A stretch of DNA of 64,000 nt from positions 5,312,001 through 5,376,000 of the forward strand of contig OZ220744.1 in assembly GCA_965116925.1 (NCBI GenBank). Reading direction: 5' to 3'. Under the pieces are notes generated by a model. That model did not search any database. It was not told the DNA's origin and worked only from the letters and a program-made list of their open reading frames with translations. Origin of the DNA: Candidatus Poribacteria bacterium. Lineage in GTDB: Bacteria; Poribacteria; WGA-4E; PCPOR2b. Made by a program: the position numbers and the translations under genes. Positions within the stretch are counted from its first letter, which is position 1. Each line of letters starts with the position of its first letter. Positions 1-64,000 of this stretch are shown piece after piece.

Positions 1-1
1 T

Positions 2-751
2 GGTGCTCCCTTATCAAAAGCGATTGCGGAGTTCTTCCATGCAGCGGGTATCCTCATCCTTGAAGGATATGGTCTGACGGAAACCTCACCCGTTATCTGT
101 GTGAATAGACCCGACCAGTGGAAGTTCGGCACTGTGGGCCCCATGATTCCGGGCATAGAGGTGAAAATTGCTGAAGATGGTGAGATTCTGTCGCGGGGAC
201 CGCACATCATGCAGGGCTATTTCAACAAACCGTCCGATACGGCGGAAGCTATCGACGCAGATGGCTGGTTTCACACAGGTGACATCGGGGAGATTGACGA
301 GGAAGGATTCCTGACAATAACAGACCGTAAGAAGAACCTCCTCATCCTTTCCAACGGGAAAAATGTCGCACCACAACCCATTGAGAACCAACTCAAGCAG
401 AGTCCGTATATCAGCGAAATCATGCTTCTCGGCGATCAACGTAGAACTATTACCGCGCTTATTGTGCCAAATTATGATGCGATCAAGGAGTTCGCGGCAG
501 AGCAGCAGCTTGAAGCAGAGGATATGTCTGCACTCCTCCAGACGCAAGAGGTTCAGCGGTTGATTCGGGGTGAGATTAACCAATATTCACCCGATTATGC
601 TGACTTTGAGCGGGTTCGGATGTTCACTTTAATGGAAAAGGAATTCTCGGAAGAATCGGGAGAGATGACGCCGACACTCAAGCTCAAACGATCGGTCATT
701 ATGGAGAACCATAAAGCGGCGATTGATCAGATGTATGGCGATGATGGTTAG
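2..751 (+). CDS. Long-chain fatty acid-CoA ligase (AMP-binding), 5'-truncated by the window edge
   Basis: Frame open from base 2 (GAPLSKAIAEFF...EGYGLTETSP); GWFHTGDIG, ITDRKKNL and EMTPTLKLKR motifs. Confidence 0.92.
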   Translation, partial: GAPLSKAIAEFFHAAGILILEGYGLTETSPVICVNRPDQWKFGTVGPMIPGIEVKIAEDGEILSRGPHIMQGYFNKPSDTAEAIDADGWFHTGDIGEIDEEGFLTITDRKKNLLILSNGKNVAPQPIENQLKQSPYISEIMLLGDQRRTITALIVPNYDAIKEFAAEQQLEAEDMSALLQTQEVQRLIRGEINQYSPDYADFERVRMFTLMEKEFSEESGEMTPTLKLKRSVIMENHKAAIDQMYGDDG

Positions 752-827
752 CAACCTGCTGTGGTATATACCTGTCCTGTATGCGATGCAGCCTCTAACG
801 TCTAATTGGGATGGCGCGTGAGAACGT

Positions 828-1394
828 TCATTTTCGCGCAGCCATCCGCTCGAATGCGCTAGGGGATTGACGGGATTTCCAAGCGTCGATTAGTATGCTT
901 ACATTGGTCTGGTTCGGTTGCATTGAGTCGATTTCCAGATCGTATTCAGCAAAACTGTGTATTATTTTATAATCCTGCCGAGCCTCCCCAACTCGTCGAT
1001 CTCCCCTTTTGTGCTCTCTCCGCTCAAGCTCAGGAAGCGGACAGTGCACGCCGACAAAGAATACATCCAAACCGGTGAGTAATGTCACCAGATCCGACAT
1101 CCACAACTCATTTTCAATAATGTGATCGACGATGAGATTATTGCCAGCTTTTGCCAACACTGGCAAACACCGATGAAACCCATCGAAGACGGCAGGTCTC
1201 ATCGTTGACCAATCAATGTCACCGCTCCGAATACGTGCCATCGGTAGGGCATTGGAATCGCGGAGGTGATCAAACGAAAAGTGCCAGAATGGCAGTGGTA
1301 GTGTTTGCTGTAATTCGCGTGCAAGCGTTGACTTCCCGGAACTTGACGCGCCGTTGATGAGGATAATTTTTCCTTGTTCGCGAGTGGTATCCAT
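828..1394 (-). CDS. Chloramphenicol phosphotransferase (CPT)-like P-loop kinase
   Basis: IILINGASSSGKST Walker A; GNNLIVDH; VGVHCPLPELERRE..RGDR; YDLEIDS. Confidence 0.85.
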   Translation of the reverse strand: MDTTREQGKIILINGASSSGKSTLARELQQTLPLPFWHFSFDHLRDSNALPMARIRSGDIDWSTMRPAVFDGFHRCLPVLAKAGNNLIVDHIIENELWMSDLVTLLTGLDVFFVGVHCPLPELERREHKRGDRRVGEARQDYKIIHSFAEYDLEIDSMQPNQTNVSILIDAWKSRQSPSAFERMAARK

Positions 1395-1435
1395 AAGATT
1401 TTTGGTATCAAGAATATGATACTTGTATTTGCATT

Positions 1436-2362
1436 CTATTTATCTACTTGTTCGATACGCCCAAAATCTTTCAATGTTTTCAAGGTATCGACTGTGAACC
1501 GAGATTGCCATTCCTTCTTGGCTGTTTGCCATGTCTCTGGATATTGATCTCCCCAAGAGAAATTCGGAGACCAAGAACCGTCCTCACCCTGCTGTTCAAT
1601 CTCAAAGTCCAAGTTCATCTCCACTTCCTCCTTGAGTTCGGCGGCGAGAGGTGATTCGGGAGCGGAAACCAACCACAGGGGTTTGAGCACATAGCCAGTC
1701 AACTGCTCTGCATTTCGAGCGACACGGGGCGCCGCCACCCGGGCAAGCTTTTCCCAAACTTTGTCCCTATTCGGCAGAGCGTCCGTCTCCGCGAGCCTTG
1801 CGAGACAGAGGAGGTCGTGCATCTCCATTTTATTAGATGGGGAATCCAGATGCTCCAGAACAGCCGCGGCTAACGGCTCCAGCAATTTTGTCGACACTCC
1901 ATCGCTAAATTCGTGCAAATATCCAACAATCTCAGCACGCGGGTTGATCAAAAACTGACCAAAAGTTTCGGCACTGTTCTCATAATTCCACCAAGGAGCG
2001 TGAGGTGCCTCCTCCACTTCGGGTGGGATGATTGACCATACCTGCCGGGACTCGTCGAAGGTAGCGACAAAATACTCGATTCCTTTCCGCACCAGCGCGT
2101 GCCCCGCAGATGCCTGAATTTCCCTGAGAACCTGAAAGCCTACCGTAGTCGCAATCGCAGACGAAGCCGACGTCCTGATGTCAGGTTCCAGGCTGTTGCC
2201 AAAGCCCCCGTCGTCGTTTTGATAAGATGCCAGCTCGGCAAGGACAGCATTCGCAGATCCGTCTTCAAAGTGAAATTCAAAACGCCTTTGGTCCAACGCC
2301 CTTCCCTGATCCATTATGAAGTTCTTCGCGCTCTGAAATGCAGCGTGTGTAAGTCTTTTCAT
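1436..2362 (-). CDS. Prenyltransferase/squalene-cyclase-repeat (alpha/alpha toroid) protein
   Basis: QW-like repeats YQNDDGGFG and QQGEDGSW; start MKRLT chosen after GAGGG SD. Confidence 0.65.
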   Translation of the reverse strand: MKRLTHAAFQSAKNFIMDQGRALDQRRFEFHFEDGSANAVLAELASYQNDDGGFGNSLEPDIRTSASSAIATTVGFQVLREIQASAGHALVRKGIEYFVATFDESRQVWSIIPPEVEEAPHAPWWNYENSAETFGQFLINPRAEIVGYLHEFSDGVSTKLLEPLAAAVLEHLDSPSNKMEMHDLLCLARLAETDALPNRDKVWEKLARVAAPRVARNAEQLTGYVLKPLWLVSAPESPLAAELKEEVEMNLDFEIEQQGEDGSWSPNFSWGDQYPETWQTAKKEWQSRFTVDTLKTLKDFGRIEQVDK

Positions 2363-2517
2363 TATTTTCCCTCGTCTTAGACAGCGTCCAAAAATGACCA
2401 CTTTTATGAATTGCATTTTCTTGTAACGTTTCAGCCGTACAAAAGTAGTAATTAACCGTTGTCCCACAAACCAAGGAGCGATAGCAAAACAAGGATATGG
2501 AGAGACACCTTTCCGCA

Positions 2518-2770
2518 CTATATATCAATGTGTTCGGGTAATATCCTGTTTTTGAACGTTCCTTGACCTGGACTCGGTGGAACAATCGTGGTGAGTTCAA
2601 ATCCAAGCATGTAAATAAGTTGAATGGAGTGCTTATTCGCAGCAACACATCGGGCTTCGATCGCCGTCAGGTCCAACTCATCGAACCCAACTCGAATGAT
2701 TGCTGCAAGTTGCCTTCAGTAGCATATCCTTGCCCCCAAAATGCCGGAGATAGCTCAATCCCAACATCTC
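2518..2770 (-). pseudogene. RimJ/RimL-type GNAT acetyltransferase remnant (frameshifted, 5' part missing)
   Basis: Manual translation: DVGIELSPAFWGQGYATE, then a frame change to LAAIIRVGFDELDLTAIEARCVAANKHSIQLIYMLGF...*. Confidence 0.7.
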
Positions 2771-2808
2771 CGTGTGAGTTCTGAGACCTTACGAGTTTTC
2801 ACCTGCGC

Positions 2809-3243
2809 CTATGCTTCTGCCTTTTTCGCGGGTGTCTTACTAGTGGTTTTAGTCGGCTTGCCGGTTGAGCGCAACAGTTTTACGACCTCCGCAGCCTCTT
2901 TACCTCCGCTTTTCGCATGCGCCATGAGCGAAATCCCGTGCGGTCCCCGTTTGTCTATTACGGACGGATCGTCAGCCACAACGGCCTTGACGATTTCCAA
3001 CTTGCCCAGCATGGCGGCGGCAAACAGATCTATGCGGGCACCCCTTTGCAGCAAATACTCCGCGATATCCTTACTGCCTGTGTGCGCTGCCGCTCCGAGC
3101 GCCGTCTCCCAGTCGCCTCCTCCCCAGTCCCAGCTGGCATTAACTAATGCTGGTTCTTTCTTGAGCAGTTTCTTAACGCTGTCGAGATCGTTGTGTGCGT
3201 CGTAGACGAATTGATGAACCAAATCCGTATCTATAGCTGACAT
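2809..3243 (-). CDS. Ankyrin-repeat protein with Lys-rich tail
   Basis: ETALGAAAHTGSKDIAEYLLQRGA and DLFAAAMLGKLEIVK repeats. Confidence 0.85.
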   Translation of the reverse strand: MSAIDTDLVHQFVYDAHNDLDSVKKLLKKEPALVNASWDWGGGDWETALGAAAHTGSKDIAEYLLQRGARIDLFAAAMLGKLEIVKAVVADDPSVIDKRGPHGISLMAHAKSGGKEAAEVVKLLRSTGKPTKTTSKTPAKKAEA

Positions 3244-3345
3244 TCTGGTTTTCCTTTCGTATAGTGGTGGAGTTCCGCCGTGGTGCTGCTGGCAGTAGAC
3301 CTTGGTTGATTATCTAACATTGCAAAGAGCGAGATGATGGGTGCA

Positions 3346-3374
3346 ATCATAACATAACATACGTTAAGTGTCAA
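3346..3374 (-). promoter_or_regulatory. Sigma70-type promoter of the ankyrin gene
   Basis: TTGACA-17nt-TATGAT on the minus strand. Confidence 0.6.
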
Positions 3375-3431
3375 GGGGAAAAATTTCAGATATAATGCTA
3401 TACATCTCCAAAATACAGATTAGGCGAAGCC

Positions 3432-4187
3432 CTAGCCTGTCCGAAGCAGCTTCTTGGCTGACGCGGACCAATGTTTTTTGAGCTCTTGAGGGATTCGCAC
3501 CCGTTCACTCGCATGAGGAAATATGCGCGTGTAGCCGAGATCAAGCATCGGACGGTTCGTATTGGTTCTGTTCGGCATTCCCGCGTGCCACAATCGCATA
3601 TCACGAAGAATCAGAGAGCCCATCGGCATTGTCGCCTGTAGGGAGGGCAAGTGCTTCCCTCGTTCTCCTAGATTTTGGACATCTGATGGTGGACAGTCCA
3701 TAATTAGATGCGAGCTGGGCCAAATCTTTGTGGCTCCGTTTTCCTCTAAGAAATCGACTAGTGGAATGTCTACATAAATCCCTGAAACAGGGAGCACGCA
3801 GGGCAGTTCAGGAAATAGATGGTTTCCATCGCGGTGGGGGAGGCTTTCGGCCTGGTCTTCGTCCGTGTTTGGGGGGCTGTCATGAATCCAAGAAAGGAAT
3901 AAGGCTACCTTCTTGCCCATGGCGGCTTCAATGACTTGGAGCGCGAACGGATTGGCGATAAACTGGTGATGGAGAAACGGCATTTCGTTTGCGTGACGAA
4001 CCTTACGCCTCCTGCCGCGTCGGATTGCATCGAAATACGCGGTTTGTGCTTCTTTCACAATATCGAGCGGCACAGCATTCTCAAGGATTACCGCTCCGAC
4101 TTCTCGCAGCAACCGAAGAGCCAAATCCAAGTTAGCTTCACTCATTCGCCTGTCCTGTTGCTCTGCATCAGTAATCTGTATCCGCAT
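3432..4187 (-). CDS. PhyH-family Fe(II)/2-oxoglutarate dioxygenase
   Basis: HRD, NGATKIWPSSH, GSLILRDMRLWHAGMPN..R; start MRIQIT after AGGAGG. Confidence 0.88.
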   Translation of the reverse strand: MRIQITDAEQQDRRMSEANLDLALRLLREVGAVILENAVPLDIVKEAQTAYFDAIRRGRRRKVRHANEMPFLHHQFIANPFALQVIEAAMGKKVALFLSWIHDSPPNTDEDQAESLPHRDGNHLFPELPCVLPVSGIYVDIPLVDFLEENGATKIWPSSHLIMDCPPSDVQNLGERGKHLPSLQATMPMGSLILRDMRLWHAGMPNRTNTNRPMLDLGYTRIFPHASERVRIPQELKKHWSASAKKLLRTG

Positions 4188-4221
4188 CTTTCCTCCTGAT
4201 AGATATTTGGCTATATGAGAC

Positions 4222-5040
4222 TCAGTCGTCTGGTCTTTGCCCCACATAGAGTATGTGTCTGGACGAAGCCACAATGCTTTGTTCTGCACTGATTTTGAAA
4301 AGAAGATCCAACCAAAGGTCTCTCTGCTTTCCTTCAAGTGTGTTGTAGCTCTCATCGTCTGCAGAGATAGCCGGCTCGACACCTGCAATCTTGAGGGTGC
4401 GAAACCCTACATTCTCGTGCATAGGGGCGATCTCATCCAGCCGGACAAAATAGCCGCGGAAGCCACCCCTTGGGGCATCAGCAGGACGGTGACCGTCTCT
4501 AACCAGCGACCAGACCTCTTTCTGGTTCTCAATCCACGAAGGGCTTTTCTTGATGAGATCTCCAAAAATACCAAATCTGGAAATCAGTGCAGAAAAGATT
4601 ACTCCTCCCGGCCTTAGACAAGCGTAGGCTGATCGCAGGGCTGCTGTTCGATCGGTTTCAAGCAGTAGATGGTACAGCGGTCCCATAAGCAGAACAGCCT
4701 TGAACTTGCCACGCGGAATCCCATCTAACTTGCGCGCATCGCCAGTCCGGAAATCAATCTGATCAGAAAGATCGAGGTCTTCTGCCCTCGTCTTGCACCG
4801 GGTAACGTATTCATCGGCAAGGTCGACAGCTGTGATCTGGTAGCCTCGTTGTGCTAGAGGAAAGGTATAAAACCCTGTGCCGAAACCAACTTCGAGGAGC
4901 CTGCCGTGCATTGGCAGGTACAGATCCAAATAGCGCCAAGTGATATCAGCTTCAAGTTGGTGACGCTCCAATCTGCTTGCTTCGACATCCCAGCCAGCAT
5001 TATACATCTCGCGTATATCGGTTAGGTCATCCATAGTCAT
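4222..5040 (-). CDS. Class I SAM-dependent methyltransferase
   Basis: LLEVGFGTG motif I; GDAR; VLLMGPLYHL; LRPGG. Confidence 0.88.
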   Translation of the reverse strand: MTMDDLTDIREMYNAGWDVEASRLERHQLEADITWRYLDLYLPMHGRLLEVGFGTGFYTFPLAQRGYQITAVDLADEYVTRCKTRAEDLDLSDQIDFRTGDARKLDGIPRGKFKAVLLMGPLYHLLLETDRTAALRSAYACLRPGGVIFSALISRFGIFGDLIKKSPSWIENQKEVWSLVRDGHRPADAPRGGFRGYFVRLDEIAPMHENVGFRTLKIAGVEPAISADDESYNTLEGKQRDLWLDLLFKISAEQSIVASSRHILYVGQRPDD

Positions 5041-5139
5041 CAATGGTTTTTCTTTATTTTTCGAGTTAGTTTAATCGTGTCAGAAGTTGACGAAAAGCGG
5101 CGTCCGTTCAGACGCAGCTTGTAGATTGGTTAGGGATGA

Positions 5140-5472
5140 TCAATCAACGGCACTACCTGTTCTTCCGAGATGAACCCACCAATCGAGATTCGTCATCTCT
5201 TTTACTGGCTTGTGACGTATCTTCCTTTTAATTGCGTGTGCATACATGGACAGGTCAGTTCTCTGTCCACATCTGACTGAGAACATAGATCGTAATACAC
5301 TTTTGATTTCAGATTCGATAGCTCTCGCAATGGATAGAATCTCTTCCACGTCTTTCACTTCAACTAATTTTGCAATCGCGGTTTGGGTTTCTTTTGAGAA
5401 GACTGAGAGACGTTGGAAATGAGCGGGTCGCCACTTGAAGGAAGGGGTGAGGGGTATGGTTTTAGGTGCCAA
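5140..5472 (-). pseudogene. Probable C-terminal fragment of a DUF4037-family gene
   Basis: PSFKWRPAHFQRL resembles PYHKWLWKEFRKL, and LSMYAHAIKRKIRHKPVKEM resembles LLRYAQGIRGTIEDPEIKRL of the adjacent gene; the TTG directly follows a TAG and has no SD. Confidence 0.5.
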
Positions 5473-5486
5473 CTACCAGGTGGACC

Positions 5487-6470
5487 CTATCGCAGCCACG
5501 TCCACGCGGCCTTAGTTGCTGGATAGACAAGTTCTTCTCTCAAGTGTAGTCTCTTAATTTCTGGATCTTCAATTGTGCCCCGAATCCCCTGAGCATATCG
5601 AAGCAGTTCATTGTCCGGATAGGCTAACCTTCTGGTGACTATTTGGACCGGGAGTTCTGATGAAAAACTCAACTTCTGAGGCATCTTTATATAGATCATC
5701 TCTATACGGTCAACCAGTTCTCGTTTGCCATTTACCTTCTCAAATCCTTCCTCCAGCAGAGGAGAAACTTCGTCGGCAATAGCACCTAACTTTCTAAACT
5801 CTTTCCACAACCATTTGTGGTAAGGTGCATGACGTTGATTCATCAGAAAACCAACCTTCATTGCATATTCAGCGAATCGTGCCCAATAGCAAGACGCGCT
5901 CACGTAGTCTCCTCGATCTTCTGCCCTGAAGAGATGCTTTCGCCCCCACTCCCAGAGCCAAGAAAGGCAAGCCCCCATCCGCTGCTTCCATACATCATCC
6001 GGGTATTTGGAAAACGCTCTCAAGCGCGCACTGACAATGCCAGGCTCATCGTGATAAAGCCTGCTCGGGGTTAGTTCAAACAGATACGACTCTGGTATTT
6101 GCAACCAGTTCATGGCTGACTTGGGGGGCTCTGAAAATCCGACTACAGATTCTATATAGCTACCGATTTCGATTACACCACAGGTCCTAGCGGGTGGATT
6201 CTTCCATCGAAACCCGTCAAACGCATTGGGCAGCATATCGAATACTTCCCGTAGATGCTCACCATAATCATCGAAATCATCTTTGGCAAACCACACCGTG
6301 AATCCCGGTCCCCAACCGTGATCACGAGACACCTCGTCGTCGTTCTTGTGCGCTTGCGACCCTCCACCAACTCCCACTGCCAGTCTCGGGATACACTTAG
6401 GCAATCGCTGCTCAATAGTAGGAAGCCCAATCTCCCGGAAGAATCGCTCTGATAGTTCAAATCCTTTCAT
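5487..6470 (-). CDS. DUF4037-domain protein (nucleotidyltransferase-like)
   Basis: MKGFELSERFF..GGGSQ...DDEVSRDHGWGPGF; YPDDVW; APYHKW. Confidence 0.8.
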   Translation of the reverse strand: MKGFELSERFFREIGLPTIEQRLPKCIPRLAVGVGGGSQAHKNDDEVSRDHGWGPGFTVWFAKDDFDDYGEHLREVFDMLPNAFDGFRWKNPPARTCGVIEIGSYIESVVGFSEPPKSAMNWLQIPESYLFELTPSRLYHDEPGIVSARLRAFSKYPDDVWKQRMGACLSWLWEWGRKHLFRAEDRGDYVSASCYWARFAEYAMKVGFLMNQRHAPYHKWLWKEFRKLGAIADEVSPLLEEGFEKVNGKRELVDRIEMIYIKMPQKLSFSSELPVQIVTRRLAYPDNELLRYAQGIRGTIEDPEIKRLHLREELVYPATKAAWTWLR

Positions 6471-6662
6471 AGAGGCCTCCACGAAGACATTTCTTAGATA
6501 GCAACTAATACTAGTTCCAGATCTAAAGACGACTAATTCTTTTTGAAAACCAATGGTAGACGATACCGTATTCGTGTTAGTAGCCGGTTGCTTCAAAATT
6601 TGAGTAGATATTTGGATCTGGCTGATATTATACCATACACCTAAAAAATGTTGGATACCATT

Positions 6663-6700
6663 AAAAAGCCCTGTTAGATCCTCCAACAGGGCTTTTTTTT
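6663..6700. terminator. Intrinsic terminator, potentially bidirectional
   Basis: AAAAAGCCCTGTT-loop-AACAGGGCTTTTTTTT downstream of the ABC permease. Confidence 0.8.
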
Positions 6701-6745
6701 ATTTTAGGCTGTCAGCACTCATCTGATAGTGTCGCCGTCACCAGC

Positions 6746-7999
6746 TTACTCAGTACGGAGTGCCTCGATCGGCGATAGCTTCATCGCTTTTATGGCTGGA
6801 TACAACCCAAAGCCAATACCTATCACCGCAGAAAATGACACCGAAATCAGTACCCACCGTGCCGAGAGAACCGCAGGCCATTCGGGAACAATCTTGACAA
6901 TCTTGACAGCCAGATGTGCCATCCCTTTACCGGCAAAGGTGCCAAATCCAACCCCTATTAGTCCGCCAATACTGCACATGGCAACAGATTCAATCAAAAA
7001 CTGAAGCAGAATATCCAAATTTTTTGCCCCCAATGCCTTTCGCAATCCGATTTCCCGTGTGCGTTCCGCCACAGCAACCAACATCATATTCATGATGCCA
7101 ATCCCGCCAACAAGGAGTGAAAATCCGGCGATACTTCCCAAAGCGATTTTAATAACCTTGCTAATTTTCCCCAGTTCTGCCACACCGGCTCGTATGTCAA
7201 AAATGACAAAGAAATCATCTTGGTTGTTGTGCCGTTTCCGCATAACCGATTTGACCTCTTCAATTGCTTTTGGAATAACCTCTACGGTGTGTGCTTTAAC
7301 CGCAATCTGCAAAATCCGATCGTTGCCGGTGAATCGTTGCTGAGTTGTTGTGATCGGAATAAAAACGAGCTCATCAAAACTAAAACCAAATTTAAGGCTT
7401 CGCCCGCGGGGCTCCAGCGTGCCAATAACAGTGAACCGCTCTCTCTTTCCAATTTTAATCTCTTTTCCGAGTGGCGATGCTACACCAAACAACTCCGCAG
7501 CCACACTCGATCCGAGCACAACAACTTTCGTAGCGTTGTCAACGTCTTGATCGGAAATAAACCGCCCTTCACGCAAGTTCCAGTCCATTGCCGCGGTATA
7601 GGTAGCATTCACACCGTTATAGCCGCCACGGGTGTTCGCGCCGCTTGGGGCTTGAATCAACACACCGGTCCAATTCGGAATACGTGGGGTGACCACCTTA
7701 ACGGAGGGACACTCCGCCTCAATCGCCAAGACATCGCCGTAGTTAAAGTGTTCCCCACTCCGAATCGGCACCCGGCGACCATTAACCCACTTTGAGGTGG
7801 TGCGATACAACGTGAATTGGTTAATACCACCAATCTTTTGAAGATCTTGGAGGATAATTTCTTTGGCACCATCGCCGATGGCTATCATCGCAATCACAGC
7901 CGCAATGCCGATGATAATACCAAGCATCATCAGCAAGGAGCGTAGTTTGCTTGAGTAGATCGCTTTTATCCCAACGGATATCCCATCACTTAGACGCAT
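6746..7999 (-). CDS. MacB/FtsX-family ABC transporter permease
   Basis: LRSLLMMLGIIIGIAAVI; LLVGGIGIMNMMLVAVAERTREIGLRKALGA; GLYPA..A.KLSPIEALR. Confidence 0.93.
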   Translation of the reverse strand: MRLSDGISVGIKAIYSSKLRSLLMMLGIIIGIAAVIAMIAIGDGAKEIILQDLQKIGGINQFTLYRTTSKWVNGRRVPIRSGEHFNYGDVLAIEAECPSVKVVTPRIPNWTGVLIQAPSGANTRGGYNGVNATYTAAMDWNLREGRFISDQDVDNATKVVVLGSSVAAELFGVASPLGKEIKIGKRERFTVIGTLEPRGRSLKFGFSFDELVFIPITTTQQRFTGNDRILQIAVKAHTVEVIPKAIEEVKSVMRKRHNNQDDFFVIFDIRAGVAELGKISKVIKIALGSIAGFSLLVGGIGIMNMMLVAVAERTREIGLRKALGAKNLDILLQFLIESVAMCSIGGLIGVGFGTFAGKGMAHLAVKIVKIVPEWPAVLSARWVLISVSFSAVIGIGFGLYPAIKAMKLSPIEALRTE

Positions 8000-8133
8000 T
8001 CAGAACCACTTTCATATCAGGTGCCTGTTTACGGTAAATTGGTATGACGGCAAAAGTGCCCGGAACTGGGGCGATCATATGCGCTATCCAACGTCAAATC
8101 CGTCTGAGCAGATGAGCGAAAAGGATTCCTGAT

Positions 8134-8433
8134 TTATACATTATCATGAAATAACGAAAATGTGGTTGGTTCGACGGAGGACACCGGCGTCTCAAAATCA
8201 GGGAACAGCCAGAGTTGATTCGTCTCATCTGCCTCTGAGGTATCCTTAACAGCTAGTTCGTCAGGTGGAATCGTTGAATTGCCCCAGAAATCCATCTGCT
8301 CCACCGTTTCCACGTTCTGATTTGATGCAATACGGGCGTAGATCCGGGCGCGTTGCTCAGAGGAGATCGCTTGCGAGGCGAAGACTTCGCGCATCAATTG
8401 TATGAGTGTGTCGGTAAACAAATCTGTTTGCAT
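8134..8433 (-). CDS. 99-aa acidic protein with multiple beta-clamp-binding-motif-like peptides (putative anti-sigma or clamp ligand)
   Basis: ATG overlaps the upstream TAA (TAATG); QTDLF(2-6), QMDFW(46-50), QLWLF(73-77), TFSLF(91-95). Confidence 0.7.
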   Translation of the reverse strand: MQTDLFTDTLIQLMREVFASQAISSEQRARIYARIASNQNVETVEQMDFWGNSTIPPDELAVKDTSEADETNQLWLFPDFETPVSSVEPTTFSLFHDNV

Positions 8434-9566
8434 TATTTCAAAGGCATTACAAGATAACGAAGGTTTTGCGCCAATTGAAGGTATATCGGCGGAGAATTTT
8501 CTGCGTCTGGGTGCAGCCAAAGTGTAACATCATTTGCATCAGTATGCAGGAGTGGCTCTTTAAAAAACCAACTATCAACTGCTATCACTATCTCTGATCC
8601 CGCATACTGAATTGGCACACAGGCTTCCGATTTTCCCAAGTGAGTATTGTTTGCAACAGTCAACTGTCCATCGCTAAAATGAAACTCGGTACGACGGTGG
8701 GGATTATCCTCTACATGAATGATTCCGAGTGCCCAGAGCAACCTTTCGCGGTTCACTTTGACTTCCAAGCGGGTAGGCGCCTTTTCAGTCCTTTCAATAA
8801 TTGACAGATAATTTGGGTAATTTGCTTGCGACGGCCAGAGACATCTTAACACAACACCTTCAACCTCAAAACTCACGGCATTTTCAGTGAAATGTAGTCG
8901 GCAGACCTCTGGTTCTAAGGATTCTATAAGGTCTATCATCTTTACGCACGCTTTATAAGCCATTGCTCGTCTGGGGACTGGTGCTTCTGTGTTTGCTAAC
9001 GCACGCGCGGAGGACAACGTCAACACCGCCATCCGTTTGCCATCGGTGGTCACGATTCGGTCCTCGCCATCATGTCTATGAAAAAGTACTCCCCACATGC
9101 TAGCGCGTCGTTCCGCCCCTTCCGCGTCTGATGGTTTTTCTGATGCGAACAAAACAGTATCCAGTGCCCTCCCGAACTGCGACGCTGGAATTTCATACCC
9201 GTGTACATCGGTTAATTCTTTAAGTGCCGGATCCTGCCATTTTTCTGCGTATGTATACACGACGTGTTGGTGCTGCTCGCCTTCAATGTCCAGACACCCA
9301 TGCCTTTCGTGATGACTGAACAACAACGTCTCACTAGTCGTATATTCACAGATGCGCGGCAGGGCATCTGCGGAAATGGTTGCCGTACCGGAGATTTCAA
9401 CTTCGGCTGGAATCGTGGCGTCAATACAGAAGTTCCCATCGTCAGTATAGCATCGAAACTGTAATTGCGTCGCTTGCGCTGTTATTGACAAGTGCGCTTT
9501 CGGTTCATCAAGTTTCAAAAGTGCTAAGGCACGTTTCAACGTAGCAACCTCACAGGTGAATTTCAT
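8433..9566 (-). CDS. dnaN: Divergent DNA polymerase III beta sliding-clamp paralog
   Basis: 377 aa; MKF start after GGGAGG SD; VTTDGKRM (cf. ATDGHRL), NYPNY, C-terminal YLVMPLK; no dnaA/recF/gyrB neighbours. Confidence 0.85.
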   Translation of the reverse strand: MKFTCEVATLKRALALLKLDEPKAHLSITAQATQLQFRCYTDDGNFCIDATIPAEVEISGTATISADALPRICEYTTSETLLFSHHERHGCLDIEGEQHQHVVYTYAEKWQDPALKELTDVHGYEIPASQFGRALDTVLFASEKPSDAEGAERRASMWGVLFHRHDGEDRIVTTDGKRMAVLTLSSARALANTEAPVPRRAMAYKACVKMIDLIESLEPEVCRLHFTENAVSFEVEGVVLRCLWPSQANYPNYLSIIERTEKAPTRLEVKVNRERLLWALGIIHVEDNPHRRTEFHFSDGQLTVANNTHLGKSEACVPIQYAGSEIVIAVDSWFFKEPLLHTDANDVTLWLHPDAENSPPIYLQLAQNLRYLVMPLK

Positions 9567-9622
9567 CGGTTCCTCCCTTTTCCCCAGCGGTGCCCTATTG
9601 GGCATATTTTTCCAGTTCAAAT

Positions 9623-10180
9623 TTAAAGTAGATCCTTGAGCGATGTGTTCCGTTGTTTTAATAACCGTAACACTTCATCGCGCAAGGCTTTTCGCGCACG
9701 TTGCCGAAGAGATTTCACAGCGATCTCGCTCCGTTGGACAATTTCTGCAATTTCTCGATTCGGTGTATCTTCCAATTCACCTAACACCAGCACAGTCCGG
9801 TCAATTGGACGCAATTGAAGTAGTGCCGCTTGCAAAAATTCTGCGCTTTCGGAGCGGATTAATTGCTCGAGTGGAGCTTCTGTCGAAGCCACCGGGCTAG
9901 TAAACGCCTCGGTCATCTCAGCCACAACCGTTACCTCCAATGAAGTTACCCAGTGTCGCTGACGCTGGCGCATCAGGTCAATACATCCATTATATGCGAT
10001 GCGAAAAAGCCACGCCCGGACAGATGCAGGATCGAGCAACTCAGACCAACCTTGGTACGCTCGCAGAAAGGTTTCGGCGGTCATATCCTCGGCATCTGTT
10101 GGATTTCCCAGTAACCGCAGAATAAACCGATAAATAGCGTCAACATGTAATTCATACGCTTCGGTGAATGATGCCTCCAC
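9623..10180 (-). CDS. ECF (sigma-70 group 4) RNA polymerase sigma factor
   Basis: Region 2 DAEDMTAETFLRAY and WLFRIAYN..ID..R; region 4 REIAEIVQRSEIAVKSLRQRARKALR; GTG start. Confidence 0.92.
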   Translation of the reverse strand: MEASFTEAYELHVDAIYRFILRLLGNPTDAEDMTAETFLRAYQGWSELLDPASVRAWLFRIAYNGCIDLMRQRQRHWVTSLEVTVVAEMTEAFTSPVASTEAPLEQLIRSESAEFLQAALLQLRPIDRTVLVLGELEDTPNREIAEIVQRSEIAVKSLRQRARKALRDEVLRLLKQRNTSLKDLL

Positions 10181-10215
10181 AAATACAGTACCTCGTCGGC
10201 TCGTGTTTTCAGGAT

Positions 10216-10246
10216 ATTATGACGAAGAAAACGGGATCAGGCATCG
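10216..10246 (-). promoter_or_regulatory. Candidate ECF-type (autoregulatory?) promoter
   Basis: CGATGC-16nt-CGTCATAAT upstream of the sigma gene; CGTC is a common ECF -10 element. Confidence 0.3.
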
Positions 10247-10264
10247 AAAATAATGCTTAAACGC

Positions 10265-10298
10265 AAAAGGGGATTCCCAATCCATTGAGAATCCCCTT
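10265..10298 (-). terminator. Intrinsic terminator separating the upstream DUF4037 gene from the ECF unit
   Basis: AAGGGGATTC...GAATCCCCTT inverted repeat with a short U-tract on the minus strand. Confidence 0.7.
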
Positions 10299-10334
10299 AC
10301 CAAATTACCTCTAGTTCTGTGAAGCAGCCGAACA

Positions 10335-11399
10335 TCAATCATCATAGATATCAATCAAACACCGGGATCGCTGCGCGCTGCTCAAGACATCCGTACTATC
10401 CACAAACTGATCGATGCTCCCTACCAGCGGTTGCCTTTTCAGCCACTCATCTTGGATAGCTGCCAAGCACGCCTCAGCAAATCGATCGCCTCCGAGCACC
10501 CGAAAGGGACGTTTATAGAACAAGCGGGTTTCAGGATCGACGGGAGGGGTAAGGTTCAGTCGGTTGTAGCAACAGGCGATATATTCGTAGGCACAACAAA
10601 GTGCTGCTTCTCTGGCAGGATAGTCCGTTGCCTTGAGTGCTGCCTCCAGATGCGGGGCGAGTCTAGGAGCCATGCGGAGATTTCGGAATGCACTGCCCAG
10701 CCACTTGCTATACGGAGCATATCGCCGCTCTATCAGAAAGCAGAGTCTCATGAGATCGCGTATGATACGCGCTGTCAGGATCCGTGAACCGAGCTCATCA
10801 CCTACTTCAGCCGTGCGGCCAACAAACGCCTCTTCTTGAGCGATCCGACGCCACTGACAAGCCAAGAGCCATAGCCAAATATCGTCTGGATACCACTCCA
10901 GTTTATTGCGGACACGCTTTAGGTCTCCGGCGGGATCATGAAAGACCGCACCCGCTGTCACCTCTAGCAATAGCTGTTGTGGTGTTGTAAGCCAGCTTTG
11001 GACAGTAATATCCACTTGCAGGTCGAATCCCAGATGCGATTTAAGCCATTCCCCAAGGGGTGCAACATGCACATGGTGCTGAACGGCGACCTCATCCCAA
11101 CCGAAGTACACAGGCCATCCGTGAAACTCCTCTGGCAGGCTGGAATCGATAATCGTGCGAACGACATCTACATCAGAGGCTGCCACAAAAAGGTGTAGTC
11201 GTGGTCCCCAACCATGGTCAGTGGATCGTGGGGTATCAAAACCGAGGACATCCGACCCCGAACCTAGCCTCGCTGCACTGTGGGTTCGTTCTTCCATGAG
11301 TGGACGAACAACTTCAATGTAGAACAGCCGAGATAAATCAATGCCGCTTACAAAGTCACCGCCATCGTTGGATGTATTGTTGGTTTTAGTCGAGACCAT
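10335..11399 (-). CDS. DUF4037-domain protein (second paralog)
   Basis: GIDLSRLFY; GSGSDVLGFDTPRSTDHGWGPRL; WYPDDIW; YAPYSKWLG. Confidence 0.85.
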   Translation of the reverse strand: MVSTKTNNTSNDGGDFVSGIDLSRLFYIEVVRPLMEERTHSAARLGSGSDVLGFDTPRSTDHGWGPRLHLFVAASDVDVVRTIIDSSLPEEFHGWPVYFGWDEVAVQHHVHVAPLGEWLKSHLGFDLQVDITVQSWLTTPQQLLLEVTAGAVFHDPAGDLKRVRNKLEWYPDDIWLWLLACQWRRIAQEEAFVGRTAEVGDELGSRILTARIIRDLMRLCFLIERRYAPYSKWLGSAFRNLRMAPRLAPHLEAALKATDYPAREAALCCAYEYIACCYNRLNLTPPVDPETRLFYKRPFRVLGGDRFAEACLAAIQDEWLKRQPLVGSIDQFVDSTDVLSSAQRSRCLIDIYDD

Positions 11400-11427
11400 T
11401 TCTCCTTTTACCGTTGCTGGGACTTCA

Positions 11428-12507
11428 TCAATGACTTACGTGAATTGTTGCTACTTGATCAAATGTGCGTCCGATCTGTGGTAGATACCCAATCTCATTA
11501 CTCAAACGTGCTACCGCCCTACACCGACATTTTAACTCATCGGATACTTCGATCAGATCTGTGCGCGTTCGGGGAATGGGGCCAAGACGTAGTAGCCAAT
11601 ATATCCAAGCTATCAGTACCCCTTTATAATAAATAGCGTCGTCTAGTGCTCCGGGCAAACCAGAGGATAGCTCCTTCCGATAAACGCTTTCGATCTCTTG
11701 CGCCAGAACTTCATCGCATTCCCAGCGCACCGGAAAAGGGAACGGACCTAAAGGAACATCAAGGGGAAAGTATCCGTAACTACTGTACTCGAAGTCGACG
11801 AGTTTCACACCGTCGTCCACCAACAGATAGTTCTGGGGAGCAATATCCACATGCCTGAAAGCAGAAAATGGTTCAGCGTTTGAAAGAATCTCCTTCAATT
11901 CAGACAGTTCGCTCTCAAGGGCGATAGATTCTGGTTGCCCAACTAATGTTGCGAATCTACGAAAAGTCCGGAGAATTCCATCGAATGAATCTGTCTCTGC
12001 TTGGTAGTGGGTTCCCAGACTCGTCCGTAGACTGAGCCATTCGTTTTTCCTTCCATAGGTGCTCCCGTGCATACGGCCCATTGCTTGAGCGTGGGCAAGT
12101 AGAGCGTCTGCTCGCTCGGCTGCATTGGATTTACGCAATATATCCCTGAACGAGCGTGCTTTCGGCACATACTCAAATGCGATTAATCCCTGTGTAGCGT
12201 CACCGGCAATGAACTTGGGGGTTATCATCCGATCACTATTGATTTCACCCAAGAACCGAAGCGCAGCCCATTCATTGAAGAGTTTCCAAGCCGAGCTTCC
12301 GACACAGTCCCGTTCACGATCGTACGGTTGGTGCTTGGTCTGTCTAGCCATCTTGACAAGCAACACTTCTGGCAGGTAACTAGGTCCGTCAGCTACCCAA
12401 CAGCGAAAGATACGATTCTTCTTGAACTTCGTGCATTTTGCAAGTCGAATCTCGTATTTGAGAGAATTTGACAGACTTCTTTCTATAAGTAATAACGGGA
12501 CATCCAT
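11428..12507 (-). CDS. Aminoglycoside phosphotransferase/choline kinase-like protein
   Basis: LLVK; FRHVDIAPQNYL; VKLVDFE kinase motifs. Confidence 0.7.
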   Translation of the reverse strand: MDVPLLLIERSLSNSLKYEIRLAKCTKFKKNRIFRCWVADGPSYLPEVLLVKMARQTKHQPYDRERDCVGSSAWKLFNEWAALRFLGEINSDRMITPKFIAGDATQGLIAFEYVPKARSFRDILRKSNAAERADALLAHAQAMGRMHGSTYGRKNEWLSLRTSLGTHYQAETDSFDGILRTFRRFATLVGQPESIALESELSELKEILSNAEPFSAFRHVDIAPQNYLLVDDGVKLVDFEYSSYGYFPLDVPLGPFPFPVRWECDEVLAQEIESVYRKELSSGLPGALDDAIYYKGVLIAWIYWLLRLGPIPRTRTDLIEVSDELKCRCRAVARLSNEIGYLPQIGRTFDQVATIHVSH

Positions 12508-12590
12508 CCTTGATCACTCCGTTCATATAAGCCGCGATGACAGACAATATCGATTTCAAGGCTTCTTCAGTTGTTTAACGTTTCTCTTGC

Positions 12591-12727
12591 AGGACTTACG
12601 CATTTCCTCTTAAAGTCCCCCTGACAAGGGGGATTTAGGGGGTTGGGGGATTTAGGGGGTTAAATGCAACCAAATAACGACTTTTCAGCAAAATATGCCA
12701 ATTTTCTGTTCAATTTGCGTAAGTCCT
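12591..12727. mobile_element. MITE-like element with 12-bp terminal inverted repeats AGGACTTACGCA
   Basis: AGGACTTACGCA (12591-12602) and TGCGTAAGTCCT (12716-12727); internal CCCCCTGACAAGGGGG hairpin and duplicated GGGGGATTTAGGGGGTT. Confidence 0.7.
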
Positions 12728-13751
12728 ATCTTGCATAACCCAGCTTTTCCCTAATCCGTTTTAGGAGCGAGAAGGCAAAGGGCGGACTCGCACCAAGGGC
12801 ATCCCAAGAATCTACCGCTCGGAGATCAAACCAGCCAATATCCTTTATTGGAGATTCTGCGTCGCCCACTTCGGGTTCAATCCCGGGCTGGGCCACGCCT
12901 CCAATAATCGGGCATAGATACGTCCTGTGTCGCTCATAGAAAGGGTCTTGCGGGACCTTCTCGTCCAGAATGAGTCGCTCCACTTCTACTCGGAGATGCG
13001 TCTCTTCCCACACCTCTCGTATCACACACTCTTCTTCGGATTCCGAACCCTCCCGCCCGCCACCGGGAATTACCCAAACCGCCTTGCCATCATCTTCGAT
13101 TTTCAGTAAGAGGACGTGGTGATCCTTGAAGATGACTGCCTGATATCGAATATCTCGTCCCTGAAAGATATCTCGTCCCTGCAAGGGCATGTCTGGCAGA
13201 TGATTGCGAACCTCGTCCCAAGTATCACGGTTCCTCAAGACAGCAATAACCGACGGCAGCGGATCTGCCCATACGCCTCGGAGGTCCCTTTCTCCCTCAA
13301 CGGCTATGGGCCATGCTAATTTCTCGTTGGGCGGATCGAATTGAGCGTCTATTCCGCTTCTATTGCCTCTTGGATCGATTCTGTACCACCCAAATTCAGG
13401 CAGGAAAACTGCATTCAAACCGTGTAGTGTGAAGGGAGGCGTTTTACCATTTCGTGTGAGCCGTTGGTAACACAGGCCGGCAGGTATACGGTTTGCCCTC
13501 AAGAGTGCAGCCAGCAGATGACTTTTGGCAAAACACCAACCTGTCTTATAACGCAATACTTCGGACGCAGCACAGGTCGTCGGATTCATCTTGAAGTCGC
13601 CACTATGCTTGATTTCATCTCGTACCCACTCGAAGCAGCGTTTTGCGATTGTCGTTTGCTCTGATATTCCGTCTCCTAGAGTACGCGCGAGATCTTGAAC
13701 TTCGGGGTGGTTATAGTCCATCACGTCTGTGGGACGCAAGTATTTATCCAT
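12726..13751 (-). CDS. Transglutaminase-like domain fused to a NUDIX hydrolase
   Basis: GWCFAKSHLLAALLRA, LHGLNAV, WYRIDPRG (C-H-D triad); Nudix box GGGREGSESEEECVIREVWEETHL. Confidence 0.88.
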   Translation of the reverse strand: MDKYLRPTDVMDYNHPEVQDLARTLGDGISEQTTIAKRCFEWVRDEIKHSGDFKMNPTTCAASEVLRYKTGWCFAKSHLLAALLRANRIPAGLCYQRLTRNGKTPPFTLHGLNAVFLPEFGWYRIDPRGNRSGIDAQFDPPNEKLAWPIAVEGERDLRGVWADPLPSVIAVLRNRDTWDEVRNHLPDMPLQGRDIFQGRDIRYQAVIFKDHHVLLLKIEDDGKAVWVIPGGGREGSESEEECVIREVWEETHLRVEVERLILDEKVPQDPFYERHRTYLCPIIGGVAQPGIEPEVGDAESPIKDIGWFDLRAVDSWDALGASPPFAFSLLKRIREKLGYAR

Positions 13752-13765
13752 ATCAATCCTCCAGA

Positions 13766-14551
13766 TCAGCCTCGCTTGCGGCAGACTGAGATAATGCTAG
13801 GGCTATCAGCGGTCAACGGTTCTAGATTCCAATCACCATACTGCCGTTCAATGCTGAAGCCGTTGTAGTGTAGCAGTGCCGCAAGTTCCTGTGGGAAGGT
13901 GTAGCGCAACGCAGTACGCGTAATCTTGGTATGCTCCTCTCCACCCTCGTGCCAGCGTTTGTAGGTTGTCCAGTGGTGGATCTGAGCCACATGGTCATAT
14001 ACGTAGGTTCTCGACACACGCACTTCGCACCCACTTGTATCAATAAAGGGGGACCACTCTTGTTCCTTCGCATTCGTTTCAAGGGGCACAAATAGCCCTT
14101 CTGGGGGCTGAGAATGAGGGAAAATCGGATTACGCGTTTCAAAAGCCAACAATCCTTGGTCGTGTAAATGCGAGTACACACGTTGCAACAGTGCTTCCTG
14201 ATCGGCGTTTGTCAAAAACGCCTGAAAAGCGTTGCCAGTTAAAAAGATAAGCCGAAATTGTTCGCTGAGGTCAAATGTCCGGGCGTCTCCCACAATCCAA
14301 CGTGTAGGCAAGCCAACGGATTTGCTACGCGCCCGCTCTATCATTCCCGGTACAATATCTAAACCTGTTACAGAAAAACCCAATTGTGCAATCGGGATAC
14401 TGACACGCCCTGTACCACAGGCAATTTCGAGCACCGAACCGCCGGTCTCTTGTGCTAGGGCAGTGTAGAAGGCAATACCTGTATCGCTAGCATCCTCCAT
14501 GTCATAGTTGGCTGGATCGGAGAATTCCTCAAGATTGTCGTAATCGATCAA
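13766..14551 (-). CDS. Class I SAM-dependent methyltransferase
   Basis: VLEIACGTGR; VTGLDI; GDARTFDL. Confidence 0.9.
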   Translation of the reverse strand: MIDYDNLEEFSDPANYDMEDASDTGIAFYTALAQETGGSVLEIACGTGRVSIPIAQLGFSVTGLDIVPGMIERARSKSVGLPTRWIVGDARTFDLSEQFRLIFLTGNAFQAFLTNADQEALLQRVYSHLHDQGLLAFETRNPIFPHSQPPEGLFVPLETNAKEQEWSPFIDTSGCEVRVSRTYVYDHVAQIHHWTTYKRWHEGGEEHTKITRTALRYTFPQELAALLHYNGFSIERQYGDWNLEPLTADSPSIISVCRKRG

Positions 14552-14671
14552 TGTACCACTCCAAGATGTTACAAATGACTATACTATTATTAACGCAAGT
14601 TGCTAGGGCGTGCTGACATTTTGATGCTGCTCATTCGGCAAACGTTGTAATCATCAGGTAATCTGCCAAAT

Positions 14672-14782
14672 GTAGTGCAAACTGTTAGTTTGCGGACTGG
14701 ATCACAATCTAACAGATCATGGTACAAAAGTCCGAAATGGTCTCTGACGGGTGAACAAAGGGTTGGGAGACCCAACCCCTAC
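14672..14782. repeat. Two GTAG-headed REP-like hairpins in opposite orientation
   Basis: GTAGTGCAAACTGTTAGTTTGC (14672) and minus-strand GTAGGGGTTGGGTCTCCCAACCCT (14782). Confidence 0.6.
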
Positions 14783-15142
14783 GATGAACCATGCGTTTGT
14801 GCACCCTCTTGATTGTCTAATTGCGATGAAACGTCAACAGAACCTAGACAAACTGTAGGTCGAGTTTTCACAGCTGATACCTATCAGAAATAACCTAATT
14901 TACGACACACATGTCGCCCCTCTGGGGCTTTGTAAGTCGAGCAAGATGCCCGATCTATGGGTATACAGATCAATTTTATCACGCCGTACATCACTAGCAA
15001 CTTAGGTTATTATATCACAATAAGTACAGCAAGGCGATACCGTGTCCAATTTCTTAAAAAGTTTATTTTTTCCTTTCAATTTATCTAGTTATCAACTAAA
15101 ATAGGGTGGTCGCGTTAGAGCGTATAGAAAGGAAGTACCAGC

Positions 15143-16078
15143 ATGACACGAGACATTATTCCAGACCGAATCAAGAAAGTTGATCCAGAGCAGTTAAGGC
15201 GCAATCTGTTTTATCTGTCGAAAGCACCTTTGCCCTATCGGAAGTTGAATTATACTATCCCCGGTCACGCTACAAACACTTTGTATGAAGCCGACGATTT
15301 TATCCAACGAAACCTAGAATCGTGGGGATATCCGGTGGAGAAAGAAGGTGTGCAAGTCCAACCATTTGGGTGCGACACCTCTAAACCGAAAGCACATCAA
15401 TACGCTCCACCTGCTGCTGATGCACTCTGGTATACTGCCTACAACCTCTATGCCAAAAAGCAGGGCTCCGTTTATCCCGAAGAGATTATCCTGTTCCTTT
15501 CGCATAAGGATTCCCAAAGCTGGGTGGATTCCCCCGGGGCTTATGACAATGCAGCTGGCACGGTGGGGACGATGGAAATAGCCCGTGTTCTGAAAGATTA
15601 CCCCTCTCAACGATCCATCTGGTTTCTGTTTTGTAATGAAGAACATAAACCATGGACCAGTGTAACAGCAGCGCAAAACGCGAAAACACGAGGAGATAAC
15701 CTAGTCGCCATCTTCAATCTGGATTCTCTAGGGGGCAAGTCGCAGGCGGATATTGATGCGGGGCGTCGGACAAACGTAACCCTCTATACGAAACCTGAAG
15801 GTGAGCGTTTTGCCGATTTGATGGCTGATGTGAACAAAATTTACAACATCGGATTAATACAAGAGAAATTTCAGCGACAATCCCCCGGCGATGATGACGG
15901 CTCCTACATCAATGCGGGTTATCCGATAGCGGTGGCAAATCTGGGTTCATTCCCTTATGTCGATCCAAATTACCATAGAGAAACAGACATCCCTGAACAG
16001 GTCGATATCCCCAATGTGTGCATGGGAACGCAGGCAAGTCTTGCCGCCGGATTGAGGGTAGACCGCGGCGAAATATAA
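15143..16078 (+). CDS. M28-family metallopeptidase
   Basis: SHKDS, PGAYDNAAG, NEEH, NLDSLG, YHRETD. Confidence 0.85.
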   Translation: MTRDIIPDRIKKVDPEQLRRNLFYLSKAPLPYRKLNYTIPGHATNTLYEADDFIQRNLESWGYPVEKEGVQVQPFGCDTSKPKAHQYAPPAADALWYTAYNLYAKKQGSVYPEEIILFLSHKDSQSWVDSPGAYDNAAGTVGTMEIARVLKDYPSQRSIWFLFCNEEHKPWTSVTAAQNAKTRGDNLVAIFNLDSLGGKSQADIDAGRRTNVTLYTKPEGERFADLMADVNKIYNIGLIQEKFQRQSPGDDDGSYINAGYPIAVANLGSFPYVDPNYHRETDIPEQVDIPNVCMGTQASLAAGLRVDRGEI

Positions 16079-16186
16079 CCGAGAAATCGCTGTATCGGAA
16101 GTCCAGCGTTCAGGAATTCATTCGTTCATAGGTTTCATTTATTTACTACGTTTCGTAAATTTTTTCGTAAATTGGAGGCAAAAATC

Positions 16187-17131
16187 ATGATGAAAATATC
16201 CGTCTGGGACGGAGGTCTCTCGGACAGTTATCTGAAGCAGGTTACACAGTTAGGCGCGGATTACATCGACTTTGGTGGTGGCGACTCTTTCCCCGGTGTC
16301 ACAGAACAGGGCTATCCGGATCTGGACGAAGTCATCAAAATCAGAAAGCGAATCCGTTCATGGGGACTCGACATCAACCGTGTGACCCTACCTGACATCA
16401 CCGAGACATTTATGAAAGGGTTGCCGGGCGCAGAAAAAGAACTGGAAAACACTTGTAACGCCTTAAAGGTTTTCGCGGAAGCCGGCGTCCCCATCGCAAG
16501 ACAGCGATTCTGGGGCGATACCTTCAACGAAATAATGACCCGATACAATTCAGAGCATCGCGGAGGTTACCTATCGCGTGGAGAAAGCCGTGGATTGACA
16601 GTAAATCCTCCCGAAACACCAAACTTTGAGGCACTCGAAGAGTGGTGGAAACGCTTCTGCGAGGTCTACGGGCATCTGGTCCCCATTGCGGAAGAACACG
16701 ATATCAAACTCGCCATCCACCCCTCCGACACGCCCAACCCCGACACGCCTTTGGGAAGTTTGGGGTTCCATCGCGTGATTGATGCCTTTCCCAGTAGAAA
16801 TGTTGGATACCTTTACTGCTGCGGCACCAGAGGTGAGGCGGGCAGCACCCCTCTCGTTCTCGACGAGATCAACAACTATGGGCGCAAAGGCAAGATTTTT
16901 ATGATTCACCTACGCAACGTCAGAGGGAGCCTTGCGACTGCCGGCGCCTTTGAGGAGGTCCTCCTAGACGATGGCGACATGAATATGTTCAAAATCGTCC
17001 TCGAGCTCCATAAGGTCGGATTCGACGGTTGCTTAAACCCCGACCACATCCCCCGTATGGAGGGTGACGACGGATTGGCATATTCGGTTGGGTACATCAA
17101 AGCGTTATTCGCTGCGCTGTCAGTTGTCTAG
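16187..17131 (+). CDS. Mannonate dehydratase (UxuA)-family protein
   Basis: LVPIAEEHDIKLAIHPSD; IHLRNVRG; DDGDMNM; PDHIP; AYSVGYIKAL. Confidence 0.8.
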   Translation: MMKISVWDGGLSDSYLKQVTQLGADYIDFGGGDSFPGVTEQGYPDLDEVIKIRKRIRSWGLDINRVTLPDITETFMKGLPGAEKELENTCNALKVFAEAGVPIARQRFWGDTFNEIMTRYNSEHRGGYLSRGESRGLTVNPPETPNFEALEEWWKRFCEVYGHLVPIAEEHDIKLAIHPSDTPNPDTPLGSLGFHRVIDAFPSRNVGYLYCCGTRGEAGSTPLVLDEINNYGRKGKIFMIHLRNVRGSLATAGAFEEVLLDDGDMNMFKIVLELHKVGFDGCLNPDHIPRMEGDDGLAYSVGYIKALFAALSVV

Positions 17132-17204
17132 GGCACACTGCTGCGATTGCTATACTTGTCAACCATTCGGATTCGGAGAATCCAAACGAAAAGGAGACTA
17201 CAAA

Positions 17205-17705
17205 ATGCCCGATTCCAAAACGTCTCTTGGTTTCGAGGCTACGGTTAGTTTGCGTGAGATTACACAGGATACACTCAACTCCATTCTGAATCTTCGTGTA
17301 ACCAAGGATCAGGAACAGTTTGTCGCTTCAAACGCGGTCTCTATTGCACAAGCTCACTTCTCGGCGGATGCATGGTTTCGCGCGATCTATGCGGACGAGA
17401 CGCCCGTCGGTTTTCTGATGCTATCTGATCAACCTGACAAAGGAGAGTATTTCTTATGGCGATTCATGGTTGATCTCCAGCATCAAGGAAAAGGTTATGG
17501 TCGTCGCGCCCTTGAACTTCTAATCGAGCATGTGAAAACACGACCGAATGCGAAGGAACTTTTCCTGAGCCATGTCCCCGGTCCTGGAAGTCCCGAGGAC
17601 TTCTATCGCCAGCTAGGCTTTGAGCATACAGGCGAGCAGGCGGGGGAGGAATTAGTGATGAAATTGACGCTTCATAAAGGAGGTTCAGTCGAATCTCAAG
17701 AATAG
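17205..17705 (+). CDS. GNAT acetyltransferase (spermine/spermidine acetyltransferase-like)
   Basis: QEQFVASNAVSIAQA; RFMVDLQHQGKGYGR; FYRQLGF; AAGGAG SD. Confidence 0.88.
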   Translation: MPDSKTSLGFEATVSLREITQDTLNSILNLRVTKDQEQFVASNAVSIAQAHFSADAWFRAIYADETPVGFLMLSDQPDKGEYFLWRFMVDLQHQGKGYGRRALELLIEHVKTRPNAKELFLSHVPGPGSPEDFYRQLGFEHTGEQAGEELVMKLTLHKGGSVESQE

Positions 17706-17720
17706 GTATAGGAGGGTATT

Positions 17721-18761
17721 ATGAAGTTTTATCACGGCACAACCTTACAGAATGCGATTAGAATTGCCGAGATGGGCTTTCTACCAAGGAAGGGCGTAGT
17801 CTGGTTCACCACGAGTAAGCATCGTGCCCAACGCCGCGCCAAACAAAAAGCGCGTAAAACCGCTAGTCCGCCGTTTGTCTTTACCTGCGAAATCAACCCC
17901 CAAGAATTGTATAACCGCCTTGGAAAACATCTCGTTATGCGCAGCAAGGGATTTCTTGCTATCCGGCGGCGTGTCCCGCCAACGGTGATACTGAATTCAT
18001 CCGAACTAATTGCTAGGTGGGTAAGCCACATACTCCAAGGCGAATCCTATGAGAGTATTAGCCCGAATCACCCTGGAATAAATCGATTGTCGCGCTGGGT
18101 GGAAAACCGCATGAAAGCTGGCACGGACAATGCCATCCGTCCAAAGGAACTGTCACAGAGGCTGCAGCAATGGCTGCCCAATTTTTTTCGAGGGGTCAAG
18201 ATCGTACCTGAAGATTTACGCTTCGACTATTTTCCTGAACTCGCTGATTTTGAAACAGAACCTTTACCAGAGCTGGTTGATTCACGGGAGGAAAACGCAC
18301 TTGATGCTCTCGCCGCTGCGAAACCGCAGCGACGCATCCGCGGTCTTGAACTGCTAGCACAACTTGAACACGAGGATCTCTATGAATGGTGCACGCTTTT
18401 ACTCTTGGATGAGTCAGTAGAGGTTCGCATCGCTGCCTTACAAACAATAGTCCATTGTGACGATGGAGATCCGGAGGCTCTCCTACCATTTGCCGAATCT
18501 CAAAATAAGCGGATTCGGGCAGCAGCGATTGCCGCCCTTGCCAAGCATTCCGCCGAAGACGCGTCCCGTTGGTTTCAGCGGGGATTGAAAGACCGCGAGG
18601 CGTGTGTACGCCTTGAAACAGCAGCTCTGCTTCCAAAACTCGATGTAACCCAACACCGGGAAATTTTTGAACTCGCGCTCTATGACCCGAATCCTGCAAT
18701 CAAGCATCTTGCGGAGAAACTCACTGCGGGGAAGGGCTATGCAGATGCAAGGTTAGGGTAA
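17721..18761 (+). CDS. KptA/Tpt1-like (ART-fold) N-domain + HEAT-repeat protein, copy 1
   Basis: FYHGTT..I...GFLP...VWFTTS...RVPPTVI; HEAT repeats DESVEVRIAAL, NKRIRAAAIAAL, DREACVRLETA, DPNPAIK. Confidence 0.75.
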   Translation: MKFYHGTTLQNAIRIAEMGFLPRKGVVWFTTSKHRAQRRAKQKARKTASPPFVFTCEINPQELYNRLGKHLVMRSKGFLAIRRRVPPTVILNSSELIARWVSHILQGESYESISPNHPGINRLSRWVENRMKAGTDNAIRPKELSQRLQQWLPNFFRGVKIVPEDLRFDYFPELADFETEPLPELVDSREENALDALAAAKPQRRIRGLELLAQLEHEDLYEWCTLLLLDESVEVRIAALQTIVHCDDGDPEALLPFAESQNKRIRAAAIAALAKHSAEDASRWFQRGLKDREACVRLETAALLPKLDVTQHREIFELALYDPNPAIKHLAEKLTAGKGYADARLG

Positions 18762-18820
18762 TGAAATTGACGCTTTAGCGAAGGGAATTCACCTGAATCC
18801 CAAGAATGGAGGAGGAAGTT

Positions 18821-19879
18821 ATGAGGTTCTACCACGGTACAACCTTACGGAGCGCGATTAAAATTGCCGAGATGGGCTTTCTCCCAAGGAAGGGTGCGGT
18901 CTGGTTCACCACGAGTAAGCAATATGCCCAAGGACGTGCCAAGCAAAAAGCGCGTAGAACGGGGAGCTCACCATTTGTGCTTACCTGTGAAATTAATGTC
19001 TCAGAATTGTATAACCGCCTTGGAAAAAATCTAGTTATGCGTGGTGGGGGTGTCGTTGCTATCCGAGGGCGTGTTCCACGGACGGTGATACGTTCACACT
19101 TTACGTTAGAACTACTCAATTCGCCCGAACACATTGCCAGGTGGGTGAACCAGAAGCTCGGACGCAAATCCTATGAAGGTATTAGTCCTCGCCACCCCGG
19201 AATAGATCGGTTGTCGCGTTGGATGGAAAATCGCGCTAACTCTGGCACCGGCAGCACCATCCGTCCAGAAGAATTTGCACAGAAGCTACATCAATGGCTG
19301 CCCGACTTTTTCCAAGGGATTGAAATCACGCCTGAAGATTTGCGTTTCGACTGTTTTCCCGAACCGGCTGAAATTGAGCCAACCCCTCCGTCAGAACCGG
19401 TGGATTCACGGGAAGAAAACGCCTTTGATGACCTCGCTGCCCCAAAACCGCAACGACGCATTCGCGGTCTTAAACGACTGGCACGGCTTGGAAACGAAGA
19501 TCTTTATGATTGGTGCACGCTATTGCTCTCGGACGAGTCATTGGAAGTTCGCATTGCCGCCTTACAAACAATAGCCCATTGCGACGACGGAGATCCAGAC
19601 GTTATACTGCCATTCGCCGAATCTCAAAATAAGCGAATTCGGGCAGCAGCAATTGCCGCGCTTGCCAAGCATTCCGTCGAAGACGCTTACCGCTGGTTTG
19701 AACAGGGCTTGAAAGACCGTGAAGTATGTGTGCGCCTTGAAACAGCAGCCGTGCTTCCAACATTGGATGTAACCCAACACCGGGAGATTTTTGAACTCGC
19801 GCTTTATGACCCCAATCCAGAGATTAAGCGACTAGCACAGAATCTCACGGCAAAGAAAGGTTATGCTAATGCTAGGTAA
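18821..19879 (+). CDS. KptA/Tpt1-like (ART-fold) N-domain + HEAT-repeat protein, copy 2
   Basis: Colinear paralog of 17721-18761; GGAGGA SD. Confidence 0.75.
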   Translation: MRFYHGTTLRSAIKIAEMGFLPRKGAVWFTTSKQYAQGRAKQKARRTGSSPFVLTCEINVSELYNRLGKNLVMRGGGVVAIRGRVPRTVIRSHFTLELLNSPEHIARWVNQKLGRKSYEGISPRHPGIDRLSRWMENRANSGTGSTIRPEEFAQKLHQWLPDFFQGIEITPEDLRFDCFPEPAEIEPTPPSEPVDSREENAFDDLAAPKPQRRIRGLKRLARLGNEDLYDWCTLLLSDESLEVRIAALQTIAHCDDGDPDVILPFAESQNKRIRAAAIAALAKHSVEDAYRWFEQGLKDREVCVRLETAAVLPTLDVTQHREIFELALYDPNPEIKRLAQNLTAKKGYANAR

Positions 19880-19889
19880 CAGCAAAGTC

Positions 19890-19993
19890 GGGAACAACGA
19901 TCGTTGCTCCCTACGAAAGCGAACTCCTTACTTAATCTGCGATTCAAACAATAATCCTATTAATCCTTGAATCCTGTAAATCCTGATTCAGAC
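19890..19993. repeat. GTAG REP-like hairpin (minus strand) followed by AATCCT short tandem repeats
   Basis: GGGAACAACGATCGTTGCTCCCTAC; four AATCCT units with ~8-9 nt period. Confidence 0.55.
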
Positions 19994-20040
19994 ATTCATT
20001 CTACAAGTACCATATCCACCAACAATAAGGAGAACCAAAT

Positions 20041-20793
20041 ATGAAACTCAGACCGAATCGAGTTAAGCACAAATTGGCTGAAGGTAGCACCGCATATATA
20101 GCTGGCGGCATGACTCACCCGGACGACATTGATGCCTTTGGTCCAGCCGGCTTCGACGGCGTTTGGCTGGAGGGTGAACACGGACCCGTGGATGCCGCCG
20201 AACTTGGCAACCTCACCCGCGCCTGTGACATCTGGGGGATGACCTCCGTGGTTCGTATCAACCAGAATGATCAAGGATTAATCTATCGCACCCTCGATCG
20301 AGGCGCGCAAGGCATTGTCGTCCCGCACGTCAACACAAAGGAAGAGGCGCAGAACCTAGTCGATGGCGGTAAGTTCGCACCTATCGGCTACCGGGGCATG
20401 TATACCAGCCGTCAGGGGTTCGCTGTTCCCGATTACGTTCAAGTTGCTAACGATGAGACACTGCTAATTATCCTGATTGAAGACATCGTCGCAGTCAGAA
20501 ACCTTGACGAGATCCTGACTGTAGACCATATTGATGTGTTCTTCGTCGCGCCGTCGGATCTAGCGACCTCAATGGGGCACATCGGCGATCTTCAGCATAC
20601 CGATGTTCAGCGCACAATCGACGACACATTAGCTCGCATCCAAGACGCAGGCCGTATCGCCGGGACCCTCGCCAACAACGACAATGTTGCGAAATACGCT
20701 GCGGCAGGCGTCCGCTTCCTATTTACGAGCGTTGGTGGGTGGATTACTGCTGGTGCTGCCGAGTTTGTCAGCCGCGCTGAAGAAGCAAAATAA
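20041..20793 (+). CDS. HpcH/HpaI aldolase-family protein
   Basis: GFDGVWLEGEHGP; LDRGAQGIVVPHV; FAPIGYRG; LIED; APSDLA.SMG. Confidence 0.9.
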   Translation: MKLRPNRVKHKLAEGSTAYIAGGMTHPDDIDAFGPAGFDGVWLEGEHGPVDAAELGNLTRACDIWGMTSVVRINQNDQGLIYRTLDRGAQGIVVPHVNTKEEAQNLVDGGKFAPIGYRGMYTSRQGFAVPDYVQVANDETLLIILIEDIVAVRNLDEILTVDHIDVFFVAPSDLATSMGHIGDLQHTDVQRTIDDTLARIQDAGRIAGTLANNDNVAKYAAAGVRFLFTSVGGWITAGAAEFVSRAEEAK

Positions 20794-20821
20794 CGCGAAT
20801 ATAGAAACAAGGAGTGAAACA

Positions 20822-21994
20822 ATGAAGATAACTGGAATCACACCATGGCTCGTTAAATCACCAGCGCCTTACCTAGATACCGCCGGCGAAACCCATGGCA
20901 GAGAACGGGAATATGTCTTCGTTGAGGTTTCAACAGACGAGGGGATTACAGGCTGGGGAGAAATTACTGGCACCTCCCCGGTAGCAAATAGAGCGGTGTG
21001 TGCCATGCTTGCACAAACCAGCAGTCTGATCAAAGGCGATGATGCAACGCGTATCGAGAAAATATGGAACAAGGTTTTCCGGGCGTTCACCTACATGGGA
21101 ACACGCGGTGCCACATCAAATATCGTCAGTGCCATTGACATTGCGTTGTGGGATATTCGCGGTAAGCAATTGGGGTTACCAATCTATGAATTGGTCGGTG
21201 GAGGCCCCGTTCGGGACTCGATATCTCTTTACACGCATCCAGGGGGTGGGAAAGATCCAGAGACTGCAGCAGTACACTGCAAAGCGATTGCGGAGACCGG
21301 TCACACCGCGTTGAAGACCGATCCGTTCCCGCACCACCCAGAAGAAGCCAACGGCTATTTGAGCGGGCAGATGGACGCCGCAGGAGAGGAACAGGGCGCG
21401 AATGTGATCGCTGCGATCCGAGAGGCAGTCGGACCTAACATTCAAATTCTCATCGACTGCCACGGTCGGTTCGATGTCGCAACAGCGATTCGGCTCGCCA
21501 AAAGGTTAGAACCATACAATATCGGTTGGTTTGAAGAGCCGGTCCCCGTCGAAAGCTACCACGCACTGAAGCAGGTCAGACAGAACGTCAGTGTGCCAAT
21601 CTGTGTCGGCGAGCGGCTCCAGACCCGCTATGAGTTCGTGCCTGTCCTCGAAAATGAGCTTGCCGATTATATCATGCCAGATGTGACATGGGCGGGTGGC
21701 ATATCAGAGTTGAAAAAGATTGCGACGCAGGCGGAGGCGTACTACGTGCCGATCTCTCCACACGACGCAAGCGGACCCATCAACGTGCTAGCTGGGGCAC
21801 ATACGATGATGACAGTCCCGAACTTTTACAAGTTGGAAACCAGTCGCGCCAAGCTCAACGCGTATGATGTGTTGATAGATCATCCGTTGGATGTCAGAGA
21901 TGGCTGCCTACATCTGTCCAACCGTCCCGGTTTGGGAATTGAGATGAACGTCGATTATCTGCGAAGCAAAGCGATCGCACCGTTCTCTGGTTGA
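20822..21994 (+). CDS. Mandelate racemase/enolase-superfamily acid-sugar dehydratase
   Basis: STDEGITGWGE; SAIDIALWDIRGK; IDCHGR; WFEEP; GER; SPHD. Confidence 0.9.
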   Translation: MKITGITPWLVKSPAPYLDTAGETHGREREYVFVEVSTDEGITGWGEITGTSPVANRAVCAMLAQTSSLIKGDDATRIEKIWNKVFRAFTYMGTRGATSNIVSAIDIALWDIRGKQLGLPIYELVGGGPVRDSISLYTHPGGGKDPETAAVHCKAIAETGHTALKTDPFPHHPEEANGYLSGQMDAAGEEQGANVIAAIREAVGPNIQILIDCHGRFDVATAIRLAKRLEPYNIGWFEEPVPVESYHALKQVRQNVSVPICVGERLQTRYEFVPVLENELADYIMPDVTWAGGISELKKIATQAEAYYVPISPHDASGPINVLAGAHTMMTVPNFYKLETSRAKLNAYDVLIDHPLDVRDGCLHLSNRPGLGIEMNVDYLRSKAIAPFSG

Positions 21995-22056
21995 CCCTTG
22001 ACCCCTTTGTAGGATTCGTTTTCGTTCAGAAATGGCGGTGAACAACCAGCTTCCAA

Positions 22057-22803
22057 CTACATCATGGATTCACCGCCATCAATGTCTATGCTGACACCGC
22101 TAATCCAAGCAGATTCATCCGACGCTAGAAAGACTGCCGCCATTGCAATGTCAGCTGGATGCCCACCGCGAACCAGTTCGGATGGTGGCAGTCCCGCATC
22201 CTCCTCACCACGGGTGTCGCCAATACCACCAGGACAGATACAATTTAACCGAATCCCATCATCACGGTATTGGCGCGCAAGATTACGGGTCAATCCTATA
22301 AGTCCCCATTTCGCTGCCCCATACCCAGCGTTGGCACGTTGCCGGGTTTCACCCGCAGCAGAAACAAAGATTATCGATCCCTGCTTTTGTTCCTGCATTT
22401 TTGGGATCGCCGCCTGCGCGCACATGTAGCCGGTGTGGAGGTTGATATCTACCAAGTACTTCCACGCTTCCTCATCGGTTTCATGCAACCGCAATCCACT
22501 TGCAGCGGCGTCCCCCAAATTGTCGAACAGCACATCAATTTGTCCCCACCGTTCTATGGTGGCATCCACCATCTTGACACCGCCTTGAGTAGTAGTGAGA
22601 TCCGCAGTCACATAATCCGCCTCACCGCCCCTTGCTTCAATGTCTGAGACCATCGCTGCCAACGGCTCCGCTCTGCGCGCTACAAGCATCAGTTTTGCCC
22701 CCTCTGCCGCAAACCACAGGGGTGTAGATCGTCCCATACCTCCGCCTGCACCGGCTATAATAGCAACCTTGCCGGCGAGTCTGCCTTCACTATTCTCGCT
22801 CAT
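22057..22803 (-). CDS. Short-chain dehydrogenase/reductase
   Basis: AGAGGGMG; YGAAK; IRLNCICPG. Confidence 0.92.
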   Translation of the reverse strand: MSENSEGRLAGKVAIIAGAGGGMGRSTPLWFAAEGAKLMLVARRAEPLAAMVSDIEARGGEADYVTADLTTTQGGVKMVDATIERWGQIDVLFDNLGDAAASGLRLHETDEEAWKYLVDINLHTGYMCAQAAIPKMQEQKQGSIIFVSAAGETRQRANAGYGAAKWGLIGLTRNLARQYRDDGIRLNCICPGGIGDTRGEEDAGLPPSELVRGGHPADIAMAAVFLASDESAWISGVSIDIDGGESMM

Positions 22804-22905
22804 GATAACCTCCCTTGTGGATTTTACGTTTGTTTCACCGCTCCCTCGACCCTGCCACCTAGAAACGTATCTTCGCCATTCCTAAACCAAAGGCAACCGC
22901 TGTTT

Positions 22906-23745
22906 TCAAGAGATGCTGTTTGCTACTCCATCAACCCGGTGCCTATACAGGGGTTTCACATCCTCCGGGAACGCCTCGTAAACGTGCCGTGGGACGATTG
23001 CATTGTTACGTCCGCCAAACTCCACGCTCACCCACCACGGTACATAACGCACCACAATCGCTACTCGTGGTTTATCGCTAGGATTGGCAGCATTCGAGTG
23101 CCAGATACGGCTATCTATTAGCACCACACTGCCAGCGGGACCGGAGACCTGCATTTCACCGGGAATAGGCTTAAATTCATCAATCCCGTCCTCTGGTCCT
23201 CGCGGATTACGTGGATCGCGGTGGCTCCCCGGCACCACCCATGTACCACCGCTTTCGGGTCCAAATGGTGAGAGTAACCATATCGTTGTCAGTCCCATCG
23301 TAACGTTGGGAAACGGTTGACGCACAGCACCCGCTCGGTCCCTATCCGACAGGTCGTGGGGCCAATCCGAGTGGTAAGAACGATACATCTTGTTATGGTC
23401 ATTCGGTGGTCGGGTCTTAAACTCAGTTTGGGCAATCCGTATATGCGGGTCAAGCACTGTCCTAATTACTCCAAGTACCCGCTTCTCCGCCAAGTAGGGT
23501 GCCAATGGCTGAATGTAGGCGATGACGTTTTTCCCAGGTCCCCCATCTTTGTCCGTCTGGCGACCGAGTGCCCCACCGGATGCCTCATATTCGGCTGTTG
23601 CCTCCAGATGGGCATCTTCCACATGCTGGCGAATAGCGTCCACTTCGTTTTCAGGGATAACCCCTTCTATCACACACCAACCCACTTCTCTCAACTGTAA
23701 CACATGTTTGTCAATTTGCTTCGTTAACGTATCTGCGTCTGCCAT
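22906..23745 (-). CDS. PhyH-family dioxygenase
   Basis: HSDW; GGTWVVPGSH; GSVVLIDSRIWH..AAN...PR. Confidence 0.88.
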   Translation of the reverse strand: MADADTLTKQIDKHVLQLREVGWCVIEGVIPENEVDAIRQHVEDAHLEATAEYEASGGALGRQTDKDGGPGKNVIAYIQPLAPYLAEKRVLGVIRTVLDPHIRIAQTEFKTRPPNDHNKMYRSYHSDWPHDLSDRDRAGAVRQPFPNVTMGLTTIWLLSPFGPESGGTWVVPGSHRDPRNPRGPEDGIDEFKPIPGEMQVSGPAGSVVLIDSRIWHSNAANPSDKPRVAIVVRYVPWWVSVEFGGRNNAIVPRHVYEAFPEDVKPLYRHRVDGVANSIS

Positions 23746-23781
23746 GATTTTTCCTCAATAGCACAAGTTCGTCAACATCAC

Positions 23782-25419
23782 CTAAAACTGCCTATTCGCC
23801 GTGATAGATTCATCCCAGCGTTGGGCTTCCAAGTACGCCATAACCGCTTGCCGAGCGGCAGACGAATCAATGCGTCTTAGGGCATCCATGGCAAAAGCCC
23901 CTACATGTCCACACGGATCGTCCATTGCATGGAACAAAACCTCCTCGGCACCCACAGCATCCTTCCCTAACCGTGTAAACGCCATCGCCGCGTTAGTCCG
24001 AACCTGATCTTGAATTGTCCATCCACGACGTTCCTCTTCATGCCAGTCCACCCGATTCTCTGTGAGCAAACGGCTAATATGCGGGATAAACGTCGGAGCA
24101 TTCTGATGGATGCTACTCAGCGCGTCCGTCGCTGTGCGAACCACGCGATGTGAATCATCGCTTAAACACGCTGTCAGTTTTGACACAGCACTCGCTGCAT
24201 TAGAATCTAATTCACCCAAGGCAAAGCTGGCATTAATGCGTGTCCATTCGCTCGGAGACTCAAGGGCTTCGGTCAATGCAGGAACAGCCGGCGACCCAAT
24301 GGCAGTTAAGGCGTGCGCTGCGTCCTCCATTGAGATAGCACCTTCGTTCCAAGGTTCGGGAACTGGATGCGCGTCTTCTCGGCACCCGGCGGCTTTCAAC
24401 CTGTCTATCAACGGCTCAATGGCGGGTTCTCCAATCATGCCGAGTGTATAGATTGCAGCCACCCGCGCCGCCTGATGGTCGTTATCCAACATGGCGATCA
24501 GGGCAGGGATAGCTTCGGCGGCGTCGGAACCGAGCCCAGCCAAATTATAAATTGCTTTCAGTCGGTCAGCTAAATCCCGATCCTCTTCCAAAGCAGCGAT
24601 GTATTGATATAAATGGTTGGTTGTCGATTGGACACCATTGCTTCGGAAACTTTCATAGCGGTCACGTTTCCCACACAACCAATCCCACATGTGAGACCAC
24701 ACCAGTTCTAGACTGTGCGGTGTTTCGATAGCAGCCGGATTCTGCCACTGAAGGTTTTGGCAATCCCACGATGGAGCGGTAGGCTCCGATGCCCGAACAT
24801 AAATAAACTTTATCATATCACGCGGTTGATTGAGGAGGTTGACGCCCGCGGCATGACCCACATCAAAATGTGTCAACGACACGGTGCCCGCTTTCCCTTC
24901 CATCGGAATAGCTTGCGCCCGATCCTCATCGGTCAGACGCTTATGGAATTGTGTGCCGGGGATGGCATGGGTGGGTCCCAGCTCAATCGGTGTGTCCTGC
25001 GGATAGTACATAATCCGAGCGAAACGGGAATAGTGCTGTCGGGGTCTGCCCAAGGGGGTATATGAATCTTGGTGGCAGTTCGCAGCCAGCTTGACCTCTG
25101 GTTCTGGATCTGGGTCGGTGACCGGTGCCAAATGGTGACAGTAACGGTGCGGGTGTTCGATATACCCCTCGCCCAACGCACTAATCAATGCGCCGCGCAC
25201 CTCAGGGCTGTTGAGGATGTGGCGCATCTCCGGGACTCGTGGTAGTACGTTGTTCCCCGGATTGATGCCCGCTTCCAAAACGTTCGCAAGTTTCCCGCGG
25301 ATAGTTTCATGTAGGTCATCGGGAACAGATGGCTCTAGCATAACATAGCCATCAACAATGTATTGACGCATCTGCTCATCGGTGAGCAGAATCGGCGCAC
25401 TGTTAAACGAAACGTTCAT
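23782..25419 (-). CDS. PhyH-family dioxygenase fused to C-terminal HEAT repeats
   Basis: LTDEQMRQYIVDGY; HQD; GPTHAIPGTQ; HFDVGH; several AIPALI..L/VR..A..AL repeats. Confidence 0.82.
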   Translation of the reverse strand: MNVSFNSAPILLTDEQMRQYIVDGYVMLEPSVPDDLHETIRGKLANVLEAGINPGNNVLPRVPEMRHILNSPEVRGALISALGEGYIEHPHRYCHHLAPVTDPDPEPEVKLAANCHQDSYTPLGRPRQHYSRFARIMYYPQDTPIELGPTHAIPGTQFHKRLTDEDRAQAIPMEGKAGTVSLTHFDVGHAAGVNLLNQPRDMIKFIYVRASEPTAPSWDCQNLQWQNPAAIETPHSLELVWSHMWDWLCGKRDRYESFRSNGVQSTTNHLYQYIAALEEDRDLADRLKAIYNLAGLGSDAAEAIPALIAMLDNDHQAARVAAIYTLGMIGEPAIEPLIDRLKAAGCREDAHPVPEPWNEGAISMEDAAHALTAIGSPAVPALTEALESPSEWTRINASFALGELDSNAASAVSKLTACLSDDSHRVVRTATDALSSIHQNAPTFIPHISRLLTENRVDWHEEERRGWTIQDQVRTNAAMAFTRLGKDAVGAEEVLFHAMDDPCGHVGAFAMDALRRIDSSAARQAVMAYLEAQRWDESITANRQF

Positions 25420-25509
25420 AAATATTGACTCCTTTCTAACGGTTTTAATCCAAATTCTATATATTGAAAATCCATCAACTTTCTGTTAAAATTAAAGCAC
25501 TCTATCTTT

Positions 25510-25702
25510 CGCTCCAGTGGAGCGATATGTCTATAGAATACCGATATTTCTGATGTCTGCGCTCCAGATGGGTTTTAAGAAATTAAACGGGTAATTCTAT
25601 ATTTCCCCAGACCCGGTAGGTGCGGTTTCCAACCGCACCGGACATCGCTCGGAAATTACCCAATTAATAAATTAATCTTCATGCGGAGCGCAATGTGTAT
25701 AG
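25510..25702. mobile_element. Nested repeat complex: palindromic repeat interrupted by a MITE-like insert that carries a GTAG REP
   Basis: Intact CGCTCCAGTGGAGCGATATGTCTATAG (25510); second copy split by 25568-25682, which has imperfect terminal IRs and a central GTAGGTGCGGTTTCCAACCGCACC. Confidence 0.6.
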
Positions 25703-26042
25703 CAGACCATGCCTAATCCAAGTACCCTAAAGTTTCAGTGGGGCGACAGATGGCAACTTGCGTTATTCTTATAGATCGCAATAAACATAAAATCGATCGA
25801 AGCAGCGAGGGGGCTGAAAGACGGATTCTCTAGTATGAAAACCTTAAATTCAGATCGTGTCAACGTTACCAAGCCGTGTCAAGCAAACTGCCAAATCCCA
25901 GCAGCAAGTATTATCACTCAGTTGGAGGAGGCACGCAATCAAATCAGCACCCACTCCGGTGAGGTTGAAAATAGTGTTGATGTGTTAAGCCGGCTTCGTG
26001 AAGGTAATACAGACAAGAAATAAAGTTATATCCATTTCCTAC

Positions 26043-27284
26043 CTAACTTTGAATCTCAATAACCGGCTGGCGATGCGTTGGGTTGAACGCAACAAAGGTT
26101 GTGTTGCTCTCCGTGAAGAAAGTATTGCCTTTGAACGACGCACGGCTTCCAGCGCGAGTCAGATCTTTTCCGTCTACGGCAACACCTCGCACATTAACGC
26201 CGGTCAAACGGAGGGTGAAATCGGGAACGCACACTGGCAGGTCAAGCCGAATCGTATTGCCTTCCACTACCATTTCAGCCATCTCTCGTGCACAGGCGTA
26301 GTTTGTGATCTCGCTGCATTTGCGCCACTGCGTCCGTTCGCCATTCGGGTCGCGCTCCTTCAAACGGCGGACGACGGTCTTGAAGGCGTTGAAGCCACGA
26401 CGGTCGTCGTTGTGCAAGCCATAAAACCCCTGCCAGTGACTAATGAGCACCGCTGGATCACCAGCGTCAATGACGGCGGGAAGGCGTCCACCCTGCAAGT
26501 CTGCGGAGATATATTTATCAACATTGACCTCGCCGTAGCCAGTCCACGAGCCGGTCCAGTCACCGGTAGAGGCAATAATCTCACCTACCGCTGTACCCGT
26601 CTCCCGATCCGCATACCAAACGGGTGTTTCGACAGGGCCATCGGCGGAGACCCGCTTGAAGAAATAAGGTGTGGGATTCCCTGTCACTTCCCGTGCTGCG
26701 ATACCGACAACCTTCGCATAGAAGTCAAGCGGATTGCCGAACCCACCGGGCGAGGTAACCCCTTCGGGCGTTAATCCAACATTTTCCAAAATCTGGCAGG
26801 CGGTGATAATGTAGTCAATCACCAACTCCTCCTGATCAACGGGTAGATTGTTCCAGTCGTACTGCTCCCAGATCCCCGACTCCAAGGGTTTACAGGTTGT
26901 CGGATTGACGACAACCGTATGTGTAATCATTTCAGGCGTAATGTCGTATGCGGGGGTGATGACCTCTCGGCACATCTGCAACCAACTTTCCTGCTGCGCC
27001 TTGCTAAAGAGCGGCAATCCCTCGTCAATGCGCCCCAAGGCAGCGGGACATGGGACGACACTAAACTTTCCCCGGACACCGTGTTCAAGGCACCACTCGG
27101 CAAATTCACGGACGAATGCCTCCGGATGGACAACGGGCACATCCTGCCACCGACGGTTCTCCCCGTCCACAAGATTCCGATCGCGCATAAAGAAGTAGTT
27201 CAGATTGACCAACACCGTTGAGTCGTCGAAGATGATCGACAGAGGCACGCGGTCAAGGGCATGTCGGGCGATTTCAACTTGCAT
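26043..27284 (-). CDS. Conserved hypothetical protein, possibly polysaccharide deacetylase-like fold
   Basis: 413-aa ORF with AGGAG SD; IIFDD, EMITH, SPGGFG, ISHWQG. Confidence 0.6.
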   Translation of the reverse strand: MQVEIARHALDRVPLSIIFDDSTVLVNLNYFFMRDRNLVDGENRRWQDVPVVHPEAFVREFAEWCLEHGVRGKFSVVPCPAALGRIDEGLPLFSKAQQESWLQMCREVITPAYDITPEMITHTVVVNPTTCKPLESGIWEQYDWNNLPVDQEELVIDYIITACQILENVGLTPEGVTSPGGFGNPLDFYAKVVGIAAREVTGNPTPYFFKRVSADGPVETPVWYADRETGTAVGEIIASTGDWTGSWTGYGEVNVDKYISADLQGGRLPAVIDAGDPAVLISHWQGFYGLHNDDRRGFNAFKTVVRRLKERDPNGERTQWRKCSEITNYACAREMAEMVVEGNTIRLDLPVCVPDFTLRLTGVNVRGVAVDGKDLTRAGSRASFKGNTFFTESNTTFVAFNPTHRQPVIEIQS

Positions 27285-27324
27285 GAATAACTCCTATGAA
27301 CTCTCACGTTTCACGTATCACGTC

Positions 27325-27747
27325 TCAATTCGTTTGAAAGAACTCCACGCTTTCACCATTGGGTCCCCTGAAGAAAGCAATCGTCACTTGTAGTCCTCCA
27401 AGGTCCACGTCGCGTGGTTCGACCGTAATTTCATACCCTGCCTCGCGGACATGTTCCACCGCCCCATGGATGTCAGTTGTCGTCAATGCAAAGTGGTGCA
27501 CCGGGTTGTTCGGCGCGGGATCCCCCGGTTTGGGTCCATCCGCAGTCGGTTGGAAAAGCTCCATGTGACTTCCATCCCCCATATCCAATAAGAGAATCTT
27601 GCGCTCTGGCGGTCCAAATTCCGCGACAATCTCCATACCAAGCACATCGCGATAAAGTCGCAGCGAGTCCTCCCAATCGCGTGTATGCACAGCAATATGG
27701 TGCGCGCCACAGCCTTTGATAACTCCGTTCTTTGTCCCAACAGCCAT
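27325..27747 (-). CDS. VOC/glyoxalase-family protein
   Basis: HHIAV....DSLRLYRDVLG; HHFAL; FFRGPNGESVEF. Confidence 0.9.
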   Translation of the reverse strand: MAVGTKNGVIKGCGAHHIAVHTRDWEDSLRLYRDVLGMEIVAEFGPPERKILLLDMGDGSHMELFQPTADGPKPGDPAPNNPVHHFALTTTDIHGAVEHVREAGYEITVEPRDVDLGGLQVTIAFFRGPNGESVEFFQTN

Positions 27748-27770
27748 AGTAAAATCCTTTCTGTTGTCTG

Positions 27771-28571
27771 CTAATTTTTTGGCGTTTCCTCTCCGGTTTG
27801 GAGGACCTCTCCAACCAGAAATTTTCGCCGATTTCCATTCACATCCCTGAGCAGCAATCCACCATCCCGATCAATCACCTCAGCTCGCCCATGAAAGAGC
27901 TCACCAGCTGTCTTAATCTGGATCCAATCGCCAAGATGGTATGATAACCTGTTTACGATTGCAATAATTGGTTCAGTATCATTATGTTTCAAGCGGAGGT
28001 AGTTTTCTTCAAGCCGGTGTAGAATAGCTTGGAGTAGCACGACGCGGGAGGTCTTTCTATTATTTTCTATCTGCAAGGAGGTGGCAGAAGCGCGAAGTTC
28101 CTCCGGCAGATCCGCCCAAGTCGTATTGACATTGACCCCGAACCCCATGACGAAAAATGGCTGCCGATGTTGATCGTATTCCAACTCCGTCAAGACACCG
28201 CTCACCTTCCTCCCCTGAATTAACACATCGTTGGGCCACTTAATCTGTGCTGAAAGATTCGTCAACTCGTTGATCGCCGTTGCGATGGCGACCGCACCGA
28301 TGAGGTTCGGTAAACCGACCTGATCCGCACGGAGCCGGTGCCGCAGGATGACGGATGCAAGAATGCTCGATCCAGGGGGCGCAAGCCACTTTCTGCCGTG
28401 CCGTCCCCGCCCTTGAGTTTGGTTCTCCGCTAGGATAAGTGTGCCTTCCTCAGCACCGTCAATGCCGCATTGAAGTGCCAAATCGTTTGTTGAACCCACC
28501 CGATCGTAGGTTTGGATCTGTCGTCCAATGGTCTGGTTTCGCAGTCCGGATAGAATGTCATCGGTTGTCAT
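27771..28571 (-). CDS. birA: Biotin--protein ligase without HTH domain
   Basis: STND; AENQTQGRGRHGRKW; IKWPNDVLIQGRKVSGVL; GFGVNV. Confidence 0.93.
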   Translation of the reverse strand: MTTDDILSGLRNQTIGRQIQTYDRVGSTNDLALQCGIDGAEEGTLILAENQTQGRGRHGRKWLAPPGSSILASVILRHRLRADQVGLPNLIGAVAIATAINELTNLSAQIKWPNDVLIQGRKVSGVLTELEYDQHRQPFFVMGFGVNVNTTWADLPEELRASATSLQIENNRKTSRVVLLQAILHRLEENYLRLKHNDTEPIIAIVNRLSYHLGDWIQIKTAGELFHGRAEVIDRDGGLLLRDVNGNRRKFLVGEVLQTGEETPKN

Positions 28572-28582
28572 TATGAGTCACC

Positions 28583-28656
28583 ATAGTATCACGCCTAGCT
28601 GCGAAGTGTCAACGCCTAACTTTCCGCTTGACTTTGTGTCCTCGCTATCCTAAAAT
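28583..28656. promoter_or_regulatory. Back-to-back sigma70 promoters for birA (-) and ackA (+)
   Basis: Minus: TTGACA(28612)-18-TACTAT with extended TG; plus: TTGACT(28628)-17-TAAAAT. Confidence 0.65.
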
Positions 28657-28787
28657 TGACCGAATAGAGATTGAGTAAGCGTAACAGAATCTCACGATAG
28701 TTCAGACGGTCAAGCTGCTCTGAATCTCCCGATCCGATCGGGGCGGTTCGATCACTCACTGTGTACCATACACTACACTTTATGTCT

Positions 28788-29987
28788 ATGTCCATAATAC
28801 TTACAATTAACGCCGGCAGCTCTTCTGTCAAGTACCAATGCTTTGATATGACGGACGAAGTATGTCTGGCAAAGGGGCAAGTTGACCGACTGGGTTCTCC
28901 ATCTCCGAACCTGTTCTATGAGCGGCATGATGGCACCACACATCAGACTAACGTTCCGCCAATGGACTACGAAGCGGTTTTTCCTTTAATCTTTGAAATA
29001 CTTCTCGACGCAGAAAAGGGTATCCTTCAAAATCTCAGCGGCATCGTCGCTGTCGGACATCGTGTGGTCCACGGCGGGAACCGCTTCGCCGAATCTGTAT
29101 TAATTACCTCCGAAGTTGAAACAGCGATTAATCAATGCGTTCCGCTTGCACCCCTGCACAACCCGTATAACTTAGGCGGCATCCGCGCCTGTCGTCAAGC
29201 GTTGCCAAATGCTGCCCACGTCGCCGTATTCGACACAGCGTTCCATCAAACGATGCCAGATTACGCCTATATGTACGCGCTCCCCTACTCGCATTATGAG
29301 CAGCACGGTATTCGACGGTACGGCTTTCACGGTACATCGCACCAATATGTTTCGACGCGAGCGGCAGAAATCCTCGGATGCCCACTGACATCGCTTAAAC
29401 TGATTACCTGTCATCTCGGAAATGGGTGTAGTATCACGGCGATTGATCAAGGAAAATCGGTTGATACCAGTATGGGACTCACCCCGCTTGAAGGCTTAAT
29501 GATGGGAACGCGTTGTGGCGACATTGACCCTGCCATTATTTTTCACCTGATAGAGGAGGTACAGCTGTCCCCGGACACAATCAGTCAGATGCTCAATCGT
29601 GAAAGCGGTTTACTCGGTGTTTCAGGAGTAGCGTCAGATGTGCGAGACCTGTTCAAAGCTGTCTCGGAGGGTAATTCACAAGCGGCACTTGCACTACAAA
29701 TGTTCTCCTATCGTGTGAGACAATATATCGGAAAATATGCGGCGGTTCTCGGCGGTTTGGATGCACTAATTTTTACCGCAGGAATCGGCGAGAACGCCTC
29801 GGCTCTCCGCGCTAAAATCTGCGAGAACCTCGGATTTCTGGGGGTTCACCTTGACAAAGAAAAAAACCGATCGAGTGAGGTGGAAAAGACTGTCCATCGG
29901 GAAGATGCTCCTGTCAAACTCCTTGTCATACCAACCAACGAGGAACTGATGATCGCCCGCGACACCTTGCGTCTAATTGAAGGATGA
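28788..29987 (+). CDS. ackA: Acetate kinase
   Basis: INAGSSSVKY; GHRVVHGG; LAPLHNP; FDTAFHQT; YGFHGTSH; IPTNEE. Confidence 0.96.
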   Translation: MSIILTINAGSSSVKYQCFDMTDEVCLAKGQVDRLGSPSPNLFYERHDGTTHQTNVPPMDYEAVFPLIFEILLDAEKGILQNLSGIVAVGHRVVHGGNRFAESVLITSEVETAINQCVPLAPLHNPYNLGGIRACRQALPNAAHVAVFDTAFHQTMPDYAYMYALPYSHYEQHGIRRYGFHGTSHQYVSTRAAEILGCPLTSLKLITCHLGNGCSITAIDQGKSVDTSMGLTPLEGLMMGTRCGDIDPAIIFHLIEEVQLSPDTISQMLNRESGLLGVSGVASDVRDLFKAVSEGNSQAALALQMFSYRVRQYIGKYAAVLGGLDALIFTAGIGENASALRAKICENLGFLGVHLDKEKNRSSEVEKTVHREDAPVKLLVIPTNEELMIARDTLRLIEG

Positions 29988-30060
29988 ACCTCAGCAGAAA
30001 AGGAAATTTTTGATAAAACAACTGGGTAGTAAAATACCCAAATAATAAAAGGAGATTTCT

Positions 30061-30921
30061 ATGAAAATTGGTTTACGGATACCGGGGACAGCGCGCGAGC
30101 TGCCCTTTGACGAGTTCTGTCGTTGGTGCACAGATAACGGCTTTGAGGCTGTCGATATAAGCAGCGTCACACCCGAAATTGTGGGGACAGCAAGAGACGC
30201 TGGATTGGCAATTGGTACCGCAGACATGCCGGGCACCGGCGACCTGTTGAGTGTTGATAAATCTCAGCAAGCAGCGGGGGCAGAAGCTGCAAAAGCCGCC
30301 ATCCAAGCCGCTGCCGATAACGATGTTAATCTCATGTTCTGCGTTTTCTCGCCAGCAGACCCAACCATCGGACGGGCGAAAGCCTTCGATTTATGGAAGG
30401 AGACTGTCCCACCGATTGCAGAGTTTGCCGCGGATAACGGGGTTACGATTTCCGTCGAAGGTTACCCTGGTCCCTCACCCCACTGTCCCGCGCTCGGTTG
30501 CACCCCCGAAACGCTGCGGGCGATGTTTGCGGAGTGTCCCAGAGGACTCGGCGTGAACTATGATCCGTCGCATTTGGTCCGCATCGGAATTGATTACATA
30601 CGGATGCTTAATGAATTCGCCGCCCATGTTGTGCACGTCCACGGCAAGGATACCGATTTCGATCAAGAAGCGCTCTACCTCCACGGCAATCTGGGACCGA
30701 GTTTCCATTCCTCACGCGGTTTCGGTGAGGATTGGTGGCGATATACCATACCCGGCGATGGTGTCGTCAATTGGCTCAAGGTTATTCAACGGCTTGAGGA
30801 TGAAGGATTCAATGGGATTGTTAGCGTCGAACTCGAAGACTATCGCTACTGGAAAACTTGGGAGGCAGAAGCCGATGGACTCAAGCGTTCACGAGACTAC
30901 CTCGCCCAATATGTACGATAG
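30061..30921 (+). CDS. Sugar phosphate isomerase/epimerase (xylose isomerase-like TIM barrel)
   Basis: NYDPSHL; HVHGKD; IPGDG.VNW; SVELED. Confidence 0.85.
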   Translation: MKIGLRIPGTARELPFDEFCRWCTDNGFEAVDISSVTPEIVGTARDAGLAIGTADMPGTGDLLSVDKSQQAAGAEAAKAAIQAAADNDVNLMFCVFSPADPTIGRAKAFDLWKETVPPIAEFAADNGVTISVEGYPGPSPHCPALGCTPETLRAMFAECPRGLGVNYDPSHLVRIGIDYIRMLNEFAAHVVHVHGKDTDFDQEALYLHGNLGPSFHSSRGFGEDWWRYTIPGDGVVNWLKVIQRLEDEGFNGIVSVELEDYRYWKTWEAEADGLKRSRDYLAQYVR

Positions 30922-30987
30922 AGACGCAGTCCTCCAAAGTCCCAGCTGCTTTGAATCCCGATCTTATCGGGGCGGGACGGTAAGCAC

Positions 30988-31125
30988 GTAGGTTGGGTTG
31001 AACGAGCATCGTGAAACCCAACAATACATAGCTCAGTTGCTTTACACTTCTGGATTTCGTAGGGACGAGGTTACTTCGCTCCGATAAGTGTATAGAAATT
31101 CTGCGCCCTCTGCGTCTCTGCGGTT
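30988..31125 (+). repeat. Cluster of GTAG REP-like hairpins plus a CTCTGCG short repeat
   Basis: GTAGGTTGGGTTGAACG...AAACCCAAC (30988), GTAGGGACGAGGTTACTTCGCTCC (31059), CTGCGCCCTCTGCGTCTCTGCGG. Confidence 0.55.
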
Positions 31126-31178
31126 GTTTTAGACTGGGACTGACCGTCGGCAACAGCACCGAAGAAAGGAAAGATACA

Positions 31179-32297
31179 ATGATTATCGACTCCCACGCAT
31201 ACTGCTTTGAACCTGCGGATAGCCCGCGTGGATACACCAGCGGCGAAGAACACCTCAAATGGGTTCAGGCATCCCATGCGGTGCACCATCAGCCAGCGTT
31301 TCGGATTCGAGACCGCGCACCCGGTCCCTCAGATGTCCTTGCCCCCGAAGGTCGGCGCGATTTATCGAACCTTCCCGATGTACGATTTCGGATTAACCAC
31401 CCCCGCGGTAGAGTGGTCTGGAACTACGAAGGTGAGGAGTACACCAAGCATTTCTACCCACCCAATCTCCGAAGCTGTGAATTCACGCCTTTTAGCTTGA
31501 ACGCCGAGATGGATTATGCGGATGTGGACATGGCACTGCTCCATACGAACCCGATGCTGGGCAGGGATAGCACCTATCAGGCGGAATGTGTGCAACGCTT
31601 TCCAGACCGTCTCCGCTCAATGACGCATGTAGATGAATGGCGTATCCGCGATGAGATGGATGCCGTCATTGACGAAGTTACCACCGCTATCACCGTGCAC
31701 GGATTGCACGCTATTAAGTTCAATCCGTTGACCTACATAGTAAGTCCCGACCCGTGGGATGATGGCGTTTACCGACCATTCTGGGAAGCGGTTACCTCTC
31801 TCAATGTCCCGATATTCTTCACGCTGGGCAGCGGACCAGAGGCGGAGCAATATACGCTCTCTGACGTCGAACAGCAAACGGGCTATCTGAATGAACTTCG
31901 CATCCTGATGCGATGGATGGAACGTTACCCAGAGACCACCTGCAGCATTACCCACGGCTTCCCTTGGCGTGCATTTCTGGATGGGGAGGGTATCACGCTG
32001 CCAGAAGCCATCTGGGAGCCATTTAAAAATCCGAATCTCAACTTGGAAGTATGCTTTCCCGTCCGAATTGGTGACATCTTCGACTATCCCTATAGAGAGG
32101 TCTGGCACACCCTCGAAGCGATGGTTGAACACATCGGCGCGGATCATCTACTTTGGGGAACAGATATGCCGTTCCAAAACCGTTTCTGCACATACCGCCA
32201 GTCTCGCCACTGGATTGAGAGATACTGTAGTTTCCTAACCCCTGATGATTTGGCAATGATCATGGGCGGCACCGTCGCACGTATTCTTGGACTCTAA
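31179..32297 (+). CDS. Amidohydrolase 2-family protein
   Basis: MIIDSH; GADHLLWGTDMP; IMGGTVARIL. Confidence 0.82.
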   Translation: MIIDSHAYCFEPADSPRGYTSGEEHLKWVQASHAVHHQPAFRIRDRAPGPSDVLAPEGRRDLSNLPDVRFRINHPRGRVVWNYEGEEYTKHFYPPNLRSCEFTPFSLNAEMDYADVDMALLHTNPMLGRDSTYQAECVQRFPDRLRSMTHVDEWRIRDEMDAVIDEVTTAITVHGLHAIKFNPLTYIVSPDPWDDGVYRPFWEAVTSLNVPIFFTLGSGPEAEQYTLSDVEQQTGYLNELRILMRWMERYPETTCSITHGFPWRAFLDGEGITLPEAIWEPFKNPNLNLEVCFPVRIGDIFDYPYREVWHTLEAMVEHIGADHLLWGTDMPFQNRFCTYRQSRHWIERYCSFLTPDDLAMIMGGTVARILGL

Positions 32298-32339
32298 CGG
32301 TTGAGATGGAGCTGCTATCACGAAGTTCGTGAACCCCCA

Positions 32340-32536
32340 TACCGCCACGGCATTCATATCTGACCTTGGGAAACTGGTACGTTCAGATCCTAAACCTATA
32401 CAACAGATCAAACGTTCATGAACGTGTATTCAGTGAAGTTCGCGACGAGGCAACGGGAGAACTCATGGGATGTGAAGTGAGTGACAAACCGCTTTTTCCG
32501 ATTCTGCCGACATTAGGCGTGAGTGCAACATTTTAG
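32340..32536 (+). pseudogene. C-terminal remnant of a TonB-dependent receptor-like outer-membrane protein gene
   Basis: Manual translation WYVQILNLYNRSNV...PLFPILPTLGVSATF* with terminal Phe; no start codon and an in-frame TGA just upstream. Confidence 0.6.
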
Positions 32537-32603
32537 GTAGGAAGTGATAACCATGCCCTAGTCGGATTGGTAATCGAGAAGGCTGTTAAAAAACGTATAA
32601 TGC

Positions 32604-32633
32604 TTGACATCTTTTTATTATTTTGATTATAAT
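32604..32633 (+). promoter_or_regulatory. Consensus sigma70 promoter of the rhodanese gene
   Basis: TTGACA-18nt-TATAAT. Confidence 0.7.
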
Positions 32634-32698
32634 TTTCTAAGAAGCAGTACGCACCATTTTGAATTTATACTATATGATAATACGCAAGGAGAGAGCCG

Positions 32699-33142
32699 AT
32701 GCTGAACAGTATCCAAAAAGCACTACAAGCACTCTTCAATAGGAACGCAACTCCCTCGGTTAAAGGTAGTGTGCCCCGAGCCGCACCCAGTGCCGAAGAA
32801 GCAATCCTCCCTTTTAATCCTGCTGAACATGCAATTCAACCGCAGAGGCTCAAGCGGTTGATAGATAACGGTCACGATATTGTTTTATTAGATGTGCGTG
32901 AAGCGTGGGAATATGAAATTGTTCATATTAAAGATGCAAAGCAGATTCCCCTCGGAGAGCTACCGCAACAAGCGTCTTTGCTGAATCCTTACGCCGAAAT
33001 CGTTGTATACTGCCATAAAGGAATGCGCAGTTTAGATGCCGCACATCTGCTACAACAACTTGGATTCAAGCGAGTCAAGAGTTTGGTCGGTGGTATCGAT
33101 CGATGGGCAAGGGAAATTGATACCGAACTGCAACGATATTAA
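32699..33142 (+). CDS. Rhodanese-like sulfurtransferase domain protein
   Basis: LLDVREAWEYEIVHI; VVYCHKGMRS; LVGGIDRW. Confidence 0.9.
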   Translation: MLNSIQKALQALFNRNATPSVKGSVPRAAPSAEEAILPFNPAEHAIQPQRLKRLIDNGHDIVLLDVREAWEYEIVHIKDAKQIPLGELPQQASLLNPYAEIVVYCHKGMRSLDAAHLLQQLGFKRVKSLVGGIDRWAREIDTELQRY

Positions 33143-33241
33143 TCTCTCCGGATCTGCCTAATCAGAATAGAGATCGCCGTACCCAAATCAATCCATTCCT
33201 TGCGGGCGATATTCATTATTCGATCCCGTGATTTTCACGTT

Positions 33242-34081
33242 TTACGTGTTGATAGATTCTATCTTTTCACGCAAGAAAGCGACGCATCCCTCCACCTCCG
33301 CTTCGCTGAGTCCGTGAAGAATTATCGGCACATCGGGATCAACATCGTTAAGCAATGACAGGTATTGATCGTAATCTAAAAGCCCTTTTCCTGCGGCAAG
33401 ATGGCCCGCTTCGCCATCGCGGTCAAGGTCTTTCGCGTGTGCAAAAGCGATGTGTTCACCGAGCAACGCGAAGGCTTCATCAAGAATTTCACGCATACGC
33501 GGCAATTCCCCGGTATGAAAGATATTAGCACCATCCATAACTACTTTCAGATAGGGGGAACCGATCTGGTCAATGATGCGACGGGCTTTTATTGCAGAAT
33601 CAACCACATTGGCGACTTCCGGTTCAAAGGCAAGGGTGACTTGGTATTCCTCAGCGACTTCTATGGCTTGACGCATCGAAACTACTAGATCATCCCACGC
33701 CTCCGGCGTGTCATTGTCAGGGTGTCGTCGCCACATATTATCAGGGTCTCGTGTTCCTGTGCATAGCGTAATCGCTGACGTGCCTAGCTTGTCACAAGCC
33801 GATGCCAACACACGCAGATTACGTAATCCATCGGCGCGTCGCTGTAAATCGGGGTGAATCATGTTATAGGTGCCGCCAAGTGCGGTCATTGTTATGTTGC
33901 GCGCCCTCATTTCTTCACGGATTCTATCACACAACTCCGAATCAATATGCGTTGGTATTTTAGTCACACCGGCACTCGAAAGACCGAATTGCATACAACT
34001 AATACCATGGTTTGCAACGGCATTCAACTCTTCCTCCAACGTCGCACGGGCAAAGGTTCCAGACATAATTCCAATCTGCAT
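33242..34081 (-). CDS. Sugar phosphate isomerase/epimerase (TIM barrel)
   Basis: LAFEPE; VVMDGAN; AHAKD; AGKGLLDY. Confidence 0.85.
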   Translation of the reverse strand: MQIGIMSGTFARATLEEELNAVANHGISCMQFGLSSAGVTKIPTHIDSELCDRIREEMRARNITMTALGGTYNMIHPDLQRRADGLRNLRVLASACDKLGTSAITLCTGTRDPDNMWRRHPDNDTPEAWDDLVVSMRQAIEVAEEYQVTLAFEPEVANVVDSAIKARRIIDQIGSPYLKVVMDGANIFHTGELPRMREILDEAFALLGEHIAFAHAKDLDRDGEAGHLAAGKGLLDYDQYLSLLNDVDPDVPIILHGLSEAEVEGCVAFLREKIESINT

Positions 34082-34273
34082 TCGTATCCCCTCCTCAACT
34101 CAGACCAATTCTCGATTTATACACGACAAATCTGCAAGTGAGCCACCACTATACCACCCCTTATACACTGGATCAAGTGAAAATTGATTCAATACCATGA
34201 CAGGGACAAACCGAACACATCACATAACAGACATCACTGATCTTATTTTCTGATTCTCCAACGTATCTTAATT

Positions 34274-35980
34274 ATGCACACATTATCAATCTTACTCAAG
34301 TCCGGTTGGCAGGGCTGGTTAAATAGTATTCAATACACCTCAGAGGAAAGACGGAAAAAGATCGCAGAGATTATCGGTTTTCTGGTGCTGATGACCGCAT
34401 TGTATCTGATAGGGCGCGCTCTCTTCAAAGTGGTGGGACAGCAGGCTGCTTTGAGTCCCGATGCAATTGGAGGCGACCTCCATGAACAAACCGTATTACA
34501 CGCGATCAACATTTGCGTGGGACTTGGCGTGTTTATTCTGGTAAAAGATGCAATAGAGAACACGGTCAAACAGTTTTACGAAGCTGGGGATACATCACTG
34601 CTTCTGTCGTCGCTATCTCCATCAACTGTTTTCGGATTTAAGTTAATCCAACTTATTGCATCAAATTTATCCAGCATGGCGATGTGGCTGCTCCCGCCGT
34701 GGATCGCATTTGGACAATTTTTCGGTCTACCGTGGCATTTCTACCTAGGACTCATCCCAGTCTGCTTCTGCTTACTTGTTATAATCGTAACAGATGTTGC
34801 GATTGTAATGATGTTCATTACGCGCTTTTTTTCTTCACAGCGAATGATACAGCTCTTAAAAATCGTTGGCGCGACCATTGGTGTGATTGCTGGATTTTTT
34901 CTCTCCGTCAGTTTCCTTGCATTCGAGTGGTCAGACGAGATTGCCAAATTTCTCCTAGACCGATCGAAACTTCCCACATCTGATTGGTATCCACATCTTT
35001 GGGCAGCGAAATTGATGATGAGCTGGCTTCCCGAATCGGGAAGCCAACCGTTACGATGGGGAATTCAACTGGTTATTGCGAGTGTAGCGATGCCGTTTTT
35101 AAGCGTACTATTGGCTTCCAAAATCTACCACCGGAGTTGGGAATATGCTAAGCATGTAGAGGTGAATCCAAGTCAGATTCGCAAAAAGCGGACAAGCATT
35201 GCTCTTCTTGGTCGGGGGAAAATCCGCTCAATGATGGCAAAGGATTTCCACGTTTTCCTCCGACACAAGGGACGGGTGACAATGATTATAATGCTAGCCC
35301 TCATCCAGTTGGTACTGATATTTACCATAACCTACCAAATACGGACCGATGGTAAAAGCGACTATGGGATTCATTTGCCGCTCCTAGGAGGGATAGCCGT
35401 TCAAATCATGATTTACAGCGTGATAGCGACAGCCGGACTCTCATGGGGAGGTTGTAAAGCGGAGGCAAAAACGTGGTGGTTGTTGAAATCAAGTTCGATT
35501 TCGCCTGTGTTGCTGTTTAACAGCAAATTTTTTATTGGGACACTCTGTGCAGTTGCTTACACAAAAGTATGGTTTTTTGTAGGATTAATTTTGTTGCGGA
35601 TACCCGTCCAGCTATGGATACCGATCCTATTGACAACCACAGTGATTACGGCAACAGCGACAGCGTTCAACACGGCAATGGGAACACTGCCTTGGGTTGC
35701 AGAAATTGGAGAAATACGGGGTTCCAGCAAGCGACCAACTCTCCGGCTTGCGACGCTTCTAGTTACAATCATTGCTAACCTAATACTGCTCAGTGTGCCC
35801 ATCATAATCTTGGAAATTGTTGTACTCGGCGAACTGGAACTCTTTGGTGGAAGACAGAGCGGCTCACTGTCCACCTTACAACAACTCACGATTGTAGTTA
35901 CACTGAGCATCCTTATCGGTGTGTGGGTAGTATCATATTTTCTCGGTAAGCGATTATTACGGAAACTGCTCTATAGATAG
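34274..35980 (+). CDS. Polytopic membrane protein, putative ABC exporter permease
   Basis: Many hydrophobic segments; D..LLLS....TVFGFK; KDFHVFLR; E....WLLKSS. Confidence 0.65.
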   Translation: MHTLSILLKSGWQGWLNSIQYTSEERRKKIAEIIGFLVLMTALYLIGRALFKVVGQQAALSPDAIGGDLHEQTVLHAINICVGLGVFILVKDAIENTVKQFYEAGDTSLLLSSLSPSTVFGFKLIQLIASNLSSMAMWLLPPWIAFGQFFGLPWHFYLGLIPVCFCLLVIIVTDVAIVMMFITRFFSSQRMIQLLKIVGATIGVIAGFFLSVSFLAFEWSDEIAKFLLDRSKLPTSDWYPHLWAAKLMMSWLPESGSQPLRWGIQLVIASVAMPFLSVLLASKIYHRSWEYAKHVEVNPSQIRKKRTSIALLGRGKIRSMMAKDFHVFLRHKGRVTMIIMLALIQLVLIFTITYQIRTDGKSDYGIHLPLLGGIAVQIMIYSVIATAGLSWGGCKAEAKTWWLLKSSSISPVLLFNSKFFIGTLCAVAYTKVWFFVGLILLRIPVQLWIPILLTTTVITATATAFNTAMGTLPWVAEIGEIRGSSKRPTLRLATLLVTIIANLILLSVPIIILEIVVLGELELFGGRQSGSLSTLQQLTIVVTLSILIGVWVVSYFLGKRLLRKLLYR

Positions 35981-36167
35981 CAGCCGAAGGCGGAATTGAA
36001 TTACACAAGTTATTGCATACTTGTATATCTCTCAAATTCTTGTTGAAATAGAACATGCAATATGCTAGAGTTTAGTCCACTCGATATCCATGCCCGTAAA
36101 CAGACGAAACTACGGGTAAGATGGCGGAAAATGAAAAAGATTGCACAAATCAAATTGGAGGAAATTG

Positions 36168-37223
36168 ATGGCAGCAAATGATAAAGTACGAGTCGCAGTT
36201 GTTGGTATGGGGATTGGCAAACCCAACGGGCGTGCCTTGTCAGCAAATCCGCGTGGACAGGTCATTGCGCTTTGTGATCTGTTAGAAGATCGCATGCGGG
36301 AATTTGCGAAGGATTTACCGGAAGAGGTCAAATTTTACACCGATTACAAACAGATGTGCAAAGATCCGGAAATCGATGCCGTCTTTGTCGGAACACCGAA
36401 TCAATGGCATGTTCCCGTTGCGTTGGAGGCTGTGCGAAATGGGAAGCATGTTATGGTGACCAAGCCACTCGCCGACTCAGAAACAGCAGCGAAGGAACTA
36501 GTCGCTGAAGCGGAAGCAGCAGGTGTCGTGAACATGATGTCACTTTCCACCCGCTTCGGGCGCGACTGCCAATATCTCGGAAACCTTCAACGACAGGGAT
36601 ATTTTGGGGAACTCTACTACGCAAGATCTCGCAGCGTCCGACGAAATGGGATTCCAACTTGGAGCCTCGGATTCATTCAGGAGGGCGGGGGTGCCTTTCG
36701 GGATATGGGGGTGCATGCCCTCGACGCTGTGTGGTGGGTGCTGGGTATGCCCAAACCCGTTGGCGTGTTAGGGACTGCCGGCGCAAAGTTTGGCCCTTAT
36801 GGACTGGGCTATTCTGGCAGTACGCCTCCACCTAAATCGTTCTATGAACAGTACGCATCGGACGACTATGGCGGTGGTTTTATCCGTTTTGAAGATGGCA
36901 CCGGTTTACAGATTGAAAGTTTCTGGGCATCGCACCAGCCGGGTGAGTTTCAGATGGAGTTGTTTGGTACAGAGGCAGGGGCTATACTCAATCCACTCAC
37001 ACTCTATCGCATGGAAGACGGTGCCACCCAAGACATCAACATTGACCCACCCCCAGGACTTGAGTCGTGGGATAACATCGCTGCACATTTTATTGACAGC
37101 ATCTTGGATGGCAAGCCGTGTGCAGCCCCACTCCGCCACGGACTTATCGTGCAACAGATGATGGAAGCCCTACTCCTGAGTGCAGAGACCGGGAAGGAAG
37201 TGCGACTTGAGATTGGCGAATAA
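36168..37223 (+). CDS. Gfo/Idh/MocA-family oxidoreductase
   Basis: VAVVGMGIG; IDAVFVGTPNQWH; GKHVMVTKP; GGGAFRDMGVH. Confidence 0.92.
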   Translation: MAANDKVRVAVVGMGIGKPNGRALSANPRGQVIALCDLLEDRMREFAKDLPEEVKFYTDYKQMCKDPEIDAVFVGTPNQWHVPVALEAVRNGKHVMVTKPLADSETAAKELVAEAEAAGVVNMMSLSTRFGRDCQYLGNLQRQGYFGELYYARSRSVRRNGIPTWSLGFIQEGGGAFRDMGVHALDAVWWVLGMPKPVGVLGTAGAKFGPYGLGYSGSTPPPKSFYEQYASDDYGGGFIRFEDGTGLQIESFWASHQPGEFQMELFGTEAGAILNPLTLYRMEDGATQDINIDPPPGLESWDNIAAHFIDSILDGKPCAAPLRHGLIVQQMMEALLLSAETGKEVRLEIGE

Positions 37224-37252
37224 TTTCCTCGCCTCCAACTCCAAATCCCCAT

Positions 37253-37282
37253 TTGCAAATTTCTATGGGATTGTGGTATAAT
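37253..37282 (+). promoter_or_regulatory. Sigma70-type promoter of the ferredoxin fusion gene
   Basis: TTGCAA-18nt-TATAAT with extended TG. Confidence 0.55.
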
Positions 37283-37350
37283 TGGAGTAATCAAATCTTC
37301 CAAAACCGTAGATAACTAAAAAGATTCAATGTGCCCGAGGAGAGATAGAA

Positions 37351-38586
37351 ATGGCTTATGTGATTGCCGAACCCTGCGTTGATGTCATGGATACGGCGTG
37401 TGTTGATGTGTGTCCGGTCGATTGTATCCATACGAAAGAAGGGGAAAAGCAGCTCTATATTAACCCCGCTGAATGTATTGATTGCGCCGCCTGCGAACCC
37501 GCTTGTCCGGTCACCGCAATTTTCATCCTTGACGATGTACCAGAGCAGTGGACCTCTTATGTTGAATTAAATGAAAAATTCTTTGAGGATTTTGTTAAAC
37601 CGACAAAAGCGGGGGCAGCAGAAGGAGAAGATGGCGCAGCCGCAGCGGATGAAGATAAGATTGGAATCGAAGAATTTGTACAAACCATTGAGTCTCCCAA
37701 GTCTTCGATTCGTCCCATATTCCGCCCGTTTGTTATGCTCTCCCAGCTTGTGCTAGGTGCCTTCGACGCAAAATTTAAGCGTGAACTTGAAGAGATGGCT
37801 CAGAACCCGATCATCTTCAGTGCACCAGTCTCAACAGGGATTAACAGCCTCATCAACCTAACACTTTATCCACTTGTGCTTTTCCTCCTTTTCTCCGGTG
37901 GAAATATAGGATCTGCCCTGTTCACCGGCAAAGGGAACTTTGCGATTTTCCTCGGCGTTATCTTGGCGGTACTTGAGGGTCTCTATCGATTTAGAGATGA
38001 TCTCGCTACAACGGATAGCGAAGAACCTTCTCGATATGGGGCTTCCATATACGGTTGGATCCCATCGTTGGTCGCTCGCCTATTGTTGCCAGCGTTGCGC
38101 CCGGTGCTTGTAGCCGAACCTACTTCCCCACGTTCAACCATGCCGGGTGCTGTCCTCACCGATGGACCTATTTATCAAGAAGATGTCCGTGAACGCTATC
38201 GCCGTTACGGGATGCTCAACCGGATGGAAGAGCAAGTAGACCGCTATATTATCGAAATTGAGTTCCCGCGCTGGGTGCCGGATTCTACATATAAGCGGAA
38301 GTACAATCTTCCAGATCGGATGCCGGATTACACATATCAGGTGGATCTTGGAGCGGGCACAGTTGAGGTAGAAACCAAGTTAGAGGATCCCCGGTTTACC
38401 GAAGTCGCAGGACGTATCAGCTCGTTCCCCCTCGGATTCAATAATGTGTTTCGCATTGAAGCGCAACCCGAAAACTTTCAGGCAATGCTGCGGGATAAGG
38501 TGCTGCAGATCATCGTTCCAAAATCAGGTAGGGTCGAAGATCTCGTGATTGACCGTCCGATCCACTATGCGAAGATTAAGGGATAG
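37351..38586 (+). CDS. 7Fe-type ferredoxin fused to a membrane domain and a putative Hsp20-like C-terminal domain
   Basis: MAYVIAEPC..V.D.ACVDVCPVDCI...CIDCAACEPACPV; 2-3 hydrophobic helices; tail ...FQAMLRDKVLQIIVPK. Confidence 0.78.
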   Translation: MAYVIAEPCVDVMDTACVDVCPVDCIHTKEGEKQLYINPAECIDCAACEPACPVTAIFILDDVPEQWTSYVELNEKFFEDFVKPTKAGAAEGEDGAAAADEDKIGIEEFVQTIESPKSSIRPIFRPFVMLSQLVLGAFDAKFKRELEEMAQNPIIFSAPVSTGINSLINLTLYPLVLFLLFSGGNIGSALFTGKGNFAIFLGVILAVLEGLYRFRDDLATTDSEEPSRYGASIYGWIPSLVARLLLPALRPVLVAEPTSPRSTMPGAVLTDGPIYQEDVRERYRRYGMLNRMEEQVDRYIIEIEFPRWVPDSTYKRKYNLPDRMPDYTYQVDLGAGTVEVETKLEDPRFTEVAGRISSFPLGFNNVFRIEAQPENFQAMLRDKVLQIIVPKSGRVEDLVIDRPIHYAKIKG

Positions 38587-38605
38587 TTACTATAATTCTG
38601 AACTT

Positions 38606-38646
38606 AAAAAGCGGAATCTGGAGTATCCTCCGGGTTCCGCTTTTTT
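38606..38646 (+). terminator. Intrinsic terminator
   Basis: AAAAAGCGGAATCTGGAG-loop-CTCCGGGTTCCGCTTTTTT. Confidence 0.8.
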
Positions 38647-38675
38647 ATTTTCGATCATGTAAAGAAATTGTACAA

Positions 38676-38709
38676 AGAAACCGAGTTTTTTCGGGAAAAC
38701 TCGGTTTCT
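38676..38709. repeat. REP-like palindrome
   Basis: AGAAACCGAGTTTT-ttcggg-AAAACTCGGTTTCT. Confidence 0.55.
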
Positions 38710-38740
38710 CTAAGCTGCTCTACACTTTCCAAAGTGCAAC

Positions 38741-40018
38741 ATGCCTACCCCCGACAAAATCCCTGAATGGGCAACAGCAGGATTCAACCACATCTGGCTA
38801 CCCTACACGCAGATGCAGACTGCACCGCTGCCACTGCCGGTTATCTCTGCCAGTGGCGTTCGACTGACCCTAGCCGATGGCAGGGAACTGATTGACGGTA
38901 TCGCGTCATGGTGGTGCGCCTGTCACGGATACCAACATCCCCATTTGGTAAAAGAGATCTCAAGCCAGCTTGATAGGTTATCCCACGTCATGTTTGCGGG
39001 ACTTGCCCATGAACCGGCTTATACACTTGCCCACCGTCTCGTGTCCATGGCACCAAAAGGATTAAGTCGTGTCTTCTTCTCCGACTCCGGTTCAGTAGCC
39101 GTTGAAGTAGCGATGAAAATGGCAGCACAGTTTTGGTCTAACCGAAAGGAACCGGACAAGCGCAAGTTTATCTGTTTCCAGAACGGTTATCACGGAGATA
39201 CCATGGGTGGTATGTCGCTCGCTGATCCCGATACGGGTATGCACCGAGTGTTAAATCATTACATGCCCGAACAGCACGTCTTCGACATCCCCAAAAACAG
39301 ATCTGATCTGGCTGCTTTTGTAGAATCGCTGCAGCGGATCAGAGAAACGGCGGCAGGGCTTGTGATCGAACCGCTGGTTCAGGCAGCAGGAGGAATGAAG
39401 TTCCATTCGCCCGAAATGCTCGCTGAAATCCATCAACTCTGCAAGAGGCACCGGATCCTTTTTATCGCCGATGAAATTGCCACCGGGTTCGGGCGCACCG
39501 GCAGCATGTTTGCCTGTGAGGAGGTCGGTATCACACCCGATATTATGTGTCTGGGCAAGGCTCTCACCGGTGGCATGGTAGGATTGGCTGCGACGTTAGC
39601 CACGGAGGAGGTATTTGAATCTTTCCTTTCGGACCGGCTAGAAACTGCGCTGATGCACGGTCCCACATTTATGGCGAATCCAATCGCATGTACAGCCGCC
39701 AATGCTTCGCTCGACCTGTTTGAAGGTGAACCCCGAATTGCACAAATCCAAGCAATTGAAACGCAGCTACAAGAGGAACTAAAACCGTGCCATAAACTGG
39801 AGAATGTCGTCGATGTGAGAGTGAAAGGAGCTATCGGGGTCGTTCAGTTGTCCAACGCGAGCGGAGGATATATACTTGCGCTCCGGGAGCGGTTTATAGA
39901 GGAGGGTGTGTGGCTTAGACCGTTTAGCAATGTTGTTTATATCATGCCCGCCTTTACAATCTCACCAACAGAATTAACGCGACTCACTGATGCAGTGTTT
40001 AAGATCTTAGCAGGATAG
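38741..40018 (+). CDS. bioA: Adenosylmethionine--8-amino-7-oxononanoate transaminase
   Basis: HIWLPYTQM; IDGIASWW; DSGSVAVEVAMKMA; YHGDT; DEIATGFGRTG; LGKALTGG; HGPTFMANP. Confidence 0.95.
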   Translation: MPTPDKIPEWATAGFNHIWLPYTQMQTAPLPLPVISASGVRLTLADGRELIDGIASWWCACHGYQHPHLVKEISSQLDRLSHVMFAGLAHEPAYTLAHRLVSMAPKGLSRVFFSDSGSVAVEVAMKMAAQFWSNRKEPDKRKFICFQNGYHGDTMGGMSLADPDTGMHRVLNHYMPEQHVFDIPKNRSDLAAFVESLQRIRETAAGLVIEPLVQAAGGMKFHSPEMLAEIHQLCKRHRILFIADEIATGFGRTGSMFACEEVGITPDIMCLGKALTGGMVGLAATLATEEVFESFLSDRLETALMHGPTFMANPIACTAANASLDLFEGEPRIAQIQAIETQLQEELKPCHKLENVVDVRVKGAIGVVQLSNASGGYILALRERFIEEGVWLRPFSNVVYIMPAFTISPTELTRLTDAVFKILAG

Positions 40019-40039
40019 TTACCGCTCCACCCCATCCTA

Positions 40040-41773
40040 CTATTCCTCATGAGACGAATCAGGGGAATCCACACTCAAATCATCGAAGAACAGATCGAAA
40101 TGCACAAGACATGCAGCGTCCGGCTGCTCGACGCCATAAGCACTCGCTGTAATCCCCAACTGCAACGCCGGATATTCCCGACGCAAATGGGCGGCAAACT
40201 GAAAAAGCCATCGATAAATCACGCTGATCGACTCAGCACGTGTATAATGCTGATGTCCCAGTGCATCGCAGCCTTTTAAGAGGCTGCCCGGTGCCCCCAA
40301 AATCGGGCGATCTAAGATGAGTAGGTCCGCTGCTGTTTCTTCGAGCAACGTTTTTACAGCCTGTGTGAGATAGTAACCGTAATCACTCAAAACACAATAA
40401 ACTACCGGGGCTGCTTCGTAAGTTGCGGACTGCTGCGCTTCCCTCTCGTCTTGTTCCTCTTCTCCATCCGCATCGTGACTTTTCAGCACTGCCTGCCACT
40501 TGAACACCGGCACCGGTGCCAATTGCCACTCCGGACGATCTAAAACCGATGTGTGAATCTCAGCAATCGGGAGACGGATCCCGAACTTACCCCCACCTTC
40601 ATGCGCCCGTTTACTTATCTGCTTTACTGTTTGTAGATCTTCGATGTCCCAGTCATAATCGAGGGCAATCCAATCTCCGGGGCGTATTGATTCTATTGAC
40701 ATCTCCCATTCATCTTCGAGTGCTATCCATCGAATTTCGGGGATTTGTAGCCTTGCATCTTTAGAATATGGTGGAACATACGCCAAGCCATTCTGATTAA
40801 TCTTTTCAATCGCAGCTTGGAGATCTCCTTCAACAAGCATCGTCCAGATTTTGGAGCTGTTTACAGACTGACCTGGCGGGACTCGGATTTCAGTCCCATT
40901 GATAGCCGTTGTCGGTCTTAAACCAATCGACACAGCCCCGCGATCTGAATAGACCGCGTAATATTTGAGGAGACCTGCGCTCTCATTCCCTAGCACCACA
41001 CTGCCATCAATGCTAGTATCACCTACCAGAATAAAAGCATCCGATGTACTCCCTTCCCAAGGCGTTGGCAGTGGCTCGTCTGCTATTCCCGAAATTCCAC
41101 CCCACCAGATTTGAAGGCTGTCTGCCTGCTCTACAAACAGAGGGAGAGACTCAATTACTATATCTTCCACAAAAAAGGCTGAATCCGTCAGATTCTGAAT
41201 CGTCAGCCACTTGCGAATCACCGGCAGGTCTGGATAAATCTCGTAGTGAACCCACAGATAAAAAGCCGGTTGTGTTTCTCCGTCAGAAGTGTATGTGAAT
41301 TGAACCGTCACCCGTTTGCTCCCGCCAACTTTCTGGACAATTCGATAATCGTTATAAGTCAGCAGGTTACTATCTCCAGAAAAGACTATCTCCCCGATCC
41401 GAAACCGAAATTCCTCACTCGGTCGATTGATATAGTTTTGCCCTGAAGGTTTGCCAGCATAGCGAATCGTCTGAACCGTGTGCCCTTCTTGATTCAAACG
41501 CAGCCAGCGTTCTATGGAATCATTCGCCATGTAAAGTATGCCAGCTTTTAGATCGAAACCGGCGTAGACACCCATTTTCTTCAATGGCTGCAGCTGCGCC
41601 CTCAGATCAGCAATCGAAACTGTACCCTGATCCCTATTACTGCTTCCGGCGCAGCCAATACAGATCAGAAAGATAGGTATGTAAAACAACTTTAGGTGGG
41701 AAATATGAGATGCGTGAAGTCTGAGGAAATGGAAATTTAGATGTGTCATGCCATTTTTACTCGGCATTGTCAA
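40040..41773 (-). CDS. Putative lipoprotein distantly related to GH36 alpha-galactosidases (start uncertain)
   Basis: Lipobox-like ICIGC; YEIYPDLPVIRKWLTIQN; GGKFGIRL; degenerate catalytic motifs. Confidence 0.55.
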   Translation of the reverse strand: MTMPSKNGMTHLNFHFLRLHASHISHLKLFYIPIFLICIGCAGSSNRDQGTVSIADLRAQLQPLKKMGVYAGFDLKAGILYMANDSIERWLRLNQEGHTVQTIRYAGKPSGQNYINRPSEEFRFRIGEIVFSGDSNLLTYNDYRIVQKVGGSKRVTVQFTYTSDGETQPAFYLWVHYEIYPDLPVIRKWLTIQNLTDSAFFVEDIVIESLPLFVEQADSLQIWWGGISGIADEPLPTPWEGSTSDAFILVGDTSIDGSVVLGNESAGLLKYYAVYSDRGAVSIGLRPTTAINGTEIRVPPGQSVNSSKIWTMLVEGDLQAAIEKINQNGLAYVPPYSKDARLQIPEIRWIALEDEWEMSIESIRPGDWIALDYDWDIEDLQTVKQISKRAHEGGGKFGIRLPIAEIHTSVLDRPEWQLAPVPVFKWQAVLKSHDADGEEEQDEREAQQSATYEAAPVVYCVLSDYGYYLTQAVKTLLEETAADLLILDRPILGAPGSLLKGCDALGHQHYTRAESISVIYRWLFQFAAHLRREYPALQLGITASAYGVEQPDAACLVHFDLFFDDLSVDSPDSSHEE

Positions 41774-41822
41774 AAGGGGGGACCATTCTTGATTGGTAAT
41801 GAGGTATTATCGTCCACACAGA

Positions 41823-42797
41823 TCACAAAGCCTCTGTGATGAGGGAATATAGTTTCGGGACGGTGCGATCAAAATCCCCAGAGATATGGTAACCCTCACC
41901 ACCATCCTTCACAGTGCGGACCAGGATTGTCTTCTTAGGTCGGTGGTAGTAGTGGGCGTCTGTTGGACTGCCCTCCTCCCGGAAATCGGAAAATTCAATC
42001 AGATCAAAGTTAGCTGTAGTAAAATGCCGGATCTCTTCACCGCGTTGCGCGGCGATGTTTCGAGCCATCGACAGACTTTTGAGATAGACCTCCGGTCCCA
42101 TCACCGCAGACCCTAAGTTAAGAAACACGCCTCCCTCCAATTTCGATACACTGTAAGCAAAGCGCAGGAAGTCTTCACCGGTTGTGTAGCCCATCGCAGC
42201 GTAATCGGCAGCGGGGTGTTGGTCGATGATGTCGTACCCGATCCCTTTATGCACGGTCATCGGAATCTCTAAACGATATGCTGCTGCAAACATGCTGATC
42301 TCTCGGTGCGGAAATTTAACGCCAGCCTCTCCATTTTGAATGAGACGACCGATCGCCTCGCCGAAGCCGATTTTGTCGTGATAGCCGCGGACGATTGCTT
42401 CGTTGATGTAACGTCCCGTCTCCTCCCAGTTGCCAAATTTTCCATCCCAGATATACCGTTCTACATCCTCCAGCGTCGCACCGATTAGAGCAAGCTCAAA
42501 ATCGTGGATCGCACCGGCACCGTTTGTTGCCAGATGTGTGAGGATACCGCGTTCCATCAAATCGATGATATATCGTGAATTGCCCCGTCGCATGACGTGT
42601 GCCCCCATCATCCATATCACCTGTTTCCCCGCCTGATGGGCTTGAATTATCCGATCCGCCACTATTCGCAAATGGTCGTTTTCATACGGCGGCGTCTCCG
42701 CGTCTAGCGGGTAGATATCCGCAACGGTCATTTTATGTTCCCGTTTAGCTAACGGTAGAATCTGTAACCGCCTCCGATCCAATTTTGGATACACCAC
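41823..42797 (-). CDS. Conserved protein with probable deoxyhypusine-synthase-like fold
   Basis: VIWMMGAHV; LATNGAGAIHDFE; GGVFLNLGSAVMGPEVYLK. Confidence 0.6.
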   Translation of the reverse strand: MVYPKLDRRRLQILPLAKREHKMTVADIYPLDAETPPYENDHLRIVADRIIQAHQAGKQVIWMMGAHVMRRGNSRYIIDLMERGILTHLATNGAGAIHDFELALIGATLEDVERYIWDGKFGNWEETGRYINEAIVRGYHDKIGFGEAIGRLIQNGEAGVKFPHREISMFAAAYRLEIPMTVHKGIGYDIIDQHPAADYAAMGYTTGEDFLRFAYSVSKLEGGVFLNLGSAVMGPEVYLKSLSMARNIAAQRGEEIRHFTTANFDLIEFSDFREEGSPTDAHYYHRPKKTILVRTVKDGGEGYHISGDFDRTVPKLYSLITEAL

Positions 42798-42876
42798 AAG
42801 TCTATATCCCCCTGATTGCTAGTACACTGTCAGACAAATTATGATTGTCTATATGGATTGAGACTCATAATACTTC

Positions 42877-42900
42877 GTAGGGGTCGGGTCACCCGACCCC
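42877..42900 (+). repeat. GTAG REP-like hairpin
   Basis: GTAGGGGTCGGGTCACCCGACCCC. Confidence 0.65.
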
Positions 42901-42932
42901 CTTGTTGTATGCAAAACTTATATGACTGAGCA

Positions 42933-43889
42933 CTAGCCAAACACAGAATACGGCAGCGGTTCTCCCTGTAATCCAGCCAAGAGATTCTCAGCCGCCATCG
43001 TTGCCATCCGTGTGCGGGTCTGTAACGTTGAACTACCCAGATGCGGGAAGATGAGAGCGTTGTCAAGTGTCAACAGTGGATCGTCCGTCGGGATAGGCTC
43101 TGGGTCTGTTACATCGAGTGCGGCCCGTGCGATCTCCCCGGTCTTTAATGCCTCGTACAGTGCCGCTGAATCCACCACCGGTCCCCGCGCAATATTTACA
43201 AGGATTGCTGTGGGCTTCATCTTTTTGAACTCTTCCGTACTAATCAGATGGTGAGTCTCTGGCGTCATCGGAACGTGCAAGGTGATAAAGTCAGATTCTT
43301 CGAGTACGCGATCAAAAGTAGCATACTCAATGCTCAACTCCGCTTCCCAATCTTCGCGGCGAGTCCGCTTATAATACAGAACCCGCATATCGAATCCTAA
43401 CGCCCTTTTGGCAACCTCATAACCGATTCTACCCATGCCGATGATGCCGAGCGTTGCGTGATGCACGTCGTATCCGTGGAAGATATTTGGATCGTAGCAT
43501 GTCCAACGCTTTTCCTGGACGTAGACACTAGCGGGGCAAAGATGTCGTGCCGCTGCAAGGAGTTGCGCGAAGGTCGTATCAGCGGTAGTTTCGCTTAACA
43601 CGCCGGGCGTATTGCCAACTGCAACGCCTTGTGCTTTCGCAGCCTCTGCGTCAATGTGATTATATCCGACACCGACGTTGGAGATTACCTTAAGATTTGG
43701 CGCGCTAGCGATCATCTCTGCTGTTACGGGTTCGTGGCTATAAGTGACTAGCCCATCAAGCCCCGGCAACCGCTCCGCAGTCGGGGGTAGAATTTCGCTC
43801 GTATGCCATATATCAACTTCACATTCTACCTCAATCATTGCCAAGGCTTTTTCTGGGATCGGACGGGTAATAAAAATTTTCGGCTTCAA
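42933..43889 (-). CDS. D-2-hydroxyacid dehydrogenase (glyoxylate reductase/D-glycerate dehydrogenase-like)
   Basis: GVGYNHID; NTPGVL; GIIGMGRIG; VNIARG; LDVTDPEP; PHLGS. Confidence 0.93.
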   Translation of the reverse strand: MKPKIFITRPIPEKALAMIEVECEVDIWHTSEILPPTAERLPGLDGLVTYSHEPVTAEMIASAPNLKVISNVGVGYNHIDAEAAKAQGVAVGNTPGVLSETTADTTFAQLLAAARHLCPASVYVQEKRWTCYDPNIFHGYDVHHATLGIIGMGRIGYEVAKRALGFDMRVLYYKRTRREDWEAELSIEYATFDRVLEESDFITLHVPMTPETHHLISTEEFKKMKPTAILVNIARGPVVDSAALYEALKTGEIARAALDVTDPEPIPTDDPLLTLDNALIFPHLGSSTLQTRTRMATMAAENLLAGLQGEPLPYSVFG

Positions 43890-44107
43890 TGATGATACCT
43901 CCTGCGTGAAACGCTATAGGTGATGAATGATACGAAGCAACTCGCTATAAACCAACCGTGAACCGGGAATTTTATGTAAACCTATTTTAGGACGGGACAA
44001 ACTGCCTGACTTCAGTTCTGTAATTTGATGGATGCCAGAATCCTGAGACCTGACAGACCCCGTGCGTGAACAACATCTCCTCTCGGGTGCCCTCCCCCTC
44101 TAAAAGG

Positions 44108-44135
44108 TTGACAATGCAACGGAAACGGCTATAAT
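44108..44135 (+). promoter_or_regulatory. Consensus sigma70 promoter
   Basis: TTGACA-16nt-TATAAT. Confidence 0.65.
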
Positions 44136-44240
44136 ATAGCCTAGAGGACTCGATGCGGTCTTTGCTCACCGATTGTATCAAATATTATAATCCACAAGAA
44201 ATGTATTCTCAAGAGGTTTCTGTCTTCGCTAGCCCTCCCT

Positions 44241-46223
44241 ATGAAAAACGGTATAAGTCCGAAAGAAATTGCATTGCCCCCCCAAGCCCAACAACCACAG
44301 ATTCGTTGGAACGTGATCTGGCTAGGTCTAGGACTCATCTTTATCAACAACTACTGGTTATTTGCGATGTTGCGGTGGGAACAGGGCCTCCCAACGACCA
44401 TGTCGCTTTTCTTCAATGTGATTTTTATTTTTGTGTTTGTGGTGGTGGTGAACTTTGGGCTCATTCGGTTTTCGCCGAACTTGGCATTAACGCAGGGCGA
44501 ATTGTTGACGCTCTATGCAATGCTCTCCATCGCCTCCGCAATCGGCGGGCATGACCTGTTCCAAGTCGTTGTCACCAATATCGCGGTCGTCGGCTGGATG
44601 TCAAACGAGGAAAACGAATGGGCGACACTGTTTCACCACTACCTCCCTGATTGGCTAGCACTGACTGACAAAAAAAGTATCACACCCTATTTCGTTGGGG
44701 ACTCCAGTCTTTATCTCCCGGAAAATCTTCGGTTATGGTGGCAGCCCGTCCTTGCATGGTCTGGATTTATCATCGTCCTCCTTTTCACCGCTTTCTGCAT
44801 CAACGCCATCCTGCGGAAACAGTGGATTGAAGCGGAACGGCTCAGCTATCCAATCATCGAGCTCCCGCAGCAAATGACCACGACAGATTTCTTTCGGAAT
44901 CGATTAATGTGGGCAGGATTCGTTCTCGCCGGCGGCATGGATCTCATCAACGGGCTGCATTTCCTGTTTCCCATCATCCCCGGACTCGGTGGCGAATTTT
45001 TTGATCTGCGCCCATTCTTTACCACAAAACCGTGGAACGCTATCGGTTGGACACCGATCGTTATCTTCCCTTTCGCCATTGGGATGGGATATTTTATCCC
45101 CCTTGATCTCTCCTTTACCTTCTGGTTCTTCTACGTTTTCTGGAAATTTGAAATGATTATGGGGAGTGTTTTCGGTCTTCAGCATATCCCCGGTTTTCCC
45201 TTCATCTTTGATCAATCATTCGGGGTCTGTGTTGGTGTGCTGATTCTTACGCTATGGGGGGCACGGCGTCATTTGCGAACCGTGCTCGTGAGTGCATGGC
45301 GGGGGCCCTCTCCTCATAGATTTCCTAATTCGCCGGATAAGGAATCGGGACAGGTGGATCCGTCAAGTCGAGACATCGAAGCTAACGAACCAATCTCCTA
45401 TCGTACCGCTGTACTCGGACTGATTATTGGCTTCACGCTATTGGTCGGTTTTTGGGCGGTAGCAGGACTACCCCTTTGGGTCGCGTTTCTCGTTATCGTC
45501 ATCCATTTCACAACGGTAACCGTTATTACCCGTATCCGCGCGGAGTTAGGACCACCCATCCACGATCTGCGTGCCATGGGCCCCGATGTTCTACTGCCAA
45601 AGATGTTCGGTATGCGACAGCTAGGGGCAAGAAGTCTCACCCTGTTCTCACTTGTATATTGTTTCAATCGTGCCTATCGGGGCAACGCCATGCCACACCA
45701 GCTAGAGGCGTTGAAACTCGCAGAGCGAACGGGGGTGTCGTCACGCCGTGTCGGATACGCGATACTGCTTGCAGTTGTTCTCAGTCCATTGACTTCGTTC
45801 TGGTTCTCACTCCACATCGGCTACAAGTCCGGCGCGTGGGAGGTTTGGTATGGATCCATCTTTCGACGCACCCAAAGCTGGCTCACCAACCCGGCACCTG
45901 TCGACGTGCTGTCAATCTTGGCAATGTGTTTCGGGGCAGTCTTCACCTTCCTGCTCACTGCTGTGCGCACACGTTTTGTTTGGTGGCCCCTATACCCAGT
46001 TGGATATGGCATCTCCGGCACATGGGCTGTCAATTTTTTCTGGTTTTCGGTGTTCATCAGTTGGATAATTAAGTGGTGTATCCTGCGTTTTGGTGGCTTA
46101 AAGACATTTCGCAGTCTAGCACCGTTCTTCCTCGGATTGATACTGGGCGAATTTCTCGTCGGCGGGGTGTGGGCACTGATTGGTGTGGTGTTAGAAAAGC
46201 CGATGTATCGATTCATCTGGTAA
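44241..46223 (+). CDS. Large polytopic membrane protein (DUF6785/DUF6784-like putative transporter)
   Basis: LTQGELLTLY; LRKQWIEAERLSYPI; RIRAELG; WWPLYPVGY; PFFLGLILGE. Confidence 0.7.
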   Translation: MKNGISPKEIALPPQAQQPQIRWNVIWLGLGLIFINNYWLFAMLRWEQGLPTTMSLFFNVIFIFVFVVVVNFGLIRFSPNLALTQGELLTLYAMLSIASAIGGHDLFQVVVTNIAVVGWMSNEENEWATLFHHYLPDWLALTDKKSITPYFVGDSSLYLPENLRLWWQPVLAWSGFIIVLLFTAFCINAILRKQWIEAERLSYPIIELPQQMTTTDFFRNRLMWAGFVLAGGMDLINGLHFLFPIIPGLGGEFFDLRPFFTTKPWNAIGWTPIVIFPFAIGMGYFIPLDLSFTFWFFYVFWKFEMIMGSVFGLQHIPGFPFIFDQSFGVCVGVLILTLWGARRHLRTVLVSAWRGPSPHRFPNSPDKESGQVDPSSRDIEANEPISYRTAVLGLIIGFTLLVGFWAVAGLPLWVAFLVIVIHFTTVTVITRIRAELGPPIHDLRAMGPDVLLPKMFGMRQLGARSLTLFSLVYCFNRAYRGNAMPHQLEALKLAERTGVSSRRVGYAILLAVVLSPLTSFWFSLHIGYKSGAWEVWYGSIFRRTQSWLTNPAPVDVLSILAMCFGAVFTFLLTAVRTRFVWWPLYPVGYGISGTWAVNFFWFSVFISWIIKWCILRFGGLKTFRSLAPFFLGLILGEFLVGGVWALIGVVLEKPMYRFIW

Positions 46224-46307
46224 ATCGGGTGTCCTACGCTTACTCCCGTTGGATTTGGCAGTCCGAATCGAGCAGGACAGAAACTTCTATCGTCCATGAC
46301 AAAACGA

Positions 46308-46336
46308 TTGCAATTCCGAAAAGCATACAGTATAAT
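46308..46336 (+). promoter_or_regulatory. Sigma70-type promoter of tatAC
   Basis: TTGCAA-17nt-TATAAT. Confidence 0.55.
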
Positions 46337-46423
46337 ATCAATGTTTTAGGTCGGGGCAGCTTAAAATAGTGAGGTGCCATAGACTTTCAACGTCACAACC
46401 TTCATTTTTTAGGAGGAATCACC

Positions 46424-46630
46424 ATGCCAATTGGCCCAATGGAACTGATTATTATCCTTGTCATTGCGCTTGTAGTTTTCGGTCCCAAACGTCTACCAGA
46501 TATGGGCCGTTCACTTGGAAAAGCGATTCGAGAGTTTAGGAACGCCGGCAAAGAAATTCAGAACGATATTGTCGAATCAATTGATGAAAATGAGCGTGAT
46601 TCGACCAAATCTGCGAATAAGACGGTTTAG
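46424..46630 (+). CDS. tatA: Twin-arginine translocase TatA/E
   Basis: IGPMELIIILVIALVVFGPKRLPDMGRSLGKAIREFR. Confidence 0.95.
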   Translation: MPIGPMELIIILVIALVVFGPKRLPDMGRSLGKAIREFRNAGKEIQNDIVESIDENERDSTKSANKTV

Positions 46631-46638
46631 TTATCAGC

Positions 46639-47472
46639 ATGGCTTCTGATGCGTCGATGTCCTTTTTGGATCACCTTGAAGAACTTCGCCGACGGCTTAT
46701 CATTTCCCTGATTGCGATTGCGGTATGTGTGTTTATAAGCCTGTTGTTTACTGACACCGAACCGGCTATGAAAATCCTGAGGCGCCCCGCTGACCTCCCA
46801 CTCAACGCACAATTGGCGAATTGGATAGATCGGGGTGTGAATTCAGATGGCTCATTCATGGGGTTTCTGTCAATTGCCTTGCGGGCGAGGGCTGTGAGCA
46901 CGGTTCAGTTTAATAAAACTGGACCTGGCGAAGCTATCATGGCTTTTATCAAGATTGCTGTTACCTTCGGAGTGCTGCTTGCATCGCCCATTGTGCTCTA
47001 TCAAGTGTGGGCGTTTATTTTCCCTGCCTTAACGCAGCAGGAGAGGAAGTTTGCGCTTCCACTATTTTTAATTATCGTTTTCTTCTTCCTTATTGGCGCG
47101 ACTTTTGCCTACTTTATCGTCTTACCCGTTGTCGTCCAATTTGCCGCGGGCCTCTTCGCTGATTCGGGCGTTCAAAACCTATGGAGTTTTGATAAGTATT
47201 TGGGGGTCTTAGTCGGTCTACTACTCGCTTTCGGTGTTGCATTTGAACTTCCGATTGTTATGGCGTTTCTGTCACGAATAGGCGTTATTAACGCCCAAGG
47301 TTTTCGAGAGCGACAACGATATGCCGTCATGTTCATCTTTGTTGCATCCGCGCTGTTGACACCGGCAGATCTACTGTCTATGCTATTAATGGCGATTCCA
47401 CTTATCTTGTTATATCAACTGGGGATCTTCCTCGCCTTTCTTGCAGAACAGGAGCCTGAAAGTGATGTCTAA
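46639..47472 (+). CDS. tatC: Twin-arginine translocase TatC
   Basis: MSFLDHLEELRRRL; YQVWAFIFPAL..QE; FGVAFELP; LTPAD. Confidence 0.95.
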   Translation: MASDASMSFLDHLEELRRRLIISLIAIAVCVFISLLFTDTEPAMKILRRPADLPLNAQLANWIDRGVNSDGSFMGFLSIALRARAVSTVQFNKTGPGEAIMAFIKIAVTFGVLLASPIVLYQVWAFIFPALTQQERKFALPLFLIIVFFFLIGATFAYFIVLPVVVQFAAGLFADSGVQNLWSFDKYLGVLVGLLLAFGVAFELPIVMAFLSRIGVINAQGFRERQRYAVMFIFVASALLTPADLLSMLLMAIPLILLYQLGIFLAFLAEQEPESDV

Positions 47473-48238
47473 TCTCAACTTGCAGGAACAGTTACGATTG
47501 TTGTACGAGTTTCAGCAGATTGACGCTGAAATTTTGACGATAGATAATAAACTCAAGTCAATCCCACTCAAGATTAAGAGGGCAGAGGCACAGCTTCAAC
47601 TCCATCAACGAAAGGTAGAAGAAAAACAGGCGCAACTAGCTGACGCAGAAAAGTTGCAGCGCTCCAAAACAGCGGAACTTGAGATGGAGGGCGAGCAACG
47701 TAGCAAATATCAAGCACAGTTGAGGGAGGTGAAAAGCAACAGAGAATACCAAGCACTGGATAAAGAGATCAGCTTTATCGAAGTAAAAGAAGCAGAAATA
47801 GAAGATGAGATTCTATCGGCAATGTTGCAAATAGACCAGTTTAACGAAGAGCTCACCCAACAACAGAAGGAATTTGGTGCCGAGCGGGAAAAACATAACG
47901 CACAAAAAACCGCATACGAACAGGAAGCGAAAAACCTTAAAGCAGCAATTGTAAAATGGCAAGGCAAACAACAAGACTTTGCTCACCAAATTGATTCCGG
48001 GTTAATAGACCAGTATCAAGCCCGGTTCAAACGTTACCGCAAGGGACTTGTGTCACTGGTTGTTGAAAATGCGTGTGGCAATTGTCATCTCACGATTCCG
48101 CCGCAAACGCTACAGGAGGCTCGTAGATATGAGCAACTTATCCGTTGTGGAAGTTGCAGGCTCATTCTTTACATCCCATCTCCTGCTCCTGACGATGTTC
48201 CCGCCGAAGAACCCGCATCCGGTTCGAGTCAGCCCTAA
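47465..48238 (+). CDS. Coiled-coil + C4 zinc-ribbon protein (DUF164-type)
   Basis: Long coiled coil; VKSNREYQAL..EI; CGNCHLTIPPQ...CGSC. Confidence 0.85.
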   Translation: MSNLNLQEQLRLLYEFQQIDAEILTIDNKLKSIPLKIKRAEAQLQLHQRKVEEKQAQLADAEKLQRSKTAELEMEGEQRSKYQAQLREVKSNREYQALDKEISFIEVKEAEIEDEILSAMLQIDQFNEELTQQQKEFGAEREKHNAQKTAYEQEAKNLKAAIVKWQGKQQDFAHQIDSGLIDQYQARFKRYRKGLVSLVVENACGNCHLTIPPQTLQEARRYEQLIRCGSCRLILYIPSPAPDDVPAEEPASGSSQP

Positions 48239-48491
48239 ATTTCCATCGCTGCACGCACCAAGAATTCTTTTTCCCGCCGATGTATAGCACGATAGTCCAG
48301 TCTGAACCCACCCCAATACTAGTATTAGGCGATTTGATTTTCCTGATGTACCTCCCCTACCAATGGAATATTTTTATTTGTAGCTACAAGTACTATTTTC
48401 TCATTTACACACGTTCTTATGAAACTAATTTAAAAATCTTGCGTTAGGCGCAGCATAACGATTGACTTGAAAGTTAGCTTGGAGAAGACAA

Positions 48492-49334
48492 ATGACCGTA
48501 ACAGAAAAATGGCTCATCCTTGTGGTGATACTACTCTTATCTGTATCTACCACCGGGTTATCAACAAATGCGTCAAATGCGTCTAAATCCGCCGAACCTA
48601 CAACTAAAACCAAATCTCCATTTCGTTTAAGCACTATTGTGCTCGATGCTGGACACGGGGGCAGAGACCCTGGCAACGTCGGCCCGGGACGCGAAGATGA
48701 AAAGGATATCAACTTGGTAATTACGCGTAAATTGGCATCACTGATTAGGGAAAAAACGACATACGACGTTTACCTCACCCGATCGGGAGACCGCTGGATT
48801 TCATTAGCAGACCGTGCCCATTTTGCCAATCAATTCCCAGCTAGCCAAACCTTGTTTATCAGCATCCACTGTAACTCACATCCCAATTCCCGTGTTCACG
48901 GATTGGAGAGTTATATCTTTAACTTAAAAGCGACCGATAAATTCGCAGAAGAATTAGCCAAATGGGAAAATGATGAAGAGGTCATCAGTCCCGTCGATTT
49001 TATCATCAGCAATCTATATAAAAGAGGCCTCGAAAAATATAGCTGGGAAGCCGCCCGCATTGTGCAATCTGTGCTTGTGTCGCACCTCGGTGCCCGAAAT
49101 CGGAATCGAAGTGCACCTGACAAAATGGTCAGGCGGGCACCTTTTCGCGTCCTCGTCGATACCAATATGCCAGCCCTTTTGGTCGAACTAGGATATTTAA
49201 CAAACAGAGCAGAGTATAAAAAACTCAGCTCTCCTACTTACCAAGACAAAGTGGTAAAAGCACTATTGAGAGCGATTCAGCAGTTCGATCAAGCTACACA
49301 GGATGTGAACCATATTGAGGTGCGGTTGCCTTAA
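48492..49334 (+). CDS. N-acetylmuramoyl-L-alanine amidase (Amidase_3), exported
   Basis: Signal peptide; VLDAGHGGRDPG; EKDINL; FISIHCNS; LVELGYLTN. Confidence 0.93.
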   Translation: MTVTEKWLILVVILLLSVSTTGLSTNASNASKSAEPTTKTKSPFRLSTIVLDAGHGGRDPGNVGPGREDEKDINLVITRKLASLIREKTTYDVYLTRSGDRWISLADRAHFANQFPASQTLFISIHCNSHPNSRVHGLESYIFNLKATDKFAEELAKWENDEEVISPVDFIISNLYKRGLEKYSWEAARIVQSVLVSHLGARNRNRSAPDKMVRRAPFRVLVDTNMPALLVELGYLTNRAEYKKLSSPTYQDKVVKALLRAIQQFDQATQDVNHIEVRLP

Positions 49335-49544
49335 CACGGATCTCGTCCTTGCACAGGTCCACCCACCTTGCACACTTTTTTAGTGTGGACGGATCGGAAA
49401 TTAGGAAGGAAAGTGGCGATCTGTTGGGCGATTTAGGCACCGGTGAACGACGGATCCTGTGGAGGAAAATTCGGCAGGTGAGTTGAAGTGCTAGCAGAAA
49501 AACGGAGGAAGGAAACATTATCTCAATCTTTAATCGAGAAGTTT

Positions 49545-50576
49545 TCAGATAATTTGGACACACTTTTCCCCATGGATAATCTTACCAATCAGAAATGGTG
49601 ATTCATTCGACTCTCGGAGTGAGGCAATTGCCACATCGATCTGATTCGGCGGCAGTACAAGGACTAGCCCAACTCCCATATTAAAAACATGGTACATCTC
49701 GGCTTCATCTACGCTCCCTTTCTCCTCAAGAAAGGGAAAGATTGGCGGTATCTCCCAAGTGCCCTTCCGAACCTCCGCACAGCAATTCGGAGGGAGAATG
49801 CGGACGATGTTATCTGATAACCCGCCGCCTGTAATGTGGGCGATGCCTTTAATATCGCAATGCTCCCGTAGGGCCAGAACACTCTTCACATAACTCTTGT
49901 GGCACGCAAGCAGCTCCGATCCAATCGTTGTACCGAGCTCAGGGATGTACCGATTGACTTCATAGCCACAAACCTCAAACACGATTCGTCGAGCAAGCGA
50001 AAAACCGTTTGTGTGTAAGCCAAGTGAGCCTAAACCGACCAAGCTATCTCCCGGTGCAATTCTGCTGCCTGTGATTAATTGCGACTCCTCGACCACGCCG
50101 ACAATTGTACCAGCAAGGTCATACTCACCCATGGCGTAGAGTTCCGGCAGCTCCGCGATTTCCCCGCCGATTAGCGCGCAGCCGATTTCCCGGCAACCCG
50201 CCGCCACGCCACTCACAATCTGCTCAACAACTTCAGGGTACAGCTTACTTGTGCCAATGTAATCTAGAAAAAAGAGCGGTTCCGCCCCTTGAACAAGGAT
50301 ATCATTTCCGCAGTGCGCCACAATATCAAACCCAATCGTATTGTGTCGGCCCGTCATAAAGGCAACCTTGAGCTTTGTGCCAACGCTGTCAGTGCTAGAC
50401 ACCAAGACTGGCTTTTCATACTCACCAAGTGCAAACAGCCCACCGAAATTGCCGACCTCGCTCAAGACCTCAGGACGATGGGTCGATTGAAGGAGGGGTT
50501 TTAAGCGCTTCAGGGCATCATCCTGTGCATCAATGGATACACCCGTGTTGGCGTAAGTTAATCCTTGCTCAGACAT
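49545..50576 (-). CDS. purM: Phosphoribosylformylglycinamidine cyclo-ligase
   Basis: STDSVGTK; GAEPLFFLDY; LIGGE.AE; AHITGGG; FNMGVG. Confidence 0.96.
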   Translation of the reverse strand: MSEQGLTYANTGVSIDAQDDALKRLKPLLQSTHRPEVLSEVGNFGGLFALGEYEKPVLVSSTDSVGTKLKVAFMTGRHNTIGFDIVAHCGNDILVQGAEPLFFLDYIGTSKLYPEVVEQIVSGVAAGCREIGCALIGGEIAELPELYAMGEYDLAGTIVGVVEESQLITGSRIAPGDSLVGLGSLGLHTNGFSLARRIVFEVCGYEVNRYIPELGTTIGSELLACHKSYVKSVLALREHCDIKGIAHITGGGLSDNIVRILPPNCCAEVRKGTWEIPPIFPFLEEKGSVDEAEMYHVFNMGVGLVLVLPPNQIDVAIASLRESNESPFLIGKIIHGEKCVQII

Positions 50577-50925
50577 CAGAGTTGTCAGATTCCTTCCGCT
50601 TTTCCATGCGTTGATTAAACGATTCTAAGCGCCGATTATTGATGAAAGCCATTATCTTATCCATCTTTAACAGGGAAGCGACCAATACCACAATACATAA
50701 TCCAACAGTGATTAACATTGCATGCTCTGCAGCAACTTGTGGAGTAACTGTTGGACTCAGTTTTTGAACCAGCAAGATCGCCGGTTGGTACACCACTATG
50801 CCAAGAATCGCGCATAAGATGATGGCGTAAAAGGTGAATCTGCCCTGCGATGTGGATAAGCCTCGCCGGACGTTTTGAAAGGGGTGGGAAGATCCAGACC
50901 GTTCTCTTCTTAATCTGTTTTGCAT
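50569..50925 (-). CDS. Small two-TM hypothetical protein between purF and purM
   Basis: AAAGGAG SD; two hydrophobic helices; overlaps the purM start. Confidence 0.65.
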   Translation of the reverse strand: MQNRLRRERSGSSHPFQNVRRGLSTSQGRFTFYAIILCAILGIVVYQPAILLVQKLSPTVTPQVAAEHAMLITVGLCIVVLVASLLKMDKIMAFINNRRLESFNQRMEKRKESDNSDV

Positions 50926-50961
50926 TGAATCACTCCTTTGGAATGGCTCCCGCTGCAACCA

Positions 50962-52395
50962 TTACTCCCCCTCATTCATAAAGGTAATGGGGAGTTGTGA
51001 CCTCGATTGCCCACTAAATTCAACAGGATAACTTCCATCAAAACAAGCCGTGCAAAAATCTTCGGGCGACTTCATAGACTTGAGCATGCCTTCAATGCTG
51101 AGATAGCCTAAACTATCTGCACGGATGTATTTACAGGTTTCTTCGATGGTGTGTGAACTGGCAATCAGCTCCTTGCGGGTTGGGGTATCAATACCGTAAA
51201 AACAGGGGAATTTATTCGGCGGAGAAGCGATGCGGACGTGAACCTCTGTAGCACCGCCCTGACGAAGCATCTTTACAAACTTTCGGCTCTCAGTGCCCCG
51301 CATAATCGAATCATCAACCACCACAACGCGCTTGCCTTCAAGTACATCACGAATCGGGTTTAATTTTACCTTGACCATCAGTTCGCGTACCTCTTGTGAA
51401 GGGTTCATGAAAGCACGTCCCACGTAGGAGTTTCGGTAGAGTCCCACATCAAACGGAATACCCGATTCTTCTGAATATCCCAACGCAGAAAGGGTTGCCG
51501 AATCCGGCACGGGGATGACGATGTCTGCTGCTGCGGGACACTCACGCGCCAACTGCCTACCAAGTTCACGTCTTGGGCGGTTAACGAGTTCACCGAATAC
51601 CACACTGTCCGGCCGTGAGAGGTAAATATACTCAAAGATACATTGTGACAGATGGGGTAATGTCTGCCCAAACATAAATGATTCCGGTTCCTTATCCTTC
51701 TCGGTAATAATTACCATTTCACCGGGGCTGACCTCGCGGATTGGCTCCGCTTCGATGACATCAAAGGCACACGTTTCAGAAGCGAGAACATAGGCATCGC
51801 CAGCGCGACCTAACCAGAGTGGACGGAAACCGTATATATCTCGCACACCGATCAGGATGGATTTTCCCATGAAGACAAGTGAATATGCACCGCGAATCTC
51901 TTTCAGGGCATCCAAGATACGATCTTCCAGCAGCGTCTGTCGTGAACGAGCAATGAGATGAGCTATAACCTCTGTGTCAGAAGTGGTGCTAAAAATTGAA
52001 CCAGCATCCTCAAGGTCATTGCGGATACGCTGGGCGTTCACAAGATTTCCATTGTGTGCAATAGCGAGAGGCCCCCGTTTGTATTCTCGAACCAACGGTT
52101 GTGCGTTCTGGAGGGTGCTGTGCCCGGTCGTTGAATAACGATTGTGTCCTAGCGCAAGGTCGCCCTCCAGCTTTCCCAAGGTATCCGAATCAAAGATGGT
52201 CGCAACAAGTCCCATACCGTGATGATATGTGAACAAATCGTCATCTGCAGCAACAATTCCGGCACTTTCCTGACCACGGTGCTGAAGGGCGCGTAAACCC
52301 AAGTAAGTGAATTCAACCGCTCTAGGGTGTCCCAAAATGCCGAATACCCCACATTCACATCTTGGCTTATCATCAAACGCATCGATATATTCCAT
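50962..52395 (-). CDS. purF: Amidophosphoribosyltransferase
   Basis: Propeptide then ECGVFG; LQHRGQESAG; HNRYST; HNGNLVN; VVVDDSIMRG; CTACFDG.YP. Confidence 0.96.
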   Translation of the reverse strand: MEYIDAFDDKPRCECGVFGILGHPRAVEFTYLGLRALQHRGQESAGIVAADDDLFTYHHGMGLVATIFDSDTLGKLEGDLALGHNRYSTTGHSTLQNAQPLVREYKRGPLAIAHNGNLVNAQRIRNDLEDAGSIFSTTSDTEVIAHLIARSRQTLLEDRILDALKEIRGAYSLVFMGKSILIGVRDIYGFRPLWLGRAGDAYVLASETCAFDVIEAEPIREVSPGEMVIITEKDKEPESFMFGQTLPHLSQCIFEYIYLSRPDSVVFGELVNRPRRELGRQLARECPAAADIVIPVPDSATLSALGYSEESGIPFDVGLYRNSYVGRAFMNPSQEVRELMVKVKLNPIRDVLEGKRVVVVDDSIMRGTESRKFVKMLRQGGATEVHVRIASPPNKFPCFYGIDTPTRKELIASSHTIEETCKYIRADSLGYLSIEGMLKSMKSPEDFCTACFDGSYPVEFSGQSRSQLPITFMNEGE

Positions 52396-52486
52396 ATTTG
52401 GGTAATTCTCCAATTTATCGGGTGTTCCGCCACACACTGGCACACTATTGCATGGCGTTTGAAAATCTTGGCAGTCTGGATTTGGG

Positions 52487-53029
52487 CTAGGGTTCAACTG
52501 ATGCAGTCCGCCTCCGCTCCATGCCAAGCCGGTAGCCAAGAATTGCGCCAATCGGGGCCGCAACGATGTACAAGAGCTCGGGAGGGCATTTTATCGCTAG
52601 TAAAATGCGAAGGGGTAGAGATATGATAAGGGCAAGCAATTGCGCTATATTTAAGAGTATGTAAAACAGCAAATTCGAGGCGACCAACGCTTCCCAGTGA
52701 ATATTCAGTAGTGACATCAACGCCACTATCGCAGGCGCACCAAGGAAGGCACCTTGATACGTGCGCTTACGGTCTATGCTAACGCCAAAGCGGCGTCCGG
52801 CAAATATAACGCCTTCAGCAACACCAGTGAGAGCCACCCCGTATGTCACACCAAAGGAAATCAGCAGGAGTAAACCCACCCAGAAGCCGTGCTGAACACG
52901 GTCACCGATTAAGCCTTTCCATAAGAGCAGTTCGACAATCAAGCGGCAGAGCCATCCGCTCGACAAACCGATAAAGCCACCTAAAGCAATTTGACTCACT
53001 GTTAAAGCAATCGTTCTCTTTCGAGACAT
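52487..53029 (-). CDS. Hypothetical membrane protein
   Basis: 4-5 hydrophobic segments; GGGAG SD. Confidence 0.6.
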   Translation of the reverse strand: MSRKRTIALTVSQIALGGFIGLSSGWLCRLIVELLLWKGLIGDRVQHGFWVGLLLLISFGVTYGVALTGVAEGVIFAGRRFGVSIDRKRTYQGAFLGAPAIVALMSLLNIHWEALVASNLLFYILLNIAQLLALIISLPLRILLAIKCPPELLYIVAAPIGAILGYRLGMERRRTASVEP

Positions 53030-53219
53030 ACCATACTCCCAAAAAATCAGGTTTGATGCGAAGATTATATCACGGCATCGCAGCTGTGTCAACTGGAATG
53101 AAACGTGAAGATGGCACCCGCAATTCTTCTCAATGCCATAGTATTAGATTAAACGAACACCAAGGCGAAAACGTGACAAGTATTAAGATTTTTTTTACCG
53201 CTTGAATTTGAGTTTGATC

Positions 53220-53248
53220 TTGACAGACCGCAGTCCATCACCTACAAT
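53220..53248 (+). promoter_or_regulatory. Sigma70-type promoter
   Basis: TTGACA-17nt-TACAAT. Confidence 0.6.
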
Positions 53249-53353
53249 TGTATAGTGACCGTTGCAAATCAGCCCCTGTGCTGCTGCAGGGGTTTTCTTG
53301 CTTAACTCATAGTTGCGACAGCAAACAGATTAAACCGAAGTGAGAGGAAACCA

Positions 53354-53989
53354 ATGAGCAACCTACTGTTTCAATCGGATGAAAAGGTGCTTTTTATTGG
53401 AGATAGTATCACCGACTGCGGGCGGCGGGGCGACCACGCGCCACTTGGGAACGGCTATGTCAAAAAGGTAACGGAACTAATCACTGCAAAGTATCCGGAG
53501 CGTCGAATTAGGTACGTCAATAAAGGCATCGGCGGCGATATCGTCGAAGGGCTTGAAGCACGGTGGGATACAGATGTTATTGCCGAAAAACCGAACTGGT
53601 TATCAGTGAAGATTGGTATCAATAATGCGTCACGGCAGCTTGGGGCAGGCATTCCAAACGAAGCATATCTCCCGGAATGGGAGACGTGCTATCGACGCAT
53701 CCTTACTCGTGCAAGAGATGAATTGGGCGTAGGACTTTTCATATTCGAGACCTTTTATATTGAAGAAGACGTTCCCCAACCCCGTCCGTTAGACGTTGAT
53801 GCCTATAATGAGATTATCCATCGGCTCGCGAACGAATTTAATGCCCGATTGATACGAACAAACGAAGCATTTGATCGAGCGGTGGCTGCGCGGCCGGGAA
53901 CGTTGTGGACAACCCAAGATGGCGTTCACCCAAATCCGGAAGGGCATACGCTGATGGCGTTAGAGTTTCTCAAACAGGCGGGATGGTAG
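53354..53989 (+). CDS. SGNH/GDSL hydrolase
   Basis: FIGDSITD; NKGIGG; IGINN; DGVHP. Confidence 0.92.
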   Translation: MSNLLFQSDEKVLFIGDSITDCGRRGDHAPLGNGYVKKVTELITAKYPERRIRYVNKGIGGDIVEGLEARWDTDVIAEKPNWLSVKIGINNASRQLGAGIPNEAYLPEWETCYRRILTRARDELGVGLFIFETFYIEEDVPQPRPLDVDAYNEIIHRLANEFNARLIRTNEAFDRAVAARPGTLWTTQDGVHPNPEGHTLMALEFLKQAGW

Positions 53990-54033
53990 AAATATCTGAT
54001 TGGCATTTGCATATTGCCGCTGGAGGCTTAATC

Positions 54034-54957
54034 ATGGACAGAGCTGCACAAGTATTAGAACGGATGAAAGGACCGGTAGTCCCCATTAATGTCTGTTTCA
54101 ACGTAGATGGCACAATCAACTACGACGCTGTCGGAGCGTATGTCAATTGGCTATGTGAAGCGCATACCCCTGTGCTTTTGCTCACTTACGGGAGCAGCGA
54201 ATTTGCAAGTATCAGCGATGAAGAACTTTGGGAATTAACAGAAACCGTTGCGTCCGTTAGTGCCGGACGTTCGCTCTGTATTGCGTCTACCAGCTACTGG
54301 AAGCCGGCGAAAACCCGGGATTTCCTGAAACACGCTGACGCCGTTGGTGTTGACGCTGTCAAAGTACAAATTAACCCTTGGCTGCCCAAGACACGAGAAA
54401 CACTGGTCCGATACTTCGACCTGATTGAAGATGTCTCCAACATACCGTTATTGCTCTGGGGAGTTGCACCACCACCATTCCCTGTGGAGGTCGTAGCGGA
54501 ATTGGCACAACGTCCCAACATCGTTGGCATGAAAAACGACGCACATCCCTTTTATGACTATTACGACTTGATTCGTGCCACAAAGAATGAGGGTTTTGGT
54601 GTGGTCAGCGGCGGACAAATGCGCAACTTCGTGTTCGGACACCAGATTGGGTCGCCTGCCTACCTGTGTCCCATCGCACCTTTCCGTCCTGATATCGCCC
54701 TGCAATTTTATCAATTATTGGTCGAGGGAAACTACGCTCAAGCGTGGGAGGTGGTTTATCGTTATGAAGAACCTTGGCTCCAATGGGCAATTGACAAAAA
54801 CTGGCTAGGAGTAATGAAGGCGACGGTACAACTTCAAGGATTGTATCCCAACAATCTGCTTGGTCCGCCGAATCCCCCACCGAGTCCGAACCTACTAACT
54901 GAAGTGCAGGAGAAGCTAGAGGAACTCTTTGGCGCATCGCGTACGCGCCCAATGTAA
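54034..54957 (+). CDS. Dihydrodipicolinate synthase/N-acetylneuraminate lyase-family protein
   Basis: DGTINYDA; YGSSEF (variant of GTTGE); PNIVGMK Schiff-base Lys. Confidence 0.8.
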   Translation: MDRAAQVLERMKGPVVPINVCFNVDGTINYDAVGAYVNWLCEAHTPVLLLTYGSSEFASISDEELWELTETVASVSAGRSLCIASTSYWKPAKTRDFLKHADAVGVDAVKVQINPWLPKTRETLVRYFDLIEDVSNIPLLLWGVAPPPFPVEVVAELAQRPNIVGMKNDAHPFYDYYDLIRATKNEGFGVVSGGQMRNFVFGHQIGSPAYLCPIAPFRPDIALQFYQLLVEGNYAQAWEVVYRYEEPWLQWAIDKNWLGVMKATVQLQGLYPNNLLGPPNPPPSPNLLTEVQEKLEELFGASRTRPM

Positions 54958-55067
54958 ATACTTGATAATCCGATTTCTGAAATCACTTCCCAATGGGCAT
55001 GTCCCAATTTCTAGTTCATGGAAAAAATCAAGAAGGAATAAATCACGATGTATGAGGAAAGGATAGA

Positions 55068-56483
55068 ATGGGCAGCCATGCAGCCGCACAATACTATCAA
55101 GATGCCGCTATGAGGCCTGAAATGTTTGACGAATTGCACAGTTTACTGGGTGATCGTCTGACTACCGCGAAAGATATTCGGGAGGATCATGCGAAGGATG
55201 TGTCTCATCACCCACCCCACCTACCGCATGCCGTCGCATTCCCCCACACTAACCCCGAAGTCTCCCAAATCGTGAAAATCTGTGCCCGGTATTCGGTTCC
55301 GATTGTTCCCTTTGGCACAGGAACTGGAGTTGAGGGGGCGGTTGTCGCTATCCATGGGGGTATCTGTGTCGATTTAACTCAGATGAACCAAATTCTTCAA
55401 GTCAATCAGAGTGATATGGACGTGACAGTACAGGCAGGAGTCACACGGAACCAACTCAACAGCCATCTGTCTGAAATCGGGACGGGGCTTTACTTTCCTG
55501 TTGATCCGGGGGCAGATGCCTCGTTGGGCGGTATGGCGGCGACACGCGCATCAGGCAATGCTGCGGTACGCTACGGCACCATGCGAGAGAATGTACTCGG
55601 ACTGACGGTGGTAACCGCCGATGGGAATATCATCCATACCGGCGGACGTGCCCGTAAGTCCTCCGCCGGTTATGATTTGACGCGATTATTTGTAGGGTCG
55701 GAAGGGACGCTGGGGGTTATCACAGAGGTAACGCTGAAGTTGGAAAAGACGCCAGAGGCTGTCTCAGCAGCGGTCTGTGCGTTTTCAGATATTGCAGCAG
55801 CGGCAAACACAGCCATCCAAGTGATTGGATCCGGCATTCCTGTGGCTCGACTAGAGTTGCTAGACGAAATCCAGATGGGGGCAGTTAATAACTACTCCGG
55901 CTTGGATTACAAAGTCGCGCCAACGCTCCTTTTTGAATTTCACGGTTCAGAATCAGCGGTGACTGAGCAAGCCCAAACTGTAGGCACAATCGTCCGTGAA
56001 TATGGCGGCGAAGGCTTTCAATGGGCAGCCGGGGAAGAAGATCGCAACCGGCTTTGGCAGGCACGGTATGATAGCTATTACGCCTCACTGGCACTCCGCC
56101 CCGGATCAGTTGGGTACGTCACGGATGTTTGCGTTCCCATCTCACGCTTGGCGGATTGTATCCTGAAAACCAAGCAGGAAATCCAAGCATCTGGCTTAAT
56201 CGCACCGCTGCTTGGGCACGTGGGAGATGGTAATTTTCATGTGGTGTTCCCGCTCGATCCCAACCAGCCCGAAGAGTTGAAGGAGGCACAACGACTCAGT
56301 CAACTTTTCGTTGAATATGCACTCCAGATGGACGGCACCTGCACCGGTGAACACGGCATCGGACTGGGCAAGATCGACGCTCTCAAACAGGAGCACGGAC
56401 CAGGCGTTGACATAATGCACGCCATTAAAAAGTCGCTAGACCCACAAAACATCATGAACCCCGGCAAGGTTATACCGCTCTGA
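55068..56483 (+). CDS. FAD-linked oxidase (D-lactate dehydrogenase/GlcD family)
   Basis: PFGTGTGVEG; DPGADASLGGM; GSEGTLG; HVGDGNFH; GEHGIG; MNPGK. Confidence 0.93.
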   Translation: MGSHAAAQYYQDAAMRPEMFDELHSLLGDRLTTAKDIREDHAKDVSHHPPHLPHAVAFPHTNPEVSQIVKICARYSVPIVPFGTGTGVEGAVVAIHGGICVDLTQMNQILQVNQSDMDVTVQAGVTRNQLNSHLSEIGTGLYFPVDPGADASLGGMAATRASGNAAVRYGTMRENVLGLTVVTADGNIIHTGGRARKSSAGYDLTRLFVGSEGTLGVITEVTLKLEKTPEAVSAAVCAFSDIAAAANTAIQVIGSGIPVARLELLDEIQMGAVNNYSGLDYKVAPTLLFEFHGSESAVTEQAQTVGTIVREYGGEGFQWAAGEEDRNRLWQARYDSYYASLALRPGSVGYVTDVCVPISRLADCILKTKQEIQASGLIAPLLGHVGDGNFHVVFPLDPNQPEELKEAQRLSQLFVEYALQMDGTCTGEHGIGLGKIDALKQEHGPGVDIMHAIKKSLDPQNIMNPGKVIPL

Positions 56484-56488
56484 GTGAC

Positions 56489-56845
56489 ATGAAAACGGCA
56501 TTCAAAAAAACGCTAATCGCTTTTTTTATTTTTATTCTAAGCCTTATTGGGATTCTAATCGGCGTTATCAAACACTGGTCGCAGAGCGGTTCTTTGATCG
56601 AAAGCATGATGATGGTTGACTTTTCAGGACTTTTGCTTAGTGTCTTGGGAGCATCAATCTTAATTCTTATCAGCGTTGCCTTGATCTTCTGGCTGGCACA
56701 CGCTTGGTCAGTCGAGCGGCCCGCATTAGGGGAACAAATCATCCGGCTGGCAATGATTGTGAGTATCCTGCTGATTCTTGTCTTCGGTGGAATGGGAATC
56801 GGTCTAATCGTTTTACGTACCCTCTGGACAGTAAATTATTTTTAG
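56489..56845 (+). CDS. Small three-TM hypothetical protein
   Basis: Three hydrophobic helices; starts 5 nt after the upstream stop. Confidence 0.55.
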   Translation: MKTAFKKTLIAFFIFILSLIGILIGVIKHWSQSGSLIESMMMVDFSGLLLSVLGASILILISVALIFWLAHAWSVERPALGEQIIRLAMIVSILLILVFGGMGIGLIVLRTLWTVNYF

Positions 56846-56877
56846 TGTGAGGTACAAAGATTAAAACATATCTATAT

Positions 56878-57144
56878 TAGCGGATTTTTTCATTTACACC
56901 CTGAGCTTACCCCCATCCTTTAGGCAGCCATGAATGAGATTTATAGTAAACACGAGAAATAAGGATACATTTACTAATAATTTCAACCGGCGCGAAATCT
57001 GCAAAGTCCCCCTGAACCCCTCTGATAAGAGGGGAAAGACAAGGGAGAAGATCCTCTCTTATCTTCTCCCCTTGTCAGGGGAGTTGGGGGATTTAGGGGG
57101 TTGGCTGTGTATTGAGAGGGTCTCATTAGTTCTAAAATCCGCTA
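56878..57144. mobile_element. MITE-like element with TAGCGGATTTT terminal inverted repeats
   Basis: TAGCGGATTTT (56878) and AAAATCCGCTA (57134); internal AAAGTCCCCCTGA...GGGGGATTTAGGGGGTT shared with the 12591 element. Confidence 0.55.
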
Positions 57145-57394
57145 TAAATTATAATCCCAATCTGCAATCAACAATAAGAATCCCAACGAAATGTAATTGT
57201 TTGTAACTGTTTGTAATACGATTGAAGGTCTATGACAAAACGTTTCATGCTGAAATAGGGACAATTTACCCATTTGCGCGGGAAAATTGGGAAAATTTGA
57301 TTTTCGCAGGCGAAACGTAACCTTTTTAATCTAACTCATGCTACCTTAGCACCTTATCTTTTAACTGCGTATCTACTAAGCAATAGAGAAAAAA

Positions 57395-57653
57395 ATGGTC
57401 GAGAAGCAAAAAATGCTGTTTCTCTGTACCGGGAACTCATGTCGGAGTCAAATGGCGGAAGGCTTCTTGAAAGATATGGCTGGTGATCGCTTTGAGGTCT
57501 ATAGCCCAGGACTGAAGCCATCATTGGGGGTTTGATGATCCAACGGAGGCGGAAGGGACTGAACCGGAGCGGTTCACCGTTTTTTGTCGAGTTCGTGATG
57601 AGACTCAGCAAAGTATCCAAGGGTGGTTAAAGACACTCGACCTACACCGATAG
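57395..57653 (+). pseudogene. arsC: Arsenate reductase (thioredoxin-coupled, LMW-PTP fold) pseudogene with internal deletion and frameshift
   Basis: [23 protein letters not shown]...EVYSPGLKP joined out of frame to [27 protein letters not shown]...*. Confidence 0.85.
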
Positions 57654-57696
57654 AGTTGGGATCTGCAGGTTCGCACCGAGAAAAATAGGGGAGCCA

Positions 57697-58530
57697 ATGT
57701 CACCGCGTTTTTTAGCGATAGGTCACTTCTGCAAAGATGTAGTACCGGATGGATACGTGCTGGGCGGGGGTGCGGCTTACTCGACGATTACGGCTCGCAA
57801 TCTCGGCTGCCGTGCCTGTGCGGTCACCGCTGTTGGCGCGGACTTTGACCGACAACAACCGAGCCTAGATGGGATTGATGTTTCCTACCACGAATCGCCT
57901 GAAACCACCATTTTCGATAACCGGTATGACTCAGATGGCAAACGCCAGCAGCTAATCTTAGGAGTCGGCGGTGAATTGGGACCACATCACATTCCACCTC
58001 AGTGGAAAAATGCGGACATCGCCTATCTTTGTCCACTTACCGGCGAGGTGGATTCCTCAATAGCCCAATACTTTGATCGTGCGTTAATCGGTGTTACACC
58101 GCAAGGATGGATGCGTGGGTGGGATAAGAATCGCCGTGTACATGCCAAACGGTGGCACACCGCCGAAGCCATCCTACCTCACGCAGACGTTCTGATTTTA
58201 AGTGAAGAGGACATCGCTGCATCTCCCGAAGATCTGGAAAAGTATATTCAGTGGACACGGATTGTTGTACTGACGAAAGGACGGCATGGCGCAACGCTGT
58301 ACGAAAATGGTCAAATCTTGGAATCCACTGCCTATCCTGCGGATGAGGTTGACCCAACAGGTGCGGGTGATGTATTTGCTGCAGCATTCCTAATCAAATA
58401 TCACGAGACCCGCTCACCACAAGCAGCGTTGAACTTTGCACACTGCACAGCATCATTTGCAGTCGAAGGATACGGAACGACAGGCATCCCGACGTTGAAT
58501 CAAGTCAACGCACGGCTCAGAAAAGCCTAG
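57697..58530 (+). CDS. PfkB-family carbohydrate kinase
   Basis: LGGGAAY; VLTKGRHGA; DPTGAGDVFAAAF. Confidence 0.92.
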   Translation: MSPRFLAIGHFCKDVVPDGYVLGGGAAYSTITARNLGCRACAVTAVGADFDRQQPSLDGIDVSYHESPETTIFDNRYDSDGKRQQLILGVGGELGPHHIPPQWKNADIAYLCPLTGEVDSSIAQYFDRALIGVTPQGWMRGWDKNRRVHAKRWHTAEAILPHADVLILSEEDIAASPEDLEKYIQWTRIVVLTKGRHGATLYENGQILESTAYPADEVDPTGAGDVFAAAFLIKYHETRSPQAALNFAHCTASFAVEGYGTTGIPTLNQVNARLRKA

Positions 58531-58579
58531 GAATCAAGAAAACCTTCTCTCATCTCCTCGTACAGACACATTGAAACTA

Positions 58580-60514
58580 TTACCACGGTTCAGAATAGGA
58601 TGGTTCGTTCACATAACGCTCCGTGGTCAGATCAAGAGTAACCTCAGCCCCCGGTGGGAGCGTGAGGCGCAGATGTTTGTCGTTTATAGCGGCTGTCCGC
58701 GCTTCGGTTGTCAGCGGTGGCGGGGCATAGCTGCCGGCATAGCCACCCAACTCTCCGGGCCAGTCACTCGTCCGCACGAAGTATTCCGCCGTGCCGAATC
58801 GGTGCTCACCGAATCCACCTGCCTGAATAATCAATTCCCTCCCCTCATTGGGGTTGAGATTCGTTAAGCGAACAACCGTGCGTGCCGCTTCCAACTTTTC
58901 GACTAACGCCCCCACATCTTCGGGCAGACCGGGACGCTGACGATGAACATCGAAGTAGCGGAGGCGACAGTGCAGCAGTCCACCATTGTAGATCGGCTGC
59001 GGTGCACCAAGCGTTAATTGGATCAACGCCTCGGACGAGACAGGGTTACCCCATTGCCAGTGATGGACGTGGTGATGCGTTCCTACCGCTTCATCCTCTC
59101 GCAGCAGGGCAAGGCGTCGGCACATTATTTGGTGACTAGCGTGAAGGCTGTGTTCAGGATAACTCGCATTCCGTCCTGCCAAATATCGAACCCACGGCTG
59201 CTCATGTCCGGAATCCTCCTTGTTATGGAAGGCGAAGGTCGCGTTCCAGTCGAAAGCCTCCGCACCCCGAACCCGCTCCATACTCTCCCAGTCTTCGTCT
59301 GCCATCGAAAGATTCCACAGCGTTACCATATAGACAGGAGAGATAGGCTGCCAATCGAACCAGCCAGCGTCTCCATATCGGTAAGGCACCAAGAAGGTGT
59401 CGTACTGCTCGCCCATTGAGGCAAACTGACTATCCCAGCGTTCACTGACACTCATGTCGAAGTCACGAATGTCCTTTACCTCCCCAAGTTCAAGGATACG
59501 ATTCATCTGCTGCCGTGGAAGTTCGAGATATGCGTCGTCGCGGGTCAGCAGATAGGCGTTTGCAGCGGCATCAAGCGTCGCCTTCTGAAGGGTCAGAAAG
59601 CCGTGCGGAAATGTCCATCCGTAGCGTCCCCCATACCACTTGCCGTTACAGTATTCGCCGACCTCCCCGGAGTGTCCGACATTATCTGGTAGGAGCCCTT
59701 TGTTCCGCCGCGCTCGTTCGACCCAAGCATCGGTGTATTCGACTACCCAATCGCGGTACTTCTCCTCACCGGTCAAGAGAAAGGCGTTCGTAACCAACGA
59801 CGTAATAGATAAGTTCGTCGGTGTGTCTCCCTTTCTCCAGCGATCAAACAGTGCTTGCCCCATGGCGCGGGCGTTATCTGGATCCCCCAGATCCTGCACG
59901 GTGGAGATCCCGGGCAGATCGAAAAAGGGTAGGCTATACTGTTCCATGGTGCTGCCGAGGGGGGCATAGATCGCCGTTTCCCGTTCTGATATTGGTGCGT
60001 AATACGCCCCCTGGCTGCCGTTGAGTCCAGAAAGGACGATTTTGTGTTCAGGGTCGTAGTTGATGGCATCGGGATCCTCGTTGAGGTAAAAACCCGCAAA
60101 ACGCTTGGCTCTCTCACGACGTTTGTGTCCATTCGGATGCGCTAGGCAGAGGTGGAAAAAGAGGATATCGCTTTCAGATTGGTGCATCTGATCTTCGCGG
60201 ATACCGTACTCTTTGTAGACCGTGCCGAGACGCGTCAGCTGCTTGGTGACCGCCTCCCACTGCCGATCTGCCAACGTCAGCAGATGGTCTCCACCGCCCA
60301 TCAGATAGACGAGGGGCCAGTTAAAGAAAGGTTCGTAATAGTCGTCGGGGCTGCCACCACCCCATTCATCTTTCCAGATAAATTCTCCATCTTCTCGCGT
60401 GAAGTGGTCGAGAAAGGGCTGGACAGACTGATTCATTGTATCGAATAATTGTCGCTCCCAGACCGCCCAAGAGGGCGGTGTTGTAATCGGTACGTTAGCA
60501 GATATGTGGATCAT
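58580..60514 (-). CDS. Conserved hypothetical protein (644 aa), possibly an (alpha/alpha) toroid glycoside hydrolase/lyase-like protein
   Basis: Long Trp/Gly/Asp-rich ORF; DDYYEPFFNWP; AFLLTGEEKYRDW; GKWYGGRYGW. Confidence 0.65.
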   Translation of the reverse strand: MIHISANVPITTPPSWAVWERQLFDTMNQSVQPFLDHFTREDGEFIWKDEWGGGSPDDYYEPFFNWPLVYLMGGGDHLLTLADRQWEAVTKQLTRLGTVYKEYGIREDQMHQSESDILFFHLCLAHPNGHKRRERAKRFAGFYLNEDPDAINYDPEHKIVLSGLNGSQGAYYAPISERETAIYAPLGSTMEQYSLPFFDLPGISTVQDLGDPDNARAMGQALFDRWRKGDTPTNLSITSLVTNAFLLTGEEKYRDWVVEYTDAWVERARRNKGLLPDNVGHSGEVGEYCNGKWYGGRYGWTFPHGFLTLQKATLDAAANAYLLTRDDAYLELPRQQMNRILELGEVKDIRDFDMSVSERWDSQFASMGEQYDTFLVPYRYGDAGWFDWQPISPVYMVTLWNLSMADEDWESMERVRGAEAFDWNATFAFHNKEDSGHEQPWVRYLAGRNASYPEHSLHASHQIMCRRLALLREDEAVGTHHHVHHWQWGNPVSSEALIQLTLGAPQPIYNGGLLHCRLRYFDVHRQRPGLPEDVGALVEKLEAARTVVRLTNLNPNEGRELIIQAGGFGEHRFGTAEYFVRTSDWPGELGGYAGSYAPPPLTTEARTAAINDKHLRLTLPPGAEVTLDLTTERYVNEPSYSEPW

Positions 60515-60578
60515 CAGAGATGCGTTCTCCTTCGATAATATCGGAATTCCGCTACGCTCAACTTGTGTACTATCAACC

Positions 60579-60606
60579 GTAGGGAACGCAGATCTGCGTT
60601 CCCTAC
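60579..60606. repeat. Perfect 28-bp GTAG REP-like palindrome
   Basis: GTAGGGAACGCAGATCTGCGTTCCCTAC. Confidence 0.7.
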
Positions 60607-60607
60607 T

Positions 60608-61501
60608 TTACATATCGCCTCGGTACGGGGTTGGACCCTCCGGGCGATTCTTACGGGGTACTTTTGTTGGATATTTTTCGAGTGCCGCGATCCAAGCCTC
60701 TTGCCATTCCTCGTACTCGGTTTCGGAATCCGGGGAAAGGCGACTACGGGCATCAAAGCTGGGCCAGAAGGCGCGTCCCGTGGGCGTTCCTCTTTTCTGG
60801 TAGCGTATATCCATGCTCCAACGGATGGTATTTGTGTTATTCGTACCTGACGAATGGGGGGTTAGCTTGTGAATGAAGATAACATCTCCTTTTTTCATCG
60901 GCACTGAGACCCAATCCCCATCTGGCAGACTATCGCCCCAGTATACCGTGCGATGCTTGTGGATCCGGGGCATCACCCGCAGGCAGCCGTTTTCCTCTGT
61001 GGTATCGCACAAGGGGATCCAAACGGTCAGGACAAAGGTTGCATCCGCTTCCTCATGGAAGAATATTGCATCTTGGTGCCAGAAGACTACATTGGAATTG
61101 CGCCCCTGTTCTAGGTCCGAAGGTAACTTCGCCCGTATATGGGTCATGGGACTACAGCAGATCTCTGGACCGATAAGTCCCTCTATCAAATCCAGCAGCC
61201 GCCTGTTCCGCATAAAGTGAAATGTCCCTTTGCCTCGGATATGCCCCACATCCAGAAATGTGTCCGATTCAAAATAGGTCGCCTCATCTTCGTCACATAT
61301 CCGAGCGAGACGCGTTTCAAACGGTTGGCCCGCGTACAGTTCGCTGATTCGACCTTCAGCGTACAAATCCTTGGCGAGCTTGTCTATGACTCCCTCGTAG
61401 TCTTGAATCACTGGCTCAAAATCGACATCCTGTAGTGCTGCCTCAAGCACCACATATCCCTCTTCTTTGAAATGTTCAAGTTGTTCCTTTGTCAGCGTCA
61501 T
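60608..61501 (-). CDS. PhyH-family dioxygenase
   Basis: LTKEQLEHFKEEGY; WHQD; VWIPL.D..EENGCL; HKLTPHSS..N...IRWS.D.RY. Confidence 0.92.
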   Translation of the reverse strand: MTLTKEQLEHFKEEGYVVLEAALQDVDFEPVIQDYEGVIDKLAKDLYAEGRISELYAGQPFETRLARICDEDEATYFESDTFLDVGHIRGKGTFHFMRNRRLLDLIEGLIGPEICCSPMTHIRAKLPSDLEQGRNSNVVFWHQDAIFFHEEADATFVLTVWIPLCDTTEENGCLRVMPRIHKHRTVYWGDSLPDGDWVSVPMKKGDVIFIHKLTPHSSGTNNTNTIRWSMDIRYQKRGTPTGRAFWPSFDARSRLSPDSETEYEEWQEAWIAALEKYPTKVPRKNRPEGPTPYRGDM

Positions 61502-61646
61502 TTGTCAGTCCTCTCAGTCGGCAAAAAATGATCCCGCACCTCATTTTAACGGCGGCAAGTCTTAAAACTTTCTACCACATTATACGCGGAAGCAGGCAGG
61601 GTGTAAAGTGGAAATTAAGTGTGAATTTTTACGATTTTGGATCTGC

Positions 61647-61675
61647 TTGCATTTAATATTAGGACGTGATATAAT
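61647..61675 (+). promoter_or_regulatory. Sigma70-type promoter
   Basis: TTGCAT-17nt-TATAAT with extended TG. Confidence 0.55.
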
Positions 61676-61831
61676 GCCGCGCATAGCTGTTAAACTTGCT
61701 TTGGCAGCGAATAATAATCCGCTCCCAGATTTTCGGGAGTTTTTTTATATATCCATAACAGGAGAGATTGACGGAATCGATGCTGCCCTGGCGACAATCC
61801 CTCTTCAGCATGAATTTTATCTACTAATAAA

Positions 61832-62827
61832 ATGTACAATAAACTGACAGATGTTAAACTCAGAACTGGCGAGACGATGGAGGTGGGCGTTATCATTGCC
61901 CCGGACGAAGCGCATGCGGAACAGATTAAACCGTTCCTAGCACACAAAGGAGGCGGTTTCAAGTGGCATCTTGAACGTTCTGTTGTTGAAACGCTCGATG
62001 ATTTGGAGACACGCTTCTACGTCGGCAAAGTGGACGGAGACATCATCGCAAACATTATGATAGTTGAACACGGACACGTCGGTATCCTTGGACATGTTTT
62101 TACAACGCCGACGCAACGTCGTAAGGGTGCTTGTAAATCGGTGATGGAGTTTCAAATGGAGGACTTCCGCCAGCGGGACGGTGAAGCACTCTACCTCGGA
62201 ACTGGATATAACAGCCACCCTTACTATATCTACAACAGTTTCGGCTTCGAGAGTGTTTTCCCCGGTTCGGGCTTCATGAAATACCGTGCGATTGAGGACT
62301 TCGATGACCGGTACTTTGCCACGAGTCCTGTTCACGCAAAGGATGTGGTCTGGCACGATTGGTCGAAGATGACTGCCCTAACCGGGATCGTAGAGGGTGA
62401 CTATCTGCGTAGTATCGCATTCGGCATTTATGGGCCCGCAAATTTTGAGGGCGGCTTTCTTGAGTTCAAACAAGCGTTGGAAGATGGGGATACCTATCAC
62501 GACGCAAAGCTGCTTGAATCGGACTCCGGTGCGATTGTCGGCATGGCTACAATCTCTTGGGATACGCGCTGGCAACCCGACACAGCGGTGTTGGACATGT
62601 TCATCCATCCGAACTTCTATGCGTCAGCATCAACCCTGCTTGAAGCGATTGAGCTTCCAGATGGCAAAATCCAGTGTTACGTTGAATCAGTCTCAACTCA
62701 CAAAGCCGCAGCAGTTCAAAAGGTGGGATTTTACCACGAAGCGACGTTGAAAAACCAAATCCAACATCAGGATAGAGGCGTTGATGTGTTGGTCTTCGCA
62801 CGTAACTATAGTGAATTCAAAAAATAA
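61832..62827 (+). CDS. GNAT acetyltransferase, probably tandem GNAT domains
   Basis: LGHVFTTPTQRRKGAC; YNSFGF; second GNAT-like half (QKVGFYHEA). Confidence 0.78.
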   Translation: MYNKLTDVKLRTGETMEVGVIIAPDEAHAEQIKPFLAHKGGGFKWHLERSVVETLDDLETRFYVGKVDGDIIANIMIVEHGHVGILGHVFTTPTQRRKGACKSVMEFQMEDFRQRDGEALYLGTGYNSHPYYIYNSFGFESVFPGSGFMKYRAIEDFDDRYFATSPVHAKDVVWHDWSKMTALTGIVEGDYLRSIAFGIYGPANFEGGFLEFKQALEDGDTYHDAKLLESDSGAIVGMATISWDTRWQPDTAVLDMFIHPNFYASASTLLEAIELPDGKIQCYVESVSTHKAAAVQKVGFYHEATLKNQIQHQDRGVDVLVFARNYSEFKK

Positions 62828-62848
62828 AGAAACACTTGCGCCCCCCCG

Positions 62849-62874
62849 GTAGGTGCGGTTTGTAACCGCACCGG
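62849..62874 (+). repeat. GTAG REP-like hairpin (same family as 25616)
   Basis: GTAGGTGCGGTTTGTAACCGCACCGG. Confidence 0.7.
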
Positions 62875-62967
62875 TTTGGCGTGTCCCATTAATTCTAAAA
62901 TCTACTATAAACAACCCCGGCATCCAACAATAGAAGTACGGTGCCATCAACCACCGGGAGAAACCAG

Positions 62968-63963
62968 ATGCTTGGTGTCCAACTTTTGGGAAATGAGAGA
63001 GTCACCGTCAAAGAATATCCCGAACCAATACTCACCTATAAGAACGATCTACTGATTCAGGTTAAGGCGTCAGGAATCTGTGGGAGTGAGATGCACGGCT
63101 ACCGTAGCCCAACCCCTCACACGTCTAACGGCGGGCACGAAGTTGCCGGGGAAATTATTGACGCGGGAAGATCAACAAAATTCAAGGTTGGTGATCGCGT
63201 TGGCGTCCACGCCGTTTGGGGGTGCGGGGATTGTCGGTGGTGCGGGGTTGGAAAATATACCTATTGTAATAACCGCACAGGCCGTGATTTGGGAACACAT
63301 GTGGAACGGTTTGCTGCCCCAGACCATGTTTGCCTCAAGCTCCCTGAAGATATTCCGTTCGACGTAGGAGTGCTCCTGACCGGCGATGGCTTTGGGGTGC
63401 CTTACCATGTGAGTCAACGTCTTAACACCAAAGGCGGGGATTTTGTGTGCGTTTTGGGAGCAGGTCCCGTCGGGCTTGGAAACACCATCGTGCAATCCTT
63501 CTTGGGCGCGGAAGTGATAGCTATTGACATCAACGACTACCGACTCTCCCTTGCAAAGGCAGCCGGTGCCGCACATACTATCAATTCAAAGGAGACTGAT
63601 CCCCTTGAGGCGATCGCGGAAATCACCCACGGCATGCTTGTGGATAAGTGCATCGAGGCAGCCGGCCGTCCGGAGACGCTCAGACTTGCCTTCACCTTGG
63701 TTGCGGTGGCGGGGACGATCATGTGCGTTGGGGAGCAAGGAGACCTACCAATTAGCCCAAGCCGGGATCTGATACGAAAGGACTTGACGTTAATGGGAAG
63801 TTGGTTCTATCACTATTCAGAATACCCTGCCATGCTCGATCTGTATCGCCGCGGTTTACCCATTGGACGGATGATTACCGATCACTTTCCACTTGTCGAA
63901 GCACAGACAGCATTTAGCAAATTTGCCAACGGCGAAGCGGGCAAGGTGATGCTTGAACCGTAG
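62968..63963 (+). CDS. Zinc-dependent medium-chain alcohol dehydrogenase
   Basis: GICGSE; GHEVAG; CGDCRWC......C; GAGPVG. Confidence 0.93.
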   Translation: MLGVQLLGNERVTVKEYPEPILTYKNDLLIQVKASGICGSEMHGYRSPTPHTSNGGHEVAGEIIDAGRSTKFKVGDRVGVHAVWGCGDCRWCGVGKYTYCNNRTGRDLGTHVERFAAPDHVCLKLPEDIPFDVGVLLTGDGFGVPYHVSQRLNTKGGDFVCVLGAGPVGLGNTIVQSFLGAEVIAIDINDYRLSLAKAAGAAHTINSKETDPLEAIAEITHGMLVDKCIEAAGRPETLRLAFTLVAVAGTIMCVGEQGDLPISPSRDLIRKDLTLMGSWFYHYSEYPAMLDLYRRGLPIGRMITDHFPLVEAQTAFSKFANGEAGKVMLEP

Positions 63964-64000
63964 CCGGTGAATTTGATGTTGACACGATTTTGGTGCAATG

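Follow-up and report, generated by a model that had tools for sequence, protein, structure and literature searches.

Why does a gene for a sliding clamp stand directly behind a sigma factor gene, in the place usually taken by the gene for an anti-sigma factor? This question is raised by three co-oriented genes in a 64,000-nt stretch of a Candidatus Poribacteria genome (the window), which encode an ECF sigma factor, a paralog of the beta sliding clamp, and a small acidic protein. The genes, the gap, the TAATG overlap, the hairpin, and the clamp-type motifs listed in a preliminary description of this DNA were all found in their places, and the gene after that for the sigma factor is indeed the one for the clamp paralog, as had been claimed (Table 1). 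We found no paper in the literature that describes this arrangement of sigma factor, clamp, and small protein. Sigma factors are known to be controlled by anti-sigma proteins, partner switches, phosphorylation, and fused domains, but are not known to be held by a clamp, and phages T4 and Mu are the only known cases in which a sliding clamp directs transcription.

Table 1. Positions of the genes, regulatory elements and protein segments of the cassette in the window.
Feature	Position	Strand	Details
Terminator-like hairpin, start of conserved cassette	10267..10298	-	14-pair stem, then T run
Conserved ECF-type promoter-like motif	10215..10252	-	CGATGCC 10240-10246, 15 nt spacer, CGTCAT 10219-10224
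ECF sigma factor	9623..10180	-	185 aa, GTG start, GAGG ribosome site ahead
Sigma C-terminal tail	9626..9646	-	last 7 residues T-S-L-K-D-L-L; ending in relatives [LI]-x-D-L-F
Divergent non-replicative beta sliding clamp paralog	8433..9566	-	377 aa, 56 nt past the sigma stop
Small acidic protein	8134..8433	-	99 aa, pI 4.05, TAATG overlap with clamp gene
N-terminal two-helix hairpin of small protein, residues 5-39	8317..8421	-	predicted, AlphaFold2 model
Clamp-binding-type peptide Q-L-W-L-F-P-D-F, residues 73-80, disordered tail	8194..8217	-	W75, L76, and F77 invariant, Q73 nearly so (19 homologs)

The three genes and their distribution

The product of the first gene matched the Pfam models Sigma70_r2 (PF04542, 59 bits) and r4_2 (PF08281, 46 bits), and contains regions 2 and 4 only. 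It belongs to the sigma70-ECF family of TIGR02937 (81.7 bits, with a cut-off of 42.9), while all subfamily and equivalog models stayed below their cut-offs. The protein is well conserved, with a mean column identity of 85% in an alignment of 19 homologs. No recognisable cognate anti-sigma factor is encoded next to it; the adjacent gene is that for the clamp paralog.

The clamp gene starts with an ATG at 9566, preceded by a AGGGAGGA ribosome site, and stops at 8433-8435. Its product scored 83.8 bits against the DnaN equivalog model TIGR00663, below the cut-off of 137.65, and its identity to the DnaN of this genome is only 27%. A His cluster is conserved in the paralog. That other dnaN copy (G000:C1:4977190-4978284; 287.8 bits against TIGR00663) is the replicative one, situated in a dnaA-dnaN-recF arrangement with DnaA encoded upstream and a RecF-type gene downstream, which bears out the earlier expectation of a canonical dnaN elsewhere in the genome. 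The paralog lies outside this neighbourhood, and has the sigma gene and the small ORF as its neighbours. An AlphaFold2 model of the paralog showed the three-domain beta-clamp fold at a moderate mean pLDDT of 69.8, and the best Foldseek matches of this model were bacterial DnaN proteins, with alignments spanning some 400 columns (E about 1e-24, TM 0.55-0.58).

The ATG of the small ORF and the TAA of the clamp gene have one base in common (TAATG). Such an overlap suggests translational coupling, which is often seen where two proteins are made in stoichiometric amounts. The small protein itself could not be placed in any Pfam, NCBIfam, PADLOC, or PHROGs family, its one match in PADLOC being at noise level (E 0.043), and the ESM Atlas gave no usable match. 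Searches with its 19 homologs, extended to E 10 in Pfam, returned no anti-sigma family, only scattered noise; likewise, neither an anti-sigma domain signature nor a Cys or His motif was found in the protein.

The order of the three genes had been predicted to be conserved, and this proved to be the case. All 11 loci fetched from relatives have the order sigma, clamp, small ORF, and the trio is intact in each of the complete public loci (21/21), with 20 of 22 titled Candidatus Poribacteria. The same order recurs in a distant metagenome lineage, in which the clamp is 25% and the sigma factor 43% identical. Within the phylum, the cassette is patchy, being present in 22 of 176 genomes, with two copies in one genome and a decayed remnant in another. 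Its neighbours vary among loci, and its tree conflicts with taxonomy. This combination of patchy presence, varying neighbours, and conflict between tree and taxonomy indicates an accessory cassette. We consider it to be a unit of three genes, complete in itself, that moves horizontally and belongs to sponge-symbiont Poribacteria as well as to at least one uncultured lineage further away.

A search of 50,697 phage records for the module gave a single match, 20% identical, and IMG/VR contained no relative when queried with the clamp alignment or with P0060, a sub-threshold DnaN paralog. In PHROGs, the sigma factor and the clamp matched only generic sigma and processivity-factor families. PADLOC gave no match for the sigma factor, the clamp, or two flanking DUF4037 proteins, and no defence genes were found among the cassette's neighbours. 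The ORFs scanned in the flanks included no biosynthetic cluster, NRPS/PKS genes, or transposases. Genes for the modification and efflux of small molecules abound in the part of the window that surrounds the cassette, including those for a CPT-like kinase, an APH-like kinase, methyltransferases, a GNAT protein, and a MacB-type permease.

Promoter, pocket, and conserved peptides

ECF autoregulatory promoters are characterized by a conserved -35 element and a CGTC-type -10 element. A promoter-like motif of the form CGATGCC-N15-CGTCAT was found upstream of the sigma gene in all of the aligned sequences (23/23), and the hairpin is retained in close relatives despite a different upstream gene. When all 6.47 Mb of the genome were scanned with a PWM, the cassette's own site scored 51.5 and the runner-up 12.6, with no other match, although a looser regulon could be missed, as the PWM covers spacer positions that are common by descent. 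A relaxed-pattern search of the genome for a wider regulon yielded 12 matches, 9 of which fell inside ORFs of at least 120 aa; one of the other 3 was the cassette's own site, and 2 were not closely upstream of an ORF of at least 120 aa. RNA-Seq contigs from two libraries of one study covered parts of all three genes at 85-98% likeness and a depth of 2-6, which does not establish transcription.

The partner-binding pocket between domains II and III could be traced in the clamp paralog by alignment, using the E. coli pocket residues as a reference. Out of 20 pocket-equivalent positions, 8 are invariant (T174, G176, R178, P251, V373, M374, P375, and R154) and 2 nearly so (D331 and F334), compared to 110 of 377 over the whole protein, while the remaining pocket positions show mostly conservative changes. 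Judged from this alignment, the spare clamp is highly diverged, yet has preserved its pocket for partner binding.

The sigma factor ends in an acidic-hydrophobic tail with the consensus [LI]-x-D-L-[FL], in which D183 and L184 are invariant among the 19 homologs. A comparable tail is present in 8 out of 8 homologs of 45-60% identity, and also on the sigma factor of the distant lineage (L038). An ending in DL[FL] occurs in only 1 of the 39 sigma-like ORFs of the genome, namely this one, and in 7 of 10302 ORFs overall. The tail resembles a clamp-binding peptide. The classical bacterial clamp-binding consensus opens with Gln, however, which the tail lacks, and it could alternatively function in proteolysis, or in contacts with the adaptor or with RNA polymerase.

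The small protein had been described as carrying multiple clamp-binding motifs. Three are present (QTDLF at residues 2-6, QLWLF at 73-77, and FSLF at 92-95), but the N-terminal motif has lost its Phe in 8 of the 19 aligned homologs, and the C-terminal one is only loosely kept among them. We therefore rejected the reading of all three as clamp-binding peptides, the central QLWLFP being the sole invariant one. Its core, W75-L76-F77, is embedded in a tail that is variable in sequence and disordered in the structural model. The motif is present as a tandem duplicate in L018, and its place is taken by Q-L-F-L-Y in the small ORF of the distant trio. Among the 10302 stop-to-stop ORFs of the genome with a length of 110 aa or more, 32 contain QL.LF, and about 0.001 occurrences are expected per 99 aa. 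The rarity of the motif throughout the genome and its invariance across relatives indicate that the arrangement is more than chance.

The small protein is predicted to have a helical part as well. AlphaFold2 predicted two helices (residues 5-19 and 25-39, pLDDT 74-80), with the remainder disordered, and an alignment of this hairpin to the small ORF in the distant trio reached an hhalign probability of 68% (E 4.9e-5). As the helical hairpin is conserved, the protein is more than a series of docking peptides.

A putative circuit built on clamp pockets

The pocket of sliding clamps has been validated as a target of antibiotics, and toxins and phage proteins act on it too. Taken together, the features of the cassette lead us to favour, tentatively and at slightly below an even chance, a feedback loop of pocket occupancy, in which the spare clamp would grip both its own sigma factor and the small adaptor. 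That the dedicated clamp paralog acts as the anti-sigma factor proper, with a pocket that holds its own ECF sigma with the help of a bivalent adaptor, and with pocket occupancy or DNA loading read out as transcription, is possible, if rather doubtful. The earlier suggestion of a role for the clamp in sigma control gained a further argument from the sigma factor's own deeply conserved, clamp-binding-like tail; mechanism and stimulus, as well as each protein contact and the direction of control, are what we infer here.

In such a loop, the ECF sigma factor would drive the cassette's own promoter. One pocket of the clamp ring would grip the acidic-hydrophobic C-terminal tail of the sigma factor, and the other pocket the QLWLFP peptide of the adaptor. 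If the adaptor's hairpin were to hold the sigma factor, the adaptor would act as an anti-sigma-like bridge. Free clamp pockets would keep the sigma factor inactive; once clients, natural products that block the pocket, toxins, or phage proteins occupy the pockets, or the ring becomes loaded onto DNA, the sigma factor would be released and more clamp would be made. The output would be a spare or decoy clamp on demand. No target other than the cassette's own promoter could be recognised in the genome, and the circuit would therefore most likely work by titration, as known for DnaK and sigma-32. There, the sigma factor is held by a protein from its own regulon, through the client site of that protein, and is freed by client load; the proposed logic is alike, while the proteins are unrelated. 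Against the proposal weigh the small protein's lack of a match to any anti-sigma family, the missing Gln of the sigma tail, and the moderate confidence of the clamp model.

Two phage systems offer precedents for parts of this circuit. Clamp-binding tails on both a sigma-like factor and a small co-factor are described for T4 (PMC2988020), and according to PMC12867686, the soaking up of the replicative clamp by the Mu C transcription factor is lethal, which would provide a reason for keeping a dedicated clamp. A complex prediction of clamp, sigma factor, and small protein, in which the small protein was scored, gave 0.70, and the same 0.70 was obtained with an unrelated protein replacing the clamp, making the prediction uninformative on clamp binding. 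If the clamp does act as the anti-sigma factor, this would represent the first cellular sigma factor under the control of a clamp pocket, and a built-in sensor of clamp-targeting antibiotics, toxins, or phage proteins. Should the contacts be real, they would constitute a new regulatory principle that ties transcription to the clamp pocket, and the conserved peptides could be used as natural ligands for probing such pockets.

Known systems and rival explanations

A close likeness is to gp45, gp55, and gp33 of phage T4, which combine a sliding clamp with a sigma-family factor, ending past a variable linker in a short and conserved hydrophobic-acidic epitope for clamp binding, and with a protein of about 100 aa that contains a clamp-binding peptide (PMC2988020 and PMC7892883). 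The T4 proteins are those of a phage, whereas the cassette is cellular, and gp45, which serves as the replicative clamp, is a trimer resembling PCNA, unlike the DnaN-type, non-replicative paralog found here. In addition, gp55 is without region 4, for which gp33 substitutes on the beta flap, while the sigma factor of the cassette has region 4 and a -35-like element, so that it is no split sigma of the T4 type, with its promoters devoid of a -35 element. No sequence homology between gp33 and the small protein was found in PHROGs. Phage Mu C, of the Mor/MuC family, resembles the cassette as a transcription protein with near-consensus beta-clamp-binding motifs that needs a DnaN-type clamp (PMC12867686). 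It is, however, a DNA-binding activator that acts together with sigma-70 and relies on the replicative clamp of its host, whereas the motifs of the cassette are found on an ECF sigma factor and an adaptor, with a dedicated paralog in the same operon.

Among cellular systems, operons of ECF sigma and anti-sigma factors share with the cassette a promoter of ECF type, in the cassette a putatively autoregulated one, the position of the sigma gene in front, partner genes that are probably co-transcribed, and a small helical protein that could hold the sigma factor. The cassette differs from them in the clamp beside the sigma factor, the clamp-type sigma tail, and a small protein without an anti-sigma signature. 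ECF41, ECF42, and similar sigma factors are regulated by C-terminal extensions, and the tail described here is likewise a conserved, probably regulatory addition past region 4; it differs in being a linear peptide of about 15 residues rather than a folded domain, with a separate clamp protein as its presumed receptor. Finally, GriR and MypR, which confer griselimycin and mycoplanecin resistance, are also encoded by second dnaN-type genes in an accessory location (PMC10817943). These copies are found within biosynthetic clusters, close to transposases, and work as clamps in replication, while the clamp of the cassette is far more diverged and has its own sigma factor and adaptor; it shares with them the status of a second copy, but no antibiotic biosynthetic cluster was seen beside it among the ORFs scanned.

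The main rival to pocket-occupancy feedback is activation of transcription in the T4 manner, which we consider unlikely. The spare clamp, loaded at nicks or primer ends by the host's loader, would slide to the promoter and tether the sigma-RNA polymerase complex through the sigma tail and the co-factor peptide, such that transcription takes place only where DNA is replicated or repaired, and the small protein, like gp33, would repress without the clamp and co-activate with it. The layout fits this reading, down to a C-terminal epitope behind a variable linker and a peptide in the C-terminal part of a protein of about 100 aa (PMC2988020 and PMC7892883), as does the conservation of both the sigma tail and the adaptor motif, and Mu C shows that a bacterial beta clamp can activate the host's RNA polymerase (PMC12867686). 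Against it stand the intact region 4 and the conserved -35-like element, which has no counterpart in T4 and Mu late promoters, the absence of PHROGs matches for the small protein, and the failure to find the module in viral collections. Moreover, a clamp acting like an enhancer would find little to switch on, as only the cassette's own promoter is recognisable. The mobility of the cassette, evident from its patchiness (22/176), its changing neighbours, its double copy and decayed remnant, and its discordant tree, would in turn suit a poison and decoy, a reading we regard as improbable. The small protein would be a toxin that arrests growth by blocking, with its QLWLFP peptide, the replicative clamp of the host at the pocket; the paralog would be the antidote that soaks up the toxin, and the sigma factor would provide dedicated expression, all as part of a selfish or abortive-infection element. 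The overlapping gene pair, with the putative antidote first, agrees with this, and clamp-titrating proteins can be lethal (PMC12867686). A pure pocket blocker would have no use for a conserved helical hairpin, however, and the conserved sigma tail would be left unexplained; PADLOC gave no match, and the neighbours are not defence genes. Toxin-antitoxin pairs, furthermore, usually regulate themselves without a sigma factor.

Similarly improbable, in our estimation, is an ordinary pair of ECF sigma and anti-sigma factors with a cargo gene between them, in which the small protein would be a plain cytoplasmic anti-sigma factor and the clamp a regulated product, for example a drug-insensitive spare like GriR or MypR, with the peptides docking the regulators on the replicative clamp instead of the paralog. 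Second dnaN copies do confer self-resistance to pocket-binding antibiotics (PMC10817943), the window contains the small-molecule-modifying and efflux genes listed above, and the cassette's own promoter is its sole recognisable target. On the other hand, the paralog shares just 27% of its residues with the genome's DnaN and falls below the equivalog cut-off, while known resistance copies of DnaN are close homologs. The flanks examined contain neither a biosynthetic cluster nor a transposase, and the pocket of the paralog is strongly conserved together with the peptides. A chance association of neighbours, with accidental motifs and no functional link, is highly improbable and is contradicted by synteny and motif conservation alike: all loci seen have the three genes in the same order, even where clamp identity is as low as 25%, the cassette travels in one piece and comes to lie beside different neighbours, and its motifs are invariant inside variable sequence.

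A sigma factor, an extra clamp, and a small acidic protein

The preliminary description proposed that an ECF sigma factor, a β-clamp paralog, and a small protein with multiple clamp-docking motifs lie in this order behind a terminator-like hairpin. ORF calls and family matches bore out this arrangement in every detail, except for the motif count in the small protein. The three genes are co-oriented; 56 nt separate the sigma and clamp genes, and the small ORF starts on the final A of the TAA of the clamp gene, an overlap that suggests translational coupling.

Features in and around the cassette (window positions)
Feature	Position	Strand	Remarks
Terminator-like hairpin	10298-10267	-	14 pairs, then T run; precedes the three genes
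Gene 1, ECF sigma factor	9623-10180	-	185 aa, GTG start
Gene 2, DnaN-type clamp	ATG at 9566 to 8433	-	377 aa, strong ribosome site before ATG
Gene 3, small protein	8134-8433	-	99 aa
MacB-type permease	6746-7999	-	MacB_PCD and FtsX domains
Small-molecule-modifying genes	828-1394, 4222-5043, 5487-6686, 10335-11399, 11428-12507, 12726-13751, 13766-14551, 17064-17705		
HEAT-repeat protein	17721-18761	+	
HEAT-repeat protein	18806-19879	+	

The sigma factor matched the Pfam domains Sigma70_r2 (59 bits) and r4_2 (46 bits), as well as TIGR02937 (81.7 bits; cutoff 42.9), while none of the narrower NCBIfam models reached its own cutoff. Among the three proteins, conservation is highest in the sigma factor, whose mean column identity is 85%; the clamp reaches 70% and the small protein 38%. 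Past region 4, a short variable stretch leads into the motif [LI]-x-D-L-[FL], in which D183 and L184 are invariant. A similar acidic-hydrophobic motif lies 0-3 residues from the end of all 8 sigma homologs with 45-60% identity, and of a distant sigma factor from metagenome contigs. Within the genome, such an ending was found in only 1 of 39 sigma-like ORFs, that of the cassette, and a DL[FL] ending in 7 of 10302 ORFs.

The clamp paralog is of the DnaN type, but far-diverged: its score against TIGR00663 (83.8 bits) falls below the cutoff of 137.65, only one Pfam domain was matched, weakly, and its identity to the genome's own DnaN is 27%. In Foldseek comparisons, its AlphaFold2 model (mean pLDDT 69.8) matches bacterial β clamps along the full three-domain length, at E about 1e-24 and TM 0.55-0.58. 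The second TIGR00663 match in the genome, a single contig of 6.47 Mb (C1), scored 287.8 bits (C1:4977190-4978284) and carries all three Pfam clamp domains; DnaA precedes it and a RecF-type gene follows. A canonical dnaN is thus present elsewhere, and the clamp of the window is an extra copy. When the pocket residues of the E. coli clamp were mapped onto the paralog through an alignment, 8 of the 20 equivalent positions were invariant and 2 nearly so, compared to 110 of 377 overall; the remaining ones show conservative changes for the most part.

The histidine and cysteine counts of the paralog are 16 and 9, compared to 3 and 5 for the other DnaN of this genome. On predicted β strands of domain I, residues 84-101 include a cluster of the invariant S84, E87, D93, E95, G96, and H99 and the nearly invariant H89 and H101, which may act as a metal or redox site. 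The distant paralog P0059 lacks this cluster.

With a pI of 4.05, the small protein is acidic, and it matched no family in Pfam (including searches of its homologs at E up to 10), NCBIfam, PADLOC, or PHROGs. In its model, residues 5-39 form a hairpin of two helices (pLDDT 74-80), and a disordered tail follows. Within the Q-L-W-L-F-P peptide of this tail, W75, L76, and F77 never vary among the homologs and Q73 hardly does; QL.LF is expected about 0.001 times per protein of this size. The multiple docking motifs are reduced to this one firm motif, since 8 of 19 homologs have no Phe in the N-terminal QTDLF and conservation of the C-terminal motif is loose. At one locus of a relative (L018:5134-5481), the QLWLFPDF unit and its acidic spacer are duplicated in tandem, with R-L-A-L-F-L-D-F in the second copy, as would be expected of a modular linear motif.

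An accessory cassette with its own putative promoter

The order of sigma factor, clamp, and small ORF was found in all 11 fetched loci of relatives, in line with the proposed synteny. When prokaryotes were scanned with a single genome for each species, 22 loci were recovered, titled as Candidatus Poribacteria MAGs (20), as "uncultured bacterium" (1), or otherwise (1, a 1.9-kb contig). The sigma gene was present in 22/22, and the small ORF in 21/21 of those uncut by a contig end. The trio is a real, conserved, and unusual feature, and chance adjacency is ruled out by this synteny.

Among 1.84 billion representative proteins, just 10 matched the clamp profile at E 1e-30 or better, the others resembling ordinary DnaN. 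Two of the ten are distant: P0059, which is 25% identical to the window's clamp, and P0060 (389 aa), whose score against the family profile (136 bits) is close to that of P0059. On two metagenome contigs recovered for P0059, an ECF sigma gene (43% identity to that of the window) lies upstream, and a 95-aa ORF overlaps the end of the clamp gene downstream. By hhalign, the N-terminal part of this ORF matches the small-protein family (probability 68%, E 4.9e-5), and Q-L-F-L-Y stands in place of the motif. As this distant locus has all three genes, the architecture predates the Poribacteria group.

Close clamp relatives (E below 1e-80) were found in 12 of 40 related genomes, and in 7 of 19 within the same genus. 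Phylum-wide, 22 of 176 genomes (18 of the 133 of good quality) and 6 of 31 genera have the clamp; in the largest family, none of the 112 genomes does. Genes beside the cassette vary among loci, and at many a terminator directly follows the small ORF. In one genus of the window's own family, the clamp resembles that of another family (73.9%) more than that of the window's genus (59.5%). In one Poribacteria genome the entire cassette occurs twice, as diverged copies on separate contigs (L029 and L030), and another genome has a decayed remnant (L039:551-1279), in which the sigma linker region is fused into the middle of a truncated clamp; both point to module turnover. Taken together, the patchy spread, varying neighbors, double copy and remnant, and clamp likeness across families mark an accessory cassette that is gained and lost, and probably transferred.

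Upstream of the sigma gene, CGATGCC-N15-CGTCAT, flanked by T-rich and TA-rich bases, was found in 23/23 sequences, including the most distant Poribacteria locus. With a weight matrix built from 19 distinct versions, the genome's own site scored 51.5 and every other site 12.6 or less; the matrix takes in spacer positions shared by descent, and a looser regulon could escape it. A relaxed pattern gave 12 genome matches, 9 within ORFs, and none besides the cassette's own site was well placed. Judging from these scans, this putative promoter seems to serve the cassette alone.

A possible titration loop and its alternatives

As far as sequence can tell, the data show a sigma factor with a clamp-type tail, a private clamp with a conserved pocket, a putative adaptor that combines a folded region with a clamp-type peptide, overlapping clamp and adaptor genes, and a promoter apparently confined to the cassette. 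By these features, the trio would be a new form of clamp-coupled transcription control. The sigma tail and the adaptor peptide would sit in the two pockets of the ring, and the adaptor hairpin would contact the sigma factor. Free pockets would hold the sigma factor; with the pockets occupied, or the ring loaded on DNA, it would be freed and more clamp would be made, yielding a spare or decoy clamp. Such a titration loop fits best, because the sole visible target is the cassette itself; we infer all contacts and the direction of control, and put it forward tentatively. That a private clamp would be needed is plausible, given that over-produced Mu C is lethal by soaking up the replicative clamp (PMC12867686).

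The layout is shared by T4 gp55, gp33, and gp45, where short clamp-binding epitopes lie at the C-termini of both gp55 and gp33, and gp33 acts as a repressor when the clamp is absent (PMC2988020 and PMC7892883). Clamp-activated transcription of this kind is unlikely here, however: the cassette's sigma factor retains region 4, a -35-like element is present, and an enhancer would find few targets. A poison and decoy pair would agree with the accessory distribution, but leaves both the hairpin of the small protein and the sigma tail unexplained, and we consider it quite improbable. Equally doubtful is an ordinary sigma/anti-sigma pair whose cargo is a resistance clamp: GriR and MypR set a precedent (PMC10817943) and the neighborhood has a drug-modifying flavor, yet the paralog is very far from a housekeeping clamp, and no biosynthetic cluster was seen in the flanks scanned. 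In the openly available literature, no ECF sigma factor paired with a clamp paralog was found described, only phage cases and unrelated work. A clamp acting as an anti-sigma factor would possibly be a new principle.

Genes around the cassette

The MacB-type permease gene starts 135 nt past the small ORF and may be co-transcribed with the cassette in this genome; the intervening stretch showed no terminator. Such a gene also lies 3' of the cassette in three relatives, while a terminator is found there at most other loci. The small-molecule-modifying genes encode a chloramphenicol-phosphotransferase-like kinase, a protein with a weak choline/aminoglycoside-kinase-like match, two methyltransferases, two DUF4037 paralogs flanking the cassette, a transglutaminase-NUDIX fusion, and a GNAT protein; the neighborhood may be a variable "resistance-like" region. 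Beyond these, the two adjoining HEAT-repeat proteins are of similar size and look like a tandem duplication.

Follow-up and report, generated by a model that had tools for sequence, protein, structure and literature searches.

A conserved small acidic protein with clamp-binding-like motifs in a Poribacteria sigma factor–DnaN cassette: a putative anti-sigma regulator

What might a 99-residue protein do when its gene lies directly behind those of an ECF sigma factor and a second DnaN? We considered this question for a small ORF (positions 8134..8433, minus strand) in the window, a 64,000-nucleotide stretch of a Candidatus Poribacteria genome. The ORF, four peptides reminiscent of clamp-binding motifs (QTDLF at residues 2–6, QMDFW at 46–50, QLWLF at 73–77 and TFSLF at 91–95) and an N-terminal helix sequence were all found where the original prediction had put them. 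The product is apparently a conserved, undescribed regulator of the sigma–clamp cassette, and we read it as a putative two-helix anti-sigma factor with a multivalent clamp-binding tail.

Judged by its substitution pattern, the ORF is a real gene, since its dN/dS is about 0.4: in pooled pairwise comparisons of 19 genome loci, taken as two groups of 8 and 11, the whole ORF gave 0.39 and 0.36, and the N-terminal 38 residues 0.15 and 0.34. Its ATG shares one nucleotide with the stop codon of the clamp gene (TAATG). We discarded a longer, 128-residue version from a TTG start, which would run into the clamp gene and disagrees with the homologs, whose start is the coupled ATG. Contigs from four RNA runs of one study span the ORF at about 89–93% identity, though they cover its neighbours as well and DNA carry-over is possible, and therefore they do not demonstrate expression. 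The database held 85 matches to the protein, itself counted; its relatives are Candidatus Poribacteria, with none in the viral contigs or annotated phages searched. Fused forms were absent from the 50%-identity representatives (12 matches): P0091–P0093 proved to be unrelated repeats, and P0088, P0089 and P0081 look frameshifted or truncated.

AlphaFold2, given a 34-row alignment, predicted helices at residues 3–18 and 25–39 and no secondary structure beyond residue 39, with a pLDDT of about 77–82 for residues 1–40 and 48–60 for later residues, which bears out the helical N-terminal part first read by eye. This two-helix unit (residues 1–39; 8317..8433, minus strand) is present in all orthologs examined; in the family alignment A12 the pattern occurs in 26 of 26 rows and R34 is invariant. 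The tail, residues 39–99, holds 13 D/E against a single K/R. Searches for a known family returned nothing significant for the small protein in Pfam, in PDB sequences with two alignments or in Foldseek; VIA-align reached a best Z of 3.2, to generic helices, and the ESM Atlas offered a zf-HC2 cluster at 0.77, under the useful level.

Within its Poribacteria cassette the small-protein gene invariably comes third, after those of the ECF sigma and the second DnaN. A search of 61 genomes matched 24, comprising 21 intact (22 loci), two broken by deletion and one chance match, and the full-length clamp paralog turned up in precisely those 21 genomes, at the 22 loci, that have the intact small ORF. The order of the three genes is fixed at all 22 intact loci, and the genes flanking the cassette differ between loci. 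When 176 genomes of the phylum were scanned, the small-protein profile found matches in 23, whereas the sigma profile, at E 1e-45 or better, found them in 25 and brought in G065, G066 and G067. Weak matches in G060 and two extra ones in G015 were set aside as chance. One genome holds two intact cassettes (G053:C1:1387k and G053:C3:1077k), and two cassettes have decayed through internal deletion, their promoter and gene ends remaining (G033:C2:5257781-5258472 and G039:C28:106573-106975). The paralogs of genus g5 (family f1) are closer to those of g11 (family f3) than to those of g1. Several of them also have an upstream neighbour in common, and together this hints at transfer.

We next consider the peptides themselves, which had been counted as three to four clamp-like motifs separated by acidic, probably disordered linkers. 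Motif 3 (QLWLFP, residues 73–78; 8200..8217, minus strand) is the best-conserved: QLWLF is present in 87 of 106 distinct homologs, a mostly closely related set, and its dN/dS is 0.04 and 0.05 in the two locus groups, against 0.71 and 0.48 for the linkers. Motif 2 (QMDFW; 8284..8298, minus strand) has a dN/dS of 0.04 in one group and an undefined value in the other; its first residue is Q in 71 of the 106 homologs, 15 have GMELW, and distant orthologs have QL[RYH]LW, QLPLF or QLLLF. Motif 1 (QTDLF; 8416..8430, minus strand) gave 0.07 and 0.67; it fits Qx[DE][LFI]F in 82 homologs, has S at position 5 in 10 and could not be scored in 10 others, and it is missing in distant members. The fourth peptide, TFSLF (8149..8163, minus strand), lacks the Q, keeps only a conserved Leu (variants include FSLPL, SPLL and YPLF) and evolves like a linker (0.66 and 0.52). 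On the homolog counts and dN/dS we therefore rate motif 3 as solid, motif 2 as fairly solid, motif 1 as lineage-limited and the fourth as unsupported as a clamp motif, so that two to three of the proposed motifs survive, and the expectation that motifs would be kept while linkers vary holds most clearly for motif 3. The placement in disordered, acidic sequence likewise applies to motifs 2 and 3, which fall in the predicted unstructured segment, but not to motif 1, which begins helix 1 and overlaps the predicted helix at 3–18. Three relaxed motifs were counted in 62 of the homologs, two in 31, a single one in 12 and none in one.

Such a cluster is rare in this genome. With patterns picked post hoc, the sequence already having been seen, three Q..[LF][FW] peptides occurred in 0 of 15,594 non-overlapping 99-residue proteome windows (cut from crude greedy ORF calls of the same genome, 4,522 ORFs of at least 150 residues) and in 2 of 100,000 shuffles; for three copies of the looser Q..[LMF][FLW] the counts were 2 windows and 56 shuffles. 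The strict consensus QL[SD]LF or QLxLx[LF] is matched nowhere in the small protein, which has no QL[SD]L[FL] pentamer, and what stands above chance and is conserved is the relaxed, post hoc form Q-x-x-hydrophobic-aromatic, in three copies. In L010:1501-1851 (G021), P0059 and P0061, the motif 3 module is duplicated in tandem, the additional copy reading RL[SA]LF. In addition, 11 ORFs of G000 have a Q[LM]x[LMF][FW] peptide close to the C-terminus, for example QMDLF, QLTLF, QLPLF or QLELF (G000:C1 658602, 1503667, 2515781, 3342615, 4082937, 4830006 and others), which shows that the genome does make use of such relaxed motifs. Binding of a clamp by the small protein's tail is a prediction that we consider very probable.

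The adjoining gene supports this reading of the motifs, as it encodes a DnaN paralog that retains the peptide pocket. The paralog (377 residues; 8433..9566, minus strand) was modelled by AlphaFold2 as a beta clamp of three domains (pLDDT 84), and Foldseek matched it to beta clamps at E 1e-24 to 1e-26, as did profiles. It is about 23% identical to the host's housekeeping DnaN, encoded elsewhere in the genome between ORFs that we named dnaA-like and recF-like by reading their translations, and on plasmids the paralog matched nothing but ordinary dnaN, with an identity of about 23%. Across 48 rows (47 paralogs and the housekeeping copy) the invariant columns include R154, T174, G176, R178 and M374. 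Going by Met362, R152 and the TDGxR numbering, we read these as peptide-pocket residues, and the pocket would then be the most conserved part of the clamp. Loop I, by comparison, has been replaced, with the acidic LDEPKAHL standing for the housekeeping GRNTLPIL; the Arg equivalent to E. coli R24 is gone here and kept in the distant cassette L131. In the parts of the clamp literature cited here, R152 belongs to the pocket and the loop I Arg contacts DNA and helps clamp loading (PMC5042465), and Met362 is the pocket gate (PMC11621423). Because this Arg has given way to an acidic loop, the paralog of the window could be a decoy rather than a functional clamp.

The first gene encodes an ECF sigma factor of 185 residues with sigma2 and sigma4 (9623..10180, minus strand; Sigma70_r4_2 match at E 4e-12). 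Its promoter, CGATGC-N16-CGTC(A/T)TA (10218..10247, minus strand), is a putative autoregulatory site. This pattern was matched in 20 of 21 cassette loci and by a looser pattern in the remaining genome; the promoter is visible upstream of 7 of the 8 distant sigmas displayed and of those of G065 and G066, and was not seen upstream of the G067 cassette. The site, with its CGTC −10 box, is conserved down to 43–46% sigma identity. A matrix scan of the genome at 17 bits or above, using a matrix trained on cassette copies so that divergent targets could be missed, returned two sites (control, one): the cassette at 35.3 bits and an antisense site within an ORF at 25.2. Since the single strong intergenic site lies before the cassette, the clamp and the small protein appear to be the sole evident output, and the evident regulon is the cassette itself as far as a matrix of such training can tell. 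None of six off-cassette matches precedes a cassette, five being within ORFs, and G000 has one further exact match. The sections of the ECF literature used here name as hallmarks a −10 box with CGT, control of the sigma gene by its own product and an anti-sigma factor in the same transcript, the last being usual for autoregulated ECFs (PMC8103513). A terminator-like hairpin of 14 pairs with a T tail (10267..10298, minus strand) lies just upstream of the promoter, where it may insulate the cassette; it is found upstream of 8 of 21 cassette loci, and the two terminator-like sites found equal the number in shuffles. In the sigma–clamp spacer (window 9550–9620; L038–L044), several relatives carry a second CCGATGCC(T)-like −35 block lacking a −10 box, which is deleted in the window genome.

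Distant cassettes show what is held constant and what is exchanged. Scanning metagenomes with the sigma alignment yielded 25 loci, of which 10 are orthologs; ORFs were listed for 9 of these 10, and contigs other than L129, L131 and L133/L135 (L135 repeats L133) end too early. Where it is visible, a small third gene follows the clamp in five distant cassettes: L129, L131, L133, G065 and G067. The small proteins of L129, L131 and L133 align with the family by hhalign at E 6e-5. In the distant small proteins the two-helix pattern is present and motif 1 absent, and the motifs carried are QLPLF, QLLLF, QLLLHL, QMELPF and QL/IxLPGF; several of these (QLPLF, QLLLF, QMELPF) are clearer than those of the window's protein, which strengthens the case for a multivalent clamp-like tail. 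Counted across 11 divergent members with post hoc patterns, of which LPGF was added by eye, clamp-like motifs numbered 22 against 1.45 expected from shuffles, two of the members having one motif only (P 0.04–0.06). The Q-led motifs thus differ, yet recur in members only about 20% identical, always beside a clamp gene.

In these same cassettes the clamp has been swapped. L129 and L131 are 75% identical in the sigma and 69% in the small-protein helices but only 28% in the clamp; therefore, the helices follow the sigma, and sigma and small protein behave as a fixed pair with the clamp as exchangeable cargo, an argument that consists of one clean comparison. The L131 clamp falls within the housekeeping clade, at 61% to the G067 housekeeping copy, and the G067 cassette clamp is also canonical-type, 49% identical to that separate copy, though it has no close sister with a divergent clamp. 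Canonical-type DnaN stands in place of the divergent paralog in cassettes L131:1068-2204 and L181:787-1881, suggesting gene replacement.

Do the helices that track the sigma also inhibit it? The original prediction had noted a weak anti-sigma resemblance, and this is favoured by the gene context and by the helices staying with the sigma when the clamp is swapped, but not by sequence evidence. RskA_N matched 1 of 34 members at E=0.069, and a genome search with it gave no match above the cut-off. Compared by hhalign with a set of 30 zinc-type anti-sigma domains taken from five genomes, the helices fell in the right register, onto the last two helices of that domain (ASD helices 3–4), with a score of 11.95 and E 0.042; however, that score was reached by 7 of 200 column shuffles and equalled by a single clamp window. 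The HxxxCxxC motif is absent, and the model has two helices only, not the three-plus-fourth bundle of class I anti-sigmas. The NepR and CnrY profiles (PF18557 and PF17524; short, insensitive) left the cassette loci of five genomes unmatched at E up to 10.

The anatomy agrees better with class II anti-sigmas, which are described, in the excerpts available, as two helices embracing sigma, the classes having little common sequence (PMC6101532, PMC7406223). Given both points the small protein fits, although the fit is no proof. Like NepR and CnrY it has two short N-terminal helices and belongs to the operon of an ECF sigma that appears autoregulated by synteny and promoter; it shows no detectable sequence similarity to them, has neither the transmembrane sensor of CnrY nor the PhyR-like partner of NepR, and differs further in its acidic tail of clamp-motif-like peptides and in the clamp gene between sigma and regulator. 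We consider it fairly likely that the helices bind sigma.

Taken together, these data favour a regulatory function, namely the sensing of clamp status for the sigma factor, over the bridging of clamps: the small protein probably holds the sigma in check while its tail grips a clamp. The two N-terminal helices would fold around the partner ECF sigma and keep it inactive, as class II anti-sigmas do, and the acidic, disordered tail would dock its two or three motifs in the pocket of DnaN, either the housekeeping or the cassette copy. With free pockets present, the anti-sigma would be kept active or shielded from proteolysis, the latter being a guess on our part. If pockets were blocked, whether by pocket-binding antibiotics, toxins or the proteins of phages or mobile elements, or if clamps became scarce, the sigma would be released and would transcribe its own operon, supplying a spare clamp and more anti-sigma and so closing a negative feedback loop. 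We infer this sign of the switch from the output, since a sigma freed by clamp binding would make the loop self-amplifying. The logic of the cassette is well supported, while for the full scheme, a two-helix anti-sigma whose tail reads clamp pockets to regulate a three-gene clamp-homeostasis cassette, we put the chances at about even. Against it count the atypical Trp in the motifs, the G in place of Q in motif 2 of 15 homologs, the want of any strict QL[SD]LF and a sequence and fold link to known anti-sigmas that is not significant. The more specific proposal that the anti-sigma is a replication-stress sensor, reading clamp-pocket occupancy directly and independently of RecA/LexA to induce a spare or decoy clamp, is plausible but falls somewhat short of even odds.

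A parallel to such an output is found in resistance to DnaN-targeting antibiotics. In the passages of these studies that we cite, an extra dose of dnaN protects against griselimycin, a pocket-binding antibiotic (PMC11621423), and producers carry second dnaN copies (PMC10817943). The griR, mypR and dnaN amplification systems therein resemble the cassette in an extra DnaN that plausibly counters pocket inhibitors (PMC11621423, PMC10817943); unlike griR and mypR, the cassette clamp has its own sigma and promoter and is about 23% identical to the host DnaN. ORF lists of the window and of the 4-kb flanks of five loci contained no NRPS-like ORF that would point to a biosynthetic cluster, as for GriR and MypR.

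Other arrangements of the same three proteins can be imagined. In one, an unlikely one, the small protein is a co-activator that raises transcription by tying RNA polymerase or the sigma to a clamp loaded on DNA, in the way of gp33 with gp55 and gp45 in phage T4 or of MuC with DnaN. The trio of sigma, clamp and small acidic motif-bearing protein is indeed that of T4 late transcription (PMC9690074, PMC12867686, in part). The sigma itself carries a conserved C-terminal extension (window 9623–9680, minus strand) that closes with S[LI][KE]DL[FL] at the stop; [DE]L[FL] ends most full-length homologs, a C-terminal DL[FL] is found in 3 of 4,522 genome ORFs, and a similar ending in 1 of 34 other sigma-like matches of the genome. 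This tail, ending in DLF, DLL or DFLS, recalls the C-terminal LDFL that gp55 and gp33 use, as far as the cited text describes it (PMC9690074), and it could act as a ligand of the clamp pocket or form a short structural helix. The phage Mu proteins C and Mor are similar in being small and tied to transcription, with more than one clamp motif, including an N-terminal Qx[D/E][L/M]F at residues 2–6; QTDLF at those residues resembles the QHDLF of MuC (PMC12867686, in part). However, T4 late promoters lack a −35 element and their sigma lacks region 4, whereas the cassette is chromosomal, with a complete ECF sigma that has sigma4 and a promoter with a conserved −35 box; its only evident target is its own operon, and we found no sequence link to T4. 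Nor is there a Mor-family Pfam match in 34 members or a predicted DNA-binding domain, and motif 1, missing in distant members, is dispensable there. The paralog has lost the loop I Arg, a loading aid in the account cited (PMC5042465), and a co-activator would leave the cassette with no other negative regulator.

It is less likely again that the small protein is a toxin or replication brake that poisons clamps in the manner of SocB or RipA, in which case the clamp made alongside it would act as decoy or immunity and the sigma would control both. Multivalent motifs could outcompete polymerases, the gene is translationally coupled to that of the clamp, the cassette is patchily distributed (present in 7 of the 19 other genomes from this genus), and the two-motif MuC is lethal when overexpressed, according to the section cited (PMC12867686). 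SocB and RipA are likewise small, stress-response-tied proteins that act on the DnaN pocket (PMC9690074, PMC12795458, in part), but no homology to them was found, and here a sigma and a clamp take the partner role that an antitoxin has there. A toxin also leaves unexplained why the N-terminal helices track the sigma rather than the clamp, the cassettes of G033 and G039 have decayed through deletion, and overexpression toxicity is expected of the regulator as well.

A plain anti-sigma, whose aromatic peptides function in sigma binding or proteolysis and look like clamp motifs by coincidence, we regard as more doubtful still: the unmatched strict consensus, the loss of Q in several lineages and the conserved, non-consensus W and P speak for it, but differing Q-led motifs (QLPLF, QLLLF, QLLLHL, QMELPF) recur at only about 20% identity, the clamp gene always adjoins, and the pocket is its most conserved part. 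Least probable is a helix-mediated homodimer that cross-links clamps or aids their storage or assembly while the clamp paralog restrains sigma through its DLF-like tail, a use for which the widespread [DE]L[FL] ending, rare among the genome's ORFs, and the weak binding of short LF peptides to subsite 1 (reported in the cited part of PMC11621423) would be suited, but the sigma tail lacks a Q and distant sigmas add residues (DFLS, DLLK, ELLELE), which fits a short structural helix.

In the full-text literature searched, which took in few subscription papers, we found no description of an ECF–dnaN cassette or of Poribacteria clamp paralogs, and none of the ECF sigma systems found there is known to receive input from the replisome. 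Were the regulator reading correct, a protein of 100 residues would convert clamp availability into a transcriptional signal, and attack on the clamp pocket would be a real selective pressure on uncultured Poribacteria. Promoter, sigma, small protein and clamp are together small enough to be rebuilt in a laboratory strain, where they could report clamp occupancy in living cells and flag inhibitors of the clamp, which forms an antibiotic target class.

The surroundings of the cassette have features of their own. Two DUF4037 genes lie on either side of the cassette region, one on each (window 5487–6686 and 10335–11399), with a similar flank in L032 and L035. Further along (window 17721–19879, plus strand), two tandem paralogs combine an N-terminal FYHGTT segment, presumably ADP-ribosyltransferase-like from its look, with C-terminal HEAT-like repeats.
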